Shown here: positions 1 through 64,000 of the stretch, piece by piece
Position numbering within the stretch: position 1 is the stretch's first letter
Layout: each line of letters opens with the position of its first letter
Source: Bacteriovoracaceae bacterium
GTDB taxonomy: Bacteria; Bdellovibrionota; Bacteriovoracia; Bacteriovoracales; Bacteriovoracaceae
Length of the DNA stretch: 64,000 bases
Direction: 5' to 3'
Assembly: GCA_048270185.1 (NCBI GenBank)
Contig: JBLWTJ010000001.1
Location: 96,001 to 160,000, forward strand
The notes under the pieces: model-generated
Databases searched by the model: none
Seen by the model: only the letters and a program-made list of their open reading frames with translations
What the model was told of the DNA's origin: nothing
Made by a program: the position numbers and the translations under genes

Positions 1-111
1 AAATGTAATTTAGATGCATTATAATCCTTTAATCACGAAAGCTTAAGCGAATTTTTAAGAGTTTTTTAATTGTGTTGCGATGAGTAATTAAATTAAAAGG
101 AGTTATTTTAA

Positions 112-969
112 ATGTTAATCCATTCATTCTTTGACAAAGATACTAATACTCTGACTTATATCATTTACTCACATGCAACAAAGCAAGCAATTGTTATTGA
201 CCCAGTTTTAAACTTTGACTACGCAAGCGGATCTGTGTCAACAAAAGAGATTGTTCTAATCGACGAGTTCTTAAAAGAAAATGAACTTAATTTAAGTTAT
301 ATCTTTGAAACACATGTACATGCGGACCACTTATCTGGAGCCTCAAAACTCAAGGCATTGCACCCAAGTGCAAAGGTAGTCATTCACGAGAATATAAAGT
401 TAGTACAGTCTATATTTAACGAAGCCTATACTTCAGATATAGCTGAAGACGGCTCTCAATTTGATATTCTAACAAAAGAGGGCGAGGTCTTTAATGTGAG
501 TGAAGATATCAAGGTTGAAATTATTGCAACACCTGGGCACACTCCGGCTTGCATGAGTTTGTATGTCAATAAAGAGGCCCTCTTTGTAGGAGATGCTATC
601 TTTATGCCTGATATGGGGACCGGAAGATGTGATTTCCCAAAGGGAAGTGCCAAAGATTTATATTCTTCGATTCAAAAAATCTATGCCCTTAATGATAAGT
701 GTAGTATATACGTCGGCCATGACTACGGCCCAGGTGGACGTGAAATTATGTTTAAAACAACTGTTGAAAAACAGAAGAGAAATAATATTCAGTGTAAGGC
801 CACTACGACAGAAGATGAATTTCTTGAGTTTCGAACAAGTCGCGATGCCATGTTAAGTGCTCCAAGGCTTCTTATCCCTAGTATTCAGTACAATATGAAT
901 GGGGGAGAGTTTATCTTTCATGATGATAATAGAAAACCTTACTTGAAAGTGCCGGTAAATTTAATCTAA
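112..969 (+). CDS. MBL-fold metallo-hydrolase, persulfide dioxygenase (ETHE1/Blh-like)
   Basis: ETHVHADHLS metal motif, TPGHT, GDAIFMPDMGTGRCDFP, GHDY. Confidence 0.88.
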   Translation: MLIHSFFDKDTNTLTYIIYSHATKQAIVIDPVLNFDYASGSVSTKEIVLIDEFLKENELNLSYIFETHVHADHLSGASKLKALHPSAKVVIHENIKLVQSIFNEAYTSDIAEDGSQFDILTKEGEVFNVSEDIKVEIIATPGHTPACMSLYVNKEALFVGDAIFMPDMGTGRCDFPKGSAKDLYSSIQKIYALNDKCSIYVGHDYGPGGREIMFKTTVEKQKRNNIQCKATTTEDEFLEFRTSRDAMLSAPRLLIPSIQYNMNGGEFIFHDDNRKPYLKVPVNLI

Positions 970-1035
970 CTAGCTAATTTTATTTAAGTTTAAATGTCAT
1001 TTGTCGAAGAGATGACTATAGGGAGCTTAAGCTAA

Positions 1036-2370
1036 ATGACAAACGAAACTCATCCAGAAATTGAGAATACAATGCAATTTACCAAAATTGGTATTGCCCT
1101 TAAGGATTGGCCTTCTCTTTCTGAATCTGAGCGTTTGAGTATCTTCAATAGTTTCTCTGAAGAAGAAGCACAAGACTTCTTTGACTCTCTCGATTCCAAC
1201 TATCAAGCAGATCTCTTTGAACAATTTGATCGTGATCTTAAAAGACGATGGGCAAATGATCTTGCCTACGATGACCTTGCCGATATTCTACAACTTCTTG
1301 AAAAAGAACAAGTGGAAGAGACTCTTGCTCTTTTAGCAAAGCATGCACGTGTTGAAGTTATGGCCCTTATGGCCTATGCCGAAGACGTTGCTGGTGGTCT
1401 AATGAATTCAAATTATATTCGCCTACGTGCCAATATGTTTGTTGAAGAGGCCATTCGCTATATTCGTACTCAAACTTTAAGTAATGTCGAAACGATCTAC
1501 TATACTTATGTTATCGATGCCTCTCAAAAGCTTTTAGGGGTTGTCTCTTTGCGTGAGCTCTTTGGGGCCCGTGATGGCCAACGTGTTGCTGATCTTATGA
1601 CTAGTGGTGATGATCTAATTGCCATTCCTGATAATATGGACCAGGAAGAAATTGGTCGCGTCTTTAGTCGATTCGAGCAAGTTGTCCTGCCCGTTGTTGA
1701 CGAAGAATTTCGCATGAAAGGTATCATTACAATTGATGATATCATTAAGGCCGTCGAAGAAGAGATGACGGAAGATATGCAAAAAATCGGTGGGGTTGAA
1801 TCCCTCGATGCTCCATATCTTGAAGTTGGATTCTTTGAGATGGTTAAGAAGCGACTTGGTTGGCTTGTTATTTTATTTGTCGGGCAAATGCTGACGGCAA
1901 CGGCCATGACTCACTTTGAAAAGGCCATTGCTGAAACTGTTGCACTAATTACTTTTATTCCAATGATTATTTCTTCTGGAGGAAACTCTGGCTCTCAAGC
2001 TTCGGCCCTTATCATTCGTGCTTTGGCCCTTGGAGAAGTTAAGAATTCGGATACCCTAAGAGTCTTTCTTAGAGAAGCCGGCTCAGGAATATTTATGGGG
2101 CTAATCTTAGGTATATTCGGTTTTGTTCGAATTTATTTCTGGCCTCATGCAAATGAGTTATACGGTGTCAATTTCGCAAATATTTCACTAGTTGTTGGTT
2201 GCAGTATTATTTGTATTGTGACTTGGGGAACACTGGTTGGTTCAATGCTTCCATTTGGCCTTAAGACGCTACGTTTTGACCCTGCCACGGCCTCAACTCC
2301 CTTTGTTGCTACAATTTGTGACGTTACGGGAATCATCATCTATTTCACGATTGCTCATCTGCTCTTGTAG
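1036..2370 (+). CDS. mgtE: Magnesium transporter MgtE
   Basis: N-terminal domain, two CBS domains, 5 TM segments, GGNSGSQ and DPATASTPFVATICD motifs. Confidence 0.95.
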   Translation: MTNETHPEIENTMQFTKIGIALKDWPSLSESERLSIFNSFSEEEAQDFFDSLDSNYQADLFEQFDRDLKRRWANDLAYDDLADILQLLEKEQVEETLALLAKHARVEVMALMAYAEDVAGGLMNSNYIRLRANMFVEEAIRYIRTQTLSNVETIYYTYVIDASQKLLGVVSLRELFGARDGQRVADLMTSGDDLIAIPDNMDQEEIGRVFSRFEQVVLPVVDEEFRMKGIITIDDIIKAVEEEMTEDMQKIGGVESLDAPYLEVGFFEMVKKRLGWLVILFVGQMLTATAMTHFEKAIAETVALITFIPMIISSGGNSGSQASALIIRALALGEVKNSDTLRVFLREAGSGIFMGLILGIFGFVRIYFWPHANELYGVNFANISLVVGCSIICIVTWGTLVGSMLPFGLKTLRFDPATASTPFVATICDVTGIIIYFTIAHLLL

Positions 2371-2381
2371 TTTTTGGCCAT

Positions 2382-2415
2382 AAAAAAAGCCTCCATTTCG
2401 GAGGCTTAACTTTTT
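2382..2415. terminator. Bidirectional intrinsic terminator
   Basis: AAGCCTCC-ATTTC-GGAGGCTT hairpin with A/T tracts between convergent genes. Confidence 0.8.
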
Positions 2416-2416
2416 C

Positions 2417-3211
2417 TTATTTTGATTTTTTCTTGGTTGCTTTCTTTGCCGTTTTTTTGGCCGTTTTCTTTGCTACTTTCTTTGCAGCTTTCTTTGCTAC
2501 TTTTTTTGGTGCAGCTTTCTTTGTTACTTTCTTTGCTGTCTTTTTGGCCGTTTTCTTCGCTACTTTTTTAGTAACTTTCTTGGCAGTTTTCTTGGCAGTT
2601 TTCTTGGCAACTTTTTTAGTTACTTTCTTGGCCGTCTTCTTAGCAGTCTTTTTAGCTACTTTCTTTGCAACTTTTTTCTCTGCCTTCTTTGCCGTTTTCT
2701 TTGCAGCTTTTTTGGCAACCTTTTTAACAACTTTCTTCTTGGTCTCTTTTGCTTTCTTCGTCAGATCATTGGCCACTTTCTTTGTTGCTTTTCTAACTTC
2801 TTCAACAGACTCTTCAAGATCGTCAGCTGCTTGTTTGGCCACTCGTTGAACAGTATTGATGGCCTTCTTCGTTGACTTCTTTACCGACTCATAAGTATCA
2901 CCATGACCTAGAGTTGCGATCTCTTTTTCAATCATTGCTTCATATTCAGAAAGAACTTTCATTGGATCTTTACCAAGTCTTTCGAGTTCTTCTTTTAATT
3001 CGTTTAGGAACTTTTCGATCTTATGTTTTTGAACATTGACTTTATCGTAGCGAAATCTGAAGTGATAGTAGAGTTCGTCATACTTTTCACTGCCTTCGTC
3101 TTGAATGCGCTCAAGTAGGTGAGAGCATTTTTTTAGAATCTCATCACTTGATGAAGTTAGGGCGTGTTTGGCCTGTTTATTCTTCTTTTTTAAAAAATCC
3201 TCGATACTCAT
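2417..3211 (-). CDS. Lys/Ala-rich histone H1/Hc2-like basic repeat protein with N-terminal helical domain
   Basis: C-terminal ~110 aa of KKTA/KKVA/KKVT repeats; GAGGG SD upstream. Confidence 0.8.
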   Translation of the reverse strand: MSIEDFLKKKNKQAKHALTSSSDEILKKCSHLLERIQDEGSEKYDELYYHFRFRYDKVNVQKHKIEKFLNELKEELERLGKDPMKVLSEYEAMIEKEIATLGHGDTYESVKKSTKKAINTVQRVAKQAADDLEESVEEVRKATKKVANDLTKKAKETKKKVVKKVAKKAAKKTAKKAEKKVAKKVAKKTAKKTAKKVTKKVAKKTAKKTAKKVTKKVAKKTAKKTAKKVTKKAAPKKVAKKAAKKVAKKTAKKTAKKATKKKSK

Positions 3212-3384
3212 TTTTCCCTCGCTTTTTCAGCATTGGATCGATGCTGTTGTAAATAATTTTACATTAATAAGGTAAACTCATTCAATAGTATTTTCAACCA
3301 TTTAATATCGTGTATATTTTAATATTTACTTGCTTTGGACGTCAGAATTCTCTATATATAGGTATAGTAATTAATTGGGCAATT

Positions 3385-3831
3385 ATGGATAACGATATGC
3401 AAGAGATAAAGACAACAAATATTGACGAATCAGCGGATCGTGCGGGTTTGCTCTTTTCTGTGATTTGTTGCCTACATTGCATGGCAATCCCATTACTTCT
3501 AATTTTTGCACCGTCTGTTGCAAGTATTTTTGAGAATCCTTTAATTCATAGTCTTTCGATTCTCATTATTGTTCCAGTTGGTCTCTACGCCTTTGTAAAA
3601 AACCTAAAAGTTCACTCAGATAAGAGACCTCTAATTATTGGTGTTCTTGGAATGGCCACAATTCTCATTGGACACTTCAATAGCTATATCTTTGGTGGGC
3701 ATCACGTTGGTCACCATGTTCACTCAATTGGTGCAGTTGAAATCATCTCATCACTTGTTGGTGGTTTTGCATTAATTGGCGCACACTTGCTTAATATCAA
3801 GCTTTGTCGCTGTAATCACTGCGATCACTAA
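3385..3831 (+). CDS. MerC-domain membrane protein
   Basis: DRAGLLFSVICCLHC motif, 4 TM segments, His-rich loop; start moved to ATG 3385. Confidence 0.8.
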   Translation: MDNDMQEIKTTNIDESADRAGLLFSVICCLHCMAIPLLLIFAPSVASIFENPLIHSLSILIIVPVGLYAFVKNLKVHSDKRPLIIGVLGMATILIGHFNSYIFGGHHVGHHVHSIGAVEIISSLVGGFALIGAHLLNIKLCRCNHCDH

Positions 3832-4895
3832 TAACGTAAATTTGTTCGATCTGAAATTCTTAATGAATCATTATCCATGTAATTCGTAATAGTCTCTGTA
3901 AAGGCTTGCACATCTTCTAGGTTAAAGAGTTTCTTAGTAAAATTATGGCCAAAATTAAGCCAGACATGGCCAACTTTTAAGAAGAAGCGAATGCGTTTTA
4001 AGGCCTGTTTCTTTTCATAGTAATGAAAACAAGCTTGGATATAGCCAATGACAAAGTCACCGTAGAGCTTGGCGTAATCATCCTTTGTCTTAGTTAATAT
4101 ATCCTGTTGAAATTCATCAAGTTGGCAGCCAAGGCTTTGGGCGTACTTTGTAACGATCCATGGCTTGGCCGTCAGAACTCGTCCAAGCATCGTGGCCTGA
4201 CATCCAGTTTCTTCTCGCATTTGAGAAATATCTTCAAATTCCTGTATATCTCCATTTCCAATAATGGGAAGATCAATACTATCTTGTAAGAGCTTTATCT
4301 GTCCCCAGTCGGCATTTCCCTTTCGCTTTTGTTCGGCCAAGCGCGGATGGAGAATAAGCCAGTCGGCCCCTGCATCTTTTAAGGCATGGCAGAAGTCTAG
4401 TAAGAAACTCTTGTCGGCCTGAAGTCCGGCCCTTAATTTTACAGAGATCGGAACTGTCGCATACTTCTTAACCGTGGCCACAACTTCATGGGCGTAATTG
4501 ATATCACCCATTAAAGATACTCCGTAATTATGTTTTAAGGCCTTCTTAACTGGACATCCCATATTGATATCGATGGCCTTTGCTCCCCATGCTTCAAGCT
4601 TTGGAATTGATTTGGAGATATAGCGTTCTTCATTGCAAAGAATCTGGGGATAAAGACCAAGATCAAATTCACTCTTTAATGTTTCAGGGGTTTCCCCCAA
4701 AATTTGATCGGGAAGGCGTCTTGAGTTGAGCATTTCAGTGGCCCACAATGTTTTCTTGTCATTACCTCTAGGGAAATAGGGCCTTAGTGCGTCTCGTAAG
4801 GCAACATGAGAGAGTCCCACCATTGGCGCAAGAAGCAGTGGAAACTCAACTAGCTCATTAAATTTTTGCCAAGAAGGCGAGTGAGGTTGTGACAA
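3828..4895 (-). CDS. tRNA-dihydrouridine synthase family protein
   Basis: LAPMVG, DINMGCP, SVKLR, HPR, GNGD motifs. Confidence 0.92.
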   Translation of the reverse strand: MSQPHSPSWQKFNELVEFPLLLAPMVGLSHVALRDALRPYFPRGNDKKTLWATEMLNSRRLPDQILGETPETLKSEFDLGLYPQILCNEERYISKSIPKLEAWGAKAIDINMGCPVKKALKHNYGVSLMGDINYAHEVVATVKKYATVPISVKLRAGLQADKSFLLDFCHALKDAGADWLILHPRLAEQKRKGNADWGQIKLLQDSIDLPIIGNGDIQEFEDISQMREETGCQATMLGRVLTAKPWIVTKYAQSLGCQLDEFQQDILTKTKDDYAKLYGDFVIGYIQACFHYYEKKQALKRIRFFLKVGHVWLNFGHNFTKKLFNLEDVQAFTETITNYMDNDSLRISDRTNLRY

Positions 4896-5557
4896 ATTTT
4901 CTTCCTTAAATCATGGAGATCCACATCTTGAATTCTTGCAAACTCTTCATAAACTCTCTTTATTTCGAGTTCGTTGCGGTCGTCGGTTTCAAAGAATATA
5001 TACTCTAATTTGACTTTGTTCTTCAATAGATGCTTTGCGATCTTTGCCGTTTTCGATTCATAGAAGCGAGGTCCAAGACTGGTGTAGATGCCATGCTCAT
5101 GGCATGAGTTCATTTGTATTTCATTGCCGTTAAAGTCATGTAAGACCCATGCTTGTTTAGGCCTATAGAGCTTATGCAAGGCCAGGATTTCATCAAGTGC
5201 CCGCACATTGTGAATAATGAGTGGCTTTTCTAATTCCATACTGAGCTTTATATGCCACTCAAAAATATTTCTTTGATCTTTGATTGGAGTTTCGATGGCC
5301 CGATCAAGGCCTGCTTCTCCAACCATTAAACAATTTTCATCAAGGCAAAGAGATTTAATTTGCTTGAAATCATTTTCGGCGTCTTCGAGGCGCCAGGGAT
5401 GAACTCCTGCGCTGAAATATTGTTTTGGATAAGGTAACTCATTGATTTTTGGAGAGTAAGAATAAATGTGAATCTCACTTTCTGAAGTGGGCCCATGTGA
5501 GGCCCTGTGCCCGTGAAGGTCGATAAATTTTGCACTCTGAGATTCTTTGCTTGTCAT
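4850..5557 (-). CDS. tatD: TatD-family hydrolase
   Basis: DxHxH, GVHPW, VGEAGLD, IIH, ETD motifs. Confidence 0.88.
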   Translation of the reverse strand: MTSKESQSAKFIDLHGHRASHGPTSESEIHIYSYSPKINELPYPKQYFSAGVHPWRLEDAENDFKQIKSLCLDENCLMVGEAGLDRAIETPIKDQRNIFEWHIKLSMELEKPLIIHNVRALDEILALHKLYRPKQAWVLHDFNGNEIQMNSCHEHGIYTSLGPRFYESKTAKIAKHLLKNKVKLEYIFFETDDRNELEIKRVYEEFARIQDVDLHDLRKKICHNLTRLLGKNLMS

Positions 5558-5694
5558 ATGCTTATTATTTTAATACATTACCGGTCTAATTAAAAATTTG
5601 AAAAAAGATATTGCCTATCTTTTTAAATTCAATTATTTATTTAGCATATTTTAATATTTTTTATAAGCGTTACAAATTGATGTAGGAGTACTTA

Positions 5695-5943
5695 ATGTTA
5701 ACAATTAGATTACAACGCGGTGGTAGAACTCACATGCCTATTTACACAATCGTTGCTGCTGACTCTAGAAATGCTAGAGATGGTAAATTCAGCGAAAAGC
5801 TAGGGCAATATAACCCACACCTTTCAGAAGGTAACCTTATCGACGTTAGAGCTGAGAGAATTACTGAGCTTGTTGGTAAAGGTGCTACAATTTCAGATAC
5901 TGTTAGAACTCTACTAAAGAAGAATAACGTAACTTTAAACTAA
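5695..5943 (+). CDS. rpsP: 30S ribosomal protein S16
   Basis: IRLQRGG..PIYTIVAADSR..RDG..GQYNP; AGGAG SD. Confidence 0.98.
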   Translation: MLTIRLQRGGRTHMPIYTIVAADSRNARDGKFSEKLGQYNPHLSEGNLIDVRAERITELVGKGATISDTVRTLLKKNNVTLN

Positions 5944-5996
5944 TTAAAGTTTCAATTTTTTCTTTATTTTAAACGGCATTTTTGTAGAAGGAGTTC

Positions 5997-6239
5997 ATGA
6001 TGAGTGAGTTAAAAGATTTGATTAACACAGTTAGTCGCGCGCTAGTTGATATGCCAGAGCAAGTAGAAGTAAACGAAATCGTTGGTGAACAGACGACAGT
6101 AATTGAGCTAAAGGTTGATAAAACTGACCTTGGAAAAGTTATTGGAAAGCAAGGGAAAACTGCCCGTGCTCTAAGAACTATTCTTAACGCAGCTTCAACA
6201 AAATTGAAAAAAAGATCTGTTTTAGAAATTATAGAATAA
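5997..6239 (+). CDS. khpA: KH-domain RNA-binding protein KhpA
   Basis: DLGKVIGKQGKTARALR; follows rpsP. Confidence 0.93.
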   Translation: MMSELKDLINTVSRALVDMPEQVEVNEIVGEQTTVIELKVDKTDLGKVIGKQGKTARALRTILNAASTKLKKRSVLEIIE

Positions 6240-6268
6240 TTTACTTGAATCAATAAATTTTGTGAATT

Positions 6269-6298
6269 AAAAAGACCTATCGAAAGATAGGTTTTTTT
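6269..6298 (+). terminator. Intrinsic terminator after rpsP-khpA
   Basis: ACCTATC-GAAA-GATAGGT followed by a T tract. Confidence 0.85.
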
Positions 6299-6322
6299 GT
6301 TTCAACAATATGGAGAGTAATT

Positions 6323-6697
6323 ATGGAAATCGTTGCAAATACAGATTCGAAAAGAGTGCTCTTAGTTGACGATCAGGTCGAGATTCTAGAGTTACTTCAA
6401 GATGCCTTAACAATGGAAGGCTTCCTTGTTGACGCGTGCTCAGATGCACACCAGGCCTTAGCTGCACTTGGCTCTAATAGCTATTCACATATTATATCTG
6501 ACTATCAAATGCCAGGTGTCGATGGGATGGAGCTGGCCTCTAGGGCCCGTGGAATTCTCAATGAGAAGATGCCTGAGTTTATTTTGGCGACTGGGGATTG
6601 TTCGATTAACTCTGAGTCTATAAAGGGCAAGGGAGTGACTGGAATTCTGCCAAAACCCTTTACCTTAAAGCAAGTTATTAGCGTTTTAAAGCACTAA
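6323..6697 (+). CDS. Single-domain response regulator (CheY-like receiver)
   Basis: [22 protein letters not shown]. Confidence 0.92.
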
Positions 6698-6885
6698 GAA
6701 TCTTTCTTCTTATCCTCTAATTTCGACTTAGCGCTGGTATTTTCGCTTTCATCGTCTTTTAGACCTTCTTTAAAGCCTGTAATGGCCTTACCCAGAGATT
6801 TCCCTAGTTCAGGAAGCTTCTTTCCGCCAAATAGTAGAACGATGATTGCTAGGATAATTAAACTTTCAGTAATTCCAAGACTCAT
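6694..6885 (-). CDS. tatA: Twin-arginine translocase TatA/E subunit
   Basis: [23 protein letters not shown]. Confidence 0.95.
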
Positions 6886-6900
6886 ATTTACCTCTTAACT

Positions 6901-7470
6901 TTAGTAGATCTTTGATAAGTCCATTGTGTACTTACCTGGAGAGTATTCGGCAAATCTCTTGGCGCGAATATCTTTGTATAGCTTCTTTGAGTTTGAACTT
7001 GAAGCGTATGGGTAAATGCAAATTCCACCACGAGGTGTGAATTCGCCAATAACTTCGACATATTTTGGCTTCATTAGCTTTGTTAAGTCATCACAGATTT
7101 TTTGTACGCAATCTTCATGGAAGTCACCGTGATTTCTGAAGCTAAATAAATAAAGCTTTAATGACTTTGACTCGACCATCTTCTTATCAGCAATATAATT
7201 AATATAAATACGAGCAAAGTCAGGTTGTCCTGTCTTAGGGCATAGGGAAGTGAACTCTGTGCAAACAAATGTTGTCCAAGCATCACTATTTGGATTCTTA
7301 TTGTCAAAAGCTTCTAGGACTTCTGGCGCGTATGTATCTGGGTAATCAGTATTGGCCGAACCAAGGGCGAATGCAGTTAGCTCTTTTGTGTCGCGGCCTT
7401 TATTGGACTTAGTAGTCTTTGCTGATTTTGTTGTTTTTGCTTTCTTGATAGCTTTTTTCGATGATGACAT
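6901..7470 (-). CDS. queF: NADPH-dependent preQ0 reductase
   Basis: EFTSLCPKTGQPDFA, VESKSLKLYL, FHE, PRGG; Lys-rich N-terminal extension. Confidence 0.95.
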   Translation of the reverse strand: MSSSKKAIKKAKTTKSAKTTKSNKGRDTKELTAFALGSANTDYPDTYAPEVLEAFDNKNPNSDAWTTFVCTEFTSLCPKTGQPDFARIYINYIADKKMVESKSLKLYLFSFRNHGDFHEDCVQKICDDLTKLMKPKYVEVIGEFTPRGGICIYPYASSSNSKKLYKDIRAKRFAEYSPGKYTMDLSKIY

Positions 7471-7535
7471 TTATCGACTCTCTTGAATTATTTTGATAGG
7501 TTATATATGACTTAATTTAACACCGTCAAGGAACA

Positions 7536-9968
7536 ATGGCAATGCGTCACGATCATTTAACATTCCCTGCGGGTAAGAAAGATGGCCACAAAGTAACAAA
7601 AGTAGTTTTGGTTCAACTTGGTTCTCCGAAATCTCCAGCAGTTAAAGATGTTAGAACATACTTAAAAGAATTCTTAGGCGATCCAAGAGTCGTCGATATC
7701 AATCCTCTCTTATGGAAGATTATTTTAAACCTCTTTGTCATTCCATTTAGGCCAAAGAGATCTGCTGCACTCTATAGTCGAATTTGGGAGGGGAGTGAAT
7801 TTCCTCTAACTCGTATTACAAGAGAGTTTACACTTAAGGTAAATGAATTAACTCCTGATCATATCGAAGTTGAACACGCCTTTTTACTATGTGAACCACG
7901 TGTTGCTGATGTCTATGCAAAGTGGGAGAAGGAGCTAGAAGAAAGACTTGAGCCAGCTCAAAAACTAATCGTCATCCCAATGTTTCCTCAGTACTCAGAG
8001 TCGACAATTGCAAGTGGTATTGACTTCTTTGGGAAACTTCTTGAGACTAAAGTTCGAATTCCAAATTTTGAAGTCATTACAAACTTTCATCGCCTTCAAT
8101 CTTTCATTGATAACTCAGTACGTATTATTAATGAGAAGATTGCGACTGAAGAAATTGATGAATTAGTCATCTCTTTTCATGGTATCCCAAAGAGGCGAGT
8201 GATTTATAAGAAAGACCCATACTATCAGCACTGCTTTGAAACTTTTCAATTCATCCTTGCTGGTATCAAGGGAATCACTTCAGATAAAGTTCATATGACT
8301 TTCCAGTCACGTTTTGGAAGTGAAGAATGGCTAACTCCATACACTGATGAATTTACTGTCAACCTCGCTAAAGATGGAGCAAAGAATATTGCGGTTTATT
8401 GTCCGGCCTTTGTTGCTGATTGCCTCGAGACAATTGATGAAATTGGAACTGAACTACAAGAAGAAGTTGAGGAGTATGGAACTAAGATACATGCAATCCC
8501 TTGCTTAAATGATGATGAGCAGTGGGCCAGTGGATTTGCAAATTATGTCGAGACTCTTTGTGATAACCCAAAAGAAGTTGAAAAAATTGAATACGAATTA
8601 CCAAAGGAAAAATACATGGATATGCCAAAGCAGACGATGGAGTCTGAACCTCTAAGTGATAATGCAAAGAAGTCACTAAAAATAGTCTTTCTAACTCTCT
8701 TTCTCGACTTAGTTGGATTCTCGATTATTTTCCCTTTATTTCCATCATTAGCTAAGTACTACTTAACTGTTGATGCTGATAATATTTTCTTAAAGGCAAT
8801 CTTTGGATCAATTGATACCTTAACGAGTGCAGGTGGCGCAGGAAGTTTCTCGGCCATCGTTCTCTTTGGTGGTGCGCTTGGTGCTCTTTATTCTTTATTA
8901 CAATTTATTGCTGCACCAATTTGGGGAACCATCTCAGATCGTATTGGACGTAAACCAGTTCTTTTAATTTCTGTTTTCGGACTCTTTATTAGTTATGTTA
9001 TGTGGGCCGTTGCTGGAAATTTCACAATCCTTATTCTTGCTCGCTTTATTGGCGGAATTATGGGGGGCAATATTTCAACAGCAACTGCAGTTGTAGCAGA
9101 TGTCACAACAAATAAGAACCGTTCAAAAGGGATGGCGACAATTGGTATTGCCTTTGCTCTTGGTTTCATTATTGGTCCAGCAATGGGGGGGATCTTATCT
9201 CTCTTTGATTTAACAAAGATGTATCCATCTCTTGCCTCAATTGGAATTAACCCATTCTCAATGGCCGCGATCGTAGCAGGGCTACTTTCTCTTTTTAACT
9301 TATATAATCTTTATAAGAAGTTTGATGAAACACTTCCTCCTGAAAAGCGTGGTCAGCACGAAACAGAAAGAAGTGCTAACCCTCTTAAGTTATTTAAGCC
9401 TCTGCCATATAAAGGCGTAAACTTAACTAATTTCGGTTACTTTTTATTTCTACTAGCATTTAGTGGCATGGAGTTTACGTTAACATTCCTTGCGGCCGAA
9501 AGACTTAATTATTCTTCGATGGATAATGCTTATATGTTTATCTTTATCGGTCTTGTTCTTGCTCTTGTACAAGGTGGCTACGTTAGAAGAAAAGCGCATA
9601 CAGTAGGTGAGAAGCGCATGGCCTTACAAGGTCTTGTGACGATTATTCCTGGACTTATTTTAATTGGAATGGCCTCTTCTTCATGGCTTGTTTATGCAGG
9701 ACTATTCTTCTTAGCAATCGGATCATCTCTTGTTATTCCATGTCTGACTTCACTTGTGTCGATGTACTCACCGGCACAAAGCCAAGGTCATGTGATTGGT
9801 GTTTTTAGATCTCTCGGTGCACTGGCCAGAGTATTTGGGCCAATTGTCGCTTCTCTTGTTTACTGGCGATACAACTCGGCAGCTCCTTATTACTTAGGGA
9901 GTGTCTTTTTAATAATACCAATTTTAATGATTGCGAGACTACCAAAGCCTCAAGAAATTAAAGGATAG
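7536..9968 (+). CDS. hemH: Ferrochelatase (HemH) fused to a TetA/DHA1-like MFS transporter
   Basis: N-terminal LGSP, EFLGDPRV, PQYSEST, SFHGIP, FQSRFG..WLTPYT, DCLETIDEI; C-terminal 12 hydrophobic segments with GTISDRIGRK (motif A) and GFIIGPAMGG (motif C); no stop between the domains. Confidence 0.9.
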   Translation: MAMRHDHLTFPAGKKDGHKVTKVVLVQLGSPKSPAVKDVRTYLKEFLGDPRVVDINPLLWKIILNLFVIPFRPKRSAALYSRIWEGSEFPLTRITREFTLKVNELTPDHIEVEHAFLLCEPRVADVYAKWEKELEERLEPAQKLIVIPMFPQYSESTIASGIDFFGKLLETKVRIPNFEVITNFHRLQSFIDNSVRIINEKIATEEIDELVISFHGIPKRRVIYKKDPYYQHCFETFQFILAGIKGITSDKVHMTFQSRFGSEEWLTPYTDEFTVNLAKDGAKNIAVYCPAFVADCLETIDEIGTELQEEVEEYGTKIHAIPCLNDDEQWASGFANYVETLCDNPKEVEKIEYELPKEKYMDMPKQTMESEPLSDNAKKSLKIVFLTLFLDLVGFSIIFPLFPSLAKYYLTVDADNIFLKAIFGSIDTLTSAGGAGSFSAIVLFGGALGALYSLLQFIAAPIWGTISDRIGRKPVLLISVFGLFISYVMWAVAGNFTILILARFIGGIMGGNISTATAVVADVTTNKNRSKGMATIGIAFALGFIIGPAMGGILSLFDLTKMYPSLASIGINPFSMAAIVAGLLSLFNLYNLYKKFDETLPPEKRGQHETERSANPLKLFKPLPYKGVNLTNFGYFLFLLAFSGMEFTLTFLAAERLNYSSMDNAYMFIFIGLVLALVQGGYVRRKAHTVGEKRMALQGLVTIIPGLILIGMASSSWLVYAGLFFLAIGSSLVIPCLTSLVSMYSPAQSQGHVIGVFRSLGALARVFGPIVASLVYWRYNSAAPYYLGSVFLIIPILMIARLPKPQEIKG

Positions 9969-10017
9969 GTCTGCTCCGGCTCCTGCCTCTCGCAGACATA
10001 CCGTACATCCTGTACAT

Positions 10018-10047
10018 AAAAAAAGCCTAGCATTAGCTAGGCTTTTT
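10018..10047. terminator. Bidirectional intrinsic terminator
   Basis: AAAAAGCCTAGC-ATTA-GCTAGGCTTTTT. Confidence 0.88.
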
Positions 10048-10052
10048 ATTTT

Positions 10053-10535
10053 TTAGTGTCCAGTTTTCATTTCGATTTGTGACTGCATGTAATTCTCAAC
10101 ACCAATTTTTTCAATCAGTGCTAGTTGAGTTTCTAGCCAGTCAACATGTTCTTCTTCTGAGTCTAGGATTTTAGAAAGAAGGTCACGTGAAACATAGTCT
10201 TGTTTCTTCTCACATAATTCAATGGCCTCTTTTAGAAGAGGTACAGTTTCAGCTTCTGTTTCAAGATCGGCTTCAATGATCTCTTTTACATTTTGGCCGA
10301 TTCTAATTCTTTCAAGTTTTTGAAGATTTGGCAGCCCTTCAAGAAATAAGATTCTCTTGATGACTTCATCGGCAAATTTCATCTCATCGATACTTGCTTT
10401 GTATTCTAAATGGCCAATCTTATCTAGTCCCCAATCTTCAAGCATACGAGCGTGAAGGAAGTATTGGTTAATGGCCGTTAATTCTTTTGTTAGTACTCCG
10501 TTAAGAGCTTTGATTACGTCTTGATCACCTTTCAT
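10053..10535 (-). CDS. bfr: Bacterioferritin
   Basis: MKGD..ELTAINQYFLHARM..SIDEMK..ILFLEGLPNL..EEEHVDWLE. Confidence 0.97.
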   Translation of the reverse strand: MKGDQDVIKALNGVLTKELTAINQYFLHARMLEDWGLDKIGHLEYKASIDEMKFADEVIKRILFLEGLPNLQKLERIRIGQNVKEIIEADLETEAETVPLLKEAIELCEKKQDYVSRDLLSKILDSEEEHVDWLETQLALIEKIGVENYMQSQIEMKTGH

Positions 10536-10601
10536 GATTAATCCCTTTCATATTTATTTTATGAGTTAATGCTATAGAAGAATGGCGTGTGTTTCAAGGA
10601 C

Positions 10602-10814
10602 TTATTTTTTTGGTAGGGTTAAGTTTTTACTTTTAACTTCGTTCTTTTGAGATTGATTTTTTTTAGAAAGACCTGCTGAGACTTGTTCGATAAGACAAAC
10701 ACCGCATGAATTACCAACACCAAGTTTATTCATAACTTCTTTTTCTGTCTGACCCTGCTTAATTGCATTGTCTAACATATCTTGTGTGATGGCATTACAT
10801 ATACATACGTACAT
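10602..10814 (-). CDS. bfd: Bacterioferritin-associated ferredoxin
   Basis: MYVCICN...CGVC; upstream of bfr. Confidence 0.93.
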   Translation of the reverse strand: MYVCICNAITQDMLDNAIKQGQTEKEVMNKLGVGNSCGVCLIEQVSAGLSKKNQSQKNEVKSKNLTLPKK

Positions 10815-10910
10815 TTTCTTATCTCCTTGTTATATATTATCGGCATTAGTTTCAATAATCAAACAAAAAGTTGGCGTCTAATATATTTTTTAGGGGAGTC
10901 TAATGAAAAA

Positions 10911-11765
10911 TCAAGTGTTTAGATATTTTAACATTTCCTTAATTAAAAGATCTGCCAGGCCTTGTTCTCCGATTAATAAGTCAGTATAGGCCATACCTGC
11001 GGAGCTATTGGCCTCGAGAAATTTAAATTGGCCATCTAATCCTTCAAGAATATCCACGGTGATAAAGTGAAAGTCTAGGCTCGATTCAATGGCCTGTGTA
11101 ATGTTCATCACTTCTTTAGGAGTATCATTAACTGCGAAGTTCTTTGTTAGCGAGTTTTTAAAGTTTAAGATTTGAAAATCGGCCTCTGTATGCTTTGGAC
11201 TTTTTCTTATGATGATCTTTTGAGTTTTACCAATACAGATAACACGCCACTCATAGCGCATTTCAAAATAGGGCTGAATTATATAATTGAGATCTGCGCT
11301 TTCGATGATTTGTCTTCGATCAGTGGCCAAGTCAGTACTGGTGCGTACTCCATATCCCTTTTGTCCACGGATCGTTTTGATAATCCACTTCTGTGACTTT
11401 GTTAAAAATTGTCCATTATCGATTAATTCTTTTGTTTCAATCATCTTCTCAGATCCAAGAATATCCTTGAAATAACGATATTGAACGAGTTTATCTCTTA
11501 ATATTCTTGAACAGCTAACTGAGTTTACTATTGGAGCCTTGCAATCCTTACTTAGCACATCCAAGTCTTCATCATTGTAATTAAGTCCTGTGTTACGATT
11601 GATAACGAAGAGGCACTCGTTAAGTATATGTCGATTATTCTCTAGCTCATCAGTTCTTAAAATGATTGGTCTTAGTCCATTATCTTTAATGGCATTTACT
11701 AGGGCCTTCGTGGCGTAGAGTTCTGGGTTATTGCTAATGATGAGAATAGTTTTTGTGGATTGCAT
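10911..11765 (-). CDS. RimK-like ATP-grasp ligase
   Basis: DKL, IIKT..GQKGYGV, IIQPY, VDI..FLEANSS. Confidence 0.75.
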   Translation of the reverse strand: MQSTKTILIISNNPELYATKALVNAIKDNGLRPIILRTDELENNRHILNECLFVINRNTGLNYNDEDLDVLSKDCKAPIVNSVSCSRILRDKLVQYRYFKDILGSEKMIETKELIDNGQFLTKSQKWIIKTIRGQKGYGVRTSTDLATDRRQIIESADLNYIIQPYFEMRYEWRVICIGKTQKIIIRKSPKHTEADFQILNFKNSLTKNFAVNDTPKEVMNITQAIESSLDFHFITVDILEGLDGQFKFLEANSSAGMAYTDLLIGEQGLADLLIKEMLKYLNT

Positions 11766-11852
11766 AATTAATGAGATCTCTATAAAATATTGATATTATA
11801 TCTATTTTGTATGATATTATAACTTGTTATTAATATAGCCAAATTGGTAGCT

Positions 11853-12962
11853 ATGGAATCAAATTTTAAATATAAATTAATTATATCATCTCTATTCTTA
11901 CTTCTTACTGCTTGTAGCGGAGTTGAAGTTATACAATCAAATCAAAAACCAGAAGTAGCTCGTAAAGAAGTAAAGCATCCAACGACACACAAAGTTGCTG
12001 AGCATGCCGAAGATATTTCATCTAACTTCACTGACCATTCTCATAAGAATGACTTTGTAAAAGAGTCTAATTCAAAGAGAATCAACGCTTTCTGTGGTGA
12101 TATCGATAAGAGTTTTAAAAAATATGGCTGGGGTGAGTCACATTGTGAGTCCTATAAATGGATTCATGTAAGAGATACTCATCAAGGCCGTCCTATTATG
12201 TGGACAGTTTTCGGAGATGAATCTGAGCACAAAGTAGAACCAAAGAATATGACTCTTATCTTCTGTGGTGTACACGGAGACGAGATTACACCGATTAAAT
12301 TCTGTTTTGATATTCTTCATCATCTCTACCATGAAGTGAATACTATCGAAGGCAAGAAGAAGTTTAAGAATAACTTAGTGGCCGTGGCACCTATTGTATC
12401 GCCAGATTCATTCTTTAAGAAAAGGCCAACAAGAACAAACTCTCGCGGCATCGATCCAAATCGTAACTTTCCAACAGCAGATTGGGATAAGAACGCTCTA
12501 AGGCTTTGGAAGAGCCGCTATCGTTCTGCAAAGAGACGTTTTCCTGGATATAAGGCAAACTCTGAACAAGAGACAGTTTTTCAAGTTAATATCATTGCCC
12601 GCTATAATCCAGATAAGATTATCACGGTTCACGCGCCACTGACGATTCTTGATTATGATGGGCCCGTTGTTTCAAATCATATCCATGAAGAAGATGGACT
12701 GGCACTTAAGGCCGAAGAACTTCTCAATACGATGAGTAAGAAGGCCAATGGTTATAAAGTTAAGAATTACCCATTCTTCCCTGGAAGTCTTGGTAACTAT
12801 GCCGGTAACGAAAGAAAGATTCCAACTTATACGCTTGAGCTTCCTTCAAGTGATAATCGCAACCACAAAAAGTATTGGAAGATGTTTAGAGAATCAATTG
12901 ATTTTGCCCTCTTTCATGCTCCAATGACTCGTAGTGAAGTGACGGCCAATAAGATTGATTAG
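11853..12962 (+). CDS. M14 zinc carboxypeptidase (MpaA-like), lipoprotein
   Basis: Lipobox LTAC; GVHGDE, RTN..DPNRNFP, HAP, GSLG, TLEL; start moved to ATG 11853. Confidence 0.85.
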   Translation: MESNFKYKLIISSLFLLLTACSGVEVIQSNQKPEVARKEVKHPTTHKVAEHAEDISSNFTDHSHKNDFVKESNSKRINAFCGDIDKSFKKYGWGESHCESYKWIHVRDTHQGRPIMWTVFGDESEHKVEPKNMTLIFCGVHGDEITPIKFCFDILHHLYHEVNTIEGKKKFKNNLVAVAPIVSPDSFFKKRPTRTNSRGIDPNRNFPTADWDKNALRLWKSRYRSAKRRFPGYKANSEQETVFQVNIIARYNPDKIITVHAPLTILDYDGPVVSNHIHEEDGLALKAEELLNTMSKKANGYKVKNYPFFPGSLGNYAGNERKIPTYTLELPSSDNRNHKKYWKMFRESIDFALFHAPMTRSEVTANKID

Positions 12963-13054
12963 ATATTAGTCATTTTAGGTAGTTGTCCGCCACTTTTTTT
13001 CAAATTAGGTCGAATTAAATTGACTGAAATTCTAATATTAACTATTAGTAATCT

Positions 13055-13978
13055 ATGGAAAAGATGACTTACAAACTAGTGGGCCTTGCCCAATCTAGTA
13101 CGCCTTATGATATGGCAATTACTACTGATACAATCACAAATAATAGTGTGAATATTATCGGTTTTGGTTTCGATGGCACTGCTTGTTTTAGAAAAGGAAC
13201 TCGCTTAGGTCCAGATGCTCTTCGTGAAGTTTCTGATGGGATTGAAGTTTATTCACCATACTTAAACTTATCTACTGAAGACTATACATTCTATGATCTT
13301 GGAAATCTTCCTATTAAGAATCAGGAAGAAGAGAGTTGGTTTGAGGCGACAAAGTGCTTTGAAGATAACTTCACTCCAATCAATCTTAAAGAAGCAGATA
13401 TTAAACTTCTCACACTTGGTGGAGAGCACTCGATTTCATATGGCCCAATCAAGAAGTACTTAAATGACTTTGATGATCTTATGCTTATTCACTTAGATGC
13501 GCATGCGGATCTTCGCGATGGTTATCTTGGATATCATTACTCACATGCTTCAATTATTAAAAGATGCTTGGATCACTTTGGCCCAAAACATGGCCTTATC
13601 CAATACGGAATTCGTTCAGGTACAAAAGAAGAATATGAGTATATGAATAAGGAAGGGACGATTGCAAAATCCCGCGCTGAATTCCTTGAGAGAGTTCGTG
13701 CTATTGATAGCAAGAGACCAATTTATTTAACTCTGGATCTTGATTATTTTGATCCTAGCTTCTTTCCGGGAACGGGAACACCTGAGCCAGGTGGAGAGGA
13801 TTTTCATTCTTTTATTAGCTTTATTAAAATTCTTCAAGAAAAGAATACTGTTGGGTGTGATGTTGTTGAACTTGCACCTGAAATTGATACATCAGGAAAT
13901 AGTTCCGTTTTTGCGGCCAAGGTTGTTAGAGAAATAATTCTTCTTTTAACTTCTAAGACTCAAGGGGCACAAAAGTGA
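13055..13978 (+). CDS. speB: Agmatinase
   Basis: GGEHS, DAHADL, DLD..DP..PGTGTPEPGG; upstream of speA. Confidence 0.95.
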   Translation: MEKMTYKLVGLAQSSTPYDMAITTDTITNNSVNIIGFGFDGTACFRKGTRLGPDALREVSDGIEVYSPYLNLSTEDYTFYDLGNLPIKNQEEESWFEATKCFEDNFTPINLKEADIKLLTLGGEHSISYGPIKKYLNDFDDLMLIHLDAHADLRDGYLGYHYSHASIIKRCLDHFGPKHGLIQYGIRSGTKEEYEYMNKEGTIAKSRAEFLERVRAIDSKRPIYLTLDLDYFDPSFFPGTGTPEPGGEDFHSFISFIKILQEKNTVGCDVVELAPEIDTSGNSSVFAAKVVREIILLLTSKTQGAQK

Positions 13979-15885
13979 CAGATAAGTGGACAATTAACGA
14001 TTCAGATCGTCTTTATAATGTGAGTAAATGGAGTAATGGCTACTTCAAGATAAACGATAATGGTAATCTCATGGCAATGCCAAATCCAAAGAAGAACGTT
14101 GGTATTGAGCTAGATGATGTTATCGAAGAAGCAAAAGAACAAGGTCTGCAATTACCACTTGTTATTCGTTTTCACGATATTCTACGCTCGCAGGTAAAAC
14201 TTCTAAATAGTACTTTTCAAAAAGTAATTGATGATGAAGATTATCACGGGAAATTCTTTGGGGTTTATCCTGTCAAAGTAAATCAAATGAGAGAAGTTGT
14301 TGAAGAAATCGTTGATGCAGGTTCTCGTTATAATTACGGACTTGAAGCAGGTTCTAAACCAGAGCTGCTATCTGCGCTTGCTTATAATACAAATCTTGAT
14401 TCACTTACTGTTTTAAATGGTTATAAAGATCGTGATTACCTAAAGCTTGCTATCCTTGGGGCCAAGATAGGACGCAAGATTTTCGTTGTTATAGAAAAGT
14501 TCTCAGAACTTAAAATGCTAGTTGAGCTTGGAAAAGAACACGGAATCATTCCTTTCATTGGTATCCGCGGACGTATGACAGTTAAAGGTCGTGGTAAGTG
14601 GGAATCAAGTGGCGGAGAGAAGGCCAAATTTGGTCTGACGACTTCTGAAATTATTCTTGCTATTGAGTATCTTAAAAAGCATGACCGTCTCGACATGTTA
14701 AAGCTTTTTCACTTTCATATTGGATCTCAAATTACAGATATTCGTTCAATTAAAGAAGCGATTGAAGAGGGTTCACGTATTTATTGTAAGATGCAAAAGA
14801 TCGGTGCTCCTCTACAATACTTTGATGTTGGTGGTGGACTTGGTGTTGACTACGATGGAACGAACTCAACGAATGACTCATCAATTAACTATTCAATTAC
14901 AGATTATATAACTGATATCGTCTACGGCCTAAAATCTGTGTGCGATCTTGAAGGTGTTGAGCATCCTCATATTATTACTGAAAGTGGCCGAGCGATTACT
15001 GCTCACCATAGTTGTGTAATTACAAATATCATTGGTGAAATCGATAATACTAAAATCGAATTCTCGACTAAGCAAGAAACAGGTGAGCACAACCTTGTCA
15101 CTGAAATGAGACAAGTTGGAGAGGTTCTGGCAAAGACTAAGAATTGGCAAGAAGCATATAACGATGCCATGAAGATTAAGTCTGACTCAATCCACGCTTT
15201 TAAACTTGGAATTCTTGAACTTGAAGAGCGTGCAAAGATTGAGACAATGCACCTTCGTATTCTAAAAGAAATTAATACATTAGTCCCTGAAGAGGATTTT
15301 CAATCTGAATTAATGGAAGATTTAGAAAATACTCTTAGTGGACAATATCTTTGTAACTTCTCTGTTTTTCAATCAGCTTGTGATAGCTGGGCAATTGAGC
15401 AAGTCCTTCCTGTTGTTCCTCTAAAACGTCTTGATGAAAAACCTGGTAAGAGATCAACTCTTGCAGATATTACATGTGATAGTGATGGAAAAATTGATCG
15501 CTTCTATGATCCTGATGAAGGATTTAAGAAGACAATTGCAGTTCATCAGCTAACTGAAGGTGAAGAGTATCGCATCGGGATATTCTTAACAGGAGCATAT
15601 CAAGATGTAATGGGTGATATGCATAATCTCTTTGGCCGTGTTAACGAAGTTCACGTCTACGCTGATAGTGAAGATCCAAAAGGATTTTATATTGAGGAGA
15701 CTGTTGAAGGAAACTCTGCCCGTCAGGTTCTATCAACGATGCAATACAACCCTGAGTATATGGCCTTTAAAGTGAAGCGCTCGATTGATCGTCAAGTTGC
15801 TCGTGGACAGATTCGTCCTCGTGACGGTGTGTCATTAGTTGACTTCTACGAGGCCTGTCTTCAGAGTTATACTTACTTGTCGTAG
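13975..15885 (+). CDS. speA: Biosynthetic arginine decarboxylase
   Basis: YPVKVNQ, GLEAGSKPEL, HFHIGSQ, DITCDSDG, GAYQ..GDMHNLFG. Confidence 0.97.
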   Translation: MTDKWTINDSDRLYNVSKWSNGYFKINDNGNLMAMPNPKKNVGIELDDVIEEAKEQGLQLPLVIRFHDILRSQVKLLNSTFQKVIDDEDYHGKFFGVYPVKVNQMREVVEEIVDAGSRYNYGLEAGSKPELLSALAYNTNLDSLTVLNGYKDRDYLKLAILGAKIGRKIFVVIEKFSELKMLVELGKEHGIIPFIGIRGRMTVKGRGKWESSGGEKAKFGLTTSEIILAIEYLKKHDRLDMLKLFHFHIGSQITDIRSIKEAIEEGSRIYCKMQKIGAPLQYFDVGGGLGVDYDGTNSTNDSSINYSITDYITDIVYGLKSVCDLEGVEHPHIITESGRAITAHHSCVITNIIGEIDNTKIEFSTKQETGEHNLVTEMRQVGEVLAKTKNWQEAYNDAMKIKSDSIHAFKLGILELEERAKIETMHLRILKEINTLVPEEDFQSELMEDLENTLSGQYLCNFSVFQSACDSWAIEQVLPVVPLKRLDEKPGKRSTLADITCDSDGKIDRFYDPDEGFKKTIAVHQLTEGEEYRIGIFLTGAYQDVMGDMHNLFGRVNEVHVYADSEDPKGFYIEETVEGNSARQVLSTMQYNPEYMAFKVKRSIDRQVARGQIRPRDGVSLVDFYEACLQSYTYLS

Positions 15886-15984
15886 AATTACTTTGAAATT
15901 AATCGGTCCCTGATAATTGACTTACTTACTTTAGTGTTTGATAATTAATTATTACTAAAAGAAAGTTTGTCAGGGATCGATAAC

Positions 15985-17046
15985 ATGTCTTTAACATTTG
16001 AAAAGAATTCAAAACCAAATCTATTATCTAAAACCAATTACTTAATCATCTGCACTTTGACATTTATGACTCATGGAGTTCTTGTCTATAATTGGCTTAT
16101 GACTCGTAATATGTACAACCTCATCTTTATGGTCATTGGTGGTGTGTTTGCAATTACGGCCATTATTCCGATGATTAAAGAATATTATACAAAAGTACGT
16201 CTTGTTAATGATAAGAAGCTGATGGAGTTGGAAGTTGAAAGACTTAAGTCCGAAGTTAAAGAATTAAAAGATAGTAAAAAGGCCATGCAATTAAAGCTTT
16301 CTGAAGAAATGTCCCTTACCGATGAACAATCAGATCGTATTTCTCACTTCGAGCAACAGGCCCTTCAATTTGCAAATATAATTGATGATCTTCAAGCTCA
16401 GTTAGTTCTTTTTAAAGATACCCATACTGGTGTTGAAGATATTGCTCAGCAAATCAATGAGCTTCGTGAAAGAGGTCTTGATTTTATTGCAGGACTTGAT
16501 AGTGGCACAAAAGAAGATGAAGAGCAGTTCCATGCAACTTTTAATAACTTTATGAATGAGTTTAAAGATATGAAAGATCTTATCTTTCAACTTAAAACTC
16601 TAAGCTTTAGAGTTGATGTTCAGGCTTCATTATTAAATGATTCTGAGATGGCCCAATCTTCAAGTGAACTAGAAGGGCTAAGTCGTAATCTTGCAAAATT
16701 CTATAATACAATTATTGCTCTTCTTGCTAATTTAGAAGGTGATTTTGATAAGACGAAGAAAGAGCTACAGAATCGTCTTGAAACTTGTGCCCATGAGATT
16801 ACAGATTACACAGATTGCCAGCAAGATCTTAGTGCGGAATTGACAGAGTATAGCGAACAACTTGGTGTCGTTTATGATTGTGTTCAAAATAAACTTACAA
16901 TCTCAAATGAATTATTTGAAGAGATACCTACTGAAATGTCTCAAGAACTTGATGAGGAAGTGGATTCTTTCGATGTATTCATTGAAGAAAACACAGTAAT
17001 TTCAGCAACTAATCCATCAGTTTCAACTGATGCCTTCATTCAATAA
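15985..17046 (+). CDS. Membrane-anchored coiled-coil protein with degenerate MCP-like signalling segment
   Basis: 2 N-terminal TM segments, heptad-rich body, IFQLKTLSFRVDVQA resembles an MCP tip; start likely ATG 15985. Confidence 0.55.
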   Translation: MSLTFEKNSKPNLLSKTNYLIICTLTFMTHGVLVYNWLMTRNMYNLIFMVIGGVFAITAIIPMIKEYYTKVRLVNDKKLMELEVERLKSEVKELKDSKKAMQLKLSEEMSLTDEQSDRISHFEQQALQFANIIDDLQAQLVLFKDTHTGVEDIAQQINELRERGLDFIAGLDSGTKEDEEQFHATFNNFMNEFKDMKDLIFQLKTLSFRVDVQASLLNDSEMAQSSSELEGLSRNLAKFYNTIIALLANLEGDFDKTKKELQNRLETCAHEITDYTDCQQDLSAELTEYSEQLGVVYDCVQNKLTISNELFEEIPTEMSQELDEEVDSFDVFIEENTVISATNPSVSTDAFIQ

Positions 17047-17054
17047 TCAAATAT

Positions 17055-17082
17055 TAAAATAATTTCATTATTCGTCCGATAG
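17055..17082 (+). promoter_or_regulatory. Putative sigma28 (FliA) promoter
   Basis: TAAA-N16-TCCGATAG upstream of ORF 17128. Confidence 0.45.
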
Positions 17083-17127
17083 GCAAGCAAATGACTCAAT
17101 TAGAGTCTGCTTGTCATCGGGGAATAT

Positions 17128-17415
17128 ATGCCAATTCAAGATTTATCAGACGTCGACTTATCTTCTGCAGATACACATTCTGAGGAAGGAGGAACTGTAC
17201 GTGAGCATAAATTTGGTGGAACCCATGGCCACAATGACCTTTCACACTTATCTCTTTATTACAAGCAGCCTTGGAAGTCACAGATTGGGCGCACTGGAAT
17301 AGTTATACTGAGCTTCTTTACTATTGGTCTTTTCTTATCTTTTGGTGCTCTATTTCTAAGTTATACAACTTTTGGGCGTGAGTTTCTTCAGCATCTAGTT
17401 TTTAAGATCTTCTAA
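17128..17415 (+). CDS. Small hypothetical membrane protein
   Basis: GGGGA SD, C-terminal TM helix. Confidence 0.65.
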   Translation: MPIQDLSDVDLSSADTHSEEGGTVREHKFGGTHGHNDLSHLSLYYKQPWKSQIGRTGIVILSFFTIGLFLSFGALFLSYTTFGREFLQHLVFKIF

Positions 17416-17859
17416 AATAGTCTGTGCAATATTTTTTGGAATAGGCATGATTGATAGCCTCGAGCCCTTCTTAACCAGTGGCATTTCATCATAGCGAGAA
17501 TCTGCCTTCATCTCTTTTAATGTTAGAGGCCTTGGATATTTTTCGACGAATTTTACTTTCACTAGAAACCAGCGAGGATTTTCTTTTGTTGCCTTCGGAT
17601 CAAAGTACTTAGATTTTTCATCAAATTGAGTTTCATCGGGGTGAGACTCCTTGACTACTTCTGCGAGTCCTACGATGGCCGGCTCTTTACAACTTGAGTG
17701 GTAGAAAAAGATCTTGTCTCCAAGCTTCATCTCATCTCTCATGAAATTGCGGGCCTGATAATTCCTCACTCCATCCCAAGACTCAGTTTGTTTAGGTCTT
17801 TTGGCAAGGTCGTCAATTGAGAAAGCATCAGGTTCGCTTTTAAAGAGCCAGTATTGCAT
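17395..17859 (-). CDS. EVE-domain protein
   Basis: YWLFKSEP, WDGVRNYQARN, FFYHS, SRLS. Confidence 0.95.
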   Translation of the reverse strand: MQYWLFKSEPDAFSIDDLAKRPKQTESWDGVRNYQARNFMRDEMKLGDKIFFYHSSCKEPAIVGLAEVVKESHPDETQFDEKSKYFDPKATKENPRWFLVKVKFVEKYPRPLTLKEMKADSRYDEMPLVKKGSRLSIMPIPKNIAQTILEDLKN

Positions 17860-17871
17860 CGCTAGAATTCC

Positions 17872-18744
17872 TTATGGGTTTTGGATTAAACCTTCAAGAT
17901 TCTTTTTCATAAATGTTGGCAGATAGAAAGCTGCCTTATGAAGTCCTGCATTGTAGTAAGAGAATTCAAGTCCACTTGCTGCAACAGCTTCTTCTCTAAA
18001 ATCTGTAATTGGGTTTGTGTCGCCCTTTGTTGCAAAAGTAAATGACCACAGTCCACCAGGATAAGAAAGGTTAGAGAAATTATAAATGAATGTATTCTTA
18101 AAAATATCATTTAGAACACCAAGCATGCTCTTTTGAATCTCTGCTTCAAACCAAGGTGACTCACCTTGAGAAACAACGATTCCGTCATCAGCTAGACACT
18201 TGTTAACATTTGTATAGAACTCAGGACCAAAAAGTGGAGCCGCGGGCCCAATTGGGTCAGTTGAATCAATGATGATGACATCAAATTTCTCAGTAGTTTC
18301 TTGGACGAATTTAACACCGTCACCAATGATTAGGTTTAATTTTGGGTGGCCTTTTAATACTTCTGCAGTTTGTGGAATGAATTCCATACAAGCTTCACAA
18401 ACAGCTCCGTCAATTTCAACCATTGTACACTTCTCAACTGATGTATGACGAAGCACTTCGCGTGCTGTACCACCGTCACCACCACCAATAACGAGAACGT
18501 TCTTTGGGTTTGGATGAACAAATAATGGAACGTGAGAAATCATATCGTGATATGCGATTTCATCTCTTTCTGTAACCATAACAAGGCCGTCGTTAAGAAG
18601 CATTTTTCCATGCCCCTTTGTTTCAACAACATCAACAGTTTGGAATTCAGTCTTCTTAGAGTAGAGAACGTTTTCTACTTTATATCTCATTCCGTAAAAA
18701 TCTTTATATCTTTCTTCAATCCATAAGTTACTATGCATATTCAA
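17872..18744 (-). CDS. speE: Spermidine synthase
   Basis: VLVIGGGDGG, VEID, DSTDP, YP.G.W. Confidence 0.96.
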   Translation of the reverse strand: MNMHSNLWIEERYKDFYGMRYKVENVLYSKKTEFQTVDVVETKGHGKMLLNDGLVMVTERDEIAYHDMISHVPLFVHPNPKNVLVIGGGDGGTAREVLRHTSVEKCTMVEIDGAVCEACMEFIPQTAEVLKGHPKLNLIIGDGVKFVQETTEKFDVIIIDSTDPIGPAAPLFGPEFYTNVNKCLADDGIVVSQGESPWFEAEIQKSMLGVLNDIFKNTFIYNFSNLSYPGGLWSFTFATKGDTNPITDFREEAVAASGLEFSYYNAGLHKAAFYLPTFMKKNLEGLIQNP

Positions 18745-18747
18745 CTC

Positions 18748-19680
18748 CTATAATAATTTAAATGGTGCTAAGCGATTTGGGCGTAGTTTATAAAAGTGTG
18801 AGAAGTACATGATATACCCACACTTAAGATAGCTTTCAACTTCTGTCTTGGCCTTATATTGATCAAGGTTTAGCTTAAGCCCACAAGATCCACCTTGATT
18901 CGGGCAGAACTCAATAAAGTCGTAAGAAATTGGCTCAAGAGCATCAATGAGAATACTGGCAATCTCTTTCATATTAATATCAGTTTCGAAACTAATATAT
19001 GGACATTCCTCTTGAGGAGTAATGTGACAAGTTAAGTAATTATCATCCTTAATAGCGTTAAGAGAGTAACCGTAAGGATTAAATACAAAATCATCTAACT
19101 CAAAACCTGGAAGAATTTCATCAAGCTTTAAGAGATTTCTAATTTCATCTTTTGTGATATTTTCATTTGTTAAAAGTTCTCTGGCCTCACAAGAAATTTC
19201 ATACATGAGAAGTTCATAAGTATGATCATCTGCCGCTGGAGTGTACTCTTGATCTAGGAAATAAATATAATTGTGATGGTCATCGATATTTCCAAAGCGA
19301 AGTGCTTGGCCATCAAATTTTGTCTCAAGTAATTTTATATCATCAGCAAAAGTTGAATGCTGCATATGAGAGAAGTACTCATTCTTTCTTTGAAAAACTA
19401 ATTGCTTAATAACATCTTTCCCAAATTCATTGGTAAAGAAATCGATTGCTTGAATTAATGTCGTTTGCCCACAAGTGATAATGAGCATGCGATCTTTCCA
19501 TACAAAGAGGGAAGATTCAGACAGAAGAAATGCTTTAATTTTATCATTTCTAACACTAGAGAGAATTGTGGCCTTGGCCTTCTCTACTAATTGGGCCCAA
19601 AAAGAGTCCGGTAACTCGAGTAAATTAAGGTTGTCACCGACGATAATTTCGGCTTTTTTCTCAGATCCTTCAAAAATCAT
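18748..19680 (-). CDS. speD: S-adenosylmethionine decarboxylase proenzyme, eukaryote-type (class II)
   Basis: FEGSEK, LLSESSLFV (pyruvoyl cleavage site), TCGQT, GYSLN, HITP..YISFET; 310 aa. Confidence 0.9.
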   Translation of the reverse strand: MIFEGSEKKAEIIVGDNLNLLELPDSFWAQLVEKAKATILSSVRNDKIKAFLLSESSLFVWKDRMLIITCGQTTLIQAIDFFTNEFGKDVIKQLVFQRKNEYFSHMQHSTFADDIKLLETKFDGQALRFGNIDDHHNYIYFLDQEYTPAADDHTYELLMYEISCEARELLTNENITKDEIRNLLKLDEILPGFELDDFVFNPYGYSLNAIKDDNYLTCHITPQEECPYISFETDINMKEIASILIDALEPISYDFIEFCPNQGGSCGLKLNLDQYKAKTEVESYLKCGYIMYFSHFYKLRPNRLAPFKLL

Positions 19681-19816
19681 TTAGTTGTCCAAGTGTCTAA
19701 TATTATTAAAATTTGCTATGGCCCATCTTATTGCTTTATGGCCGTTCAGGCAAGCAATTTGGCCCTTAAAGCGGCCAGTATATAGTTTTTATAGCCAAAA
19801 ATAGTGGGCAAATTAC

Positions 19817-19844
19817 TAAAGTATTAACAAAAATTAACCGATAA
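19817..19844 (+). promoter_or_regulatory. Putative sigma28 (FliA) promoter
   Basis: TAAA-N16-ACCGATAA just upstream of the 19862 ORF. Confidence 0.55.
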
Positions 19845-19861
19845 AAAAGGAGAATAGTCTA

Positions 19862-21808
19862 ATGAGGGGTTTCACAATGTTGGCCAGTTTTTCAGAATTT
19901 AAGTTTTTCCAATCTTTTCGTATTCCAGTTGAAGAAGCAGATAATCTTCGCTTCTTAATTCAAAAGGAAGATGATGTTGGTCATTTAAGTTATATCGACG
20001 ATGCAAAGCTTGTAGATATTTCAGTGACGGGATTTGGTTTTAAAACACATGAAAGAATTTCAGTGGGAACTGAACTTGAAGTTTCTCTGCAATTTAAAAA
20101 ACGTCATCTTGATCTTACTGGTCGAGTTGTTCGTGCTTTCTCCAATGTTTTAGAAGACGAAGAGATTATTTACGGTGTCGAACTAGATGTTGAAAAGGGA
20201 ATTAATAAATTCCTTGAAAGCTATATTATGAGCTTTTCTTCAGAAAGATTAAAGGACTGTTTAATTCAGTCTGCATTAAAAGAAAGATATACAGACCCTA
20301 ATGAAGGGTTTGAGATGTTCTCACTTCTTTTATCTCTTTTCAAAGATATTACTCATTTTGGTGATAAGGAAGGTTTCTTAGATACAATGCTTGAAGAAGT
20401 TATTCGTATTCTAAATGCCCAACGTTCATCAATTTTTCTAATTAACCCAGACACAAATGAGCTCGAAGCGATTGCAGCTCTCGGTCTTGATAAAACGGGC
20501 CTAAAATTTGACTATCGTCTAGGTGTTGCTGGATCAGTTTTTACAACTGGTGTTGCTCTCAATATTTGTACAGAAAGTGATGAATCACGTTTTAACGATG
20601 CTTTTGATAACCAATCAGGATTCCAGACTAAATCAATTATCTGTTATCCAATTCATAACCGCGAAGATAAAATCATTGGTGTTATTGAAGTTATCAATAA
20701 GAGAAATGAAGATCGATTTACAATTGAAGATGAAAAGACAATGAAGGTATTGGCCCTTGTCTTCTCATCGGTATTTCATAGCTTCAATCCAATCTCGAAT
20801 AACTCAAAAATTAGAAGATTTTCAGCTCCATATGATCGTCAATATGCCATCATTGGAAATACTCCAGGTGTTAAGTCGATTAGAAATTCAATTTCAAAGC
20901 TTAAAGACCTTGATAGTCCAGTGCTTATTTCAGGTGAAAAAGGTGTTGGTAAGAATCTCTATGCTACAGTTCTTCACTATGAAGGAAAGCGTGGACTCAA
21001 TGAAATTGAAACAGTTAATTGTAAGTTACAAGATACAATCAAATTAGAAGCTCAACTTTTTGGTCCAGATGAAGACGTATGTGTTTTCTCTAAGGTTCAA
21101 GGTGGTACTGTTGTACTAAACCATATCGAGCATCTTCCTTTTGAGTGGCAAGAACGTCTATTTGATATTATTTCAAATAAAGGAACTCCTGGTGGAATTG
21201 TAAGCTTTGATTGCCGAATTATGGCAACTTCGATCAAAGATATTGCAATTATGGCCGATGACGGAAGTTTCTATCGTGATCTCTATGAGTATTTCTCACA
21301 AGCTCAAATTAATATCGAACCTTTAAGACGTCGTGATGATGATATTGAAATGCTTACTGAGTACTTCTTAAAAATCGAGTGTAAGAGACAAGGCCTGCTT
21401 CTTAAGAGCTTCTCTAAGAAGGTAATGGATCAAATCATGCAATACGATTGGCCAGGAAACGTTTACGAGCTAAAAAAATGTGTTGAAAGAGCAGTACTCT
21501 ATCATCCGAAATCACATATTATCTCTGATGTTGAAATCAATGATGGTGTTTCACCACTTGTTGATATTTCAATGAAGCAGAAGCAATTTGGACAAATTGA
21601 GCACGTAACTGATTTCTCTCTATCTCTTAAGGATCGTCTAGCTCTTGTTGAGCGTGAAATGATTTTAAATGAGATCAAACGTAACTTTGGTAATAAATCA
21701 AAGGCCGCAAAAGAAATGGGAATCTCACGCGAGGCCCTTCGTAAAAAACTTCTATACTCACAGGAAGTTCTTGATACTATCGAAAAAGATCAAAAGAAAG
21801 CAGCATAA
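19862..21808 (+). CDS. PilZ-GAF-AAA+-Fis HTH atypical enhancer-binding-type regulator
   Basis: DISVTG (PilZ), GAF with NK..F...DE, Walker A GEKGVGK, WPGNVYEL, C-terminal HTH; no GAFTGA. Confidence 0.85.
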   Translation: MRGFTMLASFSEFKFFQSFRIPVEEADNLRFLIQKEDDVGHLSYIDDAKLVDISVTGFGFKTHERISVGTELEVSLQFKKRHLDLTGRVVRAFSNVLEDEEIIYGVELDVEKGINKFLESYIMSFSSERLKDCLIQSALKERYTDPNEGFEMFSLLLSLFKDITHFGDKEGFLDTMLEEVIRILNAQRSSIFLINPDTNELEAIAALGLDKTGLKFDYRLGVAGSVFTTGVALNICTESDESRFNDAFDNQSGFQTKSIICYPIHNREDKIIGVIEVINKRNEDRFTIEDEKTMKVLALVFSSVFHSFNPISNNSKIRRFSAPYDRQYAIIGNTPGVKSIRNSISKLKDLDSPVLISGEKGVGKNLYATVLHYEGKRGLNEIETVNCKLQDTIKLEAQLFGPDEDVCVFSKVQGGTVVLNHIEHLPFEWQERLFDIISNKGTPGGIVSFDCRIMATSIKDIAIMADDGSFYRDLYEYFSQAQINIEPLRRRDDDIEMLTEYFLKIECKRQGLLLKSFSKKVMDQIMQYDWPGNVYELKKCVERAVLYHPKSHIISDVEINDGVSPLVDISMKQKQFGQIEHVTDFSLSLKDRLALVEREMILNEIKRNFGNKSKAAKEMGISREALRKKLLYSQEVLDTIEKDQKKAA

Positions 21809-21814
21809 GCTAAT

Positions 21815-21845
21815 AAAAAAAGCCTCCAATAAGGAGGCTTTTTTT
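21815..21845. terminator. Bidirectional intrinsic terminator
   Basis: AAAAAAAGCCTCC-AATAA-GGAGGCTTTTTTT. Confidence 0.88.
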
Positions 21846-23433
21846 ATAACTCTATAATTGGTTTCCATTCCAGCCAATTATCATCAGCTTTTTTATGGAG
21901 TTTGAAATATTCTTTTTTGCGCTGGCTAAAATTATCAGGTGTGGCAAACTCAACTCCACCAGAAAGAAGTGTCTCTAGTGATTGTGCATTTATTTTTGCA
22001 CCAGAAAAGAGTCCAAACTCAATATCAAGTCCACTTGCATTCCAAAACTTTGTTTCTTCCTTGATTAGTTTATTATATGGAGAATTCACAAATATTTCAG
22101 CAATAACATTTTTAGCACGTGTATTAAGTCTTACATCCGTAATAATACCAACTTGAATACCACGGTAGTAAACCCCCTGTCCCTTTGCTAGTGAGTTGCG
22201 ACGATCGCTATAAAGAGAGAGTCGAGTACCGTAACGGTTATGAACCTCTTTAAGAGGTGCTTGATTTAAGGCCCTAAATGTATCTGTTGGTCGAGCTTTT
22301 TTAAAGTTGCGACGACTAATATCAACTGCAATATAATTACCTGTAAGAGCATCAAGAGACTCTATCCCACTTAAAGAGATCTTTGGTTTCACTTCCCAGA
22401 ACTGTGCCCCTTTTACAACAAAGCTTTCATACTCAGTTTTGATTGTAGCGTGCACGATAACTTCATTCTTTTCGCGAATAATTTTTGAATCTTTGACGAC
22501 GCCTATTTCAATATTTTTAAACTTAATTGGTGTTCTCTGTGAACTAACAGCACTTCCCAGTGGGAATGTTATATAGATATCTTTACCAGGGATTGTGTGA
22601 GCTTGACTTGGATAGAGAACAAAACTCTTATCATTTTCTTTTGTTAATTGATTTTCATCATTACTTTCATAATTTGTAAAAGCGATACCACCTTTAATAA
22701 TAGTTGTTAGTGATTCTGTTTCGACTTTTAAGCCAGCAAGAGAGGCATCAACTTTAATTCCACTTACATTATAAAAACGTGAAGTTGTGTAAAGTAGACT
22801 TTGATATCGTTCTTCAATGAATGCCGTCATTTCAACGCCACTTCCATTCATGTCGAGATCGTAATTTGTGATCTCTCCAACTTGAACTTTATTAAAGTAG
22901 ATAGGGGAGCCGATTGAGATAGAACCCAGTTTTGGTGCTTTGAGTTTGATGTAGAGGCCATCTTCTCTTTGGCTCCGCGGTGCCGTTTCAATGGCGTCAA
23001 AAACCTTGTGAAGCTTTCCTTTTACTGGATACATATTAATAAACTTACCACTGATAATGGTACTTAAGCCTTTTATTCCAGATAGATTAATTGTTGGGCT
23101 CACAAGCCAGAACTTTGTTTCACGTGATAGAAACTCCTTCATTTGAGTACTCATCTCTACGCGAACTGCAACTGTTGAGAGGTCTTGAGTCAACTCAGTA
23201 TCCTTAACTCGACCAACAATTGTTCCTTTGTATATAACAGTCGTTTTACCAGGAATAATTCCATCTGCATTTTTGAAATTGATTGTAATATATGAGCCAC
23301 GGGCCATAATTGTTTGATAGATTAGCCATAGGCCAATTGAAACTGCCGCAACTGGAAAGAACCAAATAGGGTTCATTCCTCTTTTTTCGACGACTTGAGG
23401 GCCAGTATTCTTACTCATATTTTTCCTTATCAT
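21844..23433 (-). CDS. Multi-MCE (PqiB/LetB-like) intermembrane lipid transport protein, 4 MCE domains
   Basis: N-terminal TM; four repeats of the I.F..GI..G.T.V.Y.G..VG.V-type MCE pattern; LetB-like C-terminus WLEWKP. Confidence 0.88.
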   Translation of the reverse strand: MIRKNMSKNTGPQVVEKRGMNPIWFFPVAAVSIGLWLIYQTIMARGSYITINFKNADGIIPGKTTVIYKGTIVGRVKDTELTQDLSTVAVRVEMSTQMKEFLSRETKFWLVSPTINLSGIKGLSTIISGKFINMYPVKGKLHKVFDAIETAPRSQREDGLYIKLKAPKLGSISIGSPIYFNKVQVGEITNYDLDMNGSGVEMTAFIEERYQSLLYTTSRFYNVSGIKVDASLAGLKVETESLTTIIKGGIAFTNYESNDENQLTKENDKSFVLYPSQAHTIPGKDIYITFPLGSAVSSQRTPIKFKNIEIGVVKDSKIIREKNEVIVHATIKTEYESFVVKGAQFWEVKPKISLSGIESLDALTGNYIAVDISRRNFKKARPTDTFRALNQAPLKEVHNRYGTRLSLYSDRRNSLAKGQGVYYRGIQVGIITDVRLNTRAKNVIAEIFVNSPYNKLIKEETKFWNASGLDIEFGLFSGAKINAQSLETLLSGGVEFATPDNFSQRKKEYFKLHKKADDNWLEWKPIIEL

Positions 23434-24028
23434 CCCAGATCAGCCTAGTATCGACTTCATTCGATGCTAGGATTGTCAGTATAACAACTGCTGTAAAGTA
23501 GAGAACTGCTGGCTCAGCTTTGATTTGTGAAATAAATTCAATTTTTACAAGCATTACCAGAAGTGCGATCACAAAAATATCGAGCATCGACCATTTTCCA
23601 ACAATATGAACGACACGATAGAGTCTAGTTAACATCTTCTTTTTCTTTACATTCAAAGTATTTATATTATCTATGATATACCAAAGTGAAATTATTTTAA
23701 ATATTGGAACAATTATACTGGCCGCGAAAACGATCATTGCAATTGGATACATTTTCAAATTGATGAGGTTTATAACTCCACCCATAATCGTACGTGGGAT
23801 CCCTCGATTAAAAGTTAGAACAGTCATAATAGGAATTAAATTTGCCGGTATATAGAGAGCAATCGCCGCTATCAAATAGGCTTTACAGCGTAAGACACCA
23901 TCATAGTTTCTTAGCTTAATTGGAGAACCACATCGCATACATGTAAGTGTTGAATTGACCTTTTCACAATTTGGACATAAGGCCTTCTGGTGATCAATGC
24001 CTCTCATATAGCTTCTTCCATAATTCAT
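23411..24028 (-). CDS. PqiA-family (paraquat-inducible A) membrane protein
   Basis: CPNC..CMRC zinc ribbon, YIPAN, WSMLDIF. Confidence 0.9.
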   Translation of the reverse strand: MNYGRSYMRGIDHQKALCPNCEKVNSTLTCMRCGSPIKLRNYDGVLRCKAYLIAAIALYIPANLIPIMTVLTFNRGIPRTIMGGVINLINLKMYPIAMIVFAASIIVPIFKIISLWYIIDNINTLNVKKKKMLTRLYRVVHIVGKWSMLDIFVIALLVMLVKIEFISQIKAEPAVLYFTAVVILTILASNEVDTRLIWDDKEKYE

Positions 24029-24632
24029 CGTAGTGAGTAGTTGACTGTAATAGAATACTATTAACCATTAAAAGTATGAGACTGACTGTTCCAATTGTTA
24101 ATTGTACTTCTGATCGATCAACCATCTTGGCGACTGTGACAATAATGGCCATGAAGTAAACATCAATCATGGCCCACTCATAACTAGGGCGTAAAAACTT
24201 AATTAACTTTTTTCCAATATTTTCGTTAATAAAATGATTTTTAAAAATAATTGATGCATAAACACATAGACGAAAGAATGGAATAGCAATGGAGAAGAGA
24301 ACGACAGAGGCCGCAATAGGCCAGTAGGCCTTTGTCATAAAGGTATTAACTGATTCAACAATTGATGCCTGAAGGTTTTGCCCTGCCATATGAATTTTTA
24401 GTACAGGTAAGAACATGGCCGGGTAGAAAAGTAGAAACCCTGAAATTGTTAAGATCTTTACAAAGAAGAGAGTGCTGTCACCATTGTAGAGGATGTGGCC
24501 ACAACGTTTACAAATTGCTCTCTGTTTAGGTTTTACTAAGTTAAATAGGTAGATCTCGTCACATTCGGGACACAGGATTAACTTAGAATTATCCTTGAGA
24601 GTTTCTTCGTCTATAAAGCTTTGATCTGCCAT
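23994..24632 (-). CDS. PqiA-family membrane protein
   Basis: CPECD..CKRC, WAMIDVY. Confidence 0.88.
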   Translation of the reverse strand: MADQSFIDEETLKDNSKLILCPECDEIYLFNLVKPKQRAICKRCGHILYNGDSTLFFVKILTISGFLLFYPAMFLPVLKIHMAGQNLQASIVESVNTFMTKAYWPIAASVVLFSIAIPFFRLCVYASIIFKNHFINENIGKKLIKFLRPSYEWAMIDVYFMAIIVTVAKMVDRSEVQLTIGTVSLILLMVNSILLQSTTHYDELWKKLYERH

Positions 24633-24691
24633 ACTTCTATTAGGCCATAAAAGTATGATTTTTTTTAGAGAGCAAATTATAACACTAAATT

Positions 24692-25576
24692 TTACTTCAT
24701 TATTTTCTTAATATTGTGTTTGTGAGTTTGGATGAGTTTACCATTTTCAAAATGGCGGCAGGTACCATCCTCACGTAGCTCAATATAGCCACTTACATAT
24801 TTTGGCTCAGCGCTATCTGATGAATCTTCATCCATACTAAAAGAGGCCAGACTTCTGGAAGCTGTTAGGGCCAAAGTCGAAGAATTGTAAAGGTTTCTAA
24901 CACTAGCTGCATCGTAGGTGCTAAGTGTTCTCTTCTTCTCGCCACCAGCTAGGGAAGGATACATAATTGATCCAACAGTAGAGGAAGTTGTATGCTGTAA
25001 ACCTATCAGATGCCCAAGTTCGTGGAGGATAACAGAAGGTAGATCATAGTAAGCATAGTTTGTATTTGTCACAGTATTAGTAAAACTATAGTCTTCGTGG
25101 TTTACCATGATATCTCCATGAATCATGCGAATATAGCTTGAGCGCTGCTCTCCAAAGTAAGATGTTATGGCAAGAACTCCAAAGCCAATTGTTGGAATCC
25201 AAGAGTCTAGAACATAGATTCCTATCTCAGCGTCGCGATAATTAGCAAGATCTTGACCTGGTGTGTATGTCGTTTGCTGTCCATGTCCAAGCACAAAGTA
25301 ATTACGATCGGGATCGGCATCATTCCATGCCTTCTGCATTTCTTCAAATAAGTCGTATTCAGTATAATTACCATCGTCTGCGGCAGGGTCGGTAAGAGAT
25401 TCTGAACCTCCTGTCATACTATAGAATTCACCTTGAATTTTGACGGTAAGAGGAAGAGAAGAAGCGTCCCAGCGTCGCATTAGACTAGTCGCCTTAATTT
25501 CATCTTCCTGAGGTACACAGGAAGTCATAACAATGACTAGAGTCAAAATTGATAGACATAATTTGCTAATTTTCAT
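24692..25576 (-). CDS. Matrixin-like (metzincin) metalloprotease, lipoprotein
   Basis: Lipobox MTSC; HELGHLIGLQH followed by SIMYP Met-turn. Confidence 0.88.
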   Translation of the reverse strand: MKISKLCLSILTLVIVMTSCVPQEDEIKATSLMRRWDASSLPLTVKIQGEFYSMTGGSESLTDPAADDGNYTEYDLFEEMQKAWNDADPDRNYFVLGHGQQTTYTPGQDLANYRDAEIGIYVLDSWIPTIGFGVLAITSYFGEQRSSYIRMIHGDIMVNHEDYSFTNTVTNTNYAYYDLPSVILHELGHLIGLQHTTSSTVGSIMYPSLAGGEKKRTLSTYDAASVRNLYNSSTLALTASRSLASFSMDEDSSDSAEPKYVSGYIELREDGTCRHFENGKLIQTHKHNIKKIMK

Positions 25577-25640
25577 CCCAAACCTATTTAATAAGAGAGC
25601 GAAACCCTCGGCTATATGCTCGTAAGCATCATTTTAATAG

Positions 25641-25667
25641 ATATCGGATTTTGAATTTAAATATTTA
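25641..25667 (-). promoter_or_regulatory. Putative sigma28 (FliA) promoter
   Basis: Minus strand TAAA-N15-TCCGATAT, 65 nt upstream of the matrixin start. Confidence 0.6.
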
Positions 25668-25668
25668 G

Positions 25669-25701
25669 AAAAAATAAAGAAACGGGAGCTGTAAGCTCCC
25701 G
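25669..25701 (-). terminator. Intrinsic terminator for the transaldolase gene
   Basis: CGGGAGCT-N3-AGCTCCCG with T-rich tail on the minus strand. Confidence 0.75.
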
Positions 25702-25749
25702 AATTTATATAGATATTTAGCTAATAACTAAATTTATGAGCAAAGACGT

Positions 25750-26394
25750 CTATTTCTTTGATTTCTCATAATCGGCCAGAAATTGTGCCAGGCCATTATC
25801 TGTTAGTGGGTGACCAAAAAGTGACTTAATTACTTTAAATGGCATTGTTGCAACATCTGCACCGGCCATTGAGCAGCTCTTAACGTGATCAGCGTGACGA
25901 ACCGAGGCCGCAAGAACTTCAGTTTCGAATCCGTAGATATCATACATGTGGCGAATTTCTTGGATAAGAGTCATACCGTCGGCACCGATATCATCTAGGC
26001 GTCCGATGAATGGAGAGATATAAGTAGCACCGTTTTTAGCGGCCAATAGAGCTTGGTTTGAGCTAAAGCAAAGAGTCACGTTAGTCTTAATTCCGTTATC
26101 ACTAAACCATTTACATGCTGAAATTCCGGCCTCTGTTAATGGAAGCTTGATGACAACATTGTCATGAATTTTTGCAAGTTCAGCACCTTCTTTAATCATC
26201 CCGTCAACATCTGTCGAGATAACTTCGGCCGAGATTGGGCCATCAACGATATCACAAATATCTTTGATAACTTCTTCTTGTGTGCGTCCAGTTTTAGCAA
26301 TAATTGATGGGTTAGTAGTAACACCGTCAATAAGGCCCCATTTAACTGCTTCTTTGATTTCTTCAATATCACCTGTATCAATAAAAAATTGCAT
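25750..26394 (-). CDS. tal: Transaldolase / fructose-6-phosphate aldolase family
   Basis: [39 protein letters not shown]. Confidence 0.93.
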
Positions 26395-26495
26395 TGCATT
26401 CTCCTAAAATAATTTGGTCAAATTTAGCACGAACCCATCTGATGGACAAGTTTTCTACCTCTTTTAGAAAAGACGATTTGCGCTATAATGAACAT

Positions 26496-27329
26496 ATGCT
26501 TAGATTACTTATTGCCATTTCATTTATGTCGGCCACTCTTTGCTCTTATGCAAATAGTGATGGTTTTATCATCAAAAGAGACGAAATTCGTAATAAGAAT
26601 ATTAAGAAGGATTACGATGCTTATGAGAATTATATTAAAGATCATGGCTTTGATACATTCTATGATCCAAGTATCGATTATTCAAAATTTTCAGGACGTA
26701 TAACTGACAAAGACCCGTCTTCGACAATTTTTAAAATTCAAGTTGAATCACAAAATGTTAAATTTCTAAAACCATCTGATGATGTATATTTTAATATCTC
26801 AAGACAGATGGATCGCGATAAGTGTAAGGGCCATATTCGTTCTAGTGAAGAAAAATATATTACAATCTATGTTAAAAGCGCCCTTGACTGCTGGGGGAAA
26901 AATTCAACATTAAGACGTGGAACTATTCTTGTTTTTGAAAGTGAGAAATTGGCCGTAAGAATTAAAGAAGCCTCTCGTTATAGACTTTCACTTCTTGCTA
27001 AAAAGAGAGATTTCACATTTCAGTTAAATGAAGTAAATAAATTCGTCTGGGGCTTTTCGCAAAAGCAAGTTGAAGTGGCCGCTGATTATGATCGACAAAT
27101 AATTGAGCTTCAAAAGAAAAAAGATGAGGCCCTAAACTTGTTACTTTCTAAGAAGAATGATCAAGTACGAGTTCAGGCCAAGCTCATCTATAGCCTTGAT
27201 AAATTAGATCAAGATCTTAACTTCTATCGTATTGAAAAAGATGAACTCTACACAGACCGTTGGCATCTTGATAAAGACCTGGGCCTTCCGGTTTATGACA
27301 AGCCTGCAAAAATTAAAAATAATTACTAA
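26496..27329 (+). CDS. Hypothetical exported protein with C-terminal coiled coil
   Basis: Signal peptide MLRLLIAISF..SYA from ATG 26496. Confidence 0.65.
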   Translation: MLRLLIAISFMSATLCSYANSDGFIIKRDEIRNKNIKKDYDAYENYIKDHGFDTFYDPSIDYSKFSGRITDKDPSSTIFKIQVESQNVKFLKPSDDVYFNISRQMDRDKCKGHIRSSEEKYITIYVKSALDCWGKNSTLRRGTILVFESEKLAVRIKEASRYRLSLLAKKRDFTFQLNEVNKFVWGFSQKQVEVAADYDRQIIELQKKKDEALNLLLSKKNDQVRVQAKLIYSLDKLDQDLNFYRIEKDELYTDRWHLDKDLGLPVYDKPAKIKNNY

Positions 27330-27330
27330 G

Positions 27331-28305
27331 CTAGATTAACTTCTCTTCATTTAATGCCAATTCGATGAATTGATCATTGTAGAAGTGATTATCCATATGT
27401 TCTTTGTAAAGCTTTAAAGAATAGGCCGGTGAAACACCCATCCACTCTTTAATTAATGCTTCATTTACTCCATTGTGTAGCCAAGTAAAAATACAAGATT
27501 GTCTAAGTGACTTAGGTGTAATTTGAATCATAAGCCTTTCACGCCATTCTTCAAAGAGTAGCTCCATACCGCGGGCAGAAAGACCTCCAGAAAGAATTCT
27601 GTGAGCATTGGCATTAAAGAGTAATTCATCAAAATTCAGGCCTTGCTCTTTTTGAACTTCTTGTAAGAGTTCAACATATTCATAAAAAATACGTCCGTAT
27701 ATTTTGGCAAATGTAACGGTATATGGATCTCTCTTCTCGTGGTTGATGACGGCCTTAATCTCTTCTCTAAAAGAGAAGTTTGAAACTTTAATCTTTGATA
27801 ACTCTGAGACCTTAAGTCCTCCAAGATAGACCGTTACAAAAATAAGTCCATTTCTCTTGGCCTTAAGTTTATCAAGTTTAGTCTTTGCATTTCTTTGATC
27901 ATTTAAAAGAGAGTGCCATAGAGTTTTTATATGTGAGAAAGAGGCTGGACGAGGAATATCTAAGAATTTTGGAGATGTTGGGATCTTTCTAACAGGATTT
28001 GCATTAAAGACTCCTTCCTCCACAAGGTGATCAAAGAAAATACGTAGGGCCTGAACGCGGCGTCTGCGAGAATTATCTGATTGATACTTTGTTTCTAAAA
28101 ATTTTCCATATTCTAATATTTCTGGGATTGAGTAATTTTCAATTCCAGTTTGATTATTCTTTGACGTCACGTATTGGTTAAAACAGGCCAGATCTGTGCG
28201 GTAATTCTTTAATGTATTAATGCTTAGGCCTCGGGCCTCAATCTTCTTAAAGAAGCTCTTTTGCCATTTATCTAATTTATTCTTGTTGAGTTGTGTAATT
28301 TCCAT
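27331..28305 (-). CDS. XerC/D-like tyrosine recombinase homologue with degenerate catalytic motifs
   Basis: SAM-like N-domain (SINTLKNYRTDL, SRRRRVQALRIFF, NP); GLKVSEL, TPKSLRQS, MGV..LY; start likely ATG 28305. Confidence 0.8.
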   Translation of the reverse strand: MEITQLNKNKLDKWQKSFFKKIEARGLSINTLKNYRTDLACFNQYVTSKNNQTGIENYSIPEILEYGKFLETKYQSDNSRRRRVQALRIFFDHLVEEGVFNANPVRKIPTSPKFLDIPRPASFSHIKTLWHSLLNDQRNAKTKLDKLKAKRNGLIFVTVYLGGLKVSELSKIKVSNFSFREEIKAVINHEKRDPYTVTFAKIYGRIFYEYVELLQEVQKEQGLNFDELLFNANAHRILSGGLSARGMELLFEEWRERLMIQITPKSLRQSCIFTWLHNGVNEALIKEWMGVSPAYSLKLYKEHMDNHFYNDQFIELALNEEKLI

Positions 28306-28445
28306 GACTTCCCCAAGTATTTTCAACTACGTATATTACTGAATATTCTAGCTAACGGGTTATTATTACACAAGTTTAAAAGGAGGCTTGATTTTGATGG
28401 GGATAAGCATTATAAAGCCTTTAACAATTTAATATTAGGTGATTT

Positions 28446-29288
28446 ATGCTCGAGACGACCTCTCTCAACCAAGACGCGTTGAGTCCTACATTTGCACATG
28501 CATTTTATAGGCAGACTATTGCTGATTTTCAGCAACTAGGACTGGAGAGCGGAAATATTAAGCATCAAATCACTGAAATCTTCTTTGATCAATCCAATAT
28601 TCAAACATCATTATTAAATCAATATGACCTTGATTTTAAGGATCAATCTCTTCTTATGCGTGCCTTTACTCATAGCTCTTATGTTCATGAGTCAAAAGTT
28701 TCAATTAAGAGTTATGAAAGACTTGAATTCTACGGTGACTCTGTTCTTGGAGCATTTGTAACCAAGAGACTATTTTTAAATTTTGAGAAGATGAATGAAG
28801 GTGAACTTTCTAAGTTTAGAAGTGCCCTTGTTAATGAAGAGAGTTTAAGTAAGCTATGTGACTTCTTAGGTCTTGTTGACTTTCTTGTCGTTGGAAAGGG
28901 AGAGTTGGGACTGCAGGCCAATACAAGTATTCGTTGTGACCTTTTTGAGTCTCTGCTTGGGGCCATTGCTATTGACCAAGGTGTTGACCGCGCGGACTCA
29001 TTCTTAGAAGAAGTTCTAGAGAAGTTTGAAGCTGAAACGAACGAAAAATTCTTTGATGCCAATAAGCTTATTGATTTTGATCCAAAGACGAAACTTCAAG
29101 AAGAGACTCTTGCACGCTTTAAATGCTTGCCTGAATACCGTAGTGAGAAGAGAGGAGAGTCCTTCTTAATTGAACTCTTTGTTAAAGATCAAAAGATTGC
29201 CGAAGTAATCTCAAGTAGTAAAAAAATTGGAACAAAAGAAATCGCAAAAGAATGTTTACAAAATAATTTGCTAGAAAAAATTAAATAA
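28446..29288 (+). CDS. rnc: Ribonuclease III
   Basis: AFTHSS, ERLEFYGDSVLG, DLFESLLGA, DPKTKLQE. Confidence 0.93.
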   Translation: MLETTSLNQDALSPTFAHAFYRQTIADFQQLGLESGNIKHQITEIFFDQSNIQTSLLNQYDLDFKDQSLLMRAFTHSSYVHESKVSIKSYERLEFYGDSVLGAFVTKRLFLNFEKMNEGELSKFRSALVNEESLSKLCDFLGLVDFLVVGKGELGLQANTSIRCDLFESLLGAIAIDQGVDRADSFLEEVLEKFEAETNEKFFDANKLIDFDPKTKLQEETLARFKCLPEYRSEKRGESFLIELFVKDQKIAEVISSSKKIGTKEIAKECLQNNLLEKIK

Positions 29289-29317
29289 TAACGAAACTAA
29301 ATGAAAATGGAGACAGT

Positions 29318-30289
29318 ATGTTATTAGAAGATCAACACCCGGATAATAAATCATTAATGGCAGCAATCGTTGGTGCACCAAACGTCGGTAAGAGTTCACT
29401 TGTCAATTACCTTCTTGGTATGGAGCTTTCAATTGTAACAAGTAAGCCACAAACAACTCGTAACAAATTCCATGCAGTATTTACTGTTGATCACACTGAA
29501 GTTGTTCTAGTTGATACTCCAGGTCTACACAAGGCCAGCCAAGAACTTAATAAGAGAATTAACCAACAAGCAGTTGAAGGTGTTGATGGTGTTGATGTAA
29601 ACCTTCTTCTAATTGATTTAACAAAAGATATACTAGGTCAAATTAAAGACTTTAATGAGCTTCTAGGTGCTAAGCAACTATCTAAAACTTGGCTTGTTTT
29701 CACTAAGTCTGACCGTGTTGAAAATGTTGAAGCACTACCACTTGATAAAGTATTTGATCAAGCAAAAGAAGTGATTCCATCAATTGAGAAATTCTTCTGT
29801 ATTTCGACTAAGACTGGAGATAATGTACACTTACTGACTTCAGCTCTTTGTGATGAAGCACAACCAGGTTCACACTTCTACCTAGATGGAAGTATTTCAA
29901 ATAAGCCGTCACGATTCTTTGCAACAGAATATATTCGTGAACAAGCTTTTGAATTATTAAAAGATGAACTTCCATATGAAATGGCCGTTGTTATTGATGA
30001 GTACAAAGATTTTAAAGATAAAAAGACAGGTGACTTCGCTTCACATATTTCTGCGACAATCCTTGTTAACCGTCCATCTCAACGTGCTATCGTTGTTGGT
30101 TCAAAAGGAACGATGATTAAAGAAATCGGAATGCGTGCTCGTAAGAAAATTGCTGCAATGACTGATGGTAAGGTTCACTTAAACCTACACGTTAAGGTAT
30201 CACCAAAGTGGTTTAAGAATAACTTCGTACTAGAAGAGCTAGGATTACCAAGAGCGACAAATTCAGCTCGTGTTTGGAAGCAAAAGTAG
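29318..30289 (+). CDS. era: GTPase Era
   Basis: GAPNVGKS, KPQTTR, DTPG, KH domain VVGSKG. Confidence 0.96.
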   Translation: MLLEDQHPDNKSLMAAIVGAPNVGKSSLVNYLLGMELSIVTSKPQTTRNKFHAVFTVDHTEVVLVDTPGLHKASQELNKRINQQAVEGVDGVDVNLLLIDLTKDILGQIKDFNELLGAKQLSKTWLVFTKSDRVENVEALPLDKVFDQAKEVIPSIEKFFCISTKTGDNVHLLTSALCDEAQPGSHFYLDGSISNKPSRFFATEYIREQAFELLKDELPYEMAVVIDEYKDFKDKKTGDFASHISATILVNRPSQRAIVVGSKGTMIKEIGMRARKKIAAMTDGKVHLNLHVKVSPKWFKNNFVLEELGLPRATNSARVWKQK

Positions 30290-30325
30290 AAAGTAAAAAA
30301 GAAAAAAGCAAAATAGGATAAAACT

Positions 30326-32131
30326 ATGCAAAAACGATCAATGATCATTTCACTAATTGGAAGACCGAACGTCGGAAAGAGTTCGATCTTTAACCGATTA
30401 ATGAAGAAACAACATAAGGCCATCACTCATGATATGCCTGGTGTTACAAGAGACCGTCACTACGGGATTACAACATTCAATGATAAGAATGATGATCGCC
30501 CATTAGATGCCATTCTCGTTGATACTGGTGGATTCTATCCAACGCAAGTTGATGAATCTGGTAAGGATGATAAAGAAGTTAACGCTAATAAGTTCTTTAA
30601 TATCATGACAACGCATGCTCAACAGGCAATTGAAGAGTCAGATCTTGTTCTCTTCGTTGTTGATGTTAGAGAAGGTGTTCTGCCTTTTGATAAAACAATC
30701 GCGAACTATATTAGAAAGCAAAAGAAGAAGATGTGGCTTCTTGTAAATAAGTATGACTCTGAAACACAAAGTGGAGATGAGTATAGCTTCTTTGAGCTAG
30801 GAATCAACGGCGATGAGATGTTTACAACTTCAGCTGCTCACGGGCGTGGAATTGAGCTTTTAAGAGAAGCGATTCACCAAGAAATGATGGATTTTGATGA
30901 CTCAAATGAAGTTATGCAAATGACAGCTCTTCAGCGAGGAGTAACACCACGTGAAAACGTTGTGGCCAAGCTTGCTCTTATCGGAGCACCAAATGCTGGT
31001 AAATCAACTCTTCTAAATCAACTTCTAGGAAGTGAGAGAGCACTTGTTTCAGATATTGCTGGAACGACAGTTGACCCAATTGATGGCTACTTTGACCTCT
31101 TCCTTGGTGACGACGCTAAGAAACTAGATGAAGCGCAGGCCTACTTCAAAAATGATAATGTTCTTTATAATCAATATGAAGACTTTAAAAAGAATAACCC
31201 TGATCTTTATAACGAGCTGATTTCAAGCTATGAACTTGAAGAGGAATCAGAAGACTTTGAACTAGAAGGCCTTGAAGATGAAATCATCGCAAGTGATGAA
31301 GAGTTTGAAGAGAATGCAACAACTCGTATGGAAGCTCAAGCCTTCAGTGAGGATGATGTAACTGAAGAAGCTGAGTTAACACTAGAAGCAAGTGAAGTCG
31401 TAGACGAAACGCTTACTGAAGATGAAGGCTCTCACTGGCGTTCGATCCATATCGTTGACACGGCAGGGATTAGAAAGCAGAAGAAGATTGATGACTTTGT
31501 TGAGTCACAGTCTGTTTACCGCTCTCTAAGATCAATTGCTGACAGTGATGTTTGTCTCTATCTTATTGATGCTGAAAAAGGTGTTTCACACCAAGATAAG
31601 CGTCTGCTTGATATTGCTGTTGAAAAAGGTGCCTCAATTATTGTTTGTATGAATAAGGTAGACTTAATTGGTGATACATTTAGAGACGCTGATGCACGTA
31701 AAGAGTGGATTCAAAATATTCGCGATAAGATGCCATGGCTTAACTACTGCGATATCGTGCCTATTTCAGCAAAGCATAAGCGTGGAATTAAAAGACTTAA
31801 GAAGATTCTTGCAAAAACAATCTTCATTCGTCGCCAAAATATCGCAACAGGTGCTCTTAACCGTTTCGTTTTCGAGCTGATTGAAAAGCACCCAATTATT
31901 CTTAAAGGTTCACGTGGTAAGAGATTCCGTGTTAAGTACGCATCTCAAATTAAGGCCAATCCTCCAACGTTCTTATTCTATACGAATAAGTCTCGTGGGA
32001 TTCCTGAAAACTATCGTCGTTACTTAAAGAATGGCCTACGTGGAGCATTCCCACTAGATAATACTCCTGTTCACCTAATCTTTAGAACAGGATCTGATCT
32101 TCAAAAGAGAATGAAGAAAGTTTCAAAATAA
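30326..32131 (+). CDS. der: Ribosome biogenesis GTPase Der (EngA) with acidic insertion
   Basis: Two G domains ([16 protein letters not shown]), DTGG/DTAG, C-terminal PPTF..YRRYL. Confidence 0.95.
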
Positions 32132-32141
32132 TAAAAATACT

Positions 32142-32167
32142 AAGGCCTCGTTTTACGAGGCCTTTTT
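32142..32167 (+). terminator. Intrinsic terminator after rnc-era-der
   Basis: AGGCCTCGT-TTT-ACGAGGCCT followed by a T tract. Confidence 0.88.
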
Positions 32168-32370
32168 ACTTCCTCATAAAATAGTCACTTTATATCATCT
32201 TAATTGTTTCCTTTTCTGATTCAATCTTTAGGTTAACTTTAGATTGCTCTTTAAATTAACGTCTGTCATTGGTGGTGTAAATATTTAGTTAAAATTAATA
32301 ATATTTTAGCTTAGTTTAGACCGATAATTCCTTATCAAACTTTATGTGAACTTGTTTTGTGAGGAAACTT

Positions 32371-33818
32371 ATGTCGAACGTTAGCTCGATTCTAGGTCTA
32401 TTTATTCTATTTCTAAATATGAATGTATTCGCTTCAGAATGTACTCAGCAGACTTTTAGTGTTTTGCTGACGGTAGAAAAGCTCTTGATGTCGTCAGGCA
32501 CTCAGCTGGTCATAATACTCATATGGACATTCGATTATATGACTATAGTAAGAATGGAAATAAATTAAAATATAATAATAACGCGTTTGTAGATTTTAAA
32601 GGACTTCATGTACCAGATGATGTTGAATATTCTTATCAGCTAGATTCAGAGACTGGTGGATATGTAATTACAAGTAACTATAGTGAACTGTCTGATTTTG
32701 AGGTTTATGGAATTGTTGATAAAGATGGAAATGAATCAGCACCATATTTACTCCCCAATGAGCCTGCTGATGGAATTCCGTACTACATAAATGATGGTCA
32801 TATTTATCCTAATACACGCTTTCCTTTAAGTAGTTATTTTGAGGATAATGACTTTAAAATAAGAGTTACAAGTGTAAGTACTGATAGCAATAACCCATAT
32901 TGTAAACATCTTGATATTTCTTTACCTCGATTAAGCCAAGTCGGATTTATAACAAATGCTAATGAAACTTATTCTGAAACGATAAAAGCTAACACAACTC
33001 AATTTTTTGAAATTGAAAAAAGTGATCTTGGTGATTTTGGAGTTGGCTTTATTGATATTGTAACTACTAACGATGAGGATTTGACATACCGTATATTATA
33101 TTCATTAAAGGAAGATGATAATACTAATATTTTAGATACAATTAATAGAACTAATGATCTTTTGTATGGGGAATTTTCTGTCTCAGCTCAAAATACAAAT
33201 TATAAAAAAATACTGAATAGACTTGATAGCGAAAAGGTATTTGTGAAGATATTAAATGAGTCTAGCTCTGACATTTCATTTGATATAAAAGTAACTCCTT
33301 TGAAATATTTTTCGATAGATAAGAATATACATGTCAATGTAACGTTTGAATATATTAACTCTGAAGATAATGGGAAGGATGTAAATTATTACTTCTATGG
33401 TACAAACCCTAGTTATCTTCTTTCTAAAGATATGGCGTCTATGAATTATACATTTGAAGCAAATCGTTACTCAAACACAGAAGGTTATGGAGCTTATACT
33501 TATGGGGTATATTATCCAGCTTCTATGTATCTATATGATGAAGTCCAGACTCCTTATGTTGAGAGACGAGTTTCATATTCCTATTCTACGACTAATACGG
33601 GAATTAACGCTATTGTTCAAAAGTATTCTTATAATGGTCAAATACCTATGTCTTCAGTTTCTTTTTCGTATTTATTTTGTGAGTTACCAAATCAGTATAA
33701 TATGCCTTATACTGTTTATAAATATACTGTATATAATAGTAATAGCTCAGCAGAAACTTCGAGTTTACTAGAGTCATCTGGTTATAATGAGCTTAGGCAG
33801 TCAGGTGATTGTCAGTAG
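32371..33818 (+). pseudogene. Secreted Tyr/Asn-rich hypothetical protein split by an apparent 1-nt frameshift near 32460 (pseudogene or sequence error)
   Basis: Signal peptide (..ILGLFILFLNMNVFA-SEC) in the frame of ORF 32359; the -1 frame is open from 32460 into the 431-aa ORF 32523-33818. Confidence 0.55.
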
Positions 33819-33847
33819 GTTCTTAGTATTAACTTAAAGGAAATAAT

Positions 33848-34666
33848 ATGAAAATAATCTTTTACTCTATTATTCTCAGCTTTTGCTTAAATATACAAGC
33901 TGAAGATATAGTGTACAAGCCTGTGGAAGAATTATCTAAGGCGGGTGTATCATTCGAGTCACTTTTGTATAAGAGTCCTACTTGTCGCTTTACTAAGGAC
34001 AAATTGATATTAGAAGAAATTCAATCTTATAACTTATTTATTCGTGATGTTACTTGTGACAAGAATAAAACTTATCGTTTTATTCCGGCGAAATTAAAAA
34101 TGTTAAATGACAGCACGTTAGGGATAGATAAAGATGTCAATGATGGTGTTTTCTATCATCGCTTTGTGAAGAAATGTATAAAGGTTTCGTATAATCAAAA
34201 TGATCGTCATCAAGTCTTTGATCGTGTCGAAGTCGTTAAATGTCCGGCATATGTAGCATTAAAATTAAGTGAAAAATATAATAATTATAAAACATTTGAA
34301 GAATTTAATACTGCTCTAAAAATTTGTTTAAAACGTTTTGACGAGTCCTGTTTAAATGAAATGGTTTACCTTGACACTGAAGTGCCAAGGACAGATCCAT
34401 CTTTTTACCCTCCTATTATTAGTCGACAATTTGTTAATGAATCTTTCTTGTTGAAAAAGGACTTTGTAGACAATTACTTAATAGCTTCAAAAAAAGAAAC
34501 TGATAGATTACGTAAGAAAAAGTATAAAGTTAAAAAGGGATTTCCTGTTATGTTTGAGATAGGGAAAGTAGAGTATTGGGTTATTGTTACTTATCACTTT
34601 ATAAAAGAAATTGGTGAAAAACGCTGGCTAATTACAGAAATTTCAGGTGGACCAGTTACTCACTAA
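33848..34666 (+). CDS. Hypothetical exported protein
   Basis: AAGGA SD, signal peptide MKIIFYSIILSFCLNIQA, several Cys. Confidence 0.75.
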   Translation: MKIIFYSIILSFCLNIQAEDIVYKPVEELSKAGVSFESLLYKSPTCRFTKDKLILEEIQSYNLFIRDVTCDKNKTYRFIPAKLKMLNDSTLGIDKDVNDGVFYHRFVKKCIKVSYNQNDRHQVFDRVEVVKCPAYVALKLSEKYNNYKTFEEFNTALKICLKRFDESCLNEMVYLDTEVPRTDPSFYPPIISRQFVNESFLLKKDFVDNYLIASKKETDRLRKKKYKVKKGFPVMFEIGKVEYWVIVTYHFIKEIGEKRWLITEISGGPVTH

Positions 34667-34725
34667 GGGACTCCTGAAGTTAAATGCTCCTTAAACCACG
34701 AAAAGATATAGTTGAAATTCATTAT

Positions 34726-34762
34726 TAAAAAAGGGAGCAGCATGATCTGATCCCTTTCTTTT
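34726..34762 (+). terminator. Probable terminator after the islet
   Basis: Imperfect AAAGGGAGCAG..CTGATCCCTTT hairpin with T tract. Confidence 0.5.
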
Positions 34763-34777
34763 TATTTATTAAGTCAT

Positions 34778-34986
34778 TTAGGAGCGCGGGTACCGATGGA
34801 AATATCAGTTACTTGCACTTCTATATTTTAAAAAAATTTTGTATTTTATAGTCAGTAAATTGCCATAATATTCAGTTCTTTGTTGAATTTCATACTTCTA
34901 ATGAATAAAAACTCCAAAATGAGATGATTTTTGTGAAAACTTGTGTCCTAAGGTATTGATATTTCCATAGGTACCCGCGCTCCTAA
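34778..34986. mobile_element. MITE-like or invertible element bounded by 30-bp inverted repeats
   Basis: 34778-34807 TTAGGAGCGCGGGTACCGATGGAAATATCA matches the reverse complement of 34957-34986 at 29/30; AT-rich interior with no transposase ORF. Confidence 0.65.
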
Positions 34987-35781
34987 GAAAGGAAGTAGGT
35001 CTGTAGCAACAGCACCGCGAATGCCTTCACGTCTTTTGGCGAGAAGGTCTCCTGCATGTGAATGGAGCCAGACTCCAAGACATGAAGCCTCAGTGTAATC
35101 GAGTCCTTGTGCAAACATGGCCGCAATACAACCGGCCAGGATATCGCCAGAACCTGCCATGGCAAGAATAGGATTACCAATTTCATTTAAGTAAGTTTCA
35201 TTCTTGTTGGCAATAATTGTTCCGTGACCTTTTAAAACCACATGATCTGCATAGGCCAACAGCTTTGTGGCACTTTCATTTCTGTTGGCATCAATCTCCT
35301 CTGGTGTGCAGTCTAGGATTCTGCCGGCTTCGGCCTGATGAGGAGTGAAGATTGTATTTGTTAAATTCTTTAATTGCTCTTTAGCAACAAACCATAGCGC
35401 GTCGGCGTCCATGAGTTTGGGGATATCAAGCTTTAGTACTTCATCAAGGAGATTCTTTGCCCACGCATCACGTCCTAAACCTGGGCCTATGACAATAATG
35501 GAAGCACGCTCAATGATTGGTCTAACTTCATTGATTGAATCAATTCCGCGGGCCATGATTTCAGGGTGATTGGCAAGCATGATTGAGACATTTTCTTTCT
35601 TGGTATAGACGCTTACAAGACCAGCACCTGATCTGAGGCATGCTTCGGCACACATTCTTGCAGCGCCGGCCATCCCGATATTTCCACCAATAATGACGAC
35701 GTGACCAAAGCTATACTTGCTAGAGTTTTCATTTCGTGGTGTGAGCTTCTTTAGAAGTGATTGGGCATCGATCTTTTTCAT
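34948..35781 (-). CDS. nnrD: NAD(P)H-hydrate dehydratase (stand-alone NnrD)
   Basis: GAGLV, GPGLG, DADAL, TPH.AE, LKG, GSGDILAG; start likely ATG 35781. Confidence 0.93.
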   Translation of the reverse strand: MKKIDAQSLLKKLTPRNENSSKYSFGHVVIIGGNIGMAGAARMCAEACLRSGAGLVSVYTKKENVSIMLANHPEIMARGIDSINEVRPIIERASIIVIGPGLGRDAWAKNLLDEVLKLDIPKLMDADALWFVAKEQLKNLTNTIFTPHQAEAGRILDCTPEEIDANRNESATKLLAYADHVVLKGHGTIIANKNETYLNEIGNPILAMAGSGDILAGCIAAMFAQGLDYTEASCLGVWLHSHAGDLLAKRREGIRGAVATDLLPFLGARVPMEISIP

Positions 35782-35803
35782 AAGTCTATTATAAAGCTTG
35801 TGC

Positions 35804-35829
35804 AAAAAAAAAGCTCCCTAAGGGAGCTT
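35804..35829 (-). terminator. Intrinsic terminator for the DoxX gene
   Basis: AAGCTCCCT-A-AGGGAGCTT inverted repeat with poly-T on the minus strand. Confidence 0.75.
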
Positions 35830-35834
35830 AATAT

Positions 35835-36209
35835 TTATGCTTTAACTGAGTATTTACCACCGTTAGAGAAGAAGAGTGCGATATAGGCCATGGCGTAGAG
35901 TAGGGCCTTTTCTTTTCCTCCAAAAGGGTCGTTTCCGTGAACAACAAAAGCTGCCACAAGCATTGTAAATGCTGAGATCGCTGCAAACCAACGAGTTTTA
36001 AAACCGATGATGATAAAGACTTGTGCGAATACTTCTGCAAATACTGTGGCCGAAAGGGATACTGGAATTCCTAGTCCAATCGGGTCAGCGAATTTTGTTA
36101 AAAGAGTAGAGAAGTTAGCAAGCTTGCCCCAACCGTGGCCAAGAAGCATTGTAAGTCCGATAGATACTCTTAGAAATAGCCATCCTAGGTCTGAGTTTAA
36201 TCTGTTCAT
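35835..36209 (-). CDS. DoxX-family membrane protein
   Basis: LR..G..M..HGWGK, E......GFKTR, AFVVH, GGKYS. Confidence 0.9.
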   Translation of the reverse strand: MNRLNSDLGWLFLRVSIGLTMLLGHGWGKLANFSTLLTKFADPIGLGIPVSLSATVFAEVFAQVFIIIGFKTRWFAAISAFTMLVAAFVVHGNDPFGGKEKALLYAMAYIALFFSNGGKYSVKA

Positions 36210-36244
36210 TTATACGTCCTTGTTGAGTAATTGTTTTTTCTATC

Positions 36245-36423
36245 AAAATCGCTCGAAATGACTGACGTCATTTCTTGCTGGTTTTTCTTTGTGCATAGTC
36301 TTTTTTGCGCTTTGCAATCATCAGTGAACTAAAGTTCACTGAGATTAATGTTTCTATGTCATTTGCAAGCGACTGCGCGCGCACCGCTCAAAATGATTAT
36401 CAATCATTTTGCTGCGGAGTGCG
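36245..36423. repeat. Cluster of three long palindromic stem-loops (REP-like or structured RNA)
   Basis: GAAATGAC/GTCATTTC; TCAGTGAACT/AGTTCACTGA; AAAATGATT/AATCATTTT, each with further flanking pairing. Confidence 0.6.
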
Positions 36424-37182
36424 TTACCAATTCCAGACATAGCCGACCATAAGAGAGAAGGCCATTCCTGAAAGATCCGTTACTCCAGGTCCATTATTTT
36501 TTGGAGCATATTTAATTGTACGTACATCACTCAAGTTAACTGAGTGTATTAAACCCTCAACGTTAACATAGGATTCCTTAATTTTAATTGGAAACTCTAG
36601 ACCACCACCAAAGGCAAAACCGATCCCACCGGAAGTATCTTTTTCTTCCGTTGAAATTGTTGTGAGTTTCTCACTTTCGTACCAGTACTCAAAGCGCATT
36701 GTTATATAAGGGTTTGAGTAAGTGATGGCCGTACCAAGATTTGAAGTATCGATATAGTAGCGATATCCAAAGAAGAATCTTAGCATTGAGACATCTATGG
36801 TTGCAGGCACATCACCAATTCCCTGTGTCTCTTGGAGGAGGGTGATATTATGCTTTGAATAAGCAAAGCCAATATTCCAAGCAGATTGAAAGTCTGAGAA
36901 GTACTGAACCCTTAATCCGAATGATGGAGGAAGGTCCTCATAGAGAACACCTCGGTTTCCACCCCACGTCGTATATCCTATCGACATTTGGAATGAAAAG
37001 AAGCGTCCATACTTATAATAGCGCTCATCTTCATAAATCTGAGACTCTTCAAGATCTTCATTAAAGTCAGAGAAGATATCTCCTCCGACGTTTAAATCTT
37101 CGTCGGCACCGATCATACCTGCTTGAGCAAAAATAGATACTTGAGCAAGTAGTATAAAAAATATTAAAAAATTCTTATGCAT
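36424..37182 (-). CDS. Outer-membrane beta-barrel protein
   Basis: Signal peptide, alternating aromatic beta-strands, C-terminal VGYVWNW. Confidence 0.7.
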   Translation of the reverse strand: MHKNFLIFFILLAQVSIFAQAGMIGADEDLNVGGDIFSDFNEDLEESQIYEDERYYKYGRFFSFQMSIGYTTWGGNRGVLYEDLPPSFGLRVQYFSDFQSAWNIGFAYSKHNITLLQETQGIGDVPATIDVSMLRFFFGYRYYIDTSNLGTAITYSNPYITMRFEYWYESEKLTTISTEEKDTSGGIGFAFGGGLEFPIKIKESYVNVEGLIHSVNLSDVRTIKYAPKNNGPGVTDLSGMAFSLMVGYVWNW

Positions 37183-37197
37183 TTATCTGCCTAATTT

Positions 37198-37677
37198 CTA
37201 TAAATAAAAATGAACGCCGGCAGAAATGATATTTTCTCCCATTGTCGTAATTTCAAAGTCATCAATTTTTTTAAAGCGTACACCAAACTCAGCGCTAAAG
37301 CCTAAGCTATCAATTCCTTGGAATGAGAATTCTGTTCCAAATCCAACATCGCCCTGAAAGCCAGAGTCACTGTCACCGTTGGCCTGCTTTGTATTAATGA
37401 TAACGGCCGATCCTACGGCATAGAATGTCAAGAATGGTTCATCAAAGATATTTCGATAGAGCCTGATCCCACCGTGCCAGCCTCCGTCATCTGCTGTATT
37501 GACTCCAAAGACACCACCATAAGAGAAGCCAGTACTTCTTTGAACCTTGATCGAAATTGAAGGAACACTGTCGGCAATAGTATTTGAAAAGCCAATACCT
37601 AGACGTCCAACTCTCTCAATTGCAAAAGTATTTATTGATAAAAAAATCGCAAGTATTATTAATGAAGTCCTTCTCAT
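37198..37677 (-). CDS. Small outer-membrane beta-barrel protein
   Basis: Signal peptide, Gly/Phe-rich strands, C-terminal AGVHFYL. Confidence 0.7.
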   Translation of the reverse strand: MRRTSLIILAIFLSINTFAIERVGRLGIGFSNTIADSVPSISIKVQRSTGFSYGGVFGVNTADDGGWHGGIRLYRNIFDEPFLTFYAVGSAVIINTKQANGDSDSGFQGDVGFGTEFSFQGIDSLGFSAEFGVRFKKIDDFEITTMGENIISAGVHFYL

Positions 37678-37740
37678 GGTGCGTTGTAATCCTTTAGCTT
37701 AAAATATAAGTAAATATATTTTAACAATACTCATGTATTT

Positions 37741-37770
37741 TTGACAACTTTCAATGTTCTTTATTAGAAT
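37741..37770 (+). promoter_or_regulatory. Putative sigma70 promoter of yfgM-bamB
   Basis: TTGACA-N18-TAGAAT. Confidence 0.5.
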
Positions 37771-37802
37771 ATTAAAAATTTAACTTTAAAAAAGGGTAAT
37801 GG

Positions 37803-38465
37803 ATGACAACACAAGTAGCGCCAAATGAGGGCCTAAATTCGGAATTAAATTCCACAGAGCTGGGAGCATTTATTGCTCATAATAAAGCTTTATTCTTCGG
37901 AATCATTATTATTGTTGTTGCAGCAATTGGTGGTTACGGAATTTCTTCGTACTTAAAAGCACAAAAAAATGAAAAAGCAGCAACTGCTTTTTATCAATTT
38001 GAAGTAGGAAGTCTAAAAAAGTACCAGGCAGGACAACTTGATGCTGCTGCAATGAGTGCTGAACTAAACCTTCTACTTGATACATATGCAAGCTCTTCGG
38101 CCGCTTTTTCTACATCATTACTTGCAGTCGATTACTTATCAAATAAAGCAGCTAATAAGGAAGCACTTGAAGTCCTAAACAAGCTAGATGCTTCAACTTC
38201 TCTTCAATCATTCTTTATTGGGCTTCGCAAAGCCGCTTTACAAGAAGAATTAGGTGAGTATGATGCAGCGATTGGAACTCTTACTGAGCTTTCAACAAAC
38301 GAATCAAAGCTTATGCTAGGAAAGATCGAACTTGATCTTGGCCGTAATTATCTGCAAAAAGGTGATAATGCTAATGCTAAGACTCACTTTGAAAAGGTAT
38401 TAACAATTACAACTCAAAACGTTTATAAGTCGCTTGCAAAGAGCTACTTAGCGAAAATTAAATAA
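37803..38465 (+). CDS. YfgM-like TPR membrane-anchored protein
   Basis: Single TM then TPR helices; directly upstream of a bamB-like gene. Confidence 0.8.
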   Translation: MTTQVAPNEGLNSELNSTELGAFIAHNKALFFGIIIIVVAAIGGYGISSYLKAQKNEKAATAFYQFEVGSLKKYQAGQLDAAAMSAELNLLLDTYASSSAAFSTSLLAVDYLSNKAANKEALEVLNKLDASTSLQSFFIGLRKAALQEELGEYDAAIGTLTELSTNESKLMLGKIELDLGRNYLQKGDNANAKTHFEKVLTITTQNVYKSLAKSYLAKIK

Positions 38466-38475
38466 GTAGATATCG

Positions 38476-39579
38476 ATGAAGCACTTGTTAGCTCTTACTA
38501 TTCTTTCCACACTTTTGTTCTCATGTTCAACACTTAAGAATATAGAGGGGAAGAAGCTTAAATTAGCACCATTAACTCTTTCTTGGGCAAAGAATCTTGA
38601 CCCAAGCTATGAGTCGGGGAATCTGCCGATTTCTCTATCGTCACCATTAATCCATGATGGTGTTCTTTACGCCGCTGATGGTAAGGGAGTCTTTAGTGCC
38701 TATAATGTCGAAAATGGCCGTAAACTTTGGTCACAAGATATTAAAGGAACTCTAACAAGTGCTCCAATTGTCTATGAAAACCTACTTATCTTTGGAGATG
38801 ACTCGGGACGTGTTTACGCTCGTGATTTAGGCAAAGATGAGCTTGTGTATGAATTTGATCTCGATGCAGGAATTGACTCAACGCCAGTTGTTCACAACGG
38901 CCGTTTATTCATTCATACGAGAAATCATAAGTTATTCAATGTTGATGCTGCTACAGGTCGTGTGCTTTGGTCTTATAAGAGATCAGTTCCTTATTACTCA
39001 ACTGTCCAACGCGCCTCAACGCCACTTATTTTAAACAACAAAGTATATGCTGGCTTTGCTGATGGTTATTTCCTTTGCTTTACCCTTGAAGAGGGGCAGG
39101 TTCTTTGGGAGAGACGTATGACGGCCGGTCAGAAGTTTGTTGATGTTGATATGCGTCCAGTGCTCTTTAACGGCAAGATTATTGTTGGTTCAGTAGATGA
39201 TAAAATGGAAGTTATCGATCCACGCTCAGGTGTTTTAACAAAGAAGTTAAACTTCCAGTCAAATCGCGCAGGAGTTGAATATAACGATGAGATGGTTTTT
39301 GGAACTGTTAACGGCGAACTAGTCTTTGTCGATAAAAGATTCAATGAAGTAAAGCGCATAGGCCTTGATAAAGTGGCCATATCTTCAATAGCGAAATGGA
39401 AGGGTGGATTAGTTGCCACGACAGTTGGTAAAACGGCATATTATGTTGATGCTCGTGGTGCCATCACTCAGCGCTTTGATCTTGGTTCGGCCTACTCTGC
39501 AGTCTTCGGTCACATGACTCAGGACGAAGATAACCTGGCCTTTATTTCGTCACGCTTTAGGCTCTACACATTTAGATAA
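38476..39579 (+). CDS. bamB: PQQ-like beta-propeller lipoprotein (BamB-like)
   Basis: Lipobox LFSC; repeated ..G..LW propeller motifs; DVD. Confidence 0.8.
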   Translation: MKHLLALTILSTLLFSCSTLKNIEGKKLKLAPLTLSWAKNLDPSYESGNLPISLSSPLIHDGVLYAADGKGVFSAYNVENGRKLWSQDIKGTLTSAPIVYENLLIFGDDSGRVYARDLGKDELVYEFDLDAGIDSTPVVHNGRLFIHTRNHKLFNVDAATGRVLWSYKRSVPYYSTVQRASTPLILNNKVYAGFADGYFLCFTLEEGQVLWERRMTAGQKFVDVDMRPVLFNGKIIVGSVDDKMEVIDPRSGVLTKKLNFQSNRAGVEYNDEMVFGTVNGELVFVDKRFNEVKRIGLDKVAISSIAKWKGGLVATTVGKTAYYVDARGAITQRFDLGSAYSAVFGHMTQDEDNLAFISSRFRLYTFR

Positions 39580-39659
39580 AGTCCAAAAATCTCTTGTAGG
39601 TGTTATTTCGACAATGTTATTATCTTGTTGAAACTACACACATTATTTTAGGGGAGAGT

Positions 39660-40724
39660 ATGGATTTAACATTTAGCGCTAATGGGATTTTAGGTCGTGG
39701 AAAAGGTTTAACTTTTGACGATGTTCTACTAATACCAAGGTACTCAGAAGTATCTTCAAGACGCCATACTAATCTAAAGACAAAGATCACTAAAAATCAC
39801 AGCATTGATATTCCAATCATTGCTGCCAATATGGATACAATTACTGGTCCTGAAATGGCAATGGAGATGGGCCGCCTTGGTGGTGTTGGTATCCTTCATC
39901 GTTTCATGTCTCCTGAACAACAAGTAGAAGATGTTAAGGCCATTCAGAAATATTTTAAAGAACATTCAATAAACCTTCCAATCGCTGCATCTGTTGGTGT
40001 GAAAGAAGAAGGTAAAATGAGAGCAGACCTTCTTGCCGAATTAGGAGTTGAAATTCTAACTGTTGATATCGCTCACGGTGACTCAATTATGATGATGGAA
40101 GTGCTTGAATATATCAAAAAGAATTACCCAAGTATTGATGTTATCGCTGGTAATGTTGCTACTCCTGACGGAGTAAGACGTATGATTGACCGCGGTGCTG
40201 ATGCTGTAAAAGTAGGAATTGGTCCAGGGAGTATGTGTACAACTCGTATCATCACTGGTCATGGTGTACCTCAATTAACTGCTGTTGCAATGTGTGTTGC
40301 CGAAGCAAGAAAAAGCGGCGTTCCTGTAATTGCCGATGGTGGTTTAAAAAATTCAGGGGATATGGTTAAGGCCCTATGTGCCGGTGCTGATTCATGTATG
40401 GCCGGATCACTTTTATCTGGAACTCTTGAGACTCCAGGTGAAGTAAAGAGCGGAATGAAGCAATATCGTGGGATGGCATCAAAAGCAGCTCAAGTATCTT
40501 GGCGTGGAGAGCTTCCAAAAGGGATGGCCGCAGAAGGTGTTGATACTCTTATTCCTTGTAAAGGACCAGTTGAAAATATTATTAGTGAACTAACTGGTGG
40601 TATTAGAAGTGGTATGACTTATCTTGGAATCGATGAATTATCAAAAATGAATGAAGCTGCTCTATTTATGGAGATGTCTTCTTCAGGAATGGCCGAAAGT
40701 AAGCCTCATGGAAAAGTAAATTAA
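39660..40724 (+). CDS. IMP dehydrogenase / GMP reductase family protein without CBS domains
   Basis: [44 protein letters not shown]; start ATG 39660. Confidence 0.85.
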
Positions 40725-40750
40725 ATAATACTTAAACAAAAGAAAGTAAT

Positions 40751-42535
40751 ATGCAAAATGAGTTCATTGATGATCTGTTAAGTTATCCAAAAATCATTAA
40801 AAGAATTAATGATAGTGATAAACCTGAAGAGACGAAGAAGAAAGTCATCGCAAATTATCATGAAATGCGAGCAGACTATTCCGCTTCATACTTAAAATCA
40901 ATGAGTAAATTCTTTGATGCTACACTTCCTCGTCTATATGATGGAATTAGTTTTAAAGAAAATGGTGTAGACTTAAATGCACTGCTTGAAGAGGCAAGTG
41001 TTGTTCTTGTTCCAAATCACCAGTCTCACGCTGACTATATTGCAATCAATTATAAATTTTTTAAAGAATATAATCGTATGCTCTATGTGGCCGGTGGAGA
41101 TAATTTAAATATCTTTCCTATCGGTAAGCTCTTTAGAAAGTCAGGTTGCTTCTTCATTAGAAGAAGCTTTCAAAATGACATTCTTTATAAATTTACAATG
41201 GAAGCTTATCTCTTTGCTCTTTTGAAACGTAAGGAGCCAATTGAGTTCTTCTTTGAAGGGGGAAGAACTAGATCAGGGAAGCTGCGTCCACCTAAGTATG
41301 GACTTTATCAAATGCTTCTTGAAGCACACTCTCATTTGCCTAATGCAAAGGAAAGAGGACTTGCATTTGTTCCTGTTAGTATCGCTCACGAGTATGTGCC
41401 AGAACAGAAGGCCCTTGCAAAAGAGATGATGGGCGGTAAGAAAGTTAAGGAATCAACAGGCCAGCTCTTTGGACTTTTTAAGCTTATGGCCTATCAATTT
41501 GGTAAAATACATATCAATCTTGGCAAGCCTCAATATGCTTATAAGCTTGATAATGAAGATGAAAATAAAACTAATGTTCGTGACCTAGCTTTCAACTGTT
41601 TTAGAAGCGTTGGTGACCAAATGGTTCTGACACCAACGAATCTTCTTGTTCTTATATTATTAGATGAGCCAAGTGGTGCCCTTAAGTGGAATGATATCAT
41701 TCTTAAGGCCCAGGCAATTCTTGAATATTGTCGTTCATACGATATCCCATACACTGATGGGCTAAGTGATCGCCGTATGGAAGATTCAATTGGGCGTGCT
41801 ATGGATATTCTTATTGGAAATGATAAGGTTGAAGTAATCGGAAAGAGTGAAGGGACGTCTTTATTTTATTCAATTAAAAAGAATTGTCGTGGAGAGCTTC
41901 TATTCTTTAAGAATACAATTGTTCACCACTTTATTATTCCATGGACGATCTCTCTTGCGTGGTTCAATGTCTTTAGTGGTGAAATTGATAGTGTTGAAGG
42001 GCTTAAGGATTTCTTTGTTAAACAAAGAAATCTATTAAAGCATGAGTTCTATCTACCAACGGTTAAACAGTATTATTCGAAGACACTTAAAATTCTAAGT
42101 AGGGCCGTTGGACGTGAAATCTTAAGTCTTAAGGATGCAATTGAGTTTAGTAATAAAGATCTCTATGAAGTTGCATCAAAATTAAGTCTTTTTGCTCGCT
42201 CCCTTACTTATATACACGAAGCCTACTTTGTTTCAGCATTAACTCTTGAAAGTTTCCAAAAAGATGGTGTCGATCACTTTAAGTCAGCGGACTATATGAA
42301 GCGCTCCATTGAAGTCTTCAATGCTGAAATTCAATCACAGCGTATTATTCGATTTGCAGAAAGTCAGAATGTTGAGCTTATGAAGACGGCCTTAAAATAC
42401 TTCGAACAAGTAGGTGTTCTAGGTTATGAAGATAATGCTTACTTTGTTGCTGATACAACAAAGCTATCAGATTTCATTGAATCCACAGAGAAAACTCTCA
42501 AAGATCAACTGAAACTCAATTTTAAAGTGGTATAG
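40751..42535 (+). CDS. plsB: Glycerol-3-phosphate acyltransferase (PlsB-like)
   Basis: PNHQSHADY, GCFFIRRSF, FFEGGRTRSG. Confidence 0.85.
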   Translation: MQNEFIDDLLSYPKIIKRINDSDKPEETKKKVIANYHEMRADYSASYLKSMSKFFDATLPRLYDGISFKENGVDLNALLEEASVVLVPNHQSHADYIAINYKFFKEYNRMLYVAGGDNLNIFPIGKLFRKSGCFFIRRSFQNDILYKFTMEAYLFALLKRKEPIEFFFEGGRTRSGKLRPPKYGLYQMLLEAHSHLPNAKERGLAFVPVSIAHEYVPEQKALAKEMMGGKKVKESTGQLFGLFKLMAYQFGKIHINLGKPQYAYKLDNEDENKTNVRDLAFNCFRSVGDQMVLTPTNLLVLILLDEPSGALKWNDIILKAQAILEYCRSYDIPYTDGLSDRRMEDSIGRAMDILIGNDKVEVIGKSEGTSLFYSIKKNCRGELLFFKNTIVHHFIIPWTISLAWFNVFSGEIDSVEGLKDFFVKQRNLLKHEFYLPTVKQYYSKTLKILSRAVGREILSLKDAIEFSNKDLYEVASKLSLFARSLTYIHEAYFVSALTLESFQKDGVDHFKSADYMKRSIEVFNAEIQSQRIIRFAESQNVELMKTALKYFEQVGVLGYEDNAYFVADTTKLSDFIESTEKTLKDQLKLNFKVV

Positions 42536-42537
42536 CT

Positions 42538-43440
42538 TTGTTTCAGGAATTATCAAATAGAGAAAGGGCCATCAAGAAAGTATTAATCATAACTTTCTTC
42601 TTAAATATAATTGTGGCCCTCATTAAAATTATTGCGGGTTTTGAATTTAATTATATTTCACTTCGTTCTTCTGGAATTGAATCTCTTTTTGATGGCACAT
42701 CAAATATTTTAGGGATTATTGCCATTACACTGGCCTCTAAACCAAGTGATCATAGGCATAATTATGGACATCATAAATTTGAAAACCTCGGTGCCTTAGT
42801 CATTGCTTTCATGCTCTTTGGCTCGGCCATAAAGCTTGGGCTCGATTATCATGATATTATTTTTGGAGATGCTCCTCGCAAAGGTCAATTTGGTCTGATT
42901 CCTCTCTTATCAATTATTATTTCAATGATTATGAGCTATGGGGTTTCGACTTATGAAGCGGCCAAGGGGCGCGAATTAAACTCAAAGATTCTTCTTGCTG
43001 ATAGTAATCACACATTTGGGGACATGATCATTAGCTTTGGTGTTCTCTTATCTATCATTGCTTCTTACTTCCACGTCTACTTAATCGATTATGTTGTTGG
43101 TGGAATAATCATTCTCTATCTCGTTTATCTTGGTGTTCAAATTACTCTCGAGAATTTAAATGATCTTTTAGACGTTGCTCCTGTCATTAAGGATCGTTAT
43201 CTTAAAGAACTAGAAGGGATCGACTATGTTCGTGACGTGCATAATTTTCGAGCACGTGGAAATGCTACTTGGATGCAGGTTGATTTTCATCTCTTACTGG
43301 ATCCCAATTTATCTTTGGCACAGGCCCACGATACGGCCCATGAGGTTGAAGATCGCTTGCGGCACCTATTAAAAGACTATTGTCGTGATATTGATATTAT
43401 CATCCATATGGAACCTGATGATGAAGGTCACAAGGATTAA
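42538..43440 (+). CDS. Cation diffusion facilitator transporter
   Basis: HNYGHHKFE, ADSNHTFGD, IIIHMEP; TTG start. Confidence 0.92.
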   Translation: MFQELSNRERAIKKVLIITFFLNIIVALIKIIAGFEFNYISLRSSGIESLFDGTSNILGIIAITLASKPSDHRHNYGHHKFENLGALVIAFMLFGSAIKLGLDYHDIIFGDAPRKGQFGLIPLLSIIISMIMSYGVSTYEAAKGRELNSKILLADSNHTFGDMIISFGVLLSIIASYFHVYLIDYVVGGIIILYLVYLGVQITLENLNDLLDVAPVIKDRYLKELEGIDYVRDVHNFRARGNATWMQVDFHLLLDPNLSLAQAHDTAHEVEDRLRHLLKDYCRDIDIIIHMEPDDEGHKD

Positions 43441-43442
43441 CT

Positions 43443-43850
43443 ATGACGAATTATACAAGAGATATTGGAAATATACGTTTGGCCCAAGGTGAGTGGAAGT
43501 CCGATTTAGGTAATATATTTGCTGAGGCCGCAAAACTTATGAGTCATATTGTTGGTGGCCAACTCGTCCACTTCAAATATGATGAATTATATCTCTTTGT
43601 CGATGAAGCTTGCGAGCATTTTCGTGTTGGAATTCCTATGATTGGAAACCTCAGAGATAGTAAGCTTCATTCTCATGATTTAAGTGCAGGCAAGATCTCT
43701 GGATTTGAAATAGCTCTTGAAGAATTACAAACTTTAAAATTAATTAAGAATTTATATGAGAAATATGAGCTATCAAGCGACTATTTTCTAAGAATATCCG
43801 CAAATCAAGGGGAATATCAGGTATTTTTTGAGAAATATCTTATTCAATAA
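43443..43850 (+). CDS. Hypothetical protein
   Basis: 135-aa ORF 2 nt after the CDF stop, AGGA SD. Confidence 0.6.
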   Translation: MTNYTRDIGNIRLAQGEWKSDLGNIFAEAAKLMSHIVGGQLVHFKYDELYLFVDEACEHFRVGIPMIGNLRDSKLHSHDLSAGKISGFEIALEELQTLKLIKNLYEKYELSSDYFLRISANQGEYQVFFEKYLIQ

Positions 43851-43986
43851 TGTATACTGTGAGTATATTTTTTGTTATGTTTGCAAACATCATCGTAAAC
43901 CATTAAAATTATGGTAAATGATTTTGAGTAAACTATACCAACAAAGACCAAAGCGCTAATAATTGGTCTTTATCCGGAGGTGATTT

Positions 43987-44538
43987 ATTAGCAACAATTT
44001 TAAAGGTGGAAGGTCTAAAAAAGAAAGAGGACCTAGAATTAATGAGCAAATTAGAATTTCAGAATGTCGTTTACTAAGTGATGAGGAACAGTACGGTGTT
44101 GTATCAATTGATAGGGCCCGTGAAATTGCTGATGAGCTTGGTGTAGACTTAATTGAAATTGCTCCAACTGCTAAGCCACCAGTTGTTAAGCTAATGGATT
44201 ACGGTAAGTACAAATACGAACTTCAAAAGAAAGCCGCCGAGGCCAAGAAGAAGCAAGTAAAAGTTCAGCTAAAAGAAATTCAGCTAAGACCAAATATTGA
44301 GGCCCATGACTTAGATACTAAACTTAAGAGAGCTTATAAGTTTCTTGAGGGTGGCGATAAGGTTAAATTTGTTATGCAATTTCGTGGACGTGAAATGGCC
44401 TACAAAGATATGGGAAAAGAAAAATTTGAAGGTATCTTAAGTGGTGTTTGTGAGACAGCTGAAGCTGTGATCGAGTCACCAATTAAGATGATGGGTAACA
44501 GAATTATCACAATTGTGGCCCCTAGCAAGAAGAAATAA
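43987..44538 (+). CDS. infC: Translation initiation factor IF-3 (ATT start)
   Basis: GGAGG SD then ATT at 43987 in frame with ORF 44194; RINEQIR..DLIEIAP..PPVVKLMDYGK. Confidence 0.95.
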   Translation: MSNNFKGGRSKKERGPRINEQIRISECRLLSDEEQYGVVSIDRAREIADELGVDLIEIAPTAKPPVVKLMDYGKYKYELQKKAAEAKKKQVKVQLKEIQLRPNIEAHDLDTKLKRAYKFLEGGDKVKFVMQFRGREMAYKDMGKEKFEGILSGVCETAEAVIESPIKMMGNRIITIVAPSKKK

Positions 44539-44552
44539 AATTCTAAGTATAT

Positions 44553-44580
44553 AAGTGCCTAATTTTACATTGGGCACTTT
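44553..44580 (+). terminator. Possible terminator after infC
   Basis: AAGTGCCTAAT-N5-ATTGGGCACTTT. Confidence 0.5.
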
Positions 44581-44725
44581 CTCTAAGTGCCTGATATATT
44601 TTCCATATTTGGGCGATTATCCTTTGCATTCCTAGACAAACCTTGTTAAAAATAACGACTATAGTTTTGTTGCGATTTGTTGAATTAGAAGCATGTGGCA
44701 ACACATGTAATTCAAGGAGTATTTA

Positions 44726-44923
44726 ATGCCAAAAATGAAAACTAGAAGAGCTGTTGCTAAAAGATTTAAGCCAGTAGGGAATGGTAAGTTCAAAAGAAAA
44801 AGAGCAAACCTAAGACACATTCTTGAAAAGAAGCCAACTGATGCGAAGAAAAGAGCAGGTAAAACTGACTACGTTCACGCTTCAGATGTTGCTCGTGTAA
44901 AGAGATGTCTACCTTACGCTTAA
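44726..44923 (+). CDS. rpmI: 50S ribosomal protein L35
   Basis: MPKMKT..KRFK..HIL.KK. Confidence 0.97.
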   Translation: MPKMKTRRAVAKRFKPVGNGKFKRKRANLRHILEKKPTDAKKRAGKTDYVHASDVARVKRCLPYA

Positions 44924-45066
44924 TTATTTAAGCGCAAGCGATTCAAAAAAGATTAAGTTGGTCGAAACTTTAAATCGGCAAACAATTGTTTTTTTAACCT
45001 GATTTTTGGGAAAGAACGAAAGAACCATTCACTTGGTCCCCAAACGTCAAAAAAATGGAGTAAATT

Positions 45067-45411
45067 ATGTCTAGAGTTAGAAGAGGTTTTAAAGCAAGAG
45101 CGAGAAGAAACAAAGTCTTAAAACTAGCAAAAGGGTTTCACTTTTCTAGAAGACAAAAGTACTATCACGCTTCTGAAACAGTAAAAAGAGCATTACACTA
45201 CAAATACATCGGTAGAAGACTTCTCAAAAGAGATATGAGAAGACTTTGGATCGTACGTATTTCTGCAGCTGCTAAGCTTCTAGGTACTTCTTATTCAAAG
45301 TTCATGGGACAACTTAAGAAGAACAATGTTGAAATCAACAGAAAGATGCTTTCAGAAATCGCTGCAAGAGATTTCGAAGGATTCAAAGCAATCTACAATT
45401 CAACAAAATAA
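45067..45411 (+). CDS. rplT: 50S ribosomal protein L20
   Basis: MSRVRRG..LAKGF..RRLWIVRI..INRKMLSEIA. Confidence 0.98.
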   Translation: MSRVRRGFKARARRNKVLKLAKGFHFSRRQKYYHASETVKRALHYKYIGRRLLKRDMRRLWIVRISAAAKLLGTSYSKFMGQLKKNNVEINRKMLSEIAARDFEGFKAIYNSTK

Positions 45412-45476
45412 TTAGAACGCAAGTTTTAACTAAGTAACTATTTAATTATTTAATAAAGCCAAAGCAAAACTATAAT

Positions 45477-45508
45477 AACGGGCCTCTTGAAAAAGAGGCT
45501 TCGTTGTT
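45477..45508. terminator. Terminator between convergent rplT and yjbQ
   Basis: GCCTCTT-GAAA-AAGAGGC with flanking AACG/CGTT. Confidence 0.75.
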
Positions 45509-45514
45509 TCTGGG

Positions 45515-45937
45515 CTATCCTTTTAGGAATTTAAGCTTAATCTTTCGTCTATTAGGGGCATCACGAAACTCACATAGATAAATTCCGCTCCATCTGCCAA
45601 TGTCGATTTCCCCGTCCTCAATTATAAAAGTGAGGCTTGATTGCATAAGGATTGATTTCATGTGAGAAGGCGAGTCATCAGGGCCTTCAGCAGTATGGGT
45701 GATAAAGTTTAGCTTGCGTGGAGCAAGGTGTTTAAGGAAGTTTTCCATATCGGCTTTTGCGCTTGGGTCAAAGGCTTCATTAACACATAACGCCGCGCTT
45801 GTGTGTTGAATTTGGCACACTAAGATACCATCTTCTTGGTTAGGGTTTAATTCTATCAGAGCATCCTTAATTTGCGAGGTAATATCGTAAAAGCGCTCAC
45901 CAGAAGTGTTTACTAATTCCGTTTTTATAGGCATCAT
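45515..45937 (-). CDS. yjbQ: YjbQ/UPF0047 secondary thiamine-phosphate synthase family
   Basis: HTSAAL.NE..DP, H..EG.DDSPSHMK, G.WSGIYLCEF. Confidence 0.9.
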   Translation of the reverse strand: MMPIKTELVNTSGERFYDITSQIKDALIELNPNQEDGILVCQIQHTSAALCVNEAFDPSAKADMENFLKHLAPRKLNFITHTAEGPDDSPSHMKSILMQSSLTFIIEDGEIDIGRWSGIYLCEFRDAPNRRKIKLKFLKG

Positions 45938-45981
45938 TAACTCCTATTTATATTATTTCATAATCAATAACTAAGGTTATT

Positions 45982-46782
45982 ATGACATTATTTTCAACCC
46001 TGCTAAAGCAATTAAGTATTAAAGATTTCTTCGACGTCGGTATTGTTGCTTTTATGATTTACCAAGTCCTTAAAATTGTAAAAGGGACGAGATCCATTCA
46101 AGTTCTACTTGGGATGGTTTTTCTTGCGGCCCTCTATACTCTTGGGATCAACTATAATCTCTATACGGTCAATTGGATCCTTGAACACTTCTTTGATTAT
46201 ATTTTCATTATTTTCATCGTCATCTTTCAAGATCAATTACGTTCGGCACTTGCTACCGTTGGAACAGGAAGAAAGATGTTTACTTTCTTTGATCGCTCTC
46301 CAGTTAATTATGACTTAGAAGAAGTTATTAAAAGTGTGACGGCACTATCAAAAGAGAGAACGGGAGCTTTAATTGTTGTCGAAAGAAAGAATGGCCTGCA
46401 AAATTATATTGATACTGGAACTATAATCGATGCAAAGATTCATTCAGACTTAATTTACTCTCTCTTTCAAACTATTTCTCCTCTTCACGATGGTGCAATT
46501 ATTATAAGAGAAGATAAGTTACTAGCTGCCGGATGTTTCTTACCTCTATCGAAGAATATTGAAATTGATCGACATTTCGGTACACGCCATCGCGCGGCCC
46601 TTGGGATCTCTGAAGTGTCTGATGCCATTGTATTAATTGTAAGTGAAGAGACTGGTAAAATTAAACTATGTCTTAATGGAACTTTCTACTATGCTCATAA
46701 TGAAAATGAGTTACGTATGCTCTTAAAGAAGGCTTGGGCCGGTAAAAAGATCGATACTCAACTTCAAGGAATGGGGGCTTAA
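45982..46782 (+). CDS. cdaA: Diadenylate cyclase CdaA
   Basis: 3 TM segments; SPLHDGA and GTRHRAALG catalytic motifs. Confidence 0.95.
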   Translation: MTLFSTLLKQLSIKDFFDVGIVAFMIYQVLKIVKGTRSIQVLLGMVFLAALYTLGINYNLYTVNWILEHFFDYIFIIFIVIFQDQLRSALATVGTGRKMFTFFDRSPVNYDLEEVIKSVTALSKERTGALIVVERKNGLQNYIDTGTIIDAKIHSDLIYSLFQTISPLHDGAIIIREDKLLAAGCFLPLSKNIEIDRHFGTRHRAALGISEVSDAIVLIVSEETGKIKLCLNGTFYYAHNENELRMLLKKAWAGKKIDTQLQGMGA

Positions 46783-46784
46783 GT

Positions 46785-47717
46785 ATGCTACGTAAGATCG
46801 AAAATAATCGGCTTTTTGAGTTTCTACAAAACCAGATTCTGTCTCTTTTAAGTATTGTTCTTGCTACATTTCTTTGGTTCTACGTTGTTAACTCTGAACC
46901 AATTACAACGGAGAGAATTTATACTCTGAACGTTCTTCCTGCAACAAGTGTTGATGTCACGTCGATGTCGGCAACCGAGATTCATGTCACATTAAAAGGG
47001 GCCCGTGCATTCTTAAAAGACTTCCATGGTGATGGCCATCTACAGTTACAAATAGATCTGAAAAAAATGAGTGTTAATAAAACGACCAAGCAGATTCGTT
47101 ATACAATTAAGGATAGTGATCTCATTGTTCCTTTCGGTGTCGAAATTGTCGATATCAAGCCAAAGCAAATCAATATCAATCTCGATAAGCTCATTTATAA
47201 GAATGTTCCTATCAAAACTAATTATATGAATAATCTTCCAGCTGATTTACAACTAATTTCTGCAGATATTGATCGTTCTAAGATAAAGATTGAAGGAGCT
47301 CGTGATCTTATGAGATCAGTGGGCCAAGTTAAGACTCGTCTAATTGAATTATCAGAGTTGTCTGGTCAAGGTGAAGTGACTGTCCAACTGGAAGAATTAC
47401 CGAGCTTTCTTCGCTATGGTGAAAGTGACTTAGTGACTTTCAAATACGACATTCGCCCTAAGAAAGCGAACTTGACTCTGAAGAATATTCCAATATTATT
47501 TGTCGCACCAAATATGAAATTTCGCTCGAAGGTAAGAAAAGTCTCTCTTGATGTTCTTACTACTGGACGCGATGATATTAAGGTAAGTGAAATTAAAGTG
47601 TATGCAGATATTCCGACAACAATGGGCAAGAGTGCAACTATTAAGTTAAGAGCAGAGCTTCCTAATGATGTCCATTTATTAAAAATACACCCAGAAACAA
47701 TTAAAGTGAGAAGATAG
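46785..47717 (+). CDS. cdaR: CdaR/YbbR-like regulator
   Basis: TM ending LWFYV, YbbR-type beta repeats; lies between cdaA and glmM. Confidence 0.85.
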   Translation: MLRKIENNRLFEFLQNQILSLLSIVLATFLWFYVVNSEPITTERIYTLNVLPATSVDVTSMSATEIHVTLKGARAFLKDFHGDGHLQLQIDLKKMSVNKTTKQIRYTIKDSDLIVPFGVEIVDIKPKQININLDKLIYKNVPIKTNYMNNLPADLQLISADIDRSKIKIEGARDLMRSVGQVKTRLIELSELSGQGEVTVQLEELPSFLRYGESDLVTFKYDIRPKKANLTLKNIPILFVAPNMKFRSKVRKVSLDVLTTGRDDIKVSEIKVYADIPTTMGKSATIKLRAELPNDVHLLKIHPETIKVRR

Positions 47718-49082
47718 ATGACTGAAAGAAAATTATTTGGAACAGATGGAATTCGCGGTAAGGCCAATATTTATCCAATGGTTCCTGAAATTGCGACAGC
47801 ACTTGGAAGGGCCGTTACTTTTTATTTCCAAAAGAAGAATAAGAATAAGAAAACACCTCTTATTATTGTTGGTAAAGATACAAGACTAAGTTGCTATATG
47901 ATTGAGCAAGCTTTCTCTGCTGGTGTTCTTTCTCAGGGTGGTCGAGTTATCTTTACAGGTCCACTTCCTACTCCTGGGATTGCATTTGTTACAACTTCAA
48001 TGAGAGCTGATGCTGGTGTTATGATTTCAGCTTCACATAATGATTTTGACGATAACGGAATCAAGCTCTTTGATGCTCATGGCTTTAAACTACCTGATGA
48101 AGTGGAGTTAGAGCTTGAAGAGTTAGTATTAAACCCAAAACTTATTCCACCAAAAGTTGGTGGAGATATTGGCCGTGCCAAACGACTAGAAGGTGTTGAT
48201 GGACGCTATGTTGTTCATGTTAAATCAGCAATTGATGAAGAATGTGATTTGACTGGAATGCGCGTTGTTGTGGACTGTGCAAATGGGGCCAGTTATAAAG
48301 TTGCCCCTCTTGTTATGAGTGAGCTTGGTGCAGAAGTTTTTCCAATTGGTGTAACTCCAAATGGTGAAAATATTAATTTAAATTGTGGTAGCCTCCATCC
48401 AAGTAAGGCCGCAAGTGAAGTTGTAAAGCTTCGTGCCGATATGGGATTCTGTCTTGATGGTGATGCTGATCGTATTCAAGTCATTGATAAGAATGGGACT
48501 CTAATTGATGGAGATCGTCTGATTGGAATTTTTGCAAAATTACTACTGGCCCAAGGTCACTTGAAAAAGGGTGATGCTGTTGTTGGAACTATCATGTCTA
48601 ACCTTGGTCTTGAAAACTATATCAAATCATTAGGTCTTGAATTTCACCGTACTAAAGTTGGTGATCGCTATATTATGGAGTTCATGAAGAGTGATAATGC
48701 TCTTCTTGGCGGTGAGCCTTCGGGGCACATTATCTTTCTTGATCATGCGACGACTGGGGATGGTACGCTTGCTGCTTTAAAAACGATTGAAGCAACTTAC
48801 TTCTTTAAGAAGTCGATTAATGAGCTTGCTTCTGAAGTAGAACTCTATCCACAAATTTTAAAAAATCTCTCTGTTTCACAAAAGAAGACAGTTGAAGAGA
48901 TGCCTGATTTTGCTTTAGAACTTAAGAAGTGTGAAGAAGAATTAGGTGATGAAGGGCGAGTTATTTTCCGATACTCAGGAACAGAGCCTTTAGCTCGTGT
49001 TATGGTTGAAGGGAAATCTGCCACTAAAATTGAAGAAGTATGTGATCGTCTAATCGCAGCTCTTAAAAAGGAAATTGCATAA
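47718..49082 (+). CDS. glmM: Phosphoglucosamine mutase
   Basis: FGTDGIRG, ISASHN, DGDADR, GGEPSGH, RYSGTEP. Confidence 0.97.
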   Translation: MTERKLFGTDGIRGKANIYPMVPEIATALGRAVTFYFQKKNKNKKTPLIIVGKDTRLSCYMIEQAFSAGVLSQGGRVIFTGPLPTPGIAFVTTSMRADAGVMISASHNDFDDNGIKLFDAHGFKLPDEVELELEELVLNPKLIPPKVGGDIGRAKRLEGVDGRYVVHVKSAIDEECDLTGMRVVVDCANGASYKVAPLVMSELGAEVFPIGVTPNGENINLNCGSLHPSKAASEVVKLRADMGFCLDGDADRIQVIDKNGTLIDGDRLIGIFAKLLLAQGHLKKGDAVVGTIMSNLGLENYIKSLGLEFHRTKVGDRYIMEFMKSDNALLGGEPSGHIIFLDHATTGDGTLAALKTIEATYFFKKSINELASEVELYPQILKNLSVSQKKTVEEMPDFALELKKCEEELGDEGRVIFRYSGTEPLARVMVEGKSATKIEEVCDRLIAALKKEIA

Positions 49083-49846
49083 TGACTGAAAAAATAGTTG
49101 CTAGATTAGGCGTAAATATTGATCACGTTGCAACATTAAGACAACAAAGAGATGAAGGTTATCCTAGTGTTGCAAATGCGGCCCAAGACGTTTTAATGGC
49201 CGGTGCTGATCAGATTACAATTCATCTTCGTGAAGATCGCAGACATATTCAAGACACTGATCTAACAAGTGTTATGGCCGTAACAAAGAGATTTGAGAAG
49301 CCGTTAAATCTTGAGATTGGTTGTGCAAAAGAAATCGTAGAGATCGCAGCTGATTTTAAACCTGATTGGATTTGTCTCGTTCCTGAAAAGAGAGAAGAGA
49401 AGACAACAGAAGGTGGTTTAAGTGTTGAAGGAGATCATTTTAATAAATTAAAAGATACGATCAATTTTCTACGTGATAGAACACCTAAGACAAAGATTTC
49501 ACTCTTTGTTGAAGCTTCTGTTGAAGTAATGAAGGCCTGTGTTGAGTTAAAGGCAGATGCTGTTGAAATCCACACAGGAGCTTACGCAATTGACTTTCTT
49601 AAAGAAGGGGATATTGAGCCTCATCTTCAAAAATATTCTGAATGTTTTAACTTTCTAAAGGACAAGGGTGTTGCTTTCCATGCAGGACATGGACTGACGA
49701 TGGAGAGTGTAAAGCCTCTTCTCGAACAAGGCCTATTTGCTGAATATAATATTGGCCATTGGATTGTTTCTCAGGCCGTCTTTAGTGGTCTTTCTAATGT
49801 TACTAGCGATATGCTTAATTTGTTTAGAAACCATCCACTTAAGTAA
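49082..49846 (+). CDS. pdxJ: Pyridoxine 5'-phosphate synthase
   Basis: LGVNIDHVATLR, HLREDRRHI, TTEGG, AGHGL, NIGH. Confidence 0.97.
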   Translation: MTEKIVARLGVNIDHVATLRQQRDEGYPSVANAAQDVLMAGADQITIHLREDRRHIQDTDLTSVMAVTKRFEKPLNLEIGCAKEIVEIAADFKPDWICLVPEKREEKTTEGGLSVEGDHFNKLKDTINFLRDRTPKTKISLFVEASVEVMKACVELKADAVEIHTGAYAIDFLKEGDIEPHLQKYSECFNFLKDKGVAFHAGHGLTMESVKPLLEQGLFAEYNIGHWIVSQAVFSGLSNVTSDMLNLFRNHPLK

Positions 49847-49924
49847 GGTATGGTTTGCCTTTTATTGCTTTAAGTTTCTTATCATGGAAAATGGATAAGT
49901 AAGTTTAAATTTAAGGAGAAGCAG

Positions 49925-50380
49925 TTGTTCGACTATCAAAATGTTAGGCACTGGAAAAAGGTCTATCAATCAGATATTTCTAATATCATTGTTGAATTAA
50001 AAGAATCACTCAAAGAACCTTCTGTTGTTATTTTAAATGGCCCTGTTGGTGCTGGTAAAACGACTTTTACAAATAGTTTTCTTGGTGAAGAACAAAGTGG
50101 CTCGCCAACTTATTCTCTTATTAATGACTGCGGTGAGATAGTGCATGCTGATTTCTACCGTCTTGAATCACCAGAAGAGATCATGCATTTAGAGCTTTCA
50201 ATGTATCTCGATGAGAAGAAGTACTTCTTAGTTGAATGGGGTAAGGATTATATAAAGCATATTTACCGCGAGCTTTCAGATGATTTTTCATACTTTCAAT
50301 TAGACATTGAAACAAATGATAAGAAAGATTGTGAAGATTCGGCCTCTCGTAATTACTTTTTGAAGCAAATTATTTTTTAA
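49925..50380 (+). CDS. tsaE: t6A biosynthesis ATPase TsaE
   Basis: GPVGAGKTTF, SPTYSL, HADFYRL, VEW. Confidence 0.93.
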   Translation: MFDYQNVRHWKKVYQSDISNIIVELKESLKEPSVVILNGPVGAGKTTFTNSFLGEEQSGSPTYSLINDCGEIVHADFYRLESPEEIMHLELSMYLDEKKYFLVEWGKDYIKHIYRELSDDFSYFQLDIETNDKKDCEDSASRNYFLKQIIF

Positions 50381-50544
50381 CATCTTCTAACAAGTGGGCA
50401 GAAATAACCGATTAACTCTGTTTGGCATAAGATGTCATTTACTCGGAAAATAATTCTAACCTTTTGTAATCATTGATCTTTTCTGTCGTTTTTTTTTCTC
50501 AATTAAAGAAATATTATTATTTTATAATAATTGATTAAATCAAG

Positions 50545-50574
50545 TTGACTTTAAGTCTGATGGGCTGACATAAT
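50545..50574 (+). promoter_or_regulatory. Putative sigma70 promoter of the Rrf2-desulfurase operon
   Basis: TTGACT-N18-CATAAT; GACTTTAAGTC dyad overlaps the -35. Confidence 0.45.
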
Positions 50575-50715
50575 ATTTAGGAAGAAAGATTTAATTGATT
50601 AGATCTTTCATACAGAAAGGATAGCACGGAATGCGAGTCCTAATAGCACACATAAATTGCTTAAAAGTTTTAACTATTTTTTTTATTTAACATTTGGATT
50701 TATGGAGGAAGACCA

Positions 50716-51273
50716 ATGAGACTCACTTCGAAAGGACGCTACGCAGTTAGAGCAATGCTTGACCTAACTACTAATAGCAACGGTAACCCTGTTAGACTAC
50801 AGGAAATTTCAGAAAGACAAAACATTTCACTACACTACCTTGAGCAACTTTTCAGAAAGCTTAGAAATGGGCAAGCTGTTAAGTCGGTAAGAGGACCAGG
50901 TGGTGGTTATGTTCTTGCTCGTTCAATGGAAGAAATCACAATTAAAGATGTTCTTGAGTGTGTTGGTGAAAATATCAACCCAGCTAAAGATATTCTTGGA
51001 ACAGAAGCAGAGCAAGCTAGCACTACTGAGTTCCACCTGTCTAAGAACTACTTTCAAAACCTTGGTTTCATTATGAATGAATACCTTTCAACTACTTCTC
51101 TTGGTGACCTAATCAGAAAGTCTGGTGAAGTTCAATCTGAAGTAAGAAGTAATGAAGTAGCTAATGAGCAAGCTCAGCCAACTGCTGAAGCAGCATCAAC
51201 TACTTCAACTGAAAGTGCATTCAGTGAATACGCATCAGGGATTAGATCAGGTTTAGGTGAAATTAATCAATAA
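50716..51273 (+). CDS. Rrf2-family regulator (IscR/CymR-like, lacks the Cys triad)
   Basis: MRLTSKGRYAV, YLEQLF, SVRGPGGGY; only one Cys. Confidence 0.88.
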   Translation: MRLTSKGRYAVRAMLDLTTNSNGNPVRLQEISERQNISLHYLEQLFRKLRNGQAVKSVRGPGGGYVLARSMEEITIKDVLECVGENINPAKDILGTEAEQASTTEFHLSKNYFQNLGFIMNEYLSTTSLGDLIRKSGEVQSEVRSNEVANEQAQPTAEAASTTSTESAFSEYASGIRSGLGEINQ

Positions 51274-52411
51274 TTTTCTTTACTTAGATTATAATGCAAC
51301 GGCCCCCTTAGTAAAACCAGTTCAAGACTGGCTTTGCGAGGGGGCCGCATTCTTTGGGAATCCAGCTTCAACTCATCAATTGGGTAAGAAGTCTAAGTCC
51401 CTTATCAATCAAACAATCAAAAATATTCAAAAAATTTTCAGTGCTCAGGCATACGAAGTTTTCTTTCATTCAGGTGCAACTGAGGCCATTAACAGTGTTG
51501 TTAAAGGTTTCTGTTTTAATGCCCTTAAGTCTAAGAAAGAATTTCATGTCTTGTGCTTTGATGCTGACCACTCAAGTGTTGTTAACCAGAGAGAGCATGT
51601 TGAGCTCTTAGGTGGCACTTTTCACGTGCTAAAGACTATTAATGGTGACTTTGATACTGAAGAAGTTATTAGAAAAGTTAAGGCCATCTCTGGTGAAGTC
51701 TTAATTAACTTCACTTACGTTAATAATGAGAATGGCGTTGTGTGGGATCTGGGTGAAGTTTTAAAAATTAAGCAAGCAACAGCTGCAACTATTCATGTAG
51801 ATTGTGTTCAGGTTGTCGGAAAAGTTAAGGACTGGAATCAGTTAGTTTTAGGCCTTGATTACTATACTTTCTCTGGCCATAAATTTGGTGCATTAAAAGG
51901 AGTCGGGTTCACTCTTGTCTCGAAAGAAGCAAGTTGGACACCGCTTATTCGTGGTGGTGGTCAGCAAAAGGCCATGAGATCTGGAACTGAGAATGCATTT
52001 GGTGTTCATACCGTTTCTTTGGCCCTTGATTATAATCTTGAAAATTTTAACTTTGAAAAAATCTCTCAAATTAAAAATGAATTAGAAAGTTGGATAATGA
52101 ATAATTTTGGCAACAAAGTTATTTTAATTGGTGAAAAAGCTAAGCTTAGAAATGCTACAACAATCTTTTTAAGCCTTGGTGACGTTGATATCAATACGGT
52201 TATGATGGCCCTTGATATGGCCGGAATTGGTGGCTCAAGTGGTTCTGCATGTGCATCAGGTATTATCAAGCCTTCTCGTGTAGCACTTGCATATGGCCTT
52301 GATGATAAGTCTTCTACTAATGTACTAAGGCTTTCACTGTCTCCGTATATTGAAGACTCTCAATCTATTATCGACAAATTATCTCCTGTTCTTACAAAAT
52401 ATCTTTCATAA
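51257..52411 (+). CDS. Cysteine desulfurase (IscS/NifS family)
   Basis: YLDYNAT, SGATEA, NNENG, FSGHKFG, RSGTEN, SSGSAC. Confidence 0.92.
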   Translation: MKLINNFLYLDYNATAPLVKPVQDWLCEGAAFFGNPASTHQLGKKSKSLINQTIKNIQKIFSAQAYEVFFHSGATEAINSVVKGFCFNALKSKKEFHVLCFDADHSSVVNQREHVELLGGTFHVLKTINGDFDTEEVIRKVKAISGEVLINFTYVNNENGVVWDLGEVLKIKQATAATIHVDCVQVVGKVKDWNQLVLGLDYYTFSGHKFGALKGVGFTLVSKEASWTPLIRGGGQQKAMRSGTENAFGVHTVSLALDYNLENFNFEKISQIKNELESWIMNNFGNKVILIGEKAKLRNATTIFLSLGDVDINTVMMALDMAGIGGSSGSACASGIIKPSRVALAYGLDDKSSTNVLRLSLSPYIEDSQSIIDKLSPVLTKYLS

Positions 52412-52557
52412 TAATCTGCGTATGATGCGATGCGTGATGCACTTTGGTCATACTTAAAAAAACCTAACGAGTTCATTTTGGCCTCAGGGTGCAGATGGAC
52501 ACTATGTCTAACTATCTGTAAATATTAGTTTTAGGTGATTAGTGGGTACGTTCATTT

Positions 52558-52574
52558 TTGGCACGGCCCTTGCT
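52558..52574 (+). promoter_or_regulatory. Sigma54 (-24/-12) promoter
   Basis: TTGGCACG-GCCC-TTGCT, an exact match to TGGCACG-N4-TTGCW. Confidence 0.8.
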
Positions 52575-52584
52575 TATATATAAG

Positions 52585-52729
52585 TATCAATGGTTAGACG
52601 GCCTTGGTTCTTTGAAAAGAGTCCCATCACACTTCTACTGACCATGCTGAAAAACAAGAATTTGTTTTTTTCTCTTGCTCAAAATCCTACCTTTTCTTTC
52701 TAAGTTTAATCCAAGGCCCAATTTTTTTT
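52585..52729 (+). ncRNA. Candidate sigma54-dependent small RNA (contains a 37-codon ORF, 52590-52703)
   Basis: Follows the sigma54 motif; GGCCTTGG (52600) pairs with CCAAGGCC (52711), then a T-run. Confidence 0.45.
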
Positions 52730-53297
52730 ATAAGTATTTTAAGATATTTTGATAGTCATTTTCTCGTGCGATATCAATGGCCTTTTTATGATCCTTATTG
52801 AGAATCATTTTGTTTGCACTTTGTTCACTTAAAATTTTTATGCACTCTATATTGCCATTTTTAGCGCTGTAGTGAAGGGCAGTGTTGCCATGTGTATCTT
52901 GTCGGTTAATATCGGCACCGGCCTTTAGAAGAGCGATGATTACTTTGGGATTACAGTTATAGCTTTGATCCATCAGGAAAGTATATTGTCTTTTGTTTAT
53001 AATAAGATCTGGGTCAGCACCATTTTCTAGTGTGTTTATAATCTCTTCTTCATTCTCATCGTTAAAAGCCTCGAGCATTTTATTATTGAGATTACTTGTC
53101 TTCTTTGTTTGAAATGTTGACTTTGTTGATGCTAATGCAGACGCACTTAAAGTGATGGCATCAGTTTTTTTCATAATAAATTCTTTATTGATAGTGATAG
53201 GTGTATTAAGAGGCCTATGATTGCTATCACTTGCTTTTGATAAATACCAAACGAATGTAAAGATAGGAATGATGAGTAAAAGGGAGCGTTTAATCAT
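52728..53297 (-). CDS. Exported ankyrin-repeat protein
   Basis: N-terminal hydrophobic segment; GADPD, GADIN..GNTALHYSA ankyrin repeats. Confidence 0.9.
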   Translation of the reverse strand: MIKRSLLLIIPIFTFVWYLSKASDSNHRPLNTPITINKEFIMKKTDAITLSASALASTKSTFQTKKTSNLNNKMLEAFNDENEEEIINTLENGADPDLIINKRQYTFLMDQSYNCNPKVIIALLKAGADINRQDTHGNTALHYSAKNGNIECIKILSEQSANKMILNKDHKKAIDIARENDYQNILKYL

Positions 53298-54633
53298 TTT
53301 TTATTTCTTCAATCGTTTTAAATGCTGGGTAGAAGTATTTCGGTTCTTTATGACTTATTGGCTTGCTTCCGCCAAATTCTTCGATGATATAATTTACCAT
53401 AAGATCTTGAGACATTTTGGCATTATTGCGATCGACTTTAAAGACATGATGAAAGAATCCAAAGTATACAGGACCTGACTGAGTTAAAAGTTTTCCTGCT
53501 AGTGACCTGGTATTCATAAGAGTACCTGTCTTTCCAAGGATGGCCCCTAGATTCTTTTTTAAATTAAGTCTTTTCTTTAAAGTTCCATAATCAAGGCCCG
53601 CAACAGGAAGCGCTTCTTGAAGATTGTGTCCGCCATCAACTAAAGTATCGTTTAGTTTCTGGTATAGGCGTACCATGACGGCACAAGTTGAGTAATTGTC
53701 GACTCTTTCATTGTTTCTCTTGTCGTCTAAGCCTGAGCCTGTATAGAAAGTGGAAGTCATCTCTAACTCATTATAGCCTTTGCGTGTTTGTACGTAGTCA
53801 CGACCTAGGTTTTCATCTGTAAAGTTTTGTAGATACCAAGAAGAGAAAGCTTCTTCTCCATAGCTTGTGTAGAGAATATCGGCCATCCAATTATGTGAAA
53901 TTGAATTTTGATACTTTAGGTATTCAAGAATTGGAGTTGTCGTCACTTCAAAGAAGCGTAGGTCTTTTTTGTTCTGTAATGGGTTCTCTTCACTATAAAT
54001 TACATTGTTAACTTGCATCTCATAGTTTGAAATTCTGTTTGGCATTGAAAGCTCGCTTAGAACTTCTTGTGGAGTGTTCTTAAGTAGTGCTTTCATGCTT
54101 TTTACAAGATCGTCATGCTCTTTGAAGTTGAAATACTTTAGTAGCTCTTTTTTTGAGTTTTCAAGATTGGCCCTTCTTTCACTCATGCTCATGTACGGTT
54201 TTAAGGCATTGGCAAATACTGGAACTTGCTTATCAAAACTTAGTGTCTTAATTTTTTTTATTCCAAGTGAGTTAAGTCCTGCGATTAGGTAGAGGAGTTT
54301 CTCTTCACTGTAGAGTGGATCATTTGATCCTTTGATATGTAGATTTTCTCCATCGTAGCTTAGGATTGTTTTAAATTGGTACTCAACCCCTAGTGTGTCG
54401 ATGGCCATAAGTGAAGTAATCGGTTTAGTTGTTGAAGCAAGACGTGACTTTAAGTGTGCTGTTTCACCATAGATCTGGTCATTATAAAGGTAGCAGAAAC
54501 CATGCTCATTTGAGTTTAAGTTAAATTCTTCTGAGAGTGTTTGCCATTTAAGTTTTATATTTTCGTGAATATCGCCTAGTGCAGAGCTGGCAAGAAATAG
54601 CGTCGTAAATAGGATCGTGATCTTTGTAAACAT
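53290..54633 (-). CDS. dacB: DacB-like D-Ala-D-Ala endo/carboxypeptidase (peptidase S13)
   Basis: Signal peptide; ASTTK (SxxK), SHN (SxN), GSGL, KTGTL. Confidence 0.9.
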   Translation of the reverse strand: MFTKITILFTTLFLASSALGDIHENIKLKWQTLSEEFNLNSNEHGFCYLYNDQIYGETAHLKSRLASTTKPITSLMAIDTLGVEYQFKTILSYDGENLHIKGSNDPLYSEEKLLYLIAGLNSLGIKKIKTLSFDKQVPVFANALKPYMSMSERRANLENSKKELLKYFNFKEHDDLVKSMKALLKNTPQEVLSELSMPNRISNYEMQVNNVIYSEENPLQNKKDLRFFEVTTTPILEYLKYQNSISHNWMADILYTSYGEEAFSSWYLQNFTDENLGRDYVQTRKGYNELEMTSTFYTGSGLDDKRNNERVDNYSTCAVMVRLYQKLNDTLVDGGHNLQEALPVAGLDYGTLKKRLNLKKNLGAILGKTGTLMNTRSLAGKLLTQSGPVYFGFFHHVFKVDRNNAKMSQDLMVNYIIEEFGGSKPISHKEPKYFYPAFKTIEEIKND

Positions 54634-54698
54634 AGTGAGAGATCTTAGAAAATTAAGTCTTAGTGGTCAAATTAGATGATATGACTTGCGTTAAGTCT

Positions 54699-55334
54699 TT
54701 ATAATTTGGCTTTTAAGATTGGAAGAATCGAGGCCAGTCCGTTTGTTATCATTTCAACTGACATCGCAAGAAGAATGAGTCCCATTACTCGAGTCGTTAC
54801 ATTTACACCGAGTTGTCCTACCTTTTCACTAATACGACTAGCGTTGATGAGAACAATATAGATGATAAGAACAGCAAGTCCTAGTATTGGAACACTGAGG
54901 GCCCAGTCAACTGGAGAGTCGAGTTTTTGAGCATAAATGATTGTCGTCGAAATTGCTCCAGGTCCCGCTAAAAGTGGTATAGCAAGAGGTACAATTCCGA
55001 TTTCACGAATTGAGTCATCATCCATTTCATCTTGAGTAAGTTTAGATTCAACATCCTTGGCGTTAATCATGGAAGTGGCCATGGAGAAGATTAGAATCCC
55101 ACCACCAACTGTGAAGGCCCCAATTGATATTCCAAAAAAACTTAAAATTTTCTTACCAATAAAAAGTGAAATAACTAATGTGACAAAAACTGCAATAGAG
55201 CACACCTTCACCATGCTGCGCCTTTGTGTATTTGAAAGATTCTTTGTTAATCCCATAAACATAGGTAGTGCACCTATTGGGTTAACAACAGAAAGAAGAG
55301 CGACGAAGAAGGGGATCATAAGACTAGTTTTCAT
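54699..55334 (-). CDS. MarC-family membrane protein
   Basis: NPIG, FGIS..F..GG, VPLAIPLLAGPG, RVMGLIL. Confidence 0.93.
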   Translation of the reverse strand: MKTSLMIPFFVALLSVVNPIGALPMFMGLTKNLSNTQRRSMVKVCSIAVFVTLVISLFIGKKILSFFGISIGAFTVGGGILIFSMATSMINAKDVESKLTQDEMDDDSIREIGIVPLAIPLLAGPGAISTTIIYAQKLDSPVDWALSVPILGLAVLIIYIVLINASRISEKVGQLGVNVTTRVMGLILLAMSVEMITNGLASILPILKAKL

Positions 55335-55387
55335 AGTTAAATTATGACCGATATCAAAGATTATTCAAGTTAGATTTTTAATAAGAT

Positions 55388-56083
55388 TTAATCGTCTATA
55401 GCATCCCAATCAAGCTCTTTAGAGATCGTCACACCAGATATTGTTTTCTGGGCCTCTTTTTTAATGAATGGGAAGTTGATTTTTTCAAGTGGGTAGTTAT
55501 CGAATAAACCATCTTCAAGAACTTCATCCATTGCGATAAAAATTGTCTTTGGACAAACATCGATGAGGTGCGAGAAGTAGAAATCATTTGGTAGTTCTGG
55601 AATATCGAGTTTAACGTCAAGTCCATCTTCACCGTTCATGATAGCTTCATTCATGGCCGCTTCTGCTTGCAGGGCCATAATTTGTTTCGCTGGAGACTCT
55701 TCAGTTGTATCGCGAACGATAATTGATCCCTTAATGTTTTCGTGCTTAATGACACTTGTGATATTCCAACTAGCAATATTGAAAAAATCTAAATAGAAAG
55801 TCGACTTACCATATTTGATCTTTCTTGGGATTTGTAATTGAGTCAGAAACTTACGCGTTGACTCATCTTTTGACTTACGTGCTAACTTTTGAGCAAGTTT
55901 GGCGTCTTGGACGCGGATAATGTAAGCTCCCGCCTCTTTTGTTGATCTAAATAGCATGTATTGGAATGCCAGGCTAAAGAGTGTGTAGAGCTTATGTTGA
56001 CCTAAATGGACGGCCTTTGCGTCAGTTTCGACCAGAGTTTTTACCGATTCATACAGATCTTGCTTAGTTAGTTGTGAAGACAT
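55388..56083 (-). CDS. Hypothetical protein
   Basis: 231-aa ORF with AAGGA SD. Confidence 0.7.
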   Translation of the reverse strand: MSSQLTKQDLYESVKTLVETDAKAVHLGQHKLYTLFSLAFQYMLFRSTKEAGAYIIRVQDAKLAQKLARKSKDESTRKFLTQLQIPRKIKYGKSTFYLDFFNIASWNITSVIKHENIKGSIIVRDTTEESPAKQIMALQAEAAMNEAIMNGEDGLDVKLDIPELPNDFYFSHLIDVCPKTIFIAMDEVLEDGLFDNYPLEKINFPFIKKEAQKTISGVTISKELDWDAIDD

Positions 56084-56125
56084 TGAATTTATTCCTTTAA
56101 TTTAGTGCGAAAATTTTTTTAAGAA

Positions 56126-56152
56126 TTTCGGCATTTTTTGTCAACCGCTTTA
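56126..56152 (-). promoter_or_regulatory. Putative sigma28 (FliA) promoter
   Basis: Minus strand TAAA-N16-GCCGAAAT upstream of ORF 56083. Confidence 0.5.
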
Positions 56153-56209
56153 TATAAAATAAACACTTAAATATTCTTTGTTTTAAGTGCAAAAAAGCCT
56201 TATAACTCG

Positions 56210-56238
56210 TTGACTTGAATGGCTTTTTTCTCTAATAT
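56210..56238 (+). promoter_or_regulatory. Putative sigma70 promoter of fusA
   Basis: TTGACT-N17-TAATAT. Confidence 0.6.
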
Positions 56239-56337
56239 GCAACACTGATTATTAAGATTTTACAGTTAAGTGAACTAGGTCATCCTATTTTATTTGGACT
56301 TATTTAAAGTATTAACAACCTCAAAACGGAGTTAAGA

Positions 56338-58503
56338 ATGATTAACAACAAGCTGATGGCGAAAACGAGAAATATTGGTATTTCGGCGCACATCGACTCT
56401 GGTAAGACTACTCTTTCAGAGCGTATCCTTTTTTATTGTGACATGATCCACAAGATCGAAGATGTTCGTGGTGGTGGTGCTGGTGCAACTATGGACCACA
56501 TGGAACTTGAAAAAGAAAAAGGTATTACAATTACATCTGCTGCTACGACAGCACACTGGAAAGGTATTAGCGGTAAAGGGACAACTTTTGCTGACGGTAT
56601 TGAAAAAGATACTCGTATTAACCTAATCGATACTCCGGGTCACGTTGACTTCACTGTTGAGGTTGAAAGATCACTACGTGTTCTTGATGGTGCGATTCTT
56701 GTTCTTTGTTCTGTATCGGGTGTTCAGTCTCAGTCAATCACTGTAGACAGACAGATGAAAAGATATAACGTTCCTAGAATGGCCTTCTTAAATAAGATGG
56801 ACCGTATGGGAGCAAACCCATTTAATGGACGTGATGCACTTAGAGAAAAACTAAACCACAATGCTGTTCTTATGCAAATCCCTATTGGTGCAGAAGATCA
56901 GTTTACAGGTGTTGTTGACCTAGTAACTAAGCAAGCAATGTACTTTGATGGTGATAACGGAGAAAACGTAAGAATCGAAGAATGTCCAGCTGATCTTGTT
57001 GAGCAGATGGAAGAGCTAAGATCTGAAATGGTTGACGCTGTTGCTGAATTTGATGATGAAGTAATGGAAGCTTACCTAGAAGGTAATGAGCCAACTGAAG
57101 AGCAACTTCACCTATGTATCAAAAAAGGTGTTCAATCTCTTCAATTAACTCCAGTATTTATGGGGTCTGCATTCAAGAACAAAGGTGTTCAAGCACTTCT
57201 TGAAGCAGTTGCAAGATACCTTCCTTCACCACTTACTTGTGCTCTTCCAACAGCTCAAGATGCTGATACAGATTCAAAAATTGAAATCACTCCAGATCCA
57301 GCTGGTGATCTACTTGCTATGGCATTCAAAATCACTGATGAGCAATTTGGTCAGCTGACTTATACAAGAATCTATAGAGGTACACTAAATAAAGGTGATA
57401 CTGTATACAATACAAGAACTGGTAAGAAAGTACGTATCGGACGTATGGTTCGTATGAACTCTAATGATAGAGAGAATATCGATTCAGCACACGCTGGGGA
57501 TATCATCGCTATCGTAGGTATCGACTGTGCATCAGGGGATACATTCGTAGGTAACGACGATAACTTACACCTTTCACTTGAAGGTATCCACGTTCCAATT
57601 CCAGTTATCGAACTTTCGATTTCTTGTAAGGATAAGAACGAGCAAGCCAAAATGTCTAAAGGTCTTGCTAAATTCCTTAAAGAAGACCCTACTTTCCACG
57701 TATACACTGATGAAGAGTCAGGTGAAACACGTATCGCTGGTATGGGTGAGCTACACCTTGAGATCTATGTTGAAAGACTTAAGCGTGAGTTCGGTGCTAA
57801 CGTTGAAGTTGGTGCTCCACAGGTTAACTACCGTGAAACAATCAGAACTGAAGCAGCTTTTGATTACACTCACAAGAAGCAAACTGGTGGTTCTGGTCAA
57901 TTCGGTCAAGTTGTTGGTCTACTTAAGCCACTTGCTGAAGAAGATAAGGATAAAGAAGATCAAGTATTTAAATTCAATAACGAAATCAAAGGTGGATCGA
58001 TTCCTAACGAATTCATCGGTGCCTGTGAAAAAGGTTTCCAAGATGTTATGGATAAAGGTCCTCTTGCTGCATTCCCAGTTATTAACTGTGAAGTATTCCT
58101 AAGAGACGGTAAGTCACACGACGTTGACTCTTCTGATATGGCCTTCCGTATTGCTGCAAGACAAGCGATGAGACAAGCTATCAACAAAGCACAACCAGTT
58201 CTTATGGAACCAGTTATGAAAGTTGAAGTTACAACTCCAGATGAGTTCCAAGGTTCTGTTATTGGTGACCTTTCTTCAAGAAGAGGGATGATCCAAGGTT
58301 CAGAAACTGATCCAGGTGGAGAAGTTATCATCAATGCTGAAGTACCACTTTCAGAGATGTTTGGTTACTCAAATGACCTAAGATCAATGTCTCAAGGTAA
58401 AGCATCATACACGATGGAGTTTGCTAGATACGTAGACTGTCCTTCAAATATTCAAGAGACAGTTATGAAAGAACGTAAAGAAAAATTAGCAAACGAAGAT
58501 TAA
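56338..58503 (+). CDS. fusA: Elongation factor G (stand-alone)
   Basis: NIGISAHIDSGKTT, KGITITSAAT, DTPGHVDF, NKMD, GMGELHL, HDVDSS. Confidence 0.97.
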   Translation: MINNKLMAKTRNIGISAHIDSGKTTLSERILFYCDMIHKIEDVRGGGAGATMDHMELEKEKGITITSAATTAHWKGISGKGTTFADGIEKDTRINLIDTPGHVDFTVEVERSLRVLDGAILVLCSVSGVQSQSITVDRQMKRYNVPRMAFLNKMDRMGANPFNGRDALREKLNHNAVLMQIPIGAEDQFTGVVDLVTKQAMYFDGDNGENVRIEECPADLVEQMEELRSEMVDAVAEFDDEVMEAYLEGNEPTEEQLHLCIKKGVQSLQLTPVFMGSAFKNKGVQALLEAVARYLPSPLTCALPTAQDADTDSKIEITPDPAGDLLAMAFKITDEQFGQLTYTRIYRGTLNKGDTVYNTRTGKKVRIGRMVRMNSNDRENIDSAHAGDIIAIVGIDCASGDTFVGNDDNLHLSLEGIHVPIPVIELSISCKDKNEQAKMSKGLAKFLKEDPTFHVYTDEESGETRIAGMGELHLEIYVERLKREFGANVEVGAPQVNYRETIRTEAAFDYTHKKQTGGSGQFGQVVGLLKPLAEEDKDKEDQVFKFNNEIKGGSIPNEFIGACEKGFQDVMDKGPLAAFPVINCEVFLRDGKSHDVDSSDMAFRIAARQAMRQAINKAQPVLMEPVMKVEVTTPDEFQGSVIGDLSSRRGMIQGSETDPGGEVIINAEVPLSEMFGYSNDLRSMSQGKASYTMEFARYVDCPSNIQETVMKERKEKLANED

Positions 58504-58534
58504 GCCGATATTTAAAAATATTGATTTATATTCG

Positions 58535-58564
58535 AAAGGCCTGCATTATGCAGGCCTTTTTTTT
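58535..58564. terminator. Intrinsic terminator after fusA
   Basis: AAAGGCCTGCAT-T-ATGCAGGCCTTT inverted repeat plus T tract. Confidence 0.9.
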
Positions 58565-58571
58565 GACTAGG

Positions 58572-59978
58572 CTAAGCCGCCTTTACTATTGAGTCTTTAA
58601 TTTGATTTAGCATCTTAGAGTCTTTTTCAAGTTGAGTTGTAATATCTCTAACAGTTTGTAGCTGTACAAGTGATTGGTTACTTGATTCATTAATAGTTAG
58701 AAGTGCTTGTGATAATTCTTTAACTCCGGCATCTTGTTGGTCTGCCGCTGTTGAGATTTCTTTTAATGTATACTCTTGCTGGTTAGAGTTTTGCTCAACA
58801 TTTGAAAAGGACTGGCCAAGCTTGTGGTTAATATCTGTCCAGATTTCAAAAGAGTGAGAGATTTGTGATTGAAAACTTGTTAGCTTTTCTTCAACTGATG
58901 TTACAGAACCATTTAAGAGTTCTTTCGATGAGTTTACAATCTCATTAATTTCAATGGCCGCAATACCTGAACTCGAAGCAAGTTTTCCAATTTCTTCGGC
59001 AACGACAGAGAAGCCTTTTCCATGTTCTCCTGCTCTTGCTGCTTCAACTGATGCATTGAAAGAGAGAAGTTTAGTTTGAAAAACAATATCATTAATAAGT
59101 GTCGTCTTTTCACTAATTGAATTTACTGCTTCAACAACTGAGTTAAGCTGCGAAGAGGAGCTCTCTTGTAAGTCTTTCATATTATCAACAAGCTCTGAAA
59201 GTGATTGCATGAACTTCTCTCCATCACGAATTGCTTTTGAACTTGTACCTATCGATGCCTTTGTTTCATCCATTTTATTGATGACATTTTCAATTTGTAC
59301 CTTTGTTGATTCGGCCATTTGAGAAATTTGCTTTGCTGTTGCTGAAATTTCAGTGATGGCCGATGAATTGGATTGTGAGTTTCCAAATAATTGATTACAT
59401 GAAGCGCTCGACTGCTTTGAGGCATGATCAATATTCTTAACTAGAGGTCCGATATTTTGATTAATTTGTTCTTGTAGGTCGAGAACCTTTTTAAAGCGAT
59501 AGGCGAGAAAGGAGCATGCTGCAGCTTCGATAACTACAAAGCCTGCATGTATGGCCACAATTCCTAAAGAAGCACTATAGTTGAAAATGCTTGCTGGAAG
59601 TAGAAAGTAGAATGCTAAATGGTGGACGGCGGCCGTTGCTGCTGCTGCAATGATAGTCATTGGATTAGCAAATAGACTTAAAATACCAATACAGATGAAA
59701 ATATGAAAGTGCCACTCAATCATTCCCTTTCCTAAATGAATCATAATTCCGGAAAGTGCAATGAATGTGAATCCCATCATGATGGAAGCAATATTTTTGT
59801 TACCAGTTATTTTTTCACAAGTAACTTGTCCGGCCCATAAGAGTATTGGAGCTGCGATTGCAATCGTTAATTCTGTTTTAAAAAATAGGGCCATTGCGAC
59901 AAAGACAGGGATGTGGCCTAGTATCGCATAGCTTGAGTACTTTAAAACTTGTTTTAAATTCAACTCGTAAACAGACAT
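58572..59978 (-). CDS. Methyl-accepting chemotaxis protein with His-rich integral-membrane sensor
   Basis: [24 protein letters not shown]; multi-TM N-domain with [18 protein letters not shown]. Confidence 0.92.
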
Positions 59979-60580
59979 TATATTTTCTCCTGGTACTTTA
60001 ACCCAAATGGATCAAGCAATTTTTGATATTGCTTACTAACCGCACACCCCATAACTGGTAGTGATGCAATTGTTCGATTATTCTTTATTTTATTTAGAAA
60101 TTGTTTGATATCTATTTTTGTAAAAGGTGTGATGACTTTATCTGTGTAGCCACCAACATACTTTGTAATTTTCTTATCATCATAGATTACCAGCAGTGGA
60201 ACACCCTTGATGGCACTTGCTAACTCTTCATCAAGCTTCTTTGTATTGATACTCTTAACTAGGTAGCCTTTCTTTTTTAGCCTTGTGCTATATTGATCTT
60301 TGGTATCATCTATAACTAAGGCAAGCTCAAAAGCTAGAGGGGCACGCTCTAGCAGGTGTGTAAATATTTGCTGAGAACAACTACATTTGGGAGTTAAAAA
60401 ATGGATGACTCCTAATTCTCTTTCTTTCACCTTTGGGAACCATTTGGAAACGACAGTCGTCGATAAGTCTATTGGTGATAGATCAGCATAGTGCCATGAG
60501 TGCATTAATGTAATGACATATGAAACAAGGCCAAGCCATGAAACAATAAATAGAATTTGGGAAAATTTAAGCTTTCTCAT
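59978..60580 (-). CDS. Membrane-anchored thioredoxin-like protein with CxC motif
   Basis: [29 protein letters not shown]; 1-nt overlap with the MCP. Confidence 0.65.
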
Positions 60581-60589
60581 TAGTGTTTC

Positions 60590-60617
60590 TTATCGGGAGT
60601 AATGTAATATTTCTTTA
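60590..60617 (-). promoter_or_regulatory. Putative sigma28 (FliA) promoter
   Basis: Minus strand TAAA-N16-CCCGATAA, 9 nt before the ATG at 60580. Confidence 0.6.
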
Positions 60618-60774
60618 ATATTAGCCTGTTACTTGCTAAAGCTTTGTTTTATCTGAAGCTTTAAGTGGAGCTTATTGTTGAGTGAATAATTTTTGGTCTA
60701 CGTTCAGATACTAGTCAGCTCAACCTATTGTAATCCTGTTATATTGATGGCATCTATTTTGCTTTTAGAATCAT

Positions 60775-61296
60775 GTGAAATCTTTATTACTAATCATATT
60801 CACAGCAGCTCTAGCTCTTAATGTCTCTGCCATGGAGTTTACCTATATCCTTGGTGGTGTAACCCCACATATCCAAAGGCCAACAGGTGCCAATGCTAGG
60901 CCTTTATGTAATGAGTTCTCACAGGGCAGTGGTCTGATCTATAATGAGCTTCATTCTATGCGTGTTAACTATGGTGATAGGTGGTCGACAGGCCTTCTAA
61001 TGGGGGAGAATTCATATTGTGAGCCTATTTGGGGCGCAACTCAGAGCTATCAATTCTATCGTAACCAATATGTTGAATTAAATGGAACTATGGGGTTCTA
61101 TCACTTTGATGAAGATGGTTTTGATTTTAGTGAAGGAGCATACTTTGCTAATTTTGGAAGCTTCTACTTTGTTCCTATTGTTGGTGTAGAAGCTAATTTC
61201 ACGCTTTATCGCTCAAAGAGCTTTCATATCTCTTTTATGAATCTCATTACACCAGTTATTACTAATCATTCATTTGGAATAACTTTTAATTACTAA
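60775..61296 (+). CDS. Hypothetical exported, probable small outer-membrane beta-barrel
   Basis: Signal peptide ..LNVSA; aromatic strands; C-terminal FGITFNY. Confidence 0.65.
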   Translation: MKSLLLIIFTAALALNVSAMEFTYILGGVTPHIQRPTGANARPLCNEFSQGSGLIYNELHSMRVNYGDRWSTGLLMGENSYCEPIWGATQSYQFYRNQYVELNGTMGFYHFDEDGFDFSEGAYFANFGSFYFVPIVGVEANFTLYRSKSFHISFMNLITPVITNHSFGITFNY

Positions 61297-61370
61297 TCAG
61301 ATTTTATTTTTGTTTACTTTAAGATACTTTTAATATAAGCTCAAACTTATACTTAAGATAAGGTTGAATA

Positions 61371-62270
61371 ATGTTAGAAACAAGTCAATTACAAACTCTC
61401 GTGGCCGTAGCAAGGGCCGAAAGCTTTTCTAGAGCGGCCGAAGACCTGAATGTAACTCAGTCTGCCATCTCACAGTCGGTAAAGAATCTTGAGACCAAAA
61501 TAGGTGTTAAGGCCTTTAAGCGAACTGGTAAGAAAGTTGTTTTAACACAAGAAGGTGAAAAACTCTACGAGCTTGCGACAAATTTCTTAAACGATATGGA
61601 TGAGACTCTCGTTCAAATACAAGATAATAAAGACGAAATGAAGGGAAAGATCAGAATTGGAACTCTCACTGGTGTTGGAAAGTCTTGGCTAGCTTCAGAG
61701 CTTTTAAACTTTGCCACTCAACAGGAAGATCTATCAATTCACATCTCTCTTGGTTTTCAAGAAGACCTTATTCGAAGTTTCGAAGAAAATAAGATCGACT
61801 TTCTCGTGTTGCCAGAAGGTGCTCTACCTAAATCTGGTGAAAAGCTTCTTTTGAGTGAGGAAGCTGTAACTTTAGTTTTTCCAAAAGGAAATCCCTTCAA
61901 TATTACACAAGAGACGACTCTTGATGAACTAACAAAAATGCCGACTGTTCTTTTTGAACAAGGTGATCGTCTTTATTATAATTGGTGTCTTGCTAAATTT
62001 GGTAAAAAGCCAAAGAAAGTAAATGTACGCTACTCAATTAACTCACACGGAAATATGCTTCAGGCCGTAAAGAATGGGCTAGGTGTTGCAGTTGTTCCTA
62101 ATCACGTATTGAAGCGTTGGTACTATCAAGATGATATTGAGACTCTTGGGAAAACTTTTGAAGTTTCAAATGATCGCTTCTATATCGTTTATCAAAAAGG
62201 TTCTACTGACCTTGTTCGCGTTAGAAAAACCATTGAAATGTTAACAAAAGAGTCAAACCCATTTCTATAA
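61371..62270 (+). CDS. LysR-family transcriptional regulator
   Basis: SFSRAAEDLNVTQSAISQ..LE, LTQEG, GLGVAVVP. Confidence 0.95.
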   Translation: MLETSQLQTLVAVARAESFSRAAEDLNVTQSAISQSVKNLETKIGVKAFKRTGKKVVLTQEGEKLYELATNFLNDMDETLVQIQDNKDEMKGKIRIGTLTGVGKSWLASELLNFATQQEDLSIHISLGFQEDLIRSFEENKIDFLVLPEGALPKSGEKLLLSEEAVTLVFPKGNPFNITQETTLDELTKMPTVLFEQGDRLYYNWCLAKFGKKPKKVNVRYSINSHGNMLQAVKNGLGVAVVPNHVLKRWYYQDDIETLGKTFEVSNDRFYIVYQKGSTDLVRVRKTIEMLTKESNPFL

Positions 62271-62272
62271 TA

Positions 62273-63346
62273 ATGAAAACTTTCAACCCACAAGATATTC
62301 CTGATTCTATTCAAGAATTTATCTTAGATTGCTGGATGAAAGGCTTTAGACTTTGTCTTGTGGGTGGCTATGTTCGAGATTATTTCTTACAGAGAAGTTC
62401 AAATGATTTTGATTTTGAAATTCGCCATACCAATGGTTTAAAAGGTGAAGCATGGATTGATTTTTTAAAAACTCAATTTCCACAAGCTTCCTATATTGGA
62501 ATGGGTGTCTTGCGCATCAAACTTAGCGATATTGAAATTGAAATATCTTCACCACGCCTTGAAGAATTCAATGATGAGATTGATCACAAGAATTTTTCAC
62601 CAATCTTTGATTCATCTTTAAGCTTTGCTGATTCTTTTAAAAGACGTGATCTTCGTCTAAATGCTATTGGTATAAGCTTTTATGTTGAAAACGGTCATAT
62701 TAGTGGCCAAGTGGAAGATCCTTATAAAGGTATCAATGATATTGAAGATAGAATAATTTCACGCATCTGTGATGACTTCTTCTTCGATCCAGTTAGGCTC
62801 TTAAGGGCCATACGATTTAGTATTAATTTTAACTTTAAAATGGTTAACACCAAAGATTATAAGAAGTTCGATTTATCTAAAATCTCTCTGCACTATCTGA
62901 AGTATGAATCGGGTAAGTGCCATAATCATATCGAATTTATCGAAGTTTTAGTTGCCTTAATTAAAGATTGCAATATTGCCATTCCTAAAGATTTGAATGC
63001 GATTAAGAATTATCAAAGTGATTTTATTATTGATGAAATTCATAATCTTGAAGAGGCAATACTCTATTGTAAGACTATTGTTGATACTGAAATTTATAAA
63101 TTTTTGGCCATAAGAAAGAATTTATATTCTAAGATTAATAATTTTAAAGTAGCAATGAATCTCTACGAAGCAAATCAGACTCCTGATAATCGCTATACTT
63201 ACTTGAAAGAGTTGGCCCGTTTAGAAGAGGAACCTCGCCTTAAGTCCTATGCACTCTATCGAGAAATTAAGAAAAAACTCGAAAATATTCGTACAAGCGA
63301 CGAAAGGACTCAACTTTTAATGGACCTTGCGGCAAAAAATTCCTAA
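62273..63346 (+). CDS. tRNA nucleotidyltransferase / poly(A) polymerase family
   Basis: LVGGYVRD..DFD, RRDL..NAI, DP..G..D, DPVRLLRAIRF. Confidence 0.88.
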   Translation: MKTFNPQDIPDSIQEFILDCWMKGFRLCLVGGYVRDYFLQRSSNDFDFEIRHTNGLKGEAWIDFLKTQFPQASYIGMGVLRIKLSDIEIEISSPRLEEFNDEIDHKNFSPIFDSSLSFADSFKRRDLRLNAIGISFYVENGHISGQVEDPYKGINDIEDRIISRICDDFFFDPVRLLRAIRFSINFNFKMVNTKDYKKFDLSKISLHYLKYESGKCHNHIEFIEVLVALIKDCNIAIPKDLNAIKNYQSDFIIDEIHNLEEAILYCKTIVDTEIYKFLAIRKNLYSKINNFKVAMNLYEANQTPDNRYTYLKELARLEEEPRLKSYALYREIKKKLENIRTSDERTQLLMDLAAKNS

Positions 63347-63419
63347 ATAAATAACGCACTAGATTTATGGTTAAATCTTATGAGATAATGTAAGAAGGAA
63401 AATCCTTCTTGGAGGCATT

Positions 63420-63839
63420 ATGGTTGACATTCATTCAATAATTGCAACTCATAAGAATAAAGAAGTTGAAACAAATCAGCTAGGCTCACTGTCGTCAAAA
63501 TCTGCTGATTTTAGTGAAATTCCAGATATTCTCTTTGACGAAATTCTTGTCGACTATAAACTTAATCGCGTTGAAATAATCATCCTTATGTATCTATACC
63601 GCAAGGTTTGGGATAAGAAAAATCCATATAAAGATCATGGAATTTCCCAATTAATGTCCATGTCTGAAGTTGTTGAAAGACTTAAAATCTCTCTTGATGA
63701 GATCCACCAATCAATTCTTAAGCTTGAAAATTTTGGCTTTATTTCAACCATTCGTGTTGGGCAATATTTCGTACGCAGATTCTTTACTAAGGAATTTGAC
63801 GAGTATTATGGCCAGAATTACGATGATTTTGAAGTATGA
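63420..63839 (+). CDS. Hypothetical protein, probable winged HTH
   Basis: GGAGG SD; LNRVEIIILMYL..EVVERLKIS..LENFGFI pattern. Confidence 0.6.
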   Translation: MVDIHSIIATHKNKEVETNQLGSLSSKSADFSEIPDILFDEILVDYKLNRVEIIILMYLYRKVWDKKNPYKDHGISQLMSMSEVVERLKISLDEIHQSILKLENFGFISTIRVGQYFVRRFFTKEFDEYYGQNYDDFEV

Positions 63840-63933
63840 TTTTAAACACTCAAATAATTTCGCTTAGTTAACACAAGATTTACATTTTCATGGTATTATT
63901 TAGATAAGTAATAATCATTTGATCGGAGCGAAT

Positions 63934-64000
63934 GTGACGTCGAAAAGTATTATTTATTTAGGCCATGACTTAGGTTACTGGGATGACCTCAAGAAGAGGT
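63934..64000 (+). CDS. 5' end of a CDS running off the window
   Basis: GGAG SD then GTG ACG TCG AAA..., open to the window end. Confidence 0.5.
   Translation, partial: MTSKSIIYLGHDLGYWDDLKKR

Follow-up and report, generated by a model that had tools for sequence, protein, structure and literature searches.

Based on the profile, structural and comparative evidence presented here, the only haem-finishing enzyme found in a marine predatory bacterium of the family Bacteriovoracaceae is fused to a complete membrane transporter in a single protein. The gene lies in a window, the whole stretch of DNA analysed, of 64,000 nucleotides (GenBank assembly GCA_048270185.1, contig JBLWTJ010000001.1, forward-strand positions 96,001 to 160,000; Table 1). 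The architecture of this fusion and the assignment of its enzyme are near certain, and both of its halves look functional. Public records call the protein 'ferrochelatase' only, which hides the transporter half, and this annotation needs correcting. The group that has the fusion includes named isolates, for instance Halobacteriovorax marinus SJ.

Table 1. Features of the fusion locus, in positions of the window
Feature	Position	Strand	Basis
queF, divergent upstream neighbour	6901..7470	-	PF14489, E 4.9e-34
hemH-MFS fusion gene	7536..9968	+	single ORF, 810 aa plus stop; full-length relatives in the family
Ferrochelatase (protoporphyrin-type HemH/PpfC) domain, aa 23-339	7602..8552	+	PF00762, TIGR00109, catalytic residues, Foldseek
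Linker, aa 340-383, including the conserved pre-TM1 segment (PLS..AK.SLK)	8553..8684	+	between the Pfam matches
MFS carrier, 12 helices, DHA1/MFSD10 (TETRAN)-like, aa 384-810	8685..9965	+	PF07690, 6S4M match, motifs
Bidirectional intrinsic-terminator-like hairpin	10020..10047	.	12-bp stem, A-run before, T-run after
bfr, bacterioferritin, convergent neighbour	10053..10535	-	TIGR00754, 231 bits (cut-off 125.6)
bfd, bacterioferritin-associated ferredoxin	10602..10814	-	PF04324 Fer2_BFD, 36 bits (cut-off 26)

An earlier note on this DNA had read the gene as one uninterrupted frame and had proposed checking the junction against reads and the fusion against relatives. The single frame is borne out: positions 8202-9000 are crossed without indels by contigs of two sequencing runs, belonging to two studies, and independent assemblies supply 69 non-identical loci with the same frame. 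A whole single-frame fusion is present in about 101 of 150 other genomes of the family (counted by hand), while in 12 further genomes it is cut by contig ends or carries stops. The hemH sequence directly precedes the MFS in 48 of 80 related loci, and the related loci with both matches form a single frame with no internal stop, the exception being locus L048, which has a stop codon in the linker followed by an ATG 9 nt later. An AlphaFold2 model of the fusion (pLDDT 84.7, pTM 0.67) has both domains confidently folded and contains 12 long helices. The linker is modelled with pLDDT values of 79-91; among 36 aligned fusions it is variable in length and only moderately conserved, and it spans about 44 aa between the Pfam matches, so that the linker described earlier exists but is longer than the proposed length of about 35 aa.

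The N-terminal half contains the full ferrochelatase previously placed at about aa 18-340, with PF00762 matching at aa 23-339 (E 2.5e-80, 270 bits against a cut-off of 27, profile positions 4-314 of 317) and the NCBIfam model TIGR00109 (hemH) at 213 bits, above its cut-off of 124.6. All the motifs quoted in the earlier note, for the enzyme as for the carrier, are present in the translation; those of the enzyme are SFHGIP at aa 213-218 and CLETIDE at aa 296-302. Within them, H215 and E298 do not vary in any of the 36 aligned fusions (42-90% identity) and align with the catalytic His and Glu columns of human FECH (H263 and E343 in the human numbering). The model of this half has the two-lobe class II chelatase fold of human FECH (2QD3, 1HRK; Foldseek TMt 0.76-0.79) and shares with FECH-type ferrochelatases the conserved, hydrophobic lip helix near the N-terminus (aa 57-82). 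It differs from the human enzyme in having a Cys at the column of human H341, and, as read from the sequence, the C-terminal Cys cluster typical of the [2Fe-2S] ferrochelatases is missing. In a profile search of the genome (95.9% complete) this domain was the sole match to PF00762; HemB, HemE, HemF and HemJ were found, and ChdC (PF06778) gave no match. Together with the catalytic His and Glu, this set of genes marks the domain as a protoporphyrin ferrochelatase, and among its PDB sequence matches human PpfC is stronger than CpfC. On these sequence grounds the HemH half is a protoporphyrin ferrochelatase and the only ferrochelatase found in the genome.

Unlike human FECH and its kind, this HemH is covalently linked to a 12-helix MFS. 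In the available parts of two surveys, ferrochelatases range from 270 to 683 aa and the only fusion listed is the HemH-ChdC protein of C. acnes (PMC8529089; PMC13564367). That natural fusion, also written CpfC-ChdC or HemH-HemQ, resembles the present one in pairing a ferrochelatase with another protein, there a functionally adjacent one, and it once revealed the role of the partner (PMC13564367, available text); its partner is, however, the next enzyme of the coproporphyrin pathway and not a membrane carrier. The earlier note knew of no characterised HemH-MFS fusion, and none turned up in literature searches or in the available parts of ferrochelatase and haem reviews.

The C-terminal half forms a complete DHA1 carrier of the MFSD10/TETRAN type, with motifs typical of H+-coupled antiporters. 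PF07690 (MFS_1) matches at aa 384-769 over its entire length (profile positions 1-347 of 347; E 2.6e-50, 172 bits against a cut-off of 33.4), and in the model 12 long helices lie within aa 375-800, with further short helices in the loops. The sequences GTISDRIGRK (aa 464-473) and GFIIGPAMGG (aa 543-552) are motif A of the TM2-3 loop and antiporter motif C of TM5, respectively. Eight residues of the carrier are invariant in 36 of 36 fusions: D391 in TM1, G464, D468, R472, G543, G547, P548 and G551. Motif C together with the DHA1/MFSD10 signature is typical of H+ antiporters that export. The closest solved relative by PDB sequence search is human MFSD10 (6S4M, E 8e-69), followed by NorA (3e-17), and 6S4M also ranks first in Foldseek (TMt 0.84, 35% identity). 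MFSD10, an atypical SLC of the DHA1 group (TCDB 2.A.1.2), has the same 12-helix design and the same motifs A and C, but it is eukaryotic and stands alone, whereas the carrier described here is bacterial and fused. The earlier description of a TetA/DHA1-like 12-TM MFS thus stands as regards a complete DHA1 carrier, while the likeness to TetA holds at the superfamily level only: the Tet(A)-class tetracycline/H+ antiporters share superfamily and motifs with the carrier and give its best NCBIfam transporter match, but membership in Tet(A/B/C/D) (NF012174) is ruled out by a score of 171 bits against a cut-off of 475.

The two halves are not always fused. In a second family of the order (genome G037), hemH and an MFSD10-like MFS are separate genes that overlap by 4 nt in a translationally coupled operon, so that their linkage there does not rest on fusion. 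Within the family, the HemH domain has been lost independently at least five times with the MFS left intact at the same locus, and the MFS stands alone in 13 of the 150 genomes. Among the 11 relatives that lack the haem pathway (at least 90% completeness), seven retain the intact MFS alone at the same locus and three have no such MFS. PF00762 was absent from all seven tested genomes with neither a haem pathway nor a HemH domain in the fusion, and for the remaining losses of the domain another stand-alone hemH was present in five of five genomes. The fused domain is therefore gone only where the pathway was not found or where another hemH exists, which indicates that it is the working enzyme. 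In genus g10 and in G127 another hemH was acquired and the fused domain dropped, and the tether is thus dispensable.

The carrier has for the most part remained under similar constraint after loss of the pathway. When MFS divergence is calibrated on QueF, with the line drawn from 58 fusions, five of seven orthologues from pathway-less genomes are no more diverged than the fusions, and only those of G033 and G100 lie 3.5-4 SD below the line; a general relaxation of the MFS after loss of haem synthesis was rejected on this basis. Intact genes and mostly unchanged divergence together indicate that the function of the MFS is independent of endogenous haem synthesis.

We tentatively favour, at somewhat under an even chance, the reading that the fusion is a bifunctional inner-membrane protein in which the ferrochelatase hands a tetrapyrrole to an efflux carrier. 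In a 12-helix MFS the N-terminus would lie in the cytoplasm, so that the linker (about 30-45 residues) would hold the enzyme at the cytoplasmic face, beside the carrier. In its most likely functional sense, an amphipathic tetrapyrrole dianion would pass from the ferrochelatase to the carrier; this cargo may be new haem, or protoporphyrin IX left unmetallated when iron is short. The carrier would exchange it for protons and so remove it from the cytoplasmic leaflet, and in haem-auxotrophic relatives the same carrier, alone, may clear surplus haem or porphyrin derived from prey. The family-wide fusion and the separate-gene operon of the second family are consistent with such a hand-over, and MFS haem efflux has precedents in HatT, a bacterial pump of C. 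difficile regulated by a TetR-type haem sensor, and FLVCR1b, a mitochondrial exporter, as described in the available parts of the respective papers (PMC6303022; PMC12381273). These carriers are reported to lower intracellular haem or to export it, and the fusion may work alike, the likeness being one of proposed function only; neither is fused to a ferrochelatase, and, unlike HatT, the fusion gene is not adjoined by a gene for such a sensor. The channelling of haem or porphyrin suggested in the earlier note thus fits the family-wide fusion and the coupled operon, but sits less well with an MFS that is kept alone in pathway-less relatives and occurs in four other phyla without hemH, with the dispensable tether and with the variable linker. 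Neither the tetrapyrrole cargo nor the outward direction is near certain, and haem or porphyrin as cargo is put forward only as a hypothesis because relatives that stopped synthesizing haem kept the transporter alone. The broader proposal, that MFSD10-type carriers are tetrapyrrole (haem/protoporphyrin) transporters and that the fusion is a one-polypeptide 'haem metabolon' passing the product of the ferrochelatase or its unmetallated substrate to the carrier, appears unlikely at present.

A second reading, which is possible if rather doubtful, dispenses with a shared cargo: an ancestral hemH-MFS operon would have lost a stop codon, and the fusion would have been tolerated or mildly useful, since the ferrochelatase works at the membrane anyway, with the MFS carrying its own unrelated housekeeping substrate, for instance an amphipathic organic anion or a lipid-related compound. 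The carrier is indeed autonomous, as it occurs alone both in other phyla and in relatives after loss of the HemH domain. We found 31 stand-alone orthologues (49-56% identity) in Hydrogenedentota, Nitrospirota, Planctomycetota and Verrucomicrobiota; hemH lies within 6 kb of none of the 31, hemB is next door in two, and the genes that recur nearby are of lipid or CoA type. The stand-alone MFS genes of the family, the repeated loss of HemH beside a persisting MFS that is for the most part as constrained as before once the haem pathway is gone, the operon form of G037, the closely spaced stop and ATG of L048 and the variable linker all point the same way. However, the fusion persists across roughly 100 of the genomes sampled, at identities as low as 42%, and another family preserves the two genes as a coupled operon; moreover, a neutral fusion should break more often without the loss of either half, and L048 alone looks like such a case.

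Transport in the opposite direction is improbable. The MFS would then take prey-derived haem or porphyrin across the inner membrane of the predator, and the fused ferrochelatase would metallate the protoporphyrin or receive the haem. All five tested pathway-less relatives that keep the MFS encode a haem-copper oxidase and must therefore import haem, and no HemS/ChuS-type protein was found in any of 10 genomes tested, eight of them pathway-less. Porphyrin salvage would also suit G093, where HemH stands by itself at the syntenic site and no HemB was found. On the other hand, motif C and the DHA1/MFSD10 signature are those typical of exporting H+ antiporters, the uptake of finished haem would leave the fused ferrochelatase without a role, and the MFS is missing from the three near-complete pathway-less genomes noted above.

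The neighbourhood of the gene bears on a further reading, in which the MFS would deliver iron to the ferrochelatase or remove it, in concert with bfd-bfr and much as mitoferrin serves the mitochondrial ferrochelatase. The best-conserved neighbour is queF, found at 71 of 81 family loci. In this genus bfd-bfr lies 85 nt downstream, and a single terminator-like hairpin between the convergent stop codons of the fusion gene and bfr agrees with the shared terminator noticed earlier; at 13 of 50 other loci, bfr is no more than 4 kb away. Its presence within 200 nt is confined to nine of 77 loci, all from this genus, and bfr is always convergent and hence not co-transcribed with the fusion gene, so that the coupled system with bfd-bfr put forward earlier reduces to a genus-level arrangement. 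The adjacency is thus not conserved outside the genus, the carrier is of the MFSD10/DHA1 kind, and its 15 PDB sequence matches at E ≤ 1e-5 include no solved metal carrier. Nor does an E. coli-type Fur box stand out at either promoter: near the locus, matches to the E. coli consensus reach at most 12-13 of 19 positions, all of them within coding regions and no better than background in such AT-rich DNA, the maximum across the window being 14 of 19, at seven sites. There is accordingly no evidence in the sequence for Fur control of the locus, and a role in iron supply is very improbable. A sigma-70 scan gave 11 sites, fewer than in shuffled sequences (mean 16.1). Finally, an assembly or frameshift artefact joining two genes, for which nothing speaks beyond the linker stop of L048, is ruled out by the 69 non-identical single-frame loci and the contigs of two studies that cross the junction.

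The route by which newly made haem travels from ferrochelatase to its destinations has yet to be settled. Nor does human MFSD10 have an established natural substrate: the carrier has been linked to NSAID resistance, with no physiological substrate established in the available text (PMC8154325), and none is reported in the 25 titles screened out of 113 papers mentioning MFSD10. With members of the two families joined in a conserved natural protein, both questions become directly testable, and the repeated loss of the HemH domain in nature limits the possible answers. Because endogenous haem synthesis is not needed for the carrier to work, its role in haem-auxotrophic predators is something that any model has to account for as well. 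If the cargo is indeed a tetrapyrrole, these bacteria would provide a first physiological cargo for the orphan human MFSD10/TETRAN and a tractable bacterial model of the exit of haem from ferrochelatase.

The hemH-MFS fusion is a real, uncharacterised variant assembled from known parts, and a moderately interesting lead, not a demonstrated transport system. Its product is a membrane-integral protein that holds both a protoporphyrin ferrochelatase (PpfC), predicted from its residues to be catalytically equipped, and an autonomous DHA1-type carrier. The earlier note's description of one 810-aa frame with the motifs of both families is borne out by the frame itself, by the Pfam domains and by the positions of SFHGIP (213-218), CLETIDE (296-302), GTISDRIGRK (464-473) and GFIIGPAMGG (543-552), and the protein scores 213 bits against the NCBIfam hemH equivalog TIGR00109 (cut-off 124.6). 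The divergent pair beyond bfd-bfr consists of a RimK-like ATP-grasp protein, with only a weak NCBIfam match and no Pfam match, and an M14 zinc carboxypeptidase. It is met repeatedly close to the fusion gene throughout the Bacteriovoracaceae and may be a peptide ligase with its trimming enzyme.

The fusion gene, its domains and its surroundings
Feature	Position	Strand	Remarks
hemH-MFS fusion gene, 810 aa	7536-9968	+	single open frame
Ferrochelatase domain	aa 23-339 of fusion		Pfam, E 2.5e-80
MFS_1 domain	aa 384-769 of fusion		Pfam, E 2.6e-50
Hairpin, A-run before and T-run after	10020-10047		between stop codons of fusion gene and bfr
bfr	downstream of fusion, convergent		TIGR00754, 231 bits
bfd	downstream of fusion, convergent		Fer2_BFD, 36 bits
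queF	upstream of fusion gene, divergent		
Small TatA-like ORF	upstream of fusion gene, divergent		recognised by eye, no profile scan
RimK-like ATP-grasp gene	10911-11765	-	
M14 zinc carboxypeptidase gene	11844-12962	+	

The genome (3.35 Mb, 95.9% complete) has a single PF00762 match, which is the fusion's own domain. Since HemB, HemE, HemJ and HemF are found in this genome and ChdC is not, the pathway is protoporphyrin-dependent, which makes the domain a PpfC. In an alignment with human ferrochelatase (FECH), H215 and E298 fall in the columns of the catalytic His and Glu, and both residues are invariant in all 36 aligned fusions; human FECH matches the AF2 model of the fusion (pLDDT 84.7, pTM 0.67) with a TMt of 0.76-0.79. 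Distant fusion clusters (protein P0122; columns 401-425 of alignment A1) have a Cys-rich linker, QPCCAAKVHCKTCP, at the site where some ferrochelatases hold [2Fe-2S] ligands; the window's protein has no such linker motif. A different ferrochelatase fusion, the metagenomic protein P0266 (784 aa), carries a flavin amine-oxidase (HemY-like) domain N-terminal to its ferrochelatase domain.

The carrier half had been called TetA/DHA1-like. DHA1 membership stands; identity with the tetracycline pump is rejected, as the Tet(A/B/C/D) model, though the top NCBIfam transporter match, gives 171 bits where the cut-off is 475. Among solved proteins the nearest is human MFSD10/TETRAN, both by sequence (6S4M, E 8e-69; next NorA, 3e-17) and by structure (TMt 0.84, 35% identity). 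The passages on MFSD10 in PMC8154325 present it as an atypical SLC filed under DHA1 and linked to NSAID resistance, its natural substrate not being established; among the titles listed of literature mentioning MFSD10, none reports one. The fusions share, without exception, D391 (TM1) and the residues of motifs A and C, which are largely invariant in stand-alone orthologues as well.

In G037, a 0.9-Mb, 96%-complete genome from another family of the order Bacteriovoracales, hemH (330 aa) overlaps an MFS gene (393 aa) by 4 nt (locus L035, C2, 3252-6177). This carrier, too, resembles MFSD10 (6S4M, E 3e-25; hhalign probability 100% against the orthologue profile). The 261-aa ORF just upstream of that hemH has a GGGVLGSS dinucleotide-binding motif and no Pfam match; it could encode a flavoprotein, so far unrecognised, that acts in the final steps of haem synthesis. 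Thirty-one of the 80 MFS-profile loci lie outside the order (Hydrogenedentota 3, Nitrospirota-labelled bins 2, Planctomycetota 11, Verrucomicrobiota 15); hemH was found within 6 kb in none of them, and hemB follows the MFS gene in two (119 neighbouring ORFs scanned). A 160-aa cytidylyltransferase-like gene lies directly upstream in 10 of the 15 Verrucomicrobiota loci, five of which also have an upstream CDP-alcohol phosphatidyltransferase gene, and in three Planctomycetota loci the neighbours are of S1-domain and AlgH-like type. Stand-alone MFSD10-like carriers elsewhere (Verrucomicrobiota loci L096-L117; L114) adjoin cytidylyltransferase-like, CDP-alcohol phosphatidyltransferase or acyltransferase genes, and in a Trichinella record (P0267) an MFSD10-like MFS is joined to GPAT3; these neighbours and this join hint at a lipid-related role for the MFSD10-like family.

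Of 151 family genomes, 19 gave no HemB match, and 11 of the 19 are at least 90% complete. Seven of these 11 keep an MFS-only orthologue (G024, G073, G076, G084, G100, G150, G164), three have neither half, one (G093) has HemH alone and the fusion occurs in none of them. Three genomes bear the fusion without a HemB match, and these are just 74-84% complete. No ferrochelatase turned up in the seven MFS-only, HemB-less genomes tested, nor HemE in the two tested, and the MFS-only genes are intact ORFs (434-482 aa) at the unchanged site beside queF and tatA. As haem-copper oxidase subunit I is still encoded in 5/5 such genomes tested, they must obtain haem externally; haem auxotrophy appears to be present in several genera of the Bacteriovoracaceae. 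Ten genomes tested gave no HemS/ChuS, eight HemB-less ones (the seven named above and G033) among them; across these eight, HemB is found in 0/8 and HemH in 0/7 tested (all but G150). A separate, divergent hemH is present in each of the five HemB-bearing MFS-only genomes (genus g10 and G127), about 9-10 kb from hemB on one contig in the g10 genomes G108, G137 and G155, and likewise in G021, the fourth. A quick ML tree was built from 87 MFS domains with SH-aLRT support alone, leaving out duplicates, two partial rows and 26 loci from other phyla. With fused basal branches and stand-alone orthologues outside as outgroup, it requires six fusion/MFS-only changes within the family, its starred branches forcing five when all groups and the outgroup are counted, and long branches making the exact number unsure. 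MFS divergence is unusually high relative to QueF in just 2/7 MFS-only orthologues of pathway-less genomes. This series argues that the fused HemH is in all probability the working enzyme; it disappears only where another hemH makes it superfluous or the pathway has been lost, and the carrier serves a function that does not depend on endogenous haem synthesis. That the fusion is simply tolerated, its halves sharing no cargo, is a serious possibility, appreciably below even.

The lone HemH of G093 (L136, G093:C80, 3001-4547; 40-43% identity) occupies the syntenic site beside queF in a 96%-complete genome in which neither HemB nor the MFS orthologue was found, and may reflect protoporphyrin salvage. 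As the purpose of the fusion, import or salvage is unlikely.

A bfd-bfr pair converging on the fusion gene across a single terminator-like hairpin was correctly described. In the 77 loci with enough sequence, bfr lies within 200 nt downstream of the fusion in nine, all from the window's genus; in 13 of the 50 loci whose downstream sequence reaches 4 kb or more it is 0.6-3.7 kb away, and its orientation is always convergent. The two are thus paired only locally and do not make up a conserved system; a loose thematic link through bacterioferritin's haem and iron content is possible but unproven. Iron supply is a very improbable role.

The join itself recurs widely. All of the best 120 of 1359 matches in a 5.8-billion-protein collection (783-824 aa, 62-100% identity) contain both Pfam families and, where named, are labelled only 'ferrochelatase', from Halobacteriovorax/Bacteriovorax spp. 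including H. marinus SJ; about ten representative clusters of a 50%-identity library span both halves at 43-67% identity. A search of 60 related genomes gave the whole fusion in one frame in 25 of 36 from the same family and cut by a contig end in four more. Among 150 family genomes (classes hand-counted from a table, E <= 1e-40), about 101 have it whole in one frame, 12 contig-end-cut or with stops (G144), 13 are MFS-only, one is ambiguous (G102), seven have a distant stand-alone HemH only and 16 have no match at this threshold; six further rows show one stop 'inside' the match, which in the one checked (G028) is the natural stop ending the alignment. The fetched loci include 69 non-identical fusions in a single frame without an internal stop. 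The exception, L048 (a Bacteriovoracaceae MAG, 4759-7311), has a single in-frame linker stop. An ATG follows 9 nt after it, so that HemH (402 aa) and MFS (444 aa) form separate ORFs; the gene has either split recently or been misread in sequencing. Two public runs, each from a different study and one of them perhaps the window's own source, gave contigs that span 8202-9000 with no indels and at most one substitution. Conservation and junction support, two of the checks proposed in the earlier note, favour the join, and the probability of an artefact is negligible.

In the literature searched, that outside subscription journals, we found no HemH-MFS fusion and no paper naming both Halobacteriovorax and ferrochelatase; in passages from a ferrochelatase survey (PMC8529089) and a 2026 haem biosynthesis review (PMC13564367), the sole fusion mentioned is C. 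acnes HemH-ChdC. What is new is the series of domain losses, the existence of an operon form, the gene contexts outside the phylum and the narrow reach of the bfd-bfr link. Our preferred reading, held tentatively at somewhat short of an even chance, is that the enzyme half would sit at the cytoplasmic face next to the carrier and, as its most likely purpose, would hand over an amphipathic tetrapyrrole dianion (haem or metal-free protoporphyrin IX) for proton-coupled efflux, and that in auxotrophic relatives the carrier alone would detoxify haem or porphyrin from prey.

Follow-up and report, generated by a model that had tools for sequence, protein, structure and literature searches.

A Predicted Family of Pseudoknotted Non-Coding RNAs with a Sigma-54-Type Promoter in Predatory Bacteriovoracaceae

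A Predicted RNA Gene between an IscS-Like Gene and an Ankyrin Gene

The DNA analyzed in this study, a 64,000-nt stretch of a Bacteriovoracaceae genome referred to as the window, very likely harbors a genuine non-coding RNA gene. As judged by sequence comparison, its product appears to belong to a family of structured non-coding RNAs that occurs in predatory Bacteriovoracaceae, the kind of RNA being known and the fold and the family being new. New RNA motifs whose function is unknown are no rarity; the present one combines a well-bounded gene, a covariation-supported fold and a long-range pseudoknot that is unusual in crossing a 20-bp closing stem, and it may bear on the alternation of these predators between hunting and growth. 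In the literature searched (excluding supplements, most subscription journals and motif catalogues), no regulatory RNA was described for the Bacteriovoracaceae. Likewise, the available portions of PMC13443453, PMC3526173 and PMC11187230 do not describe this RNA or other small RNAs of the family.

The element is located in a 316-nt gap between an IscS-like gene and a convergent ankyrin gene (Table 1). For this site, a previous sequence-only reading had listed a sigma-54 promoter, two alternative pairings, a T run, a 37-codon open reading frame and a predicted transcript end head-to-head with the ankyrin gene stop, and all of these sequence features were found where they had been placed. The promoter motif TTGGCACG-GCCC-TTGCT is present, the pairing of GGCCTTGG (52600-607) with CCAAGGCC (52711-718) was confirmed as part of the closing stem P2, and the T run shares its last positions with the ankyrin stop codon on the minus strand (52728-52730).

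Table 1. Positions of the predicted RNA gene, its structural parts and its neighbors in the window
Feature	Position	Strand	Basis or remark
IscS/NifS-like cysteine desulfurase gene	51257-52411	+	Follows Rrf2/IscR-like gene; not part of the RNA
Two genus-conserved upstream blocks	52424-52442, 52469-52487	.	Candidate activator sites
Sigma-54 -24/-12 promoter motif	52558-52574	+	Exact motif; kept in 62/67 homologues; rpoN present
Predicted non-coding RNA, ~145 nt	52584-52729	+	R2 match, family conservation, G-U excess
P1 5' strand, leader, ATGGTTAG	52590-52597	+	Pairs with 52638-52645; family consensus GGUUGG
P2 closing stem, 5' strand	52600-52619	+	Outer part 52600-52608 firm, inner part irregular
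Degenerate UCCYACCU copy, single-stranded, 5' bubble strand	52622-52629	+	
P1 3' strand, CTGACCAT	52638-52645	+	Family consensus RCCAACC; crosses P2, giving a pseudoknot
P3 apical hairpin, 9 bp	52649-52670	+	GAAU tetraloop at 52658-52661; covariation
UCCUACCU motif, 3' bubble strand	52685-52692	+	
P2 closing stem, 3' strand	52691-52718	+	Outer part 52710-52718 firm; covariation, pair probability
U run after closing stem, likely 3' end	52722-52729	+	8 T; family U-rich end
Ankyrin-repeat gene, convergent	52728-53297	-	Follows peptidase S13 gene; no constant partner
Peptidase S13 (DacB-like) gene	53290-54633		Precedes ankyrin gene

Based on a refined covariance model (R2), the element was recovered at positions 52582-52728 with a score of 89.8 bits, the second-best match within the window reaching 12.9 bits. 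The RNA presumably starts about 12 nt past the GC of the -12 element and ends in the U run; across the family, the mean U fraction over 18 nt around the RNA end is 0.47. In the predicted fold of the window sequence, the eight outer pairs of P2 showed pair probabilities of 0.98-1.0. The window sequence alone was not more stable than its shuffled versions (folding energy, z = -0.17), and a terminator scan at the locus revealed no classical short hairpin terminator. The Rfam search proposed along with the sequence-only reading was run as well: Rfam 15 contained no family matching the window, riboswitch and ribozyme families giving no match at E<=10, and none matching ten homologue loci at E<=0.5. 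The Rfam lines for narK and SpR20 (E 3.7 and 6.3) align essentially on the promoter.

Distribution of the RNA Family

BLAST searches detected the element in seven genomes of the same genus, always between the same genes, and the matches in G004, G008, G009 and G011 run from the promoter to the T run. Diverged copies in other genera were located downstream of iscS orthologues. A covariance model (R1), constructed from 14 copies without the promoter and without the P1 pseudoknot helix, matched 63 of 150 Bacteriovoracaceae genomes in 28 of 69 genera; within the genus, 10 of 13 genomes were matched, including all nine near-complete ones. The refined model R2 matched 71 of the 150 family genomes, 66 of them at full length with E<0.001. 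Five weak family matches (E 0.004-0.04) were left out of the counts, and two weak members without GAAU or a good P1 (G028, G089) were kept. Overall, the RNA was present in about 44% of the family genomes sampled, and 25 further copies were obtained from 24 of 45 metagenome loci.

Apart from G064 and the metagenome locus L437, each of which has a tandem pair, copies of the RNA occur singly. The tandem duplicates of G064 (C114:5311-5784, L084) each possess their own promoter motif and have diverged loops, and one of the L437 copies has lost GAAU.

No strong match was obtained outside the family, two weak ones (E ~0.04) being found among 127 genomes from other families of the phylum. A pattern scan returned at least 120 loci, of which 80 were tested; the model accepted 11 of them and rejected 69 non-family loci. 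The accepted loci are labelled Halobacteriovorax, Bacteriovorax, (Halo)bacteriovoracaceae or Bdellovibrionales, which places the RNA family among predatory bacteria. Phage records yielded no match, nor did the five tested of 11 viral pattern loci. Furthermore, whole genera were without a match among the genomes searched, although rpoN is encoded in 143 of the 150 family genomes. The genome of the window encodes rpoN as well.

Covariation, Predicted Pseudoknot and Conserved Motifs

In an alignment of 67 rows, 88.2% of the cells were paired and double changes occurred at 25 of 29 pairs, counts that lean to P2 and P3 because the alignment was fitted to these helices. This pairing was reached by none of 500 shuffles, a result that overstates certainty because kin are not independent, and slid controls remained at 26-60%. 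For P1, which is absent from the model, 96.9% of the cells were paired (slid controls 13-60%), with double changes at five of seven pairs; these occurred in the separate genera g83, g12, g76 and g14 as well as in the window's own genome. P3 showed double changes at all nine pairs. The covariance analysis in relatives suggested earlier thus identified three helices with compensatory changes, namely the closing stem P2 of about 20 bp, the GAAU hairpin P3 of about 9 bp, and P1. The element stands above chance because homologues across 28 genera keep both the promoter and the helices by compensatory change.

Regarding the two pairings that had been read as alternatives, both helices covary and involve different bases. 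As P1 crosses P2 without sharing a base with it, the two would constitute a pseudoknot, or else P1 represents an earlier folding state or switch; prefix folding predicts that P1 and P3 form first and P2 last. The median anatomy, as deduced from 65 of the 67 copies, comprises P1 (7 bp), a linker of 10 nt, the 5' strand of P2 (~20 bp), 17 unpaired nt, the P1 partner, 6 nt, P3 (9 bp), 26 unpaired nt and the P2 partner, with bubble strands of ~30 and ~26 nt.

Of the 67 copies, 66 retain the GAAU loop, which is closed by each of the four Watson-Crick pairs in one copy or another and lies 13-17 nt from P1 in 60 of 63 copies. Moreover, sequence is conserved inside the helices, and few unpaired bases are invariant except for GAAU and a C-rich motif. 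Within the unpaired bubble strands, which contain 3-5% G, the motif TCCYAYC was counted 77 times compared with 5.6 times in shuffles and was observed in 52 of 67 RNAs. Its 5' copy reads UCCYACCU in ~85% of the RNAs, and its 3' copy is a looser AYCU core with a variable prefix.

Promoter and Strand

The window contains a single exact match to TGGCAC-N5-TTGC. Allowing one mismatch, three occurrences were observed with 2.3 expected, so that the window alone proves little about the promoter. Genome-wide, the exact motif was found 11 times compared with 3.3 expected, and the spacer of 5 was the commonest among spacers of 2-9. Applying a strict pattern, the -24/-12 motif is located at the expected distance before 62 of the 67 RNA copies; of the other five, inspected by eye, four have a near-consensus motif in place and one has a consensus motif further upstream. 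The promoter represents independent support for the gene because the covariance models were built without it. Helix cells of the family alignment contain 98 G-U compared with 40 A-C combinations, an excess favoring the plus strand.

The promoter sequence and its conservation indicate that the RNA is probably sigma-54-dependent in transcription. The core of the sequence-only reading, a sigma-54-type promoter preceding a structured small RNA, was corroborated by the presence of rpoN, the 62 conserved promoters and the covarying helices. The two genus-conserved upstream blocks would be candidate sites for a sigma-54 activator. A motif of the TGC-repeat type was observed upstream of 25 of 66 copies, compared with 5.4 in mononucleotide shuffles. 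Directly after the -12 element, a palindrome, CTTATATATAAG, is located at 52572-52584; within the genus, several further promoters of the sigma-54 type have it as well, and it is possibly just an AT-rich melting region.

Neighboring Genes

An IscS/NifS-like gene is the commonest upstream neighbor, located within 700 nt in 26 of 67 loci. The gene downstream encodes an ankyrin protein in 16 loci, a hypothetical protein in 13, MarC in four and other products in 34; it is convergent in 49 and co-directional in 15 of the 67 loci. A convergent gene often ends within 50 nt of the RNA, and the 3' end of its mRNA therefore probably overlaps the RNA. Such an arrangement would fit a cis-acting element serving either as antisense RNA or shared terminator of the ankyrin/DacB operon or as 5' leader of the downstream gene, and DacB-ankyrin pairs are invasion-timed in Bdellovibrio according to the available text of PMC4686830. 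However, the downstream gene varies while the RNA fold stays, and a role for the neighbor leaves P1, P3 and the C-rich motif unexplained. The antisense option of the sequence-only reading, directed at the ankyrin/DacB operon, fails because ankyrin is downstream in just 16 of 67 loci, a co-directional gene being found in 15. A cis function of any of these kinds is accordingly regarded as very improbable. The order of the S13 and ankyrin genes (52728-54633) resembles that of the endopeptidase/self-protection pair Bd3459/Bd3460 of Bdellovibrio as far as the available description goes, gene order being the only feature compared.

The other option raised earlier, a small-protein gene of 37 codons, relies on a frame (52590-52703) that is open in the window's genome. 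Among the 67 copies, however, a leader ATG is present in 16, the deduced peptides range from 5 to 61 residues in unrelated frames, and single-base indels cause frameshifts already in close relatives. Since the frame is not conserved, and in view of the lack of a Pfam match and of a Shine-Dalgarno sequence, this option had to be given up as having a negligible probability.

Comparison with Known RNAs

No match to the 6S family (RF00013) reaching the gathering threshold was obtained in the window or in homologue loci. The genuine 6S RNA of the window's genome (G000) is located on contig C5, and R2 gave no hit at E<=5 in five 6S RNAs of the family with filters switched off. In architecture, the RNA resembles 6S and Ms1 RNA: it is predicted as a rod of ~150-185 nt in which a G-poor central bubble separates the closing stem from the apical hairpin, and its gene stands alone. 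Furthermore, the 6S 3' bubble starts with CCCACCU in the capitalised Rfam consensus, and CCACCU occurs in all five family 6S RNAs analyzed and in the bubble strand of this RNA. In contrast to 6S RNA, the apical arm measures about 9 bp (P3 median) instead of the long Rfam-consensus arm with its -35-like region, the 5' leader pseudoknots into the bubble, the promoter is of the sigma-54 type, and the geometry differs. According to the accessible part of PMC8876501, 6S variants that are truncated or circularly permuted and have short arms retain polymerase binding, and mutating the region of the CCACCU word in E. coli 6S RNA has little effect on binding.

A repeated single-stranded motif within a standalone RNA is also characteristic of the protein-titrating RNAs of the CsrB/RsmY/RsmZ and CrcZ types. 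CrcZ is sigma-54-driven. Unlike in CsrB and RsmZ, GGA is depleted in the present family (79 compared with 128 in shuffles) and just one to three motif copies occur; a separate CsrB-like RNA is encoded in the same genome, as is CsrA.

Pxr of Myxococcus xanthus is likewise an apparently sigma-54-transcribed, lineage-restricted regulatory RNA of a bacterium without Hfq (PMC5568312). It differs in being, in the available text of PMC5568312, a triple stem-loop of ~108 nt downstream of the activator gene nla19, for which no closing stem or pseudoknot is described there; it also has no Rfam match here. Standalone non-coding RNAs of a predator are moreover represented by merRNA and APsRNA1-7 of Bdellovibrio bacteriovorus. 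As described in the accessible portion of PMC3627812, merRNA is unlike the present RNA in comprising 445 nt with a c-di-GMP riboswitch, and the RNAs of this set have no homologues beyond Bdellovibrio, three being FliA-driven and none being reported there as sigma-54-driven; the comparison with the present RNA covers these descriptions.

SRP RNA, RNase P RNA and tmRNA were rejected as identities, each being located elsewhere in the genome and giving no match here. Y RNA was rejected as well, no Ro60/Rsr (TROVE) gene (PF05731) being found in the 95.9%-complete genome.

Proposed Function

Based on fold and conservation, a protein-binding decoy or scaffold is tentatively preferred as the mechanism of the RNA. 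Sigma-54 would transcribe an RNA of ~145-185 nt that an enhancer-binding activator would switch on at some stage. P1 would form first in the course of transcription and P2 last, both coexisting in the final fold. A protein-recognition surface may then arise from helix ends of fixed sequence, from GAAU placed at a set distance from P1 and from one or two UCCYACCU/AYCU motifs. Recognition of shape and sequence by a protein would be consistent with helices of fixed sequence, with an invariant, constantly spaced loop and with a short core that recurs while its flanks vary. Like a pairing seed, the motif is also pyrimidine-rich, G-free, anti-Shine-Dalgarno-like and, at one position, either C or U, which speaks against protein binding.

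Base pairing is accordingly the main rival, in the form of an Hfq-independent trans-acting RNA, and is considered possible though less probable than protein binding. The scaffold would keep the UCCYACCU and CA-rich strands open for AGGURGGA in ribosome-binding sites, or it would act as a sponge for another RNA, e.g., the GU-rich small RNA with a sigma-54-type promoter that these genomes also encode (see below). Hfq was not found in the 95.9%-complete genome of the window, and the G-poor bubble strands with their motif resembling an anti-Shine-Dalgarno sequence fit such a role. The target scan covered both bubble strands plus the leader, set against positions -60 to +30 of 3092 crudely called genes of one genome, and a few candidates were compared across genomes. 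The site of the top ribosome-binding-site target was kept in 3 of the 29 orthologue loci listed, of 30, and the density of AGGTRGGAT-ATG was alike in genomes with and without the RNA (1.44 and 1.36 per Mb, p = 0.70). Of five orthologues, one kept a 13-bp match to a terminator near the gene at G000:C1:1588239-1588709.

For the GU-rich RNA, cognate pairing across 35 genomes averaged -15.2 kcal/mol, slightly better than the controls, shuffled loops giving -12.8 and non-cognate pairs -14.4, and some copies offer 9-12 Watson-Crick pairs to its seed. Its AGGAG variant was found in 20 of 36 genomes with the present RNA and in none of 25 without it, an association that is confounded by kinship. Moreover, the Y position of the motif ignores the GU-rich RNA variant, with 24 C and 24 U where pairing needs U. 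The CsrB-like RNA was rejected as a partner, forming weak duplexes only. The complement of the motif occurs at position ~2150-2170 of 23S rRNA, presumably the L1 stalk, where a match is found for 47 of 66 RNAs; against shuffled rRNA, the best site scored 51 compared with a null mean of 43.8, at least 10 of 100 nulls being higher, and this non-significant candidate was rejected too. That four candidate pairing partners failed or were weak was counted in favor of protein binding. Protein binding is also favored by the AYCU core with its variable prefix, which a fixed pairing target would be unlikely to tolerate.

A ligand-binding or catalytic RNA, i.e., an aptamer storing a small molecule or a self-cleaving core, would be compatible with the compact, sequence-conserved pseudoknot, the invariant loop and the standalone location, and a precedent has been proposed for the c-di-GMP-binding merRNA of Bdellovibrio (available text of PMC3627812). 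The Rfam searches described above, covering the window at E<=10 and 10 homologue loci at E<=0.5, revealed no riboswitch or ribozyme, and GAAU and the motif are accompanied by few further invariant unpaired bases. Such a function is therefore judged improbable.

With respect to the preferred protein-binding function, RNA polymerase is the best candidate that can be named as partner, by analogy to 6S and Ms1 RNA. The specific proposal that the RNA is a sigma-54-made, pseudoknotted 6S analogue, and hence a second, structurally new RNA polymerase decoy, is unlikely as it stands. If true, the 5' leader of such an analogue would fold back onto its bubble as a built-in switch, the sigma-54 programme would silence housekeeping transcription at a life-cycle transition via a polymerase decoy, and the family would have at least three regulatory RNAs under sigma-54, this decoy among them.

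Further Sigma-54-Type RNAs and Leaders in the Genome

Two further sigma-54-type RNAs were observed in the window's genome. The GU-rich RNA (G000:C1:774851, minus strand, L259) comprises ~90 nt with a GU-repeat start, an AGGAU hairpin loop and a terminator; homologues were collected as L354-L403, and promoter plus GU repeat were present in 98 of 150 family genomes, the reversed control pattern never being found. The CsrB-like RNA (G000:C2:557933, minus strand, L258; homologues L298 and L349-L352) carries several GGA hairpin loops and is conserved in the genus. Together with the RNA of the window, they suggest an RNA layer under RpoN in a genome in which Hfq was not found. Downstream of both L259 and L258, one and the same palindromic repeat of ~65 nt is present, suggesting a REP-like dispersed repeat.

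A sigma-54-type promoter also precedes the CA-rich leader of an HNH-domain gene (G000:C1:378108, plus strand, L260; homologues L343-L345). This leader is complementary to the GU-rich RNA at its CA repeat and over ~15 nt just before the start codon. Genome-wide, 30 intergenic sigma-54-like promoters were detected in G000, many of them located before short leaders of genes for secreted-like proteins. One precedes a gene labelled DksA/TraR-like from its sequence (C1:670389-670892), the leader of which contains GGA motifs. Furthermore, the genome encodes a coiled-coil protein of 1765 residues with a predicted N-terminal membrane segment (G000:C1:565639-570936, minus strand, L257); according to prediction, a hairpin formed by the leader of this gene masks the ribosome-binding site.
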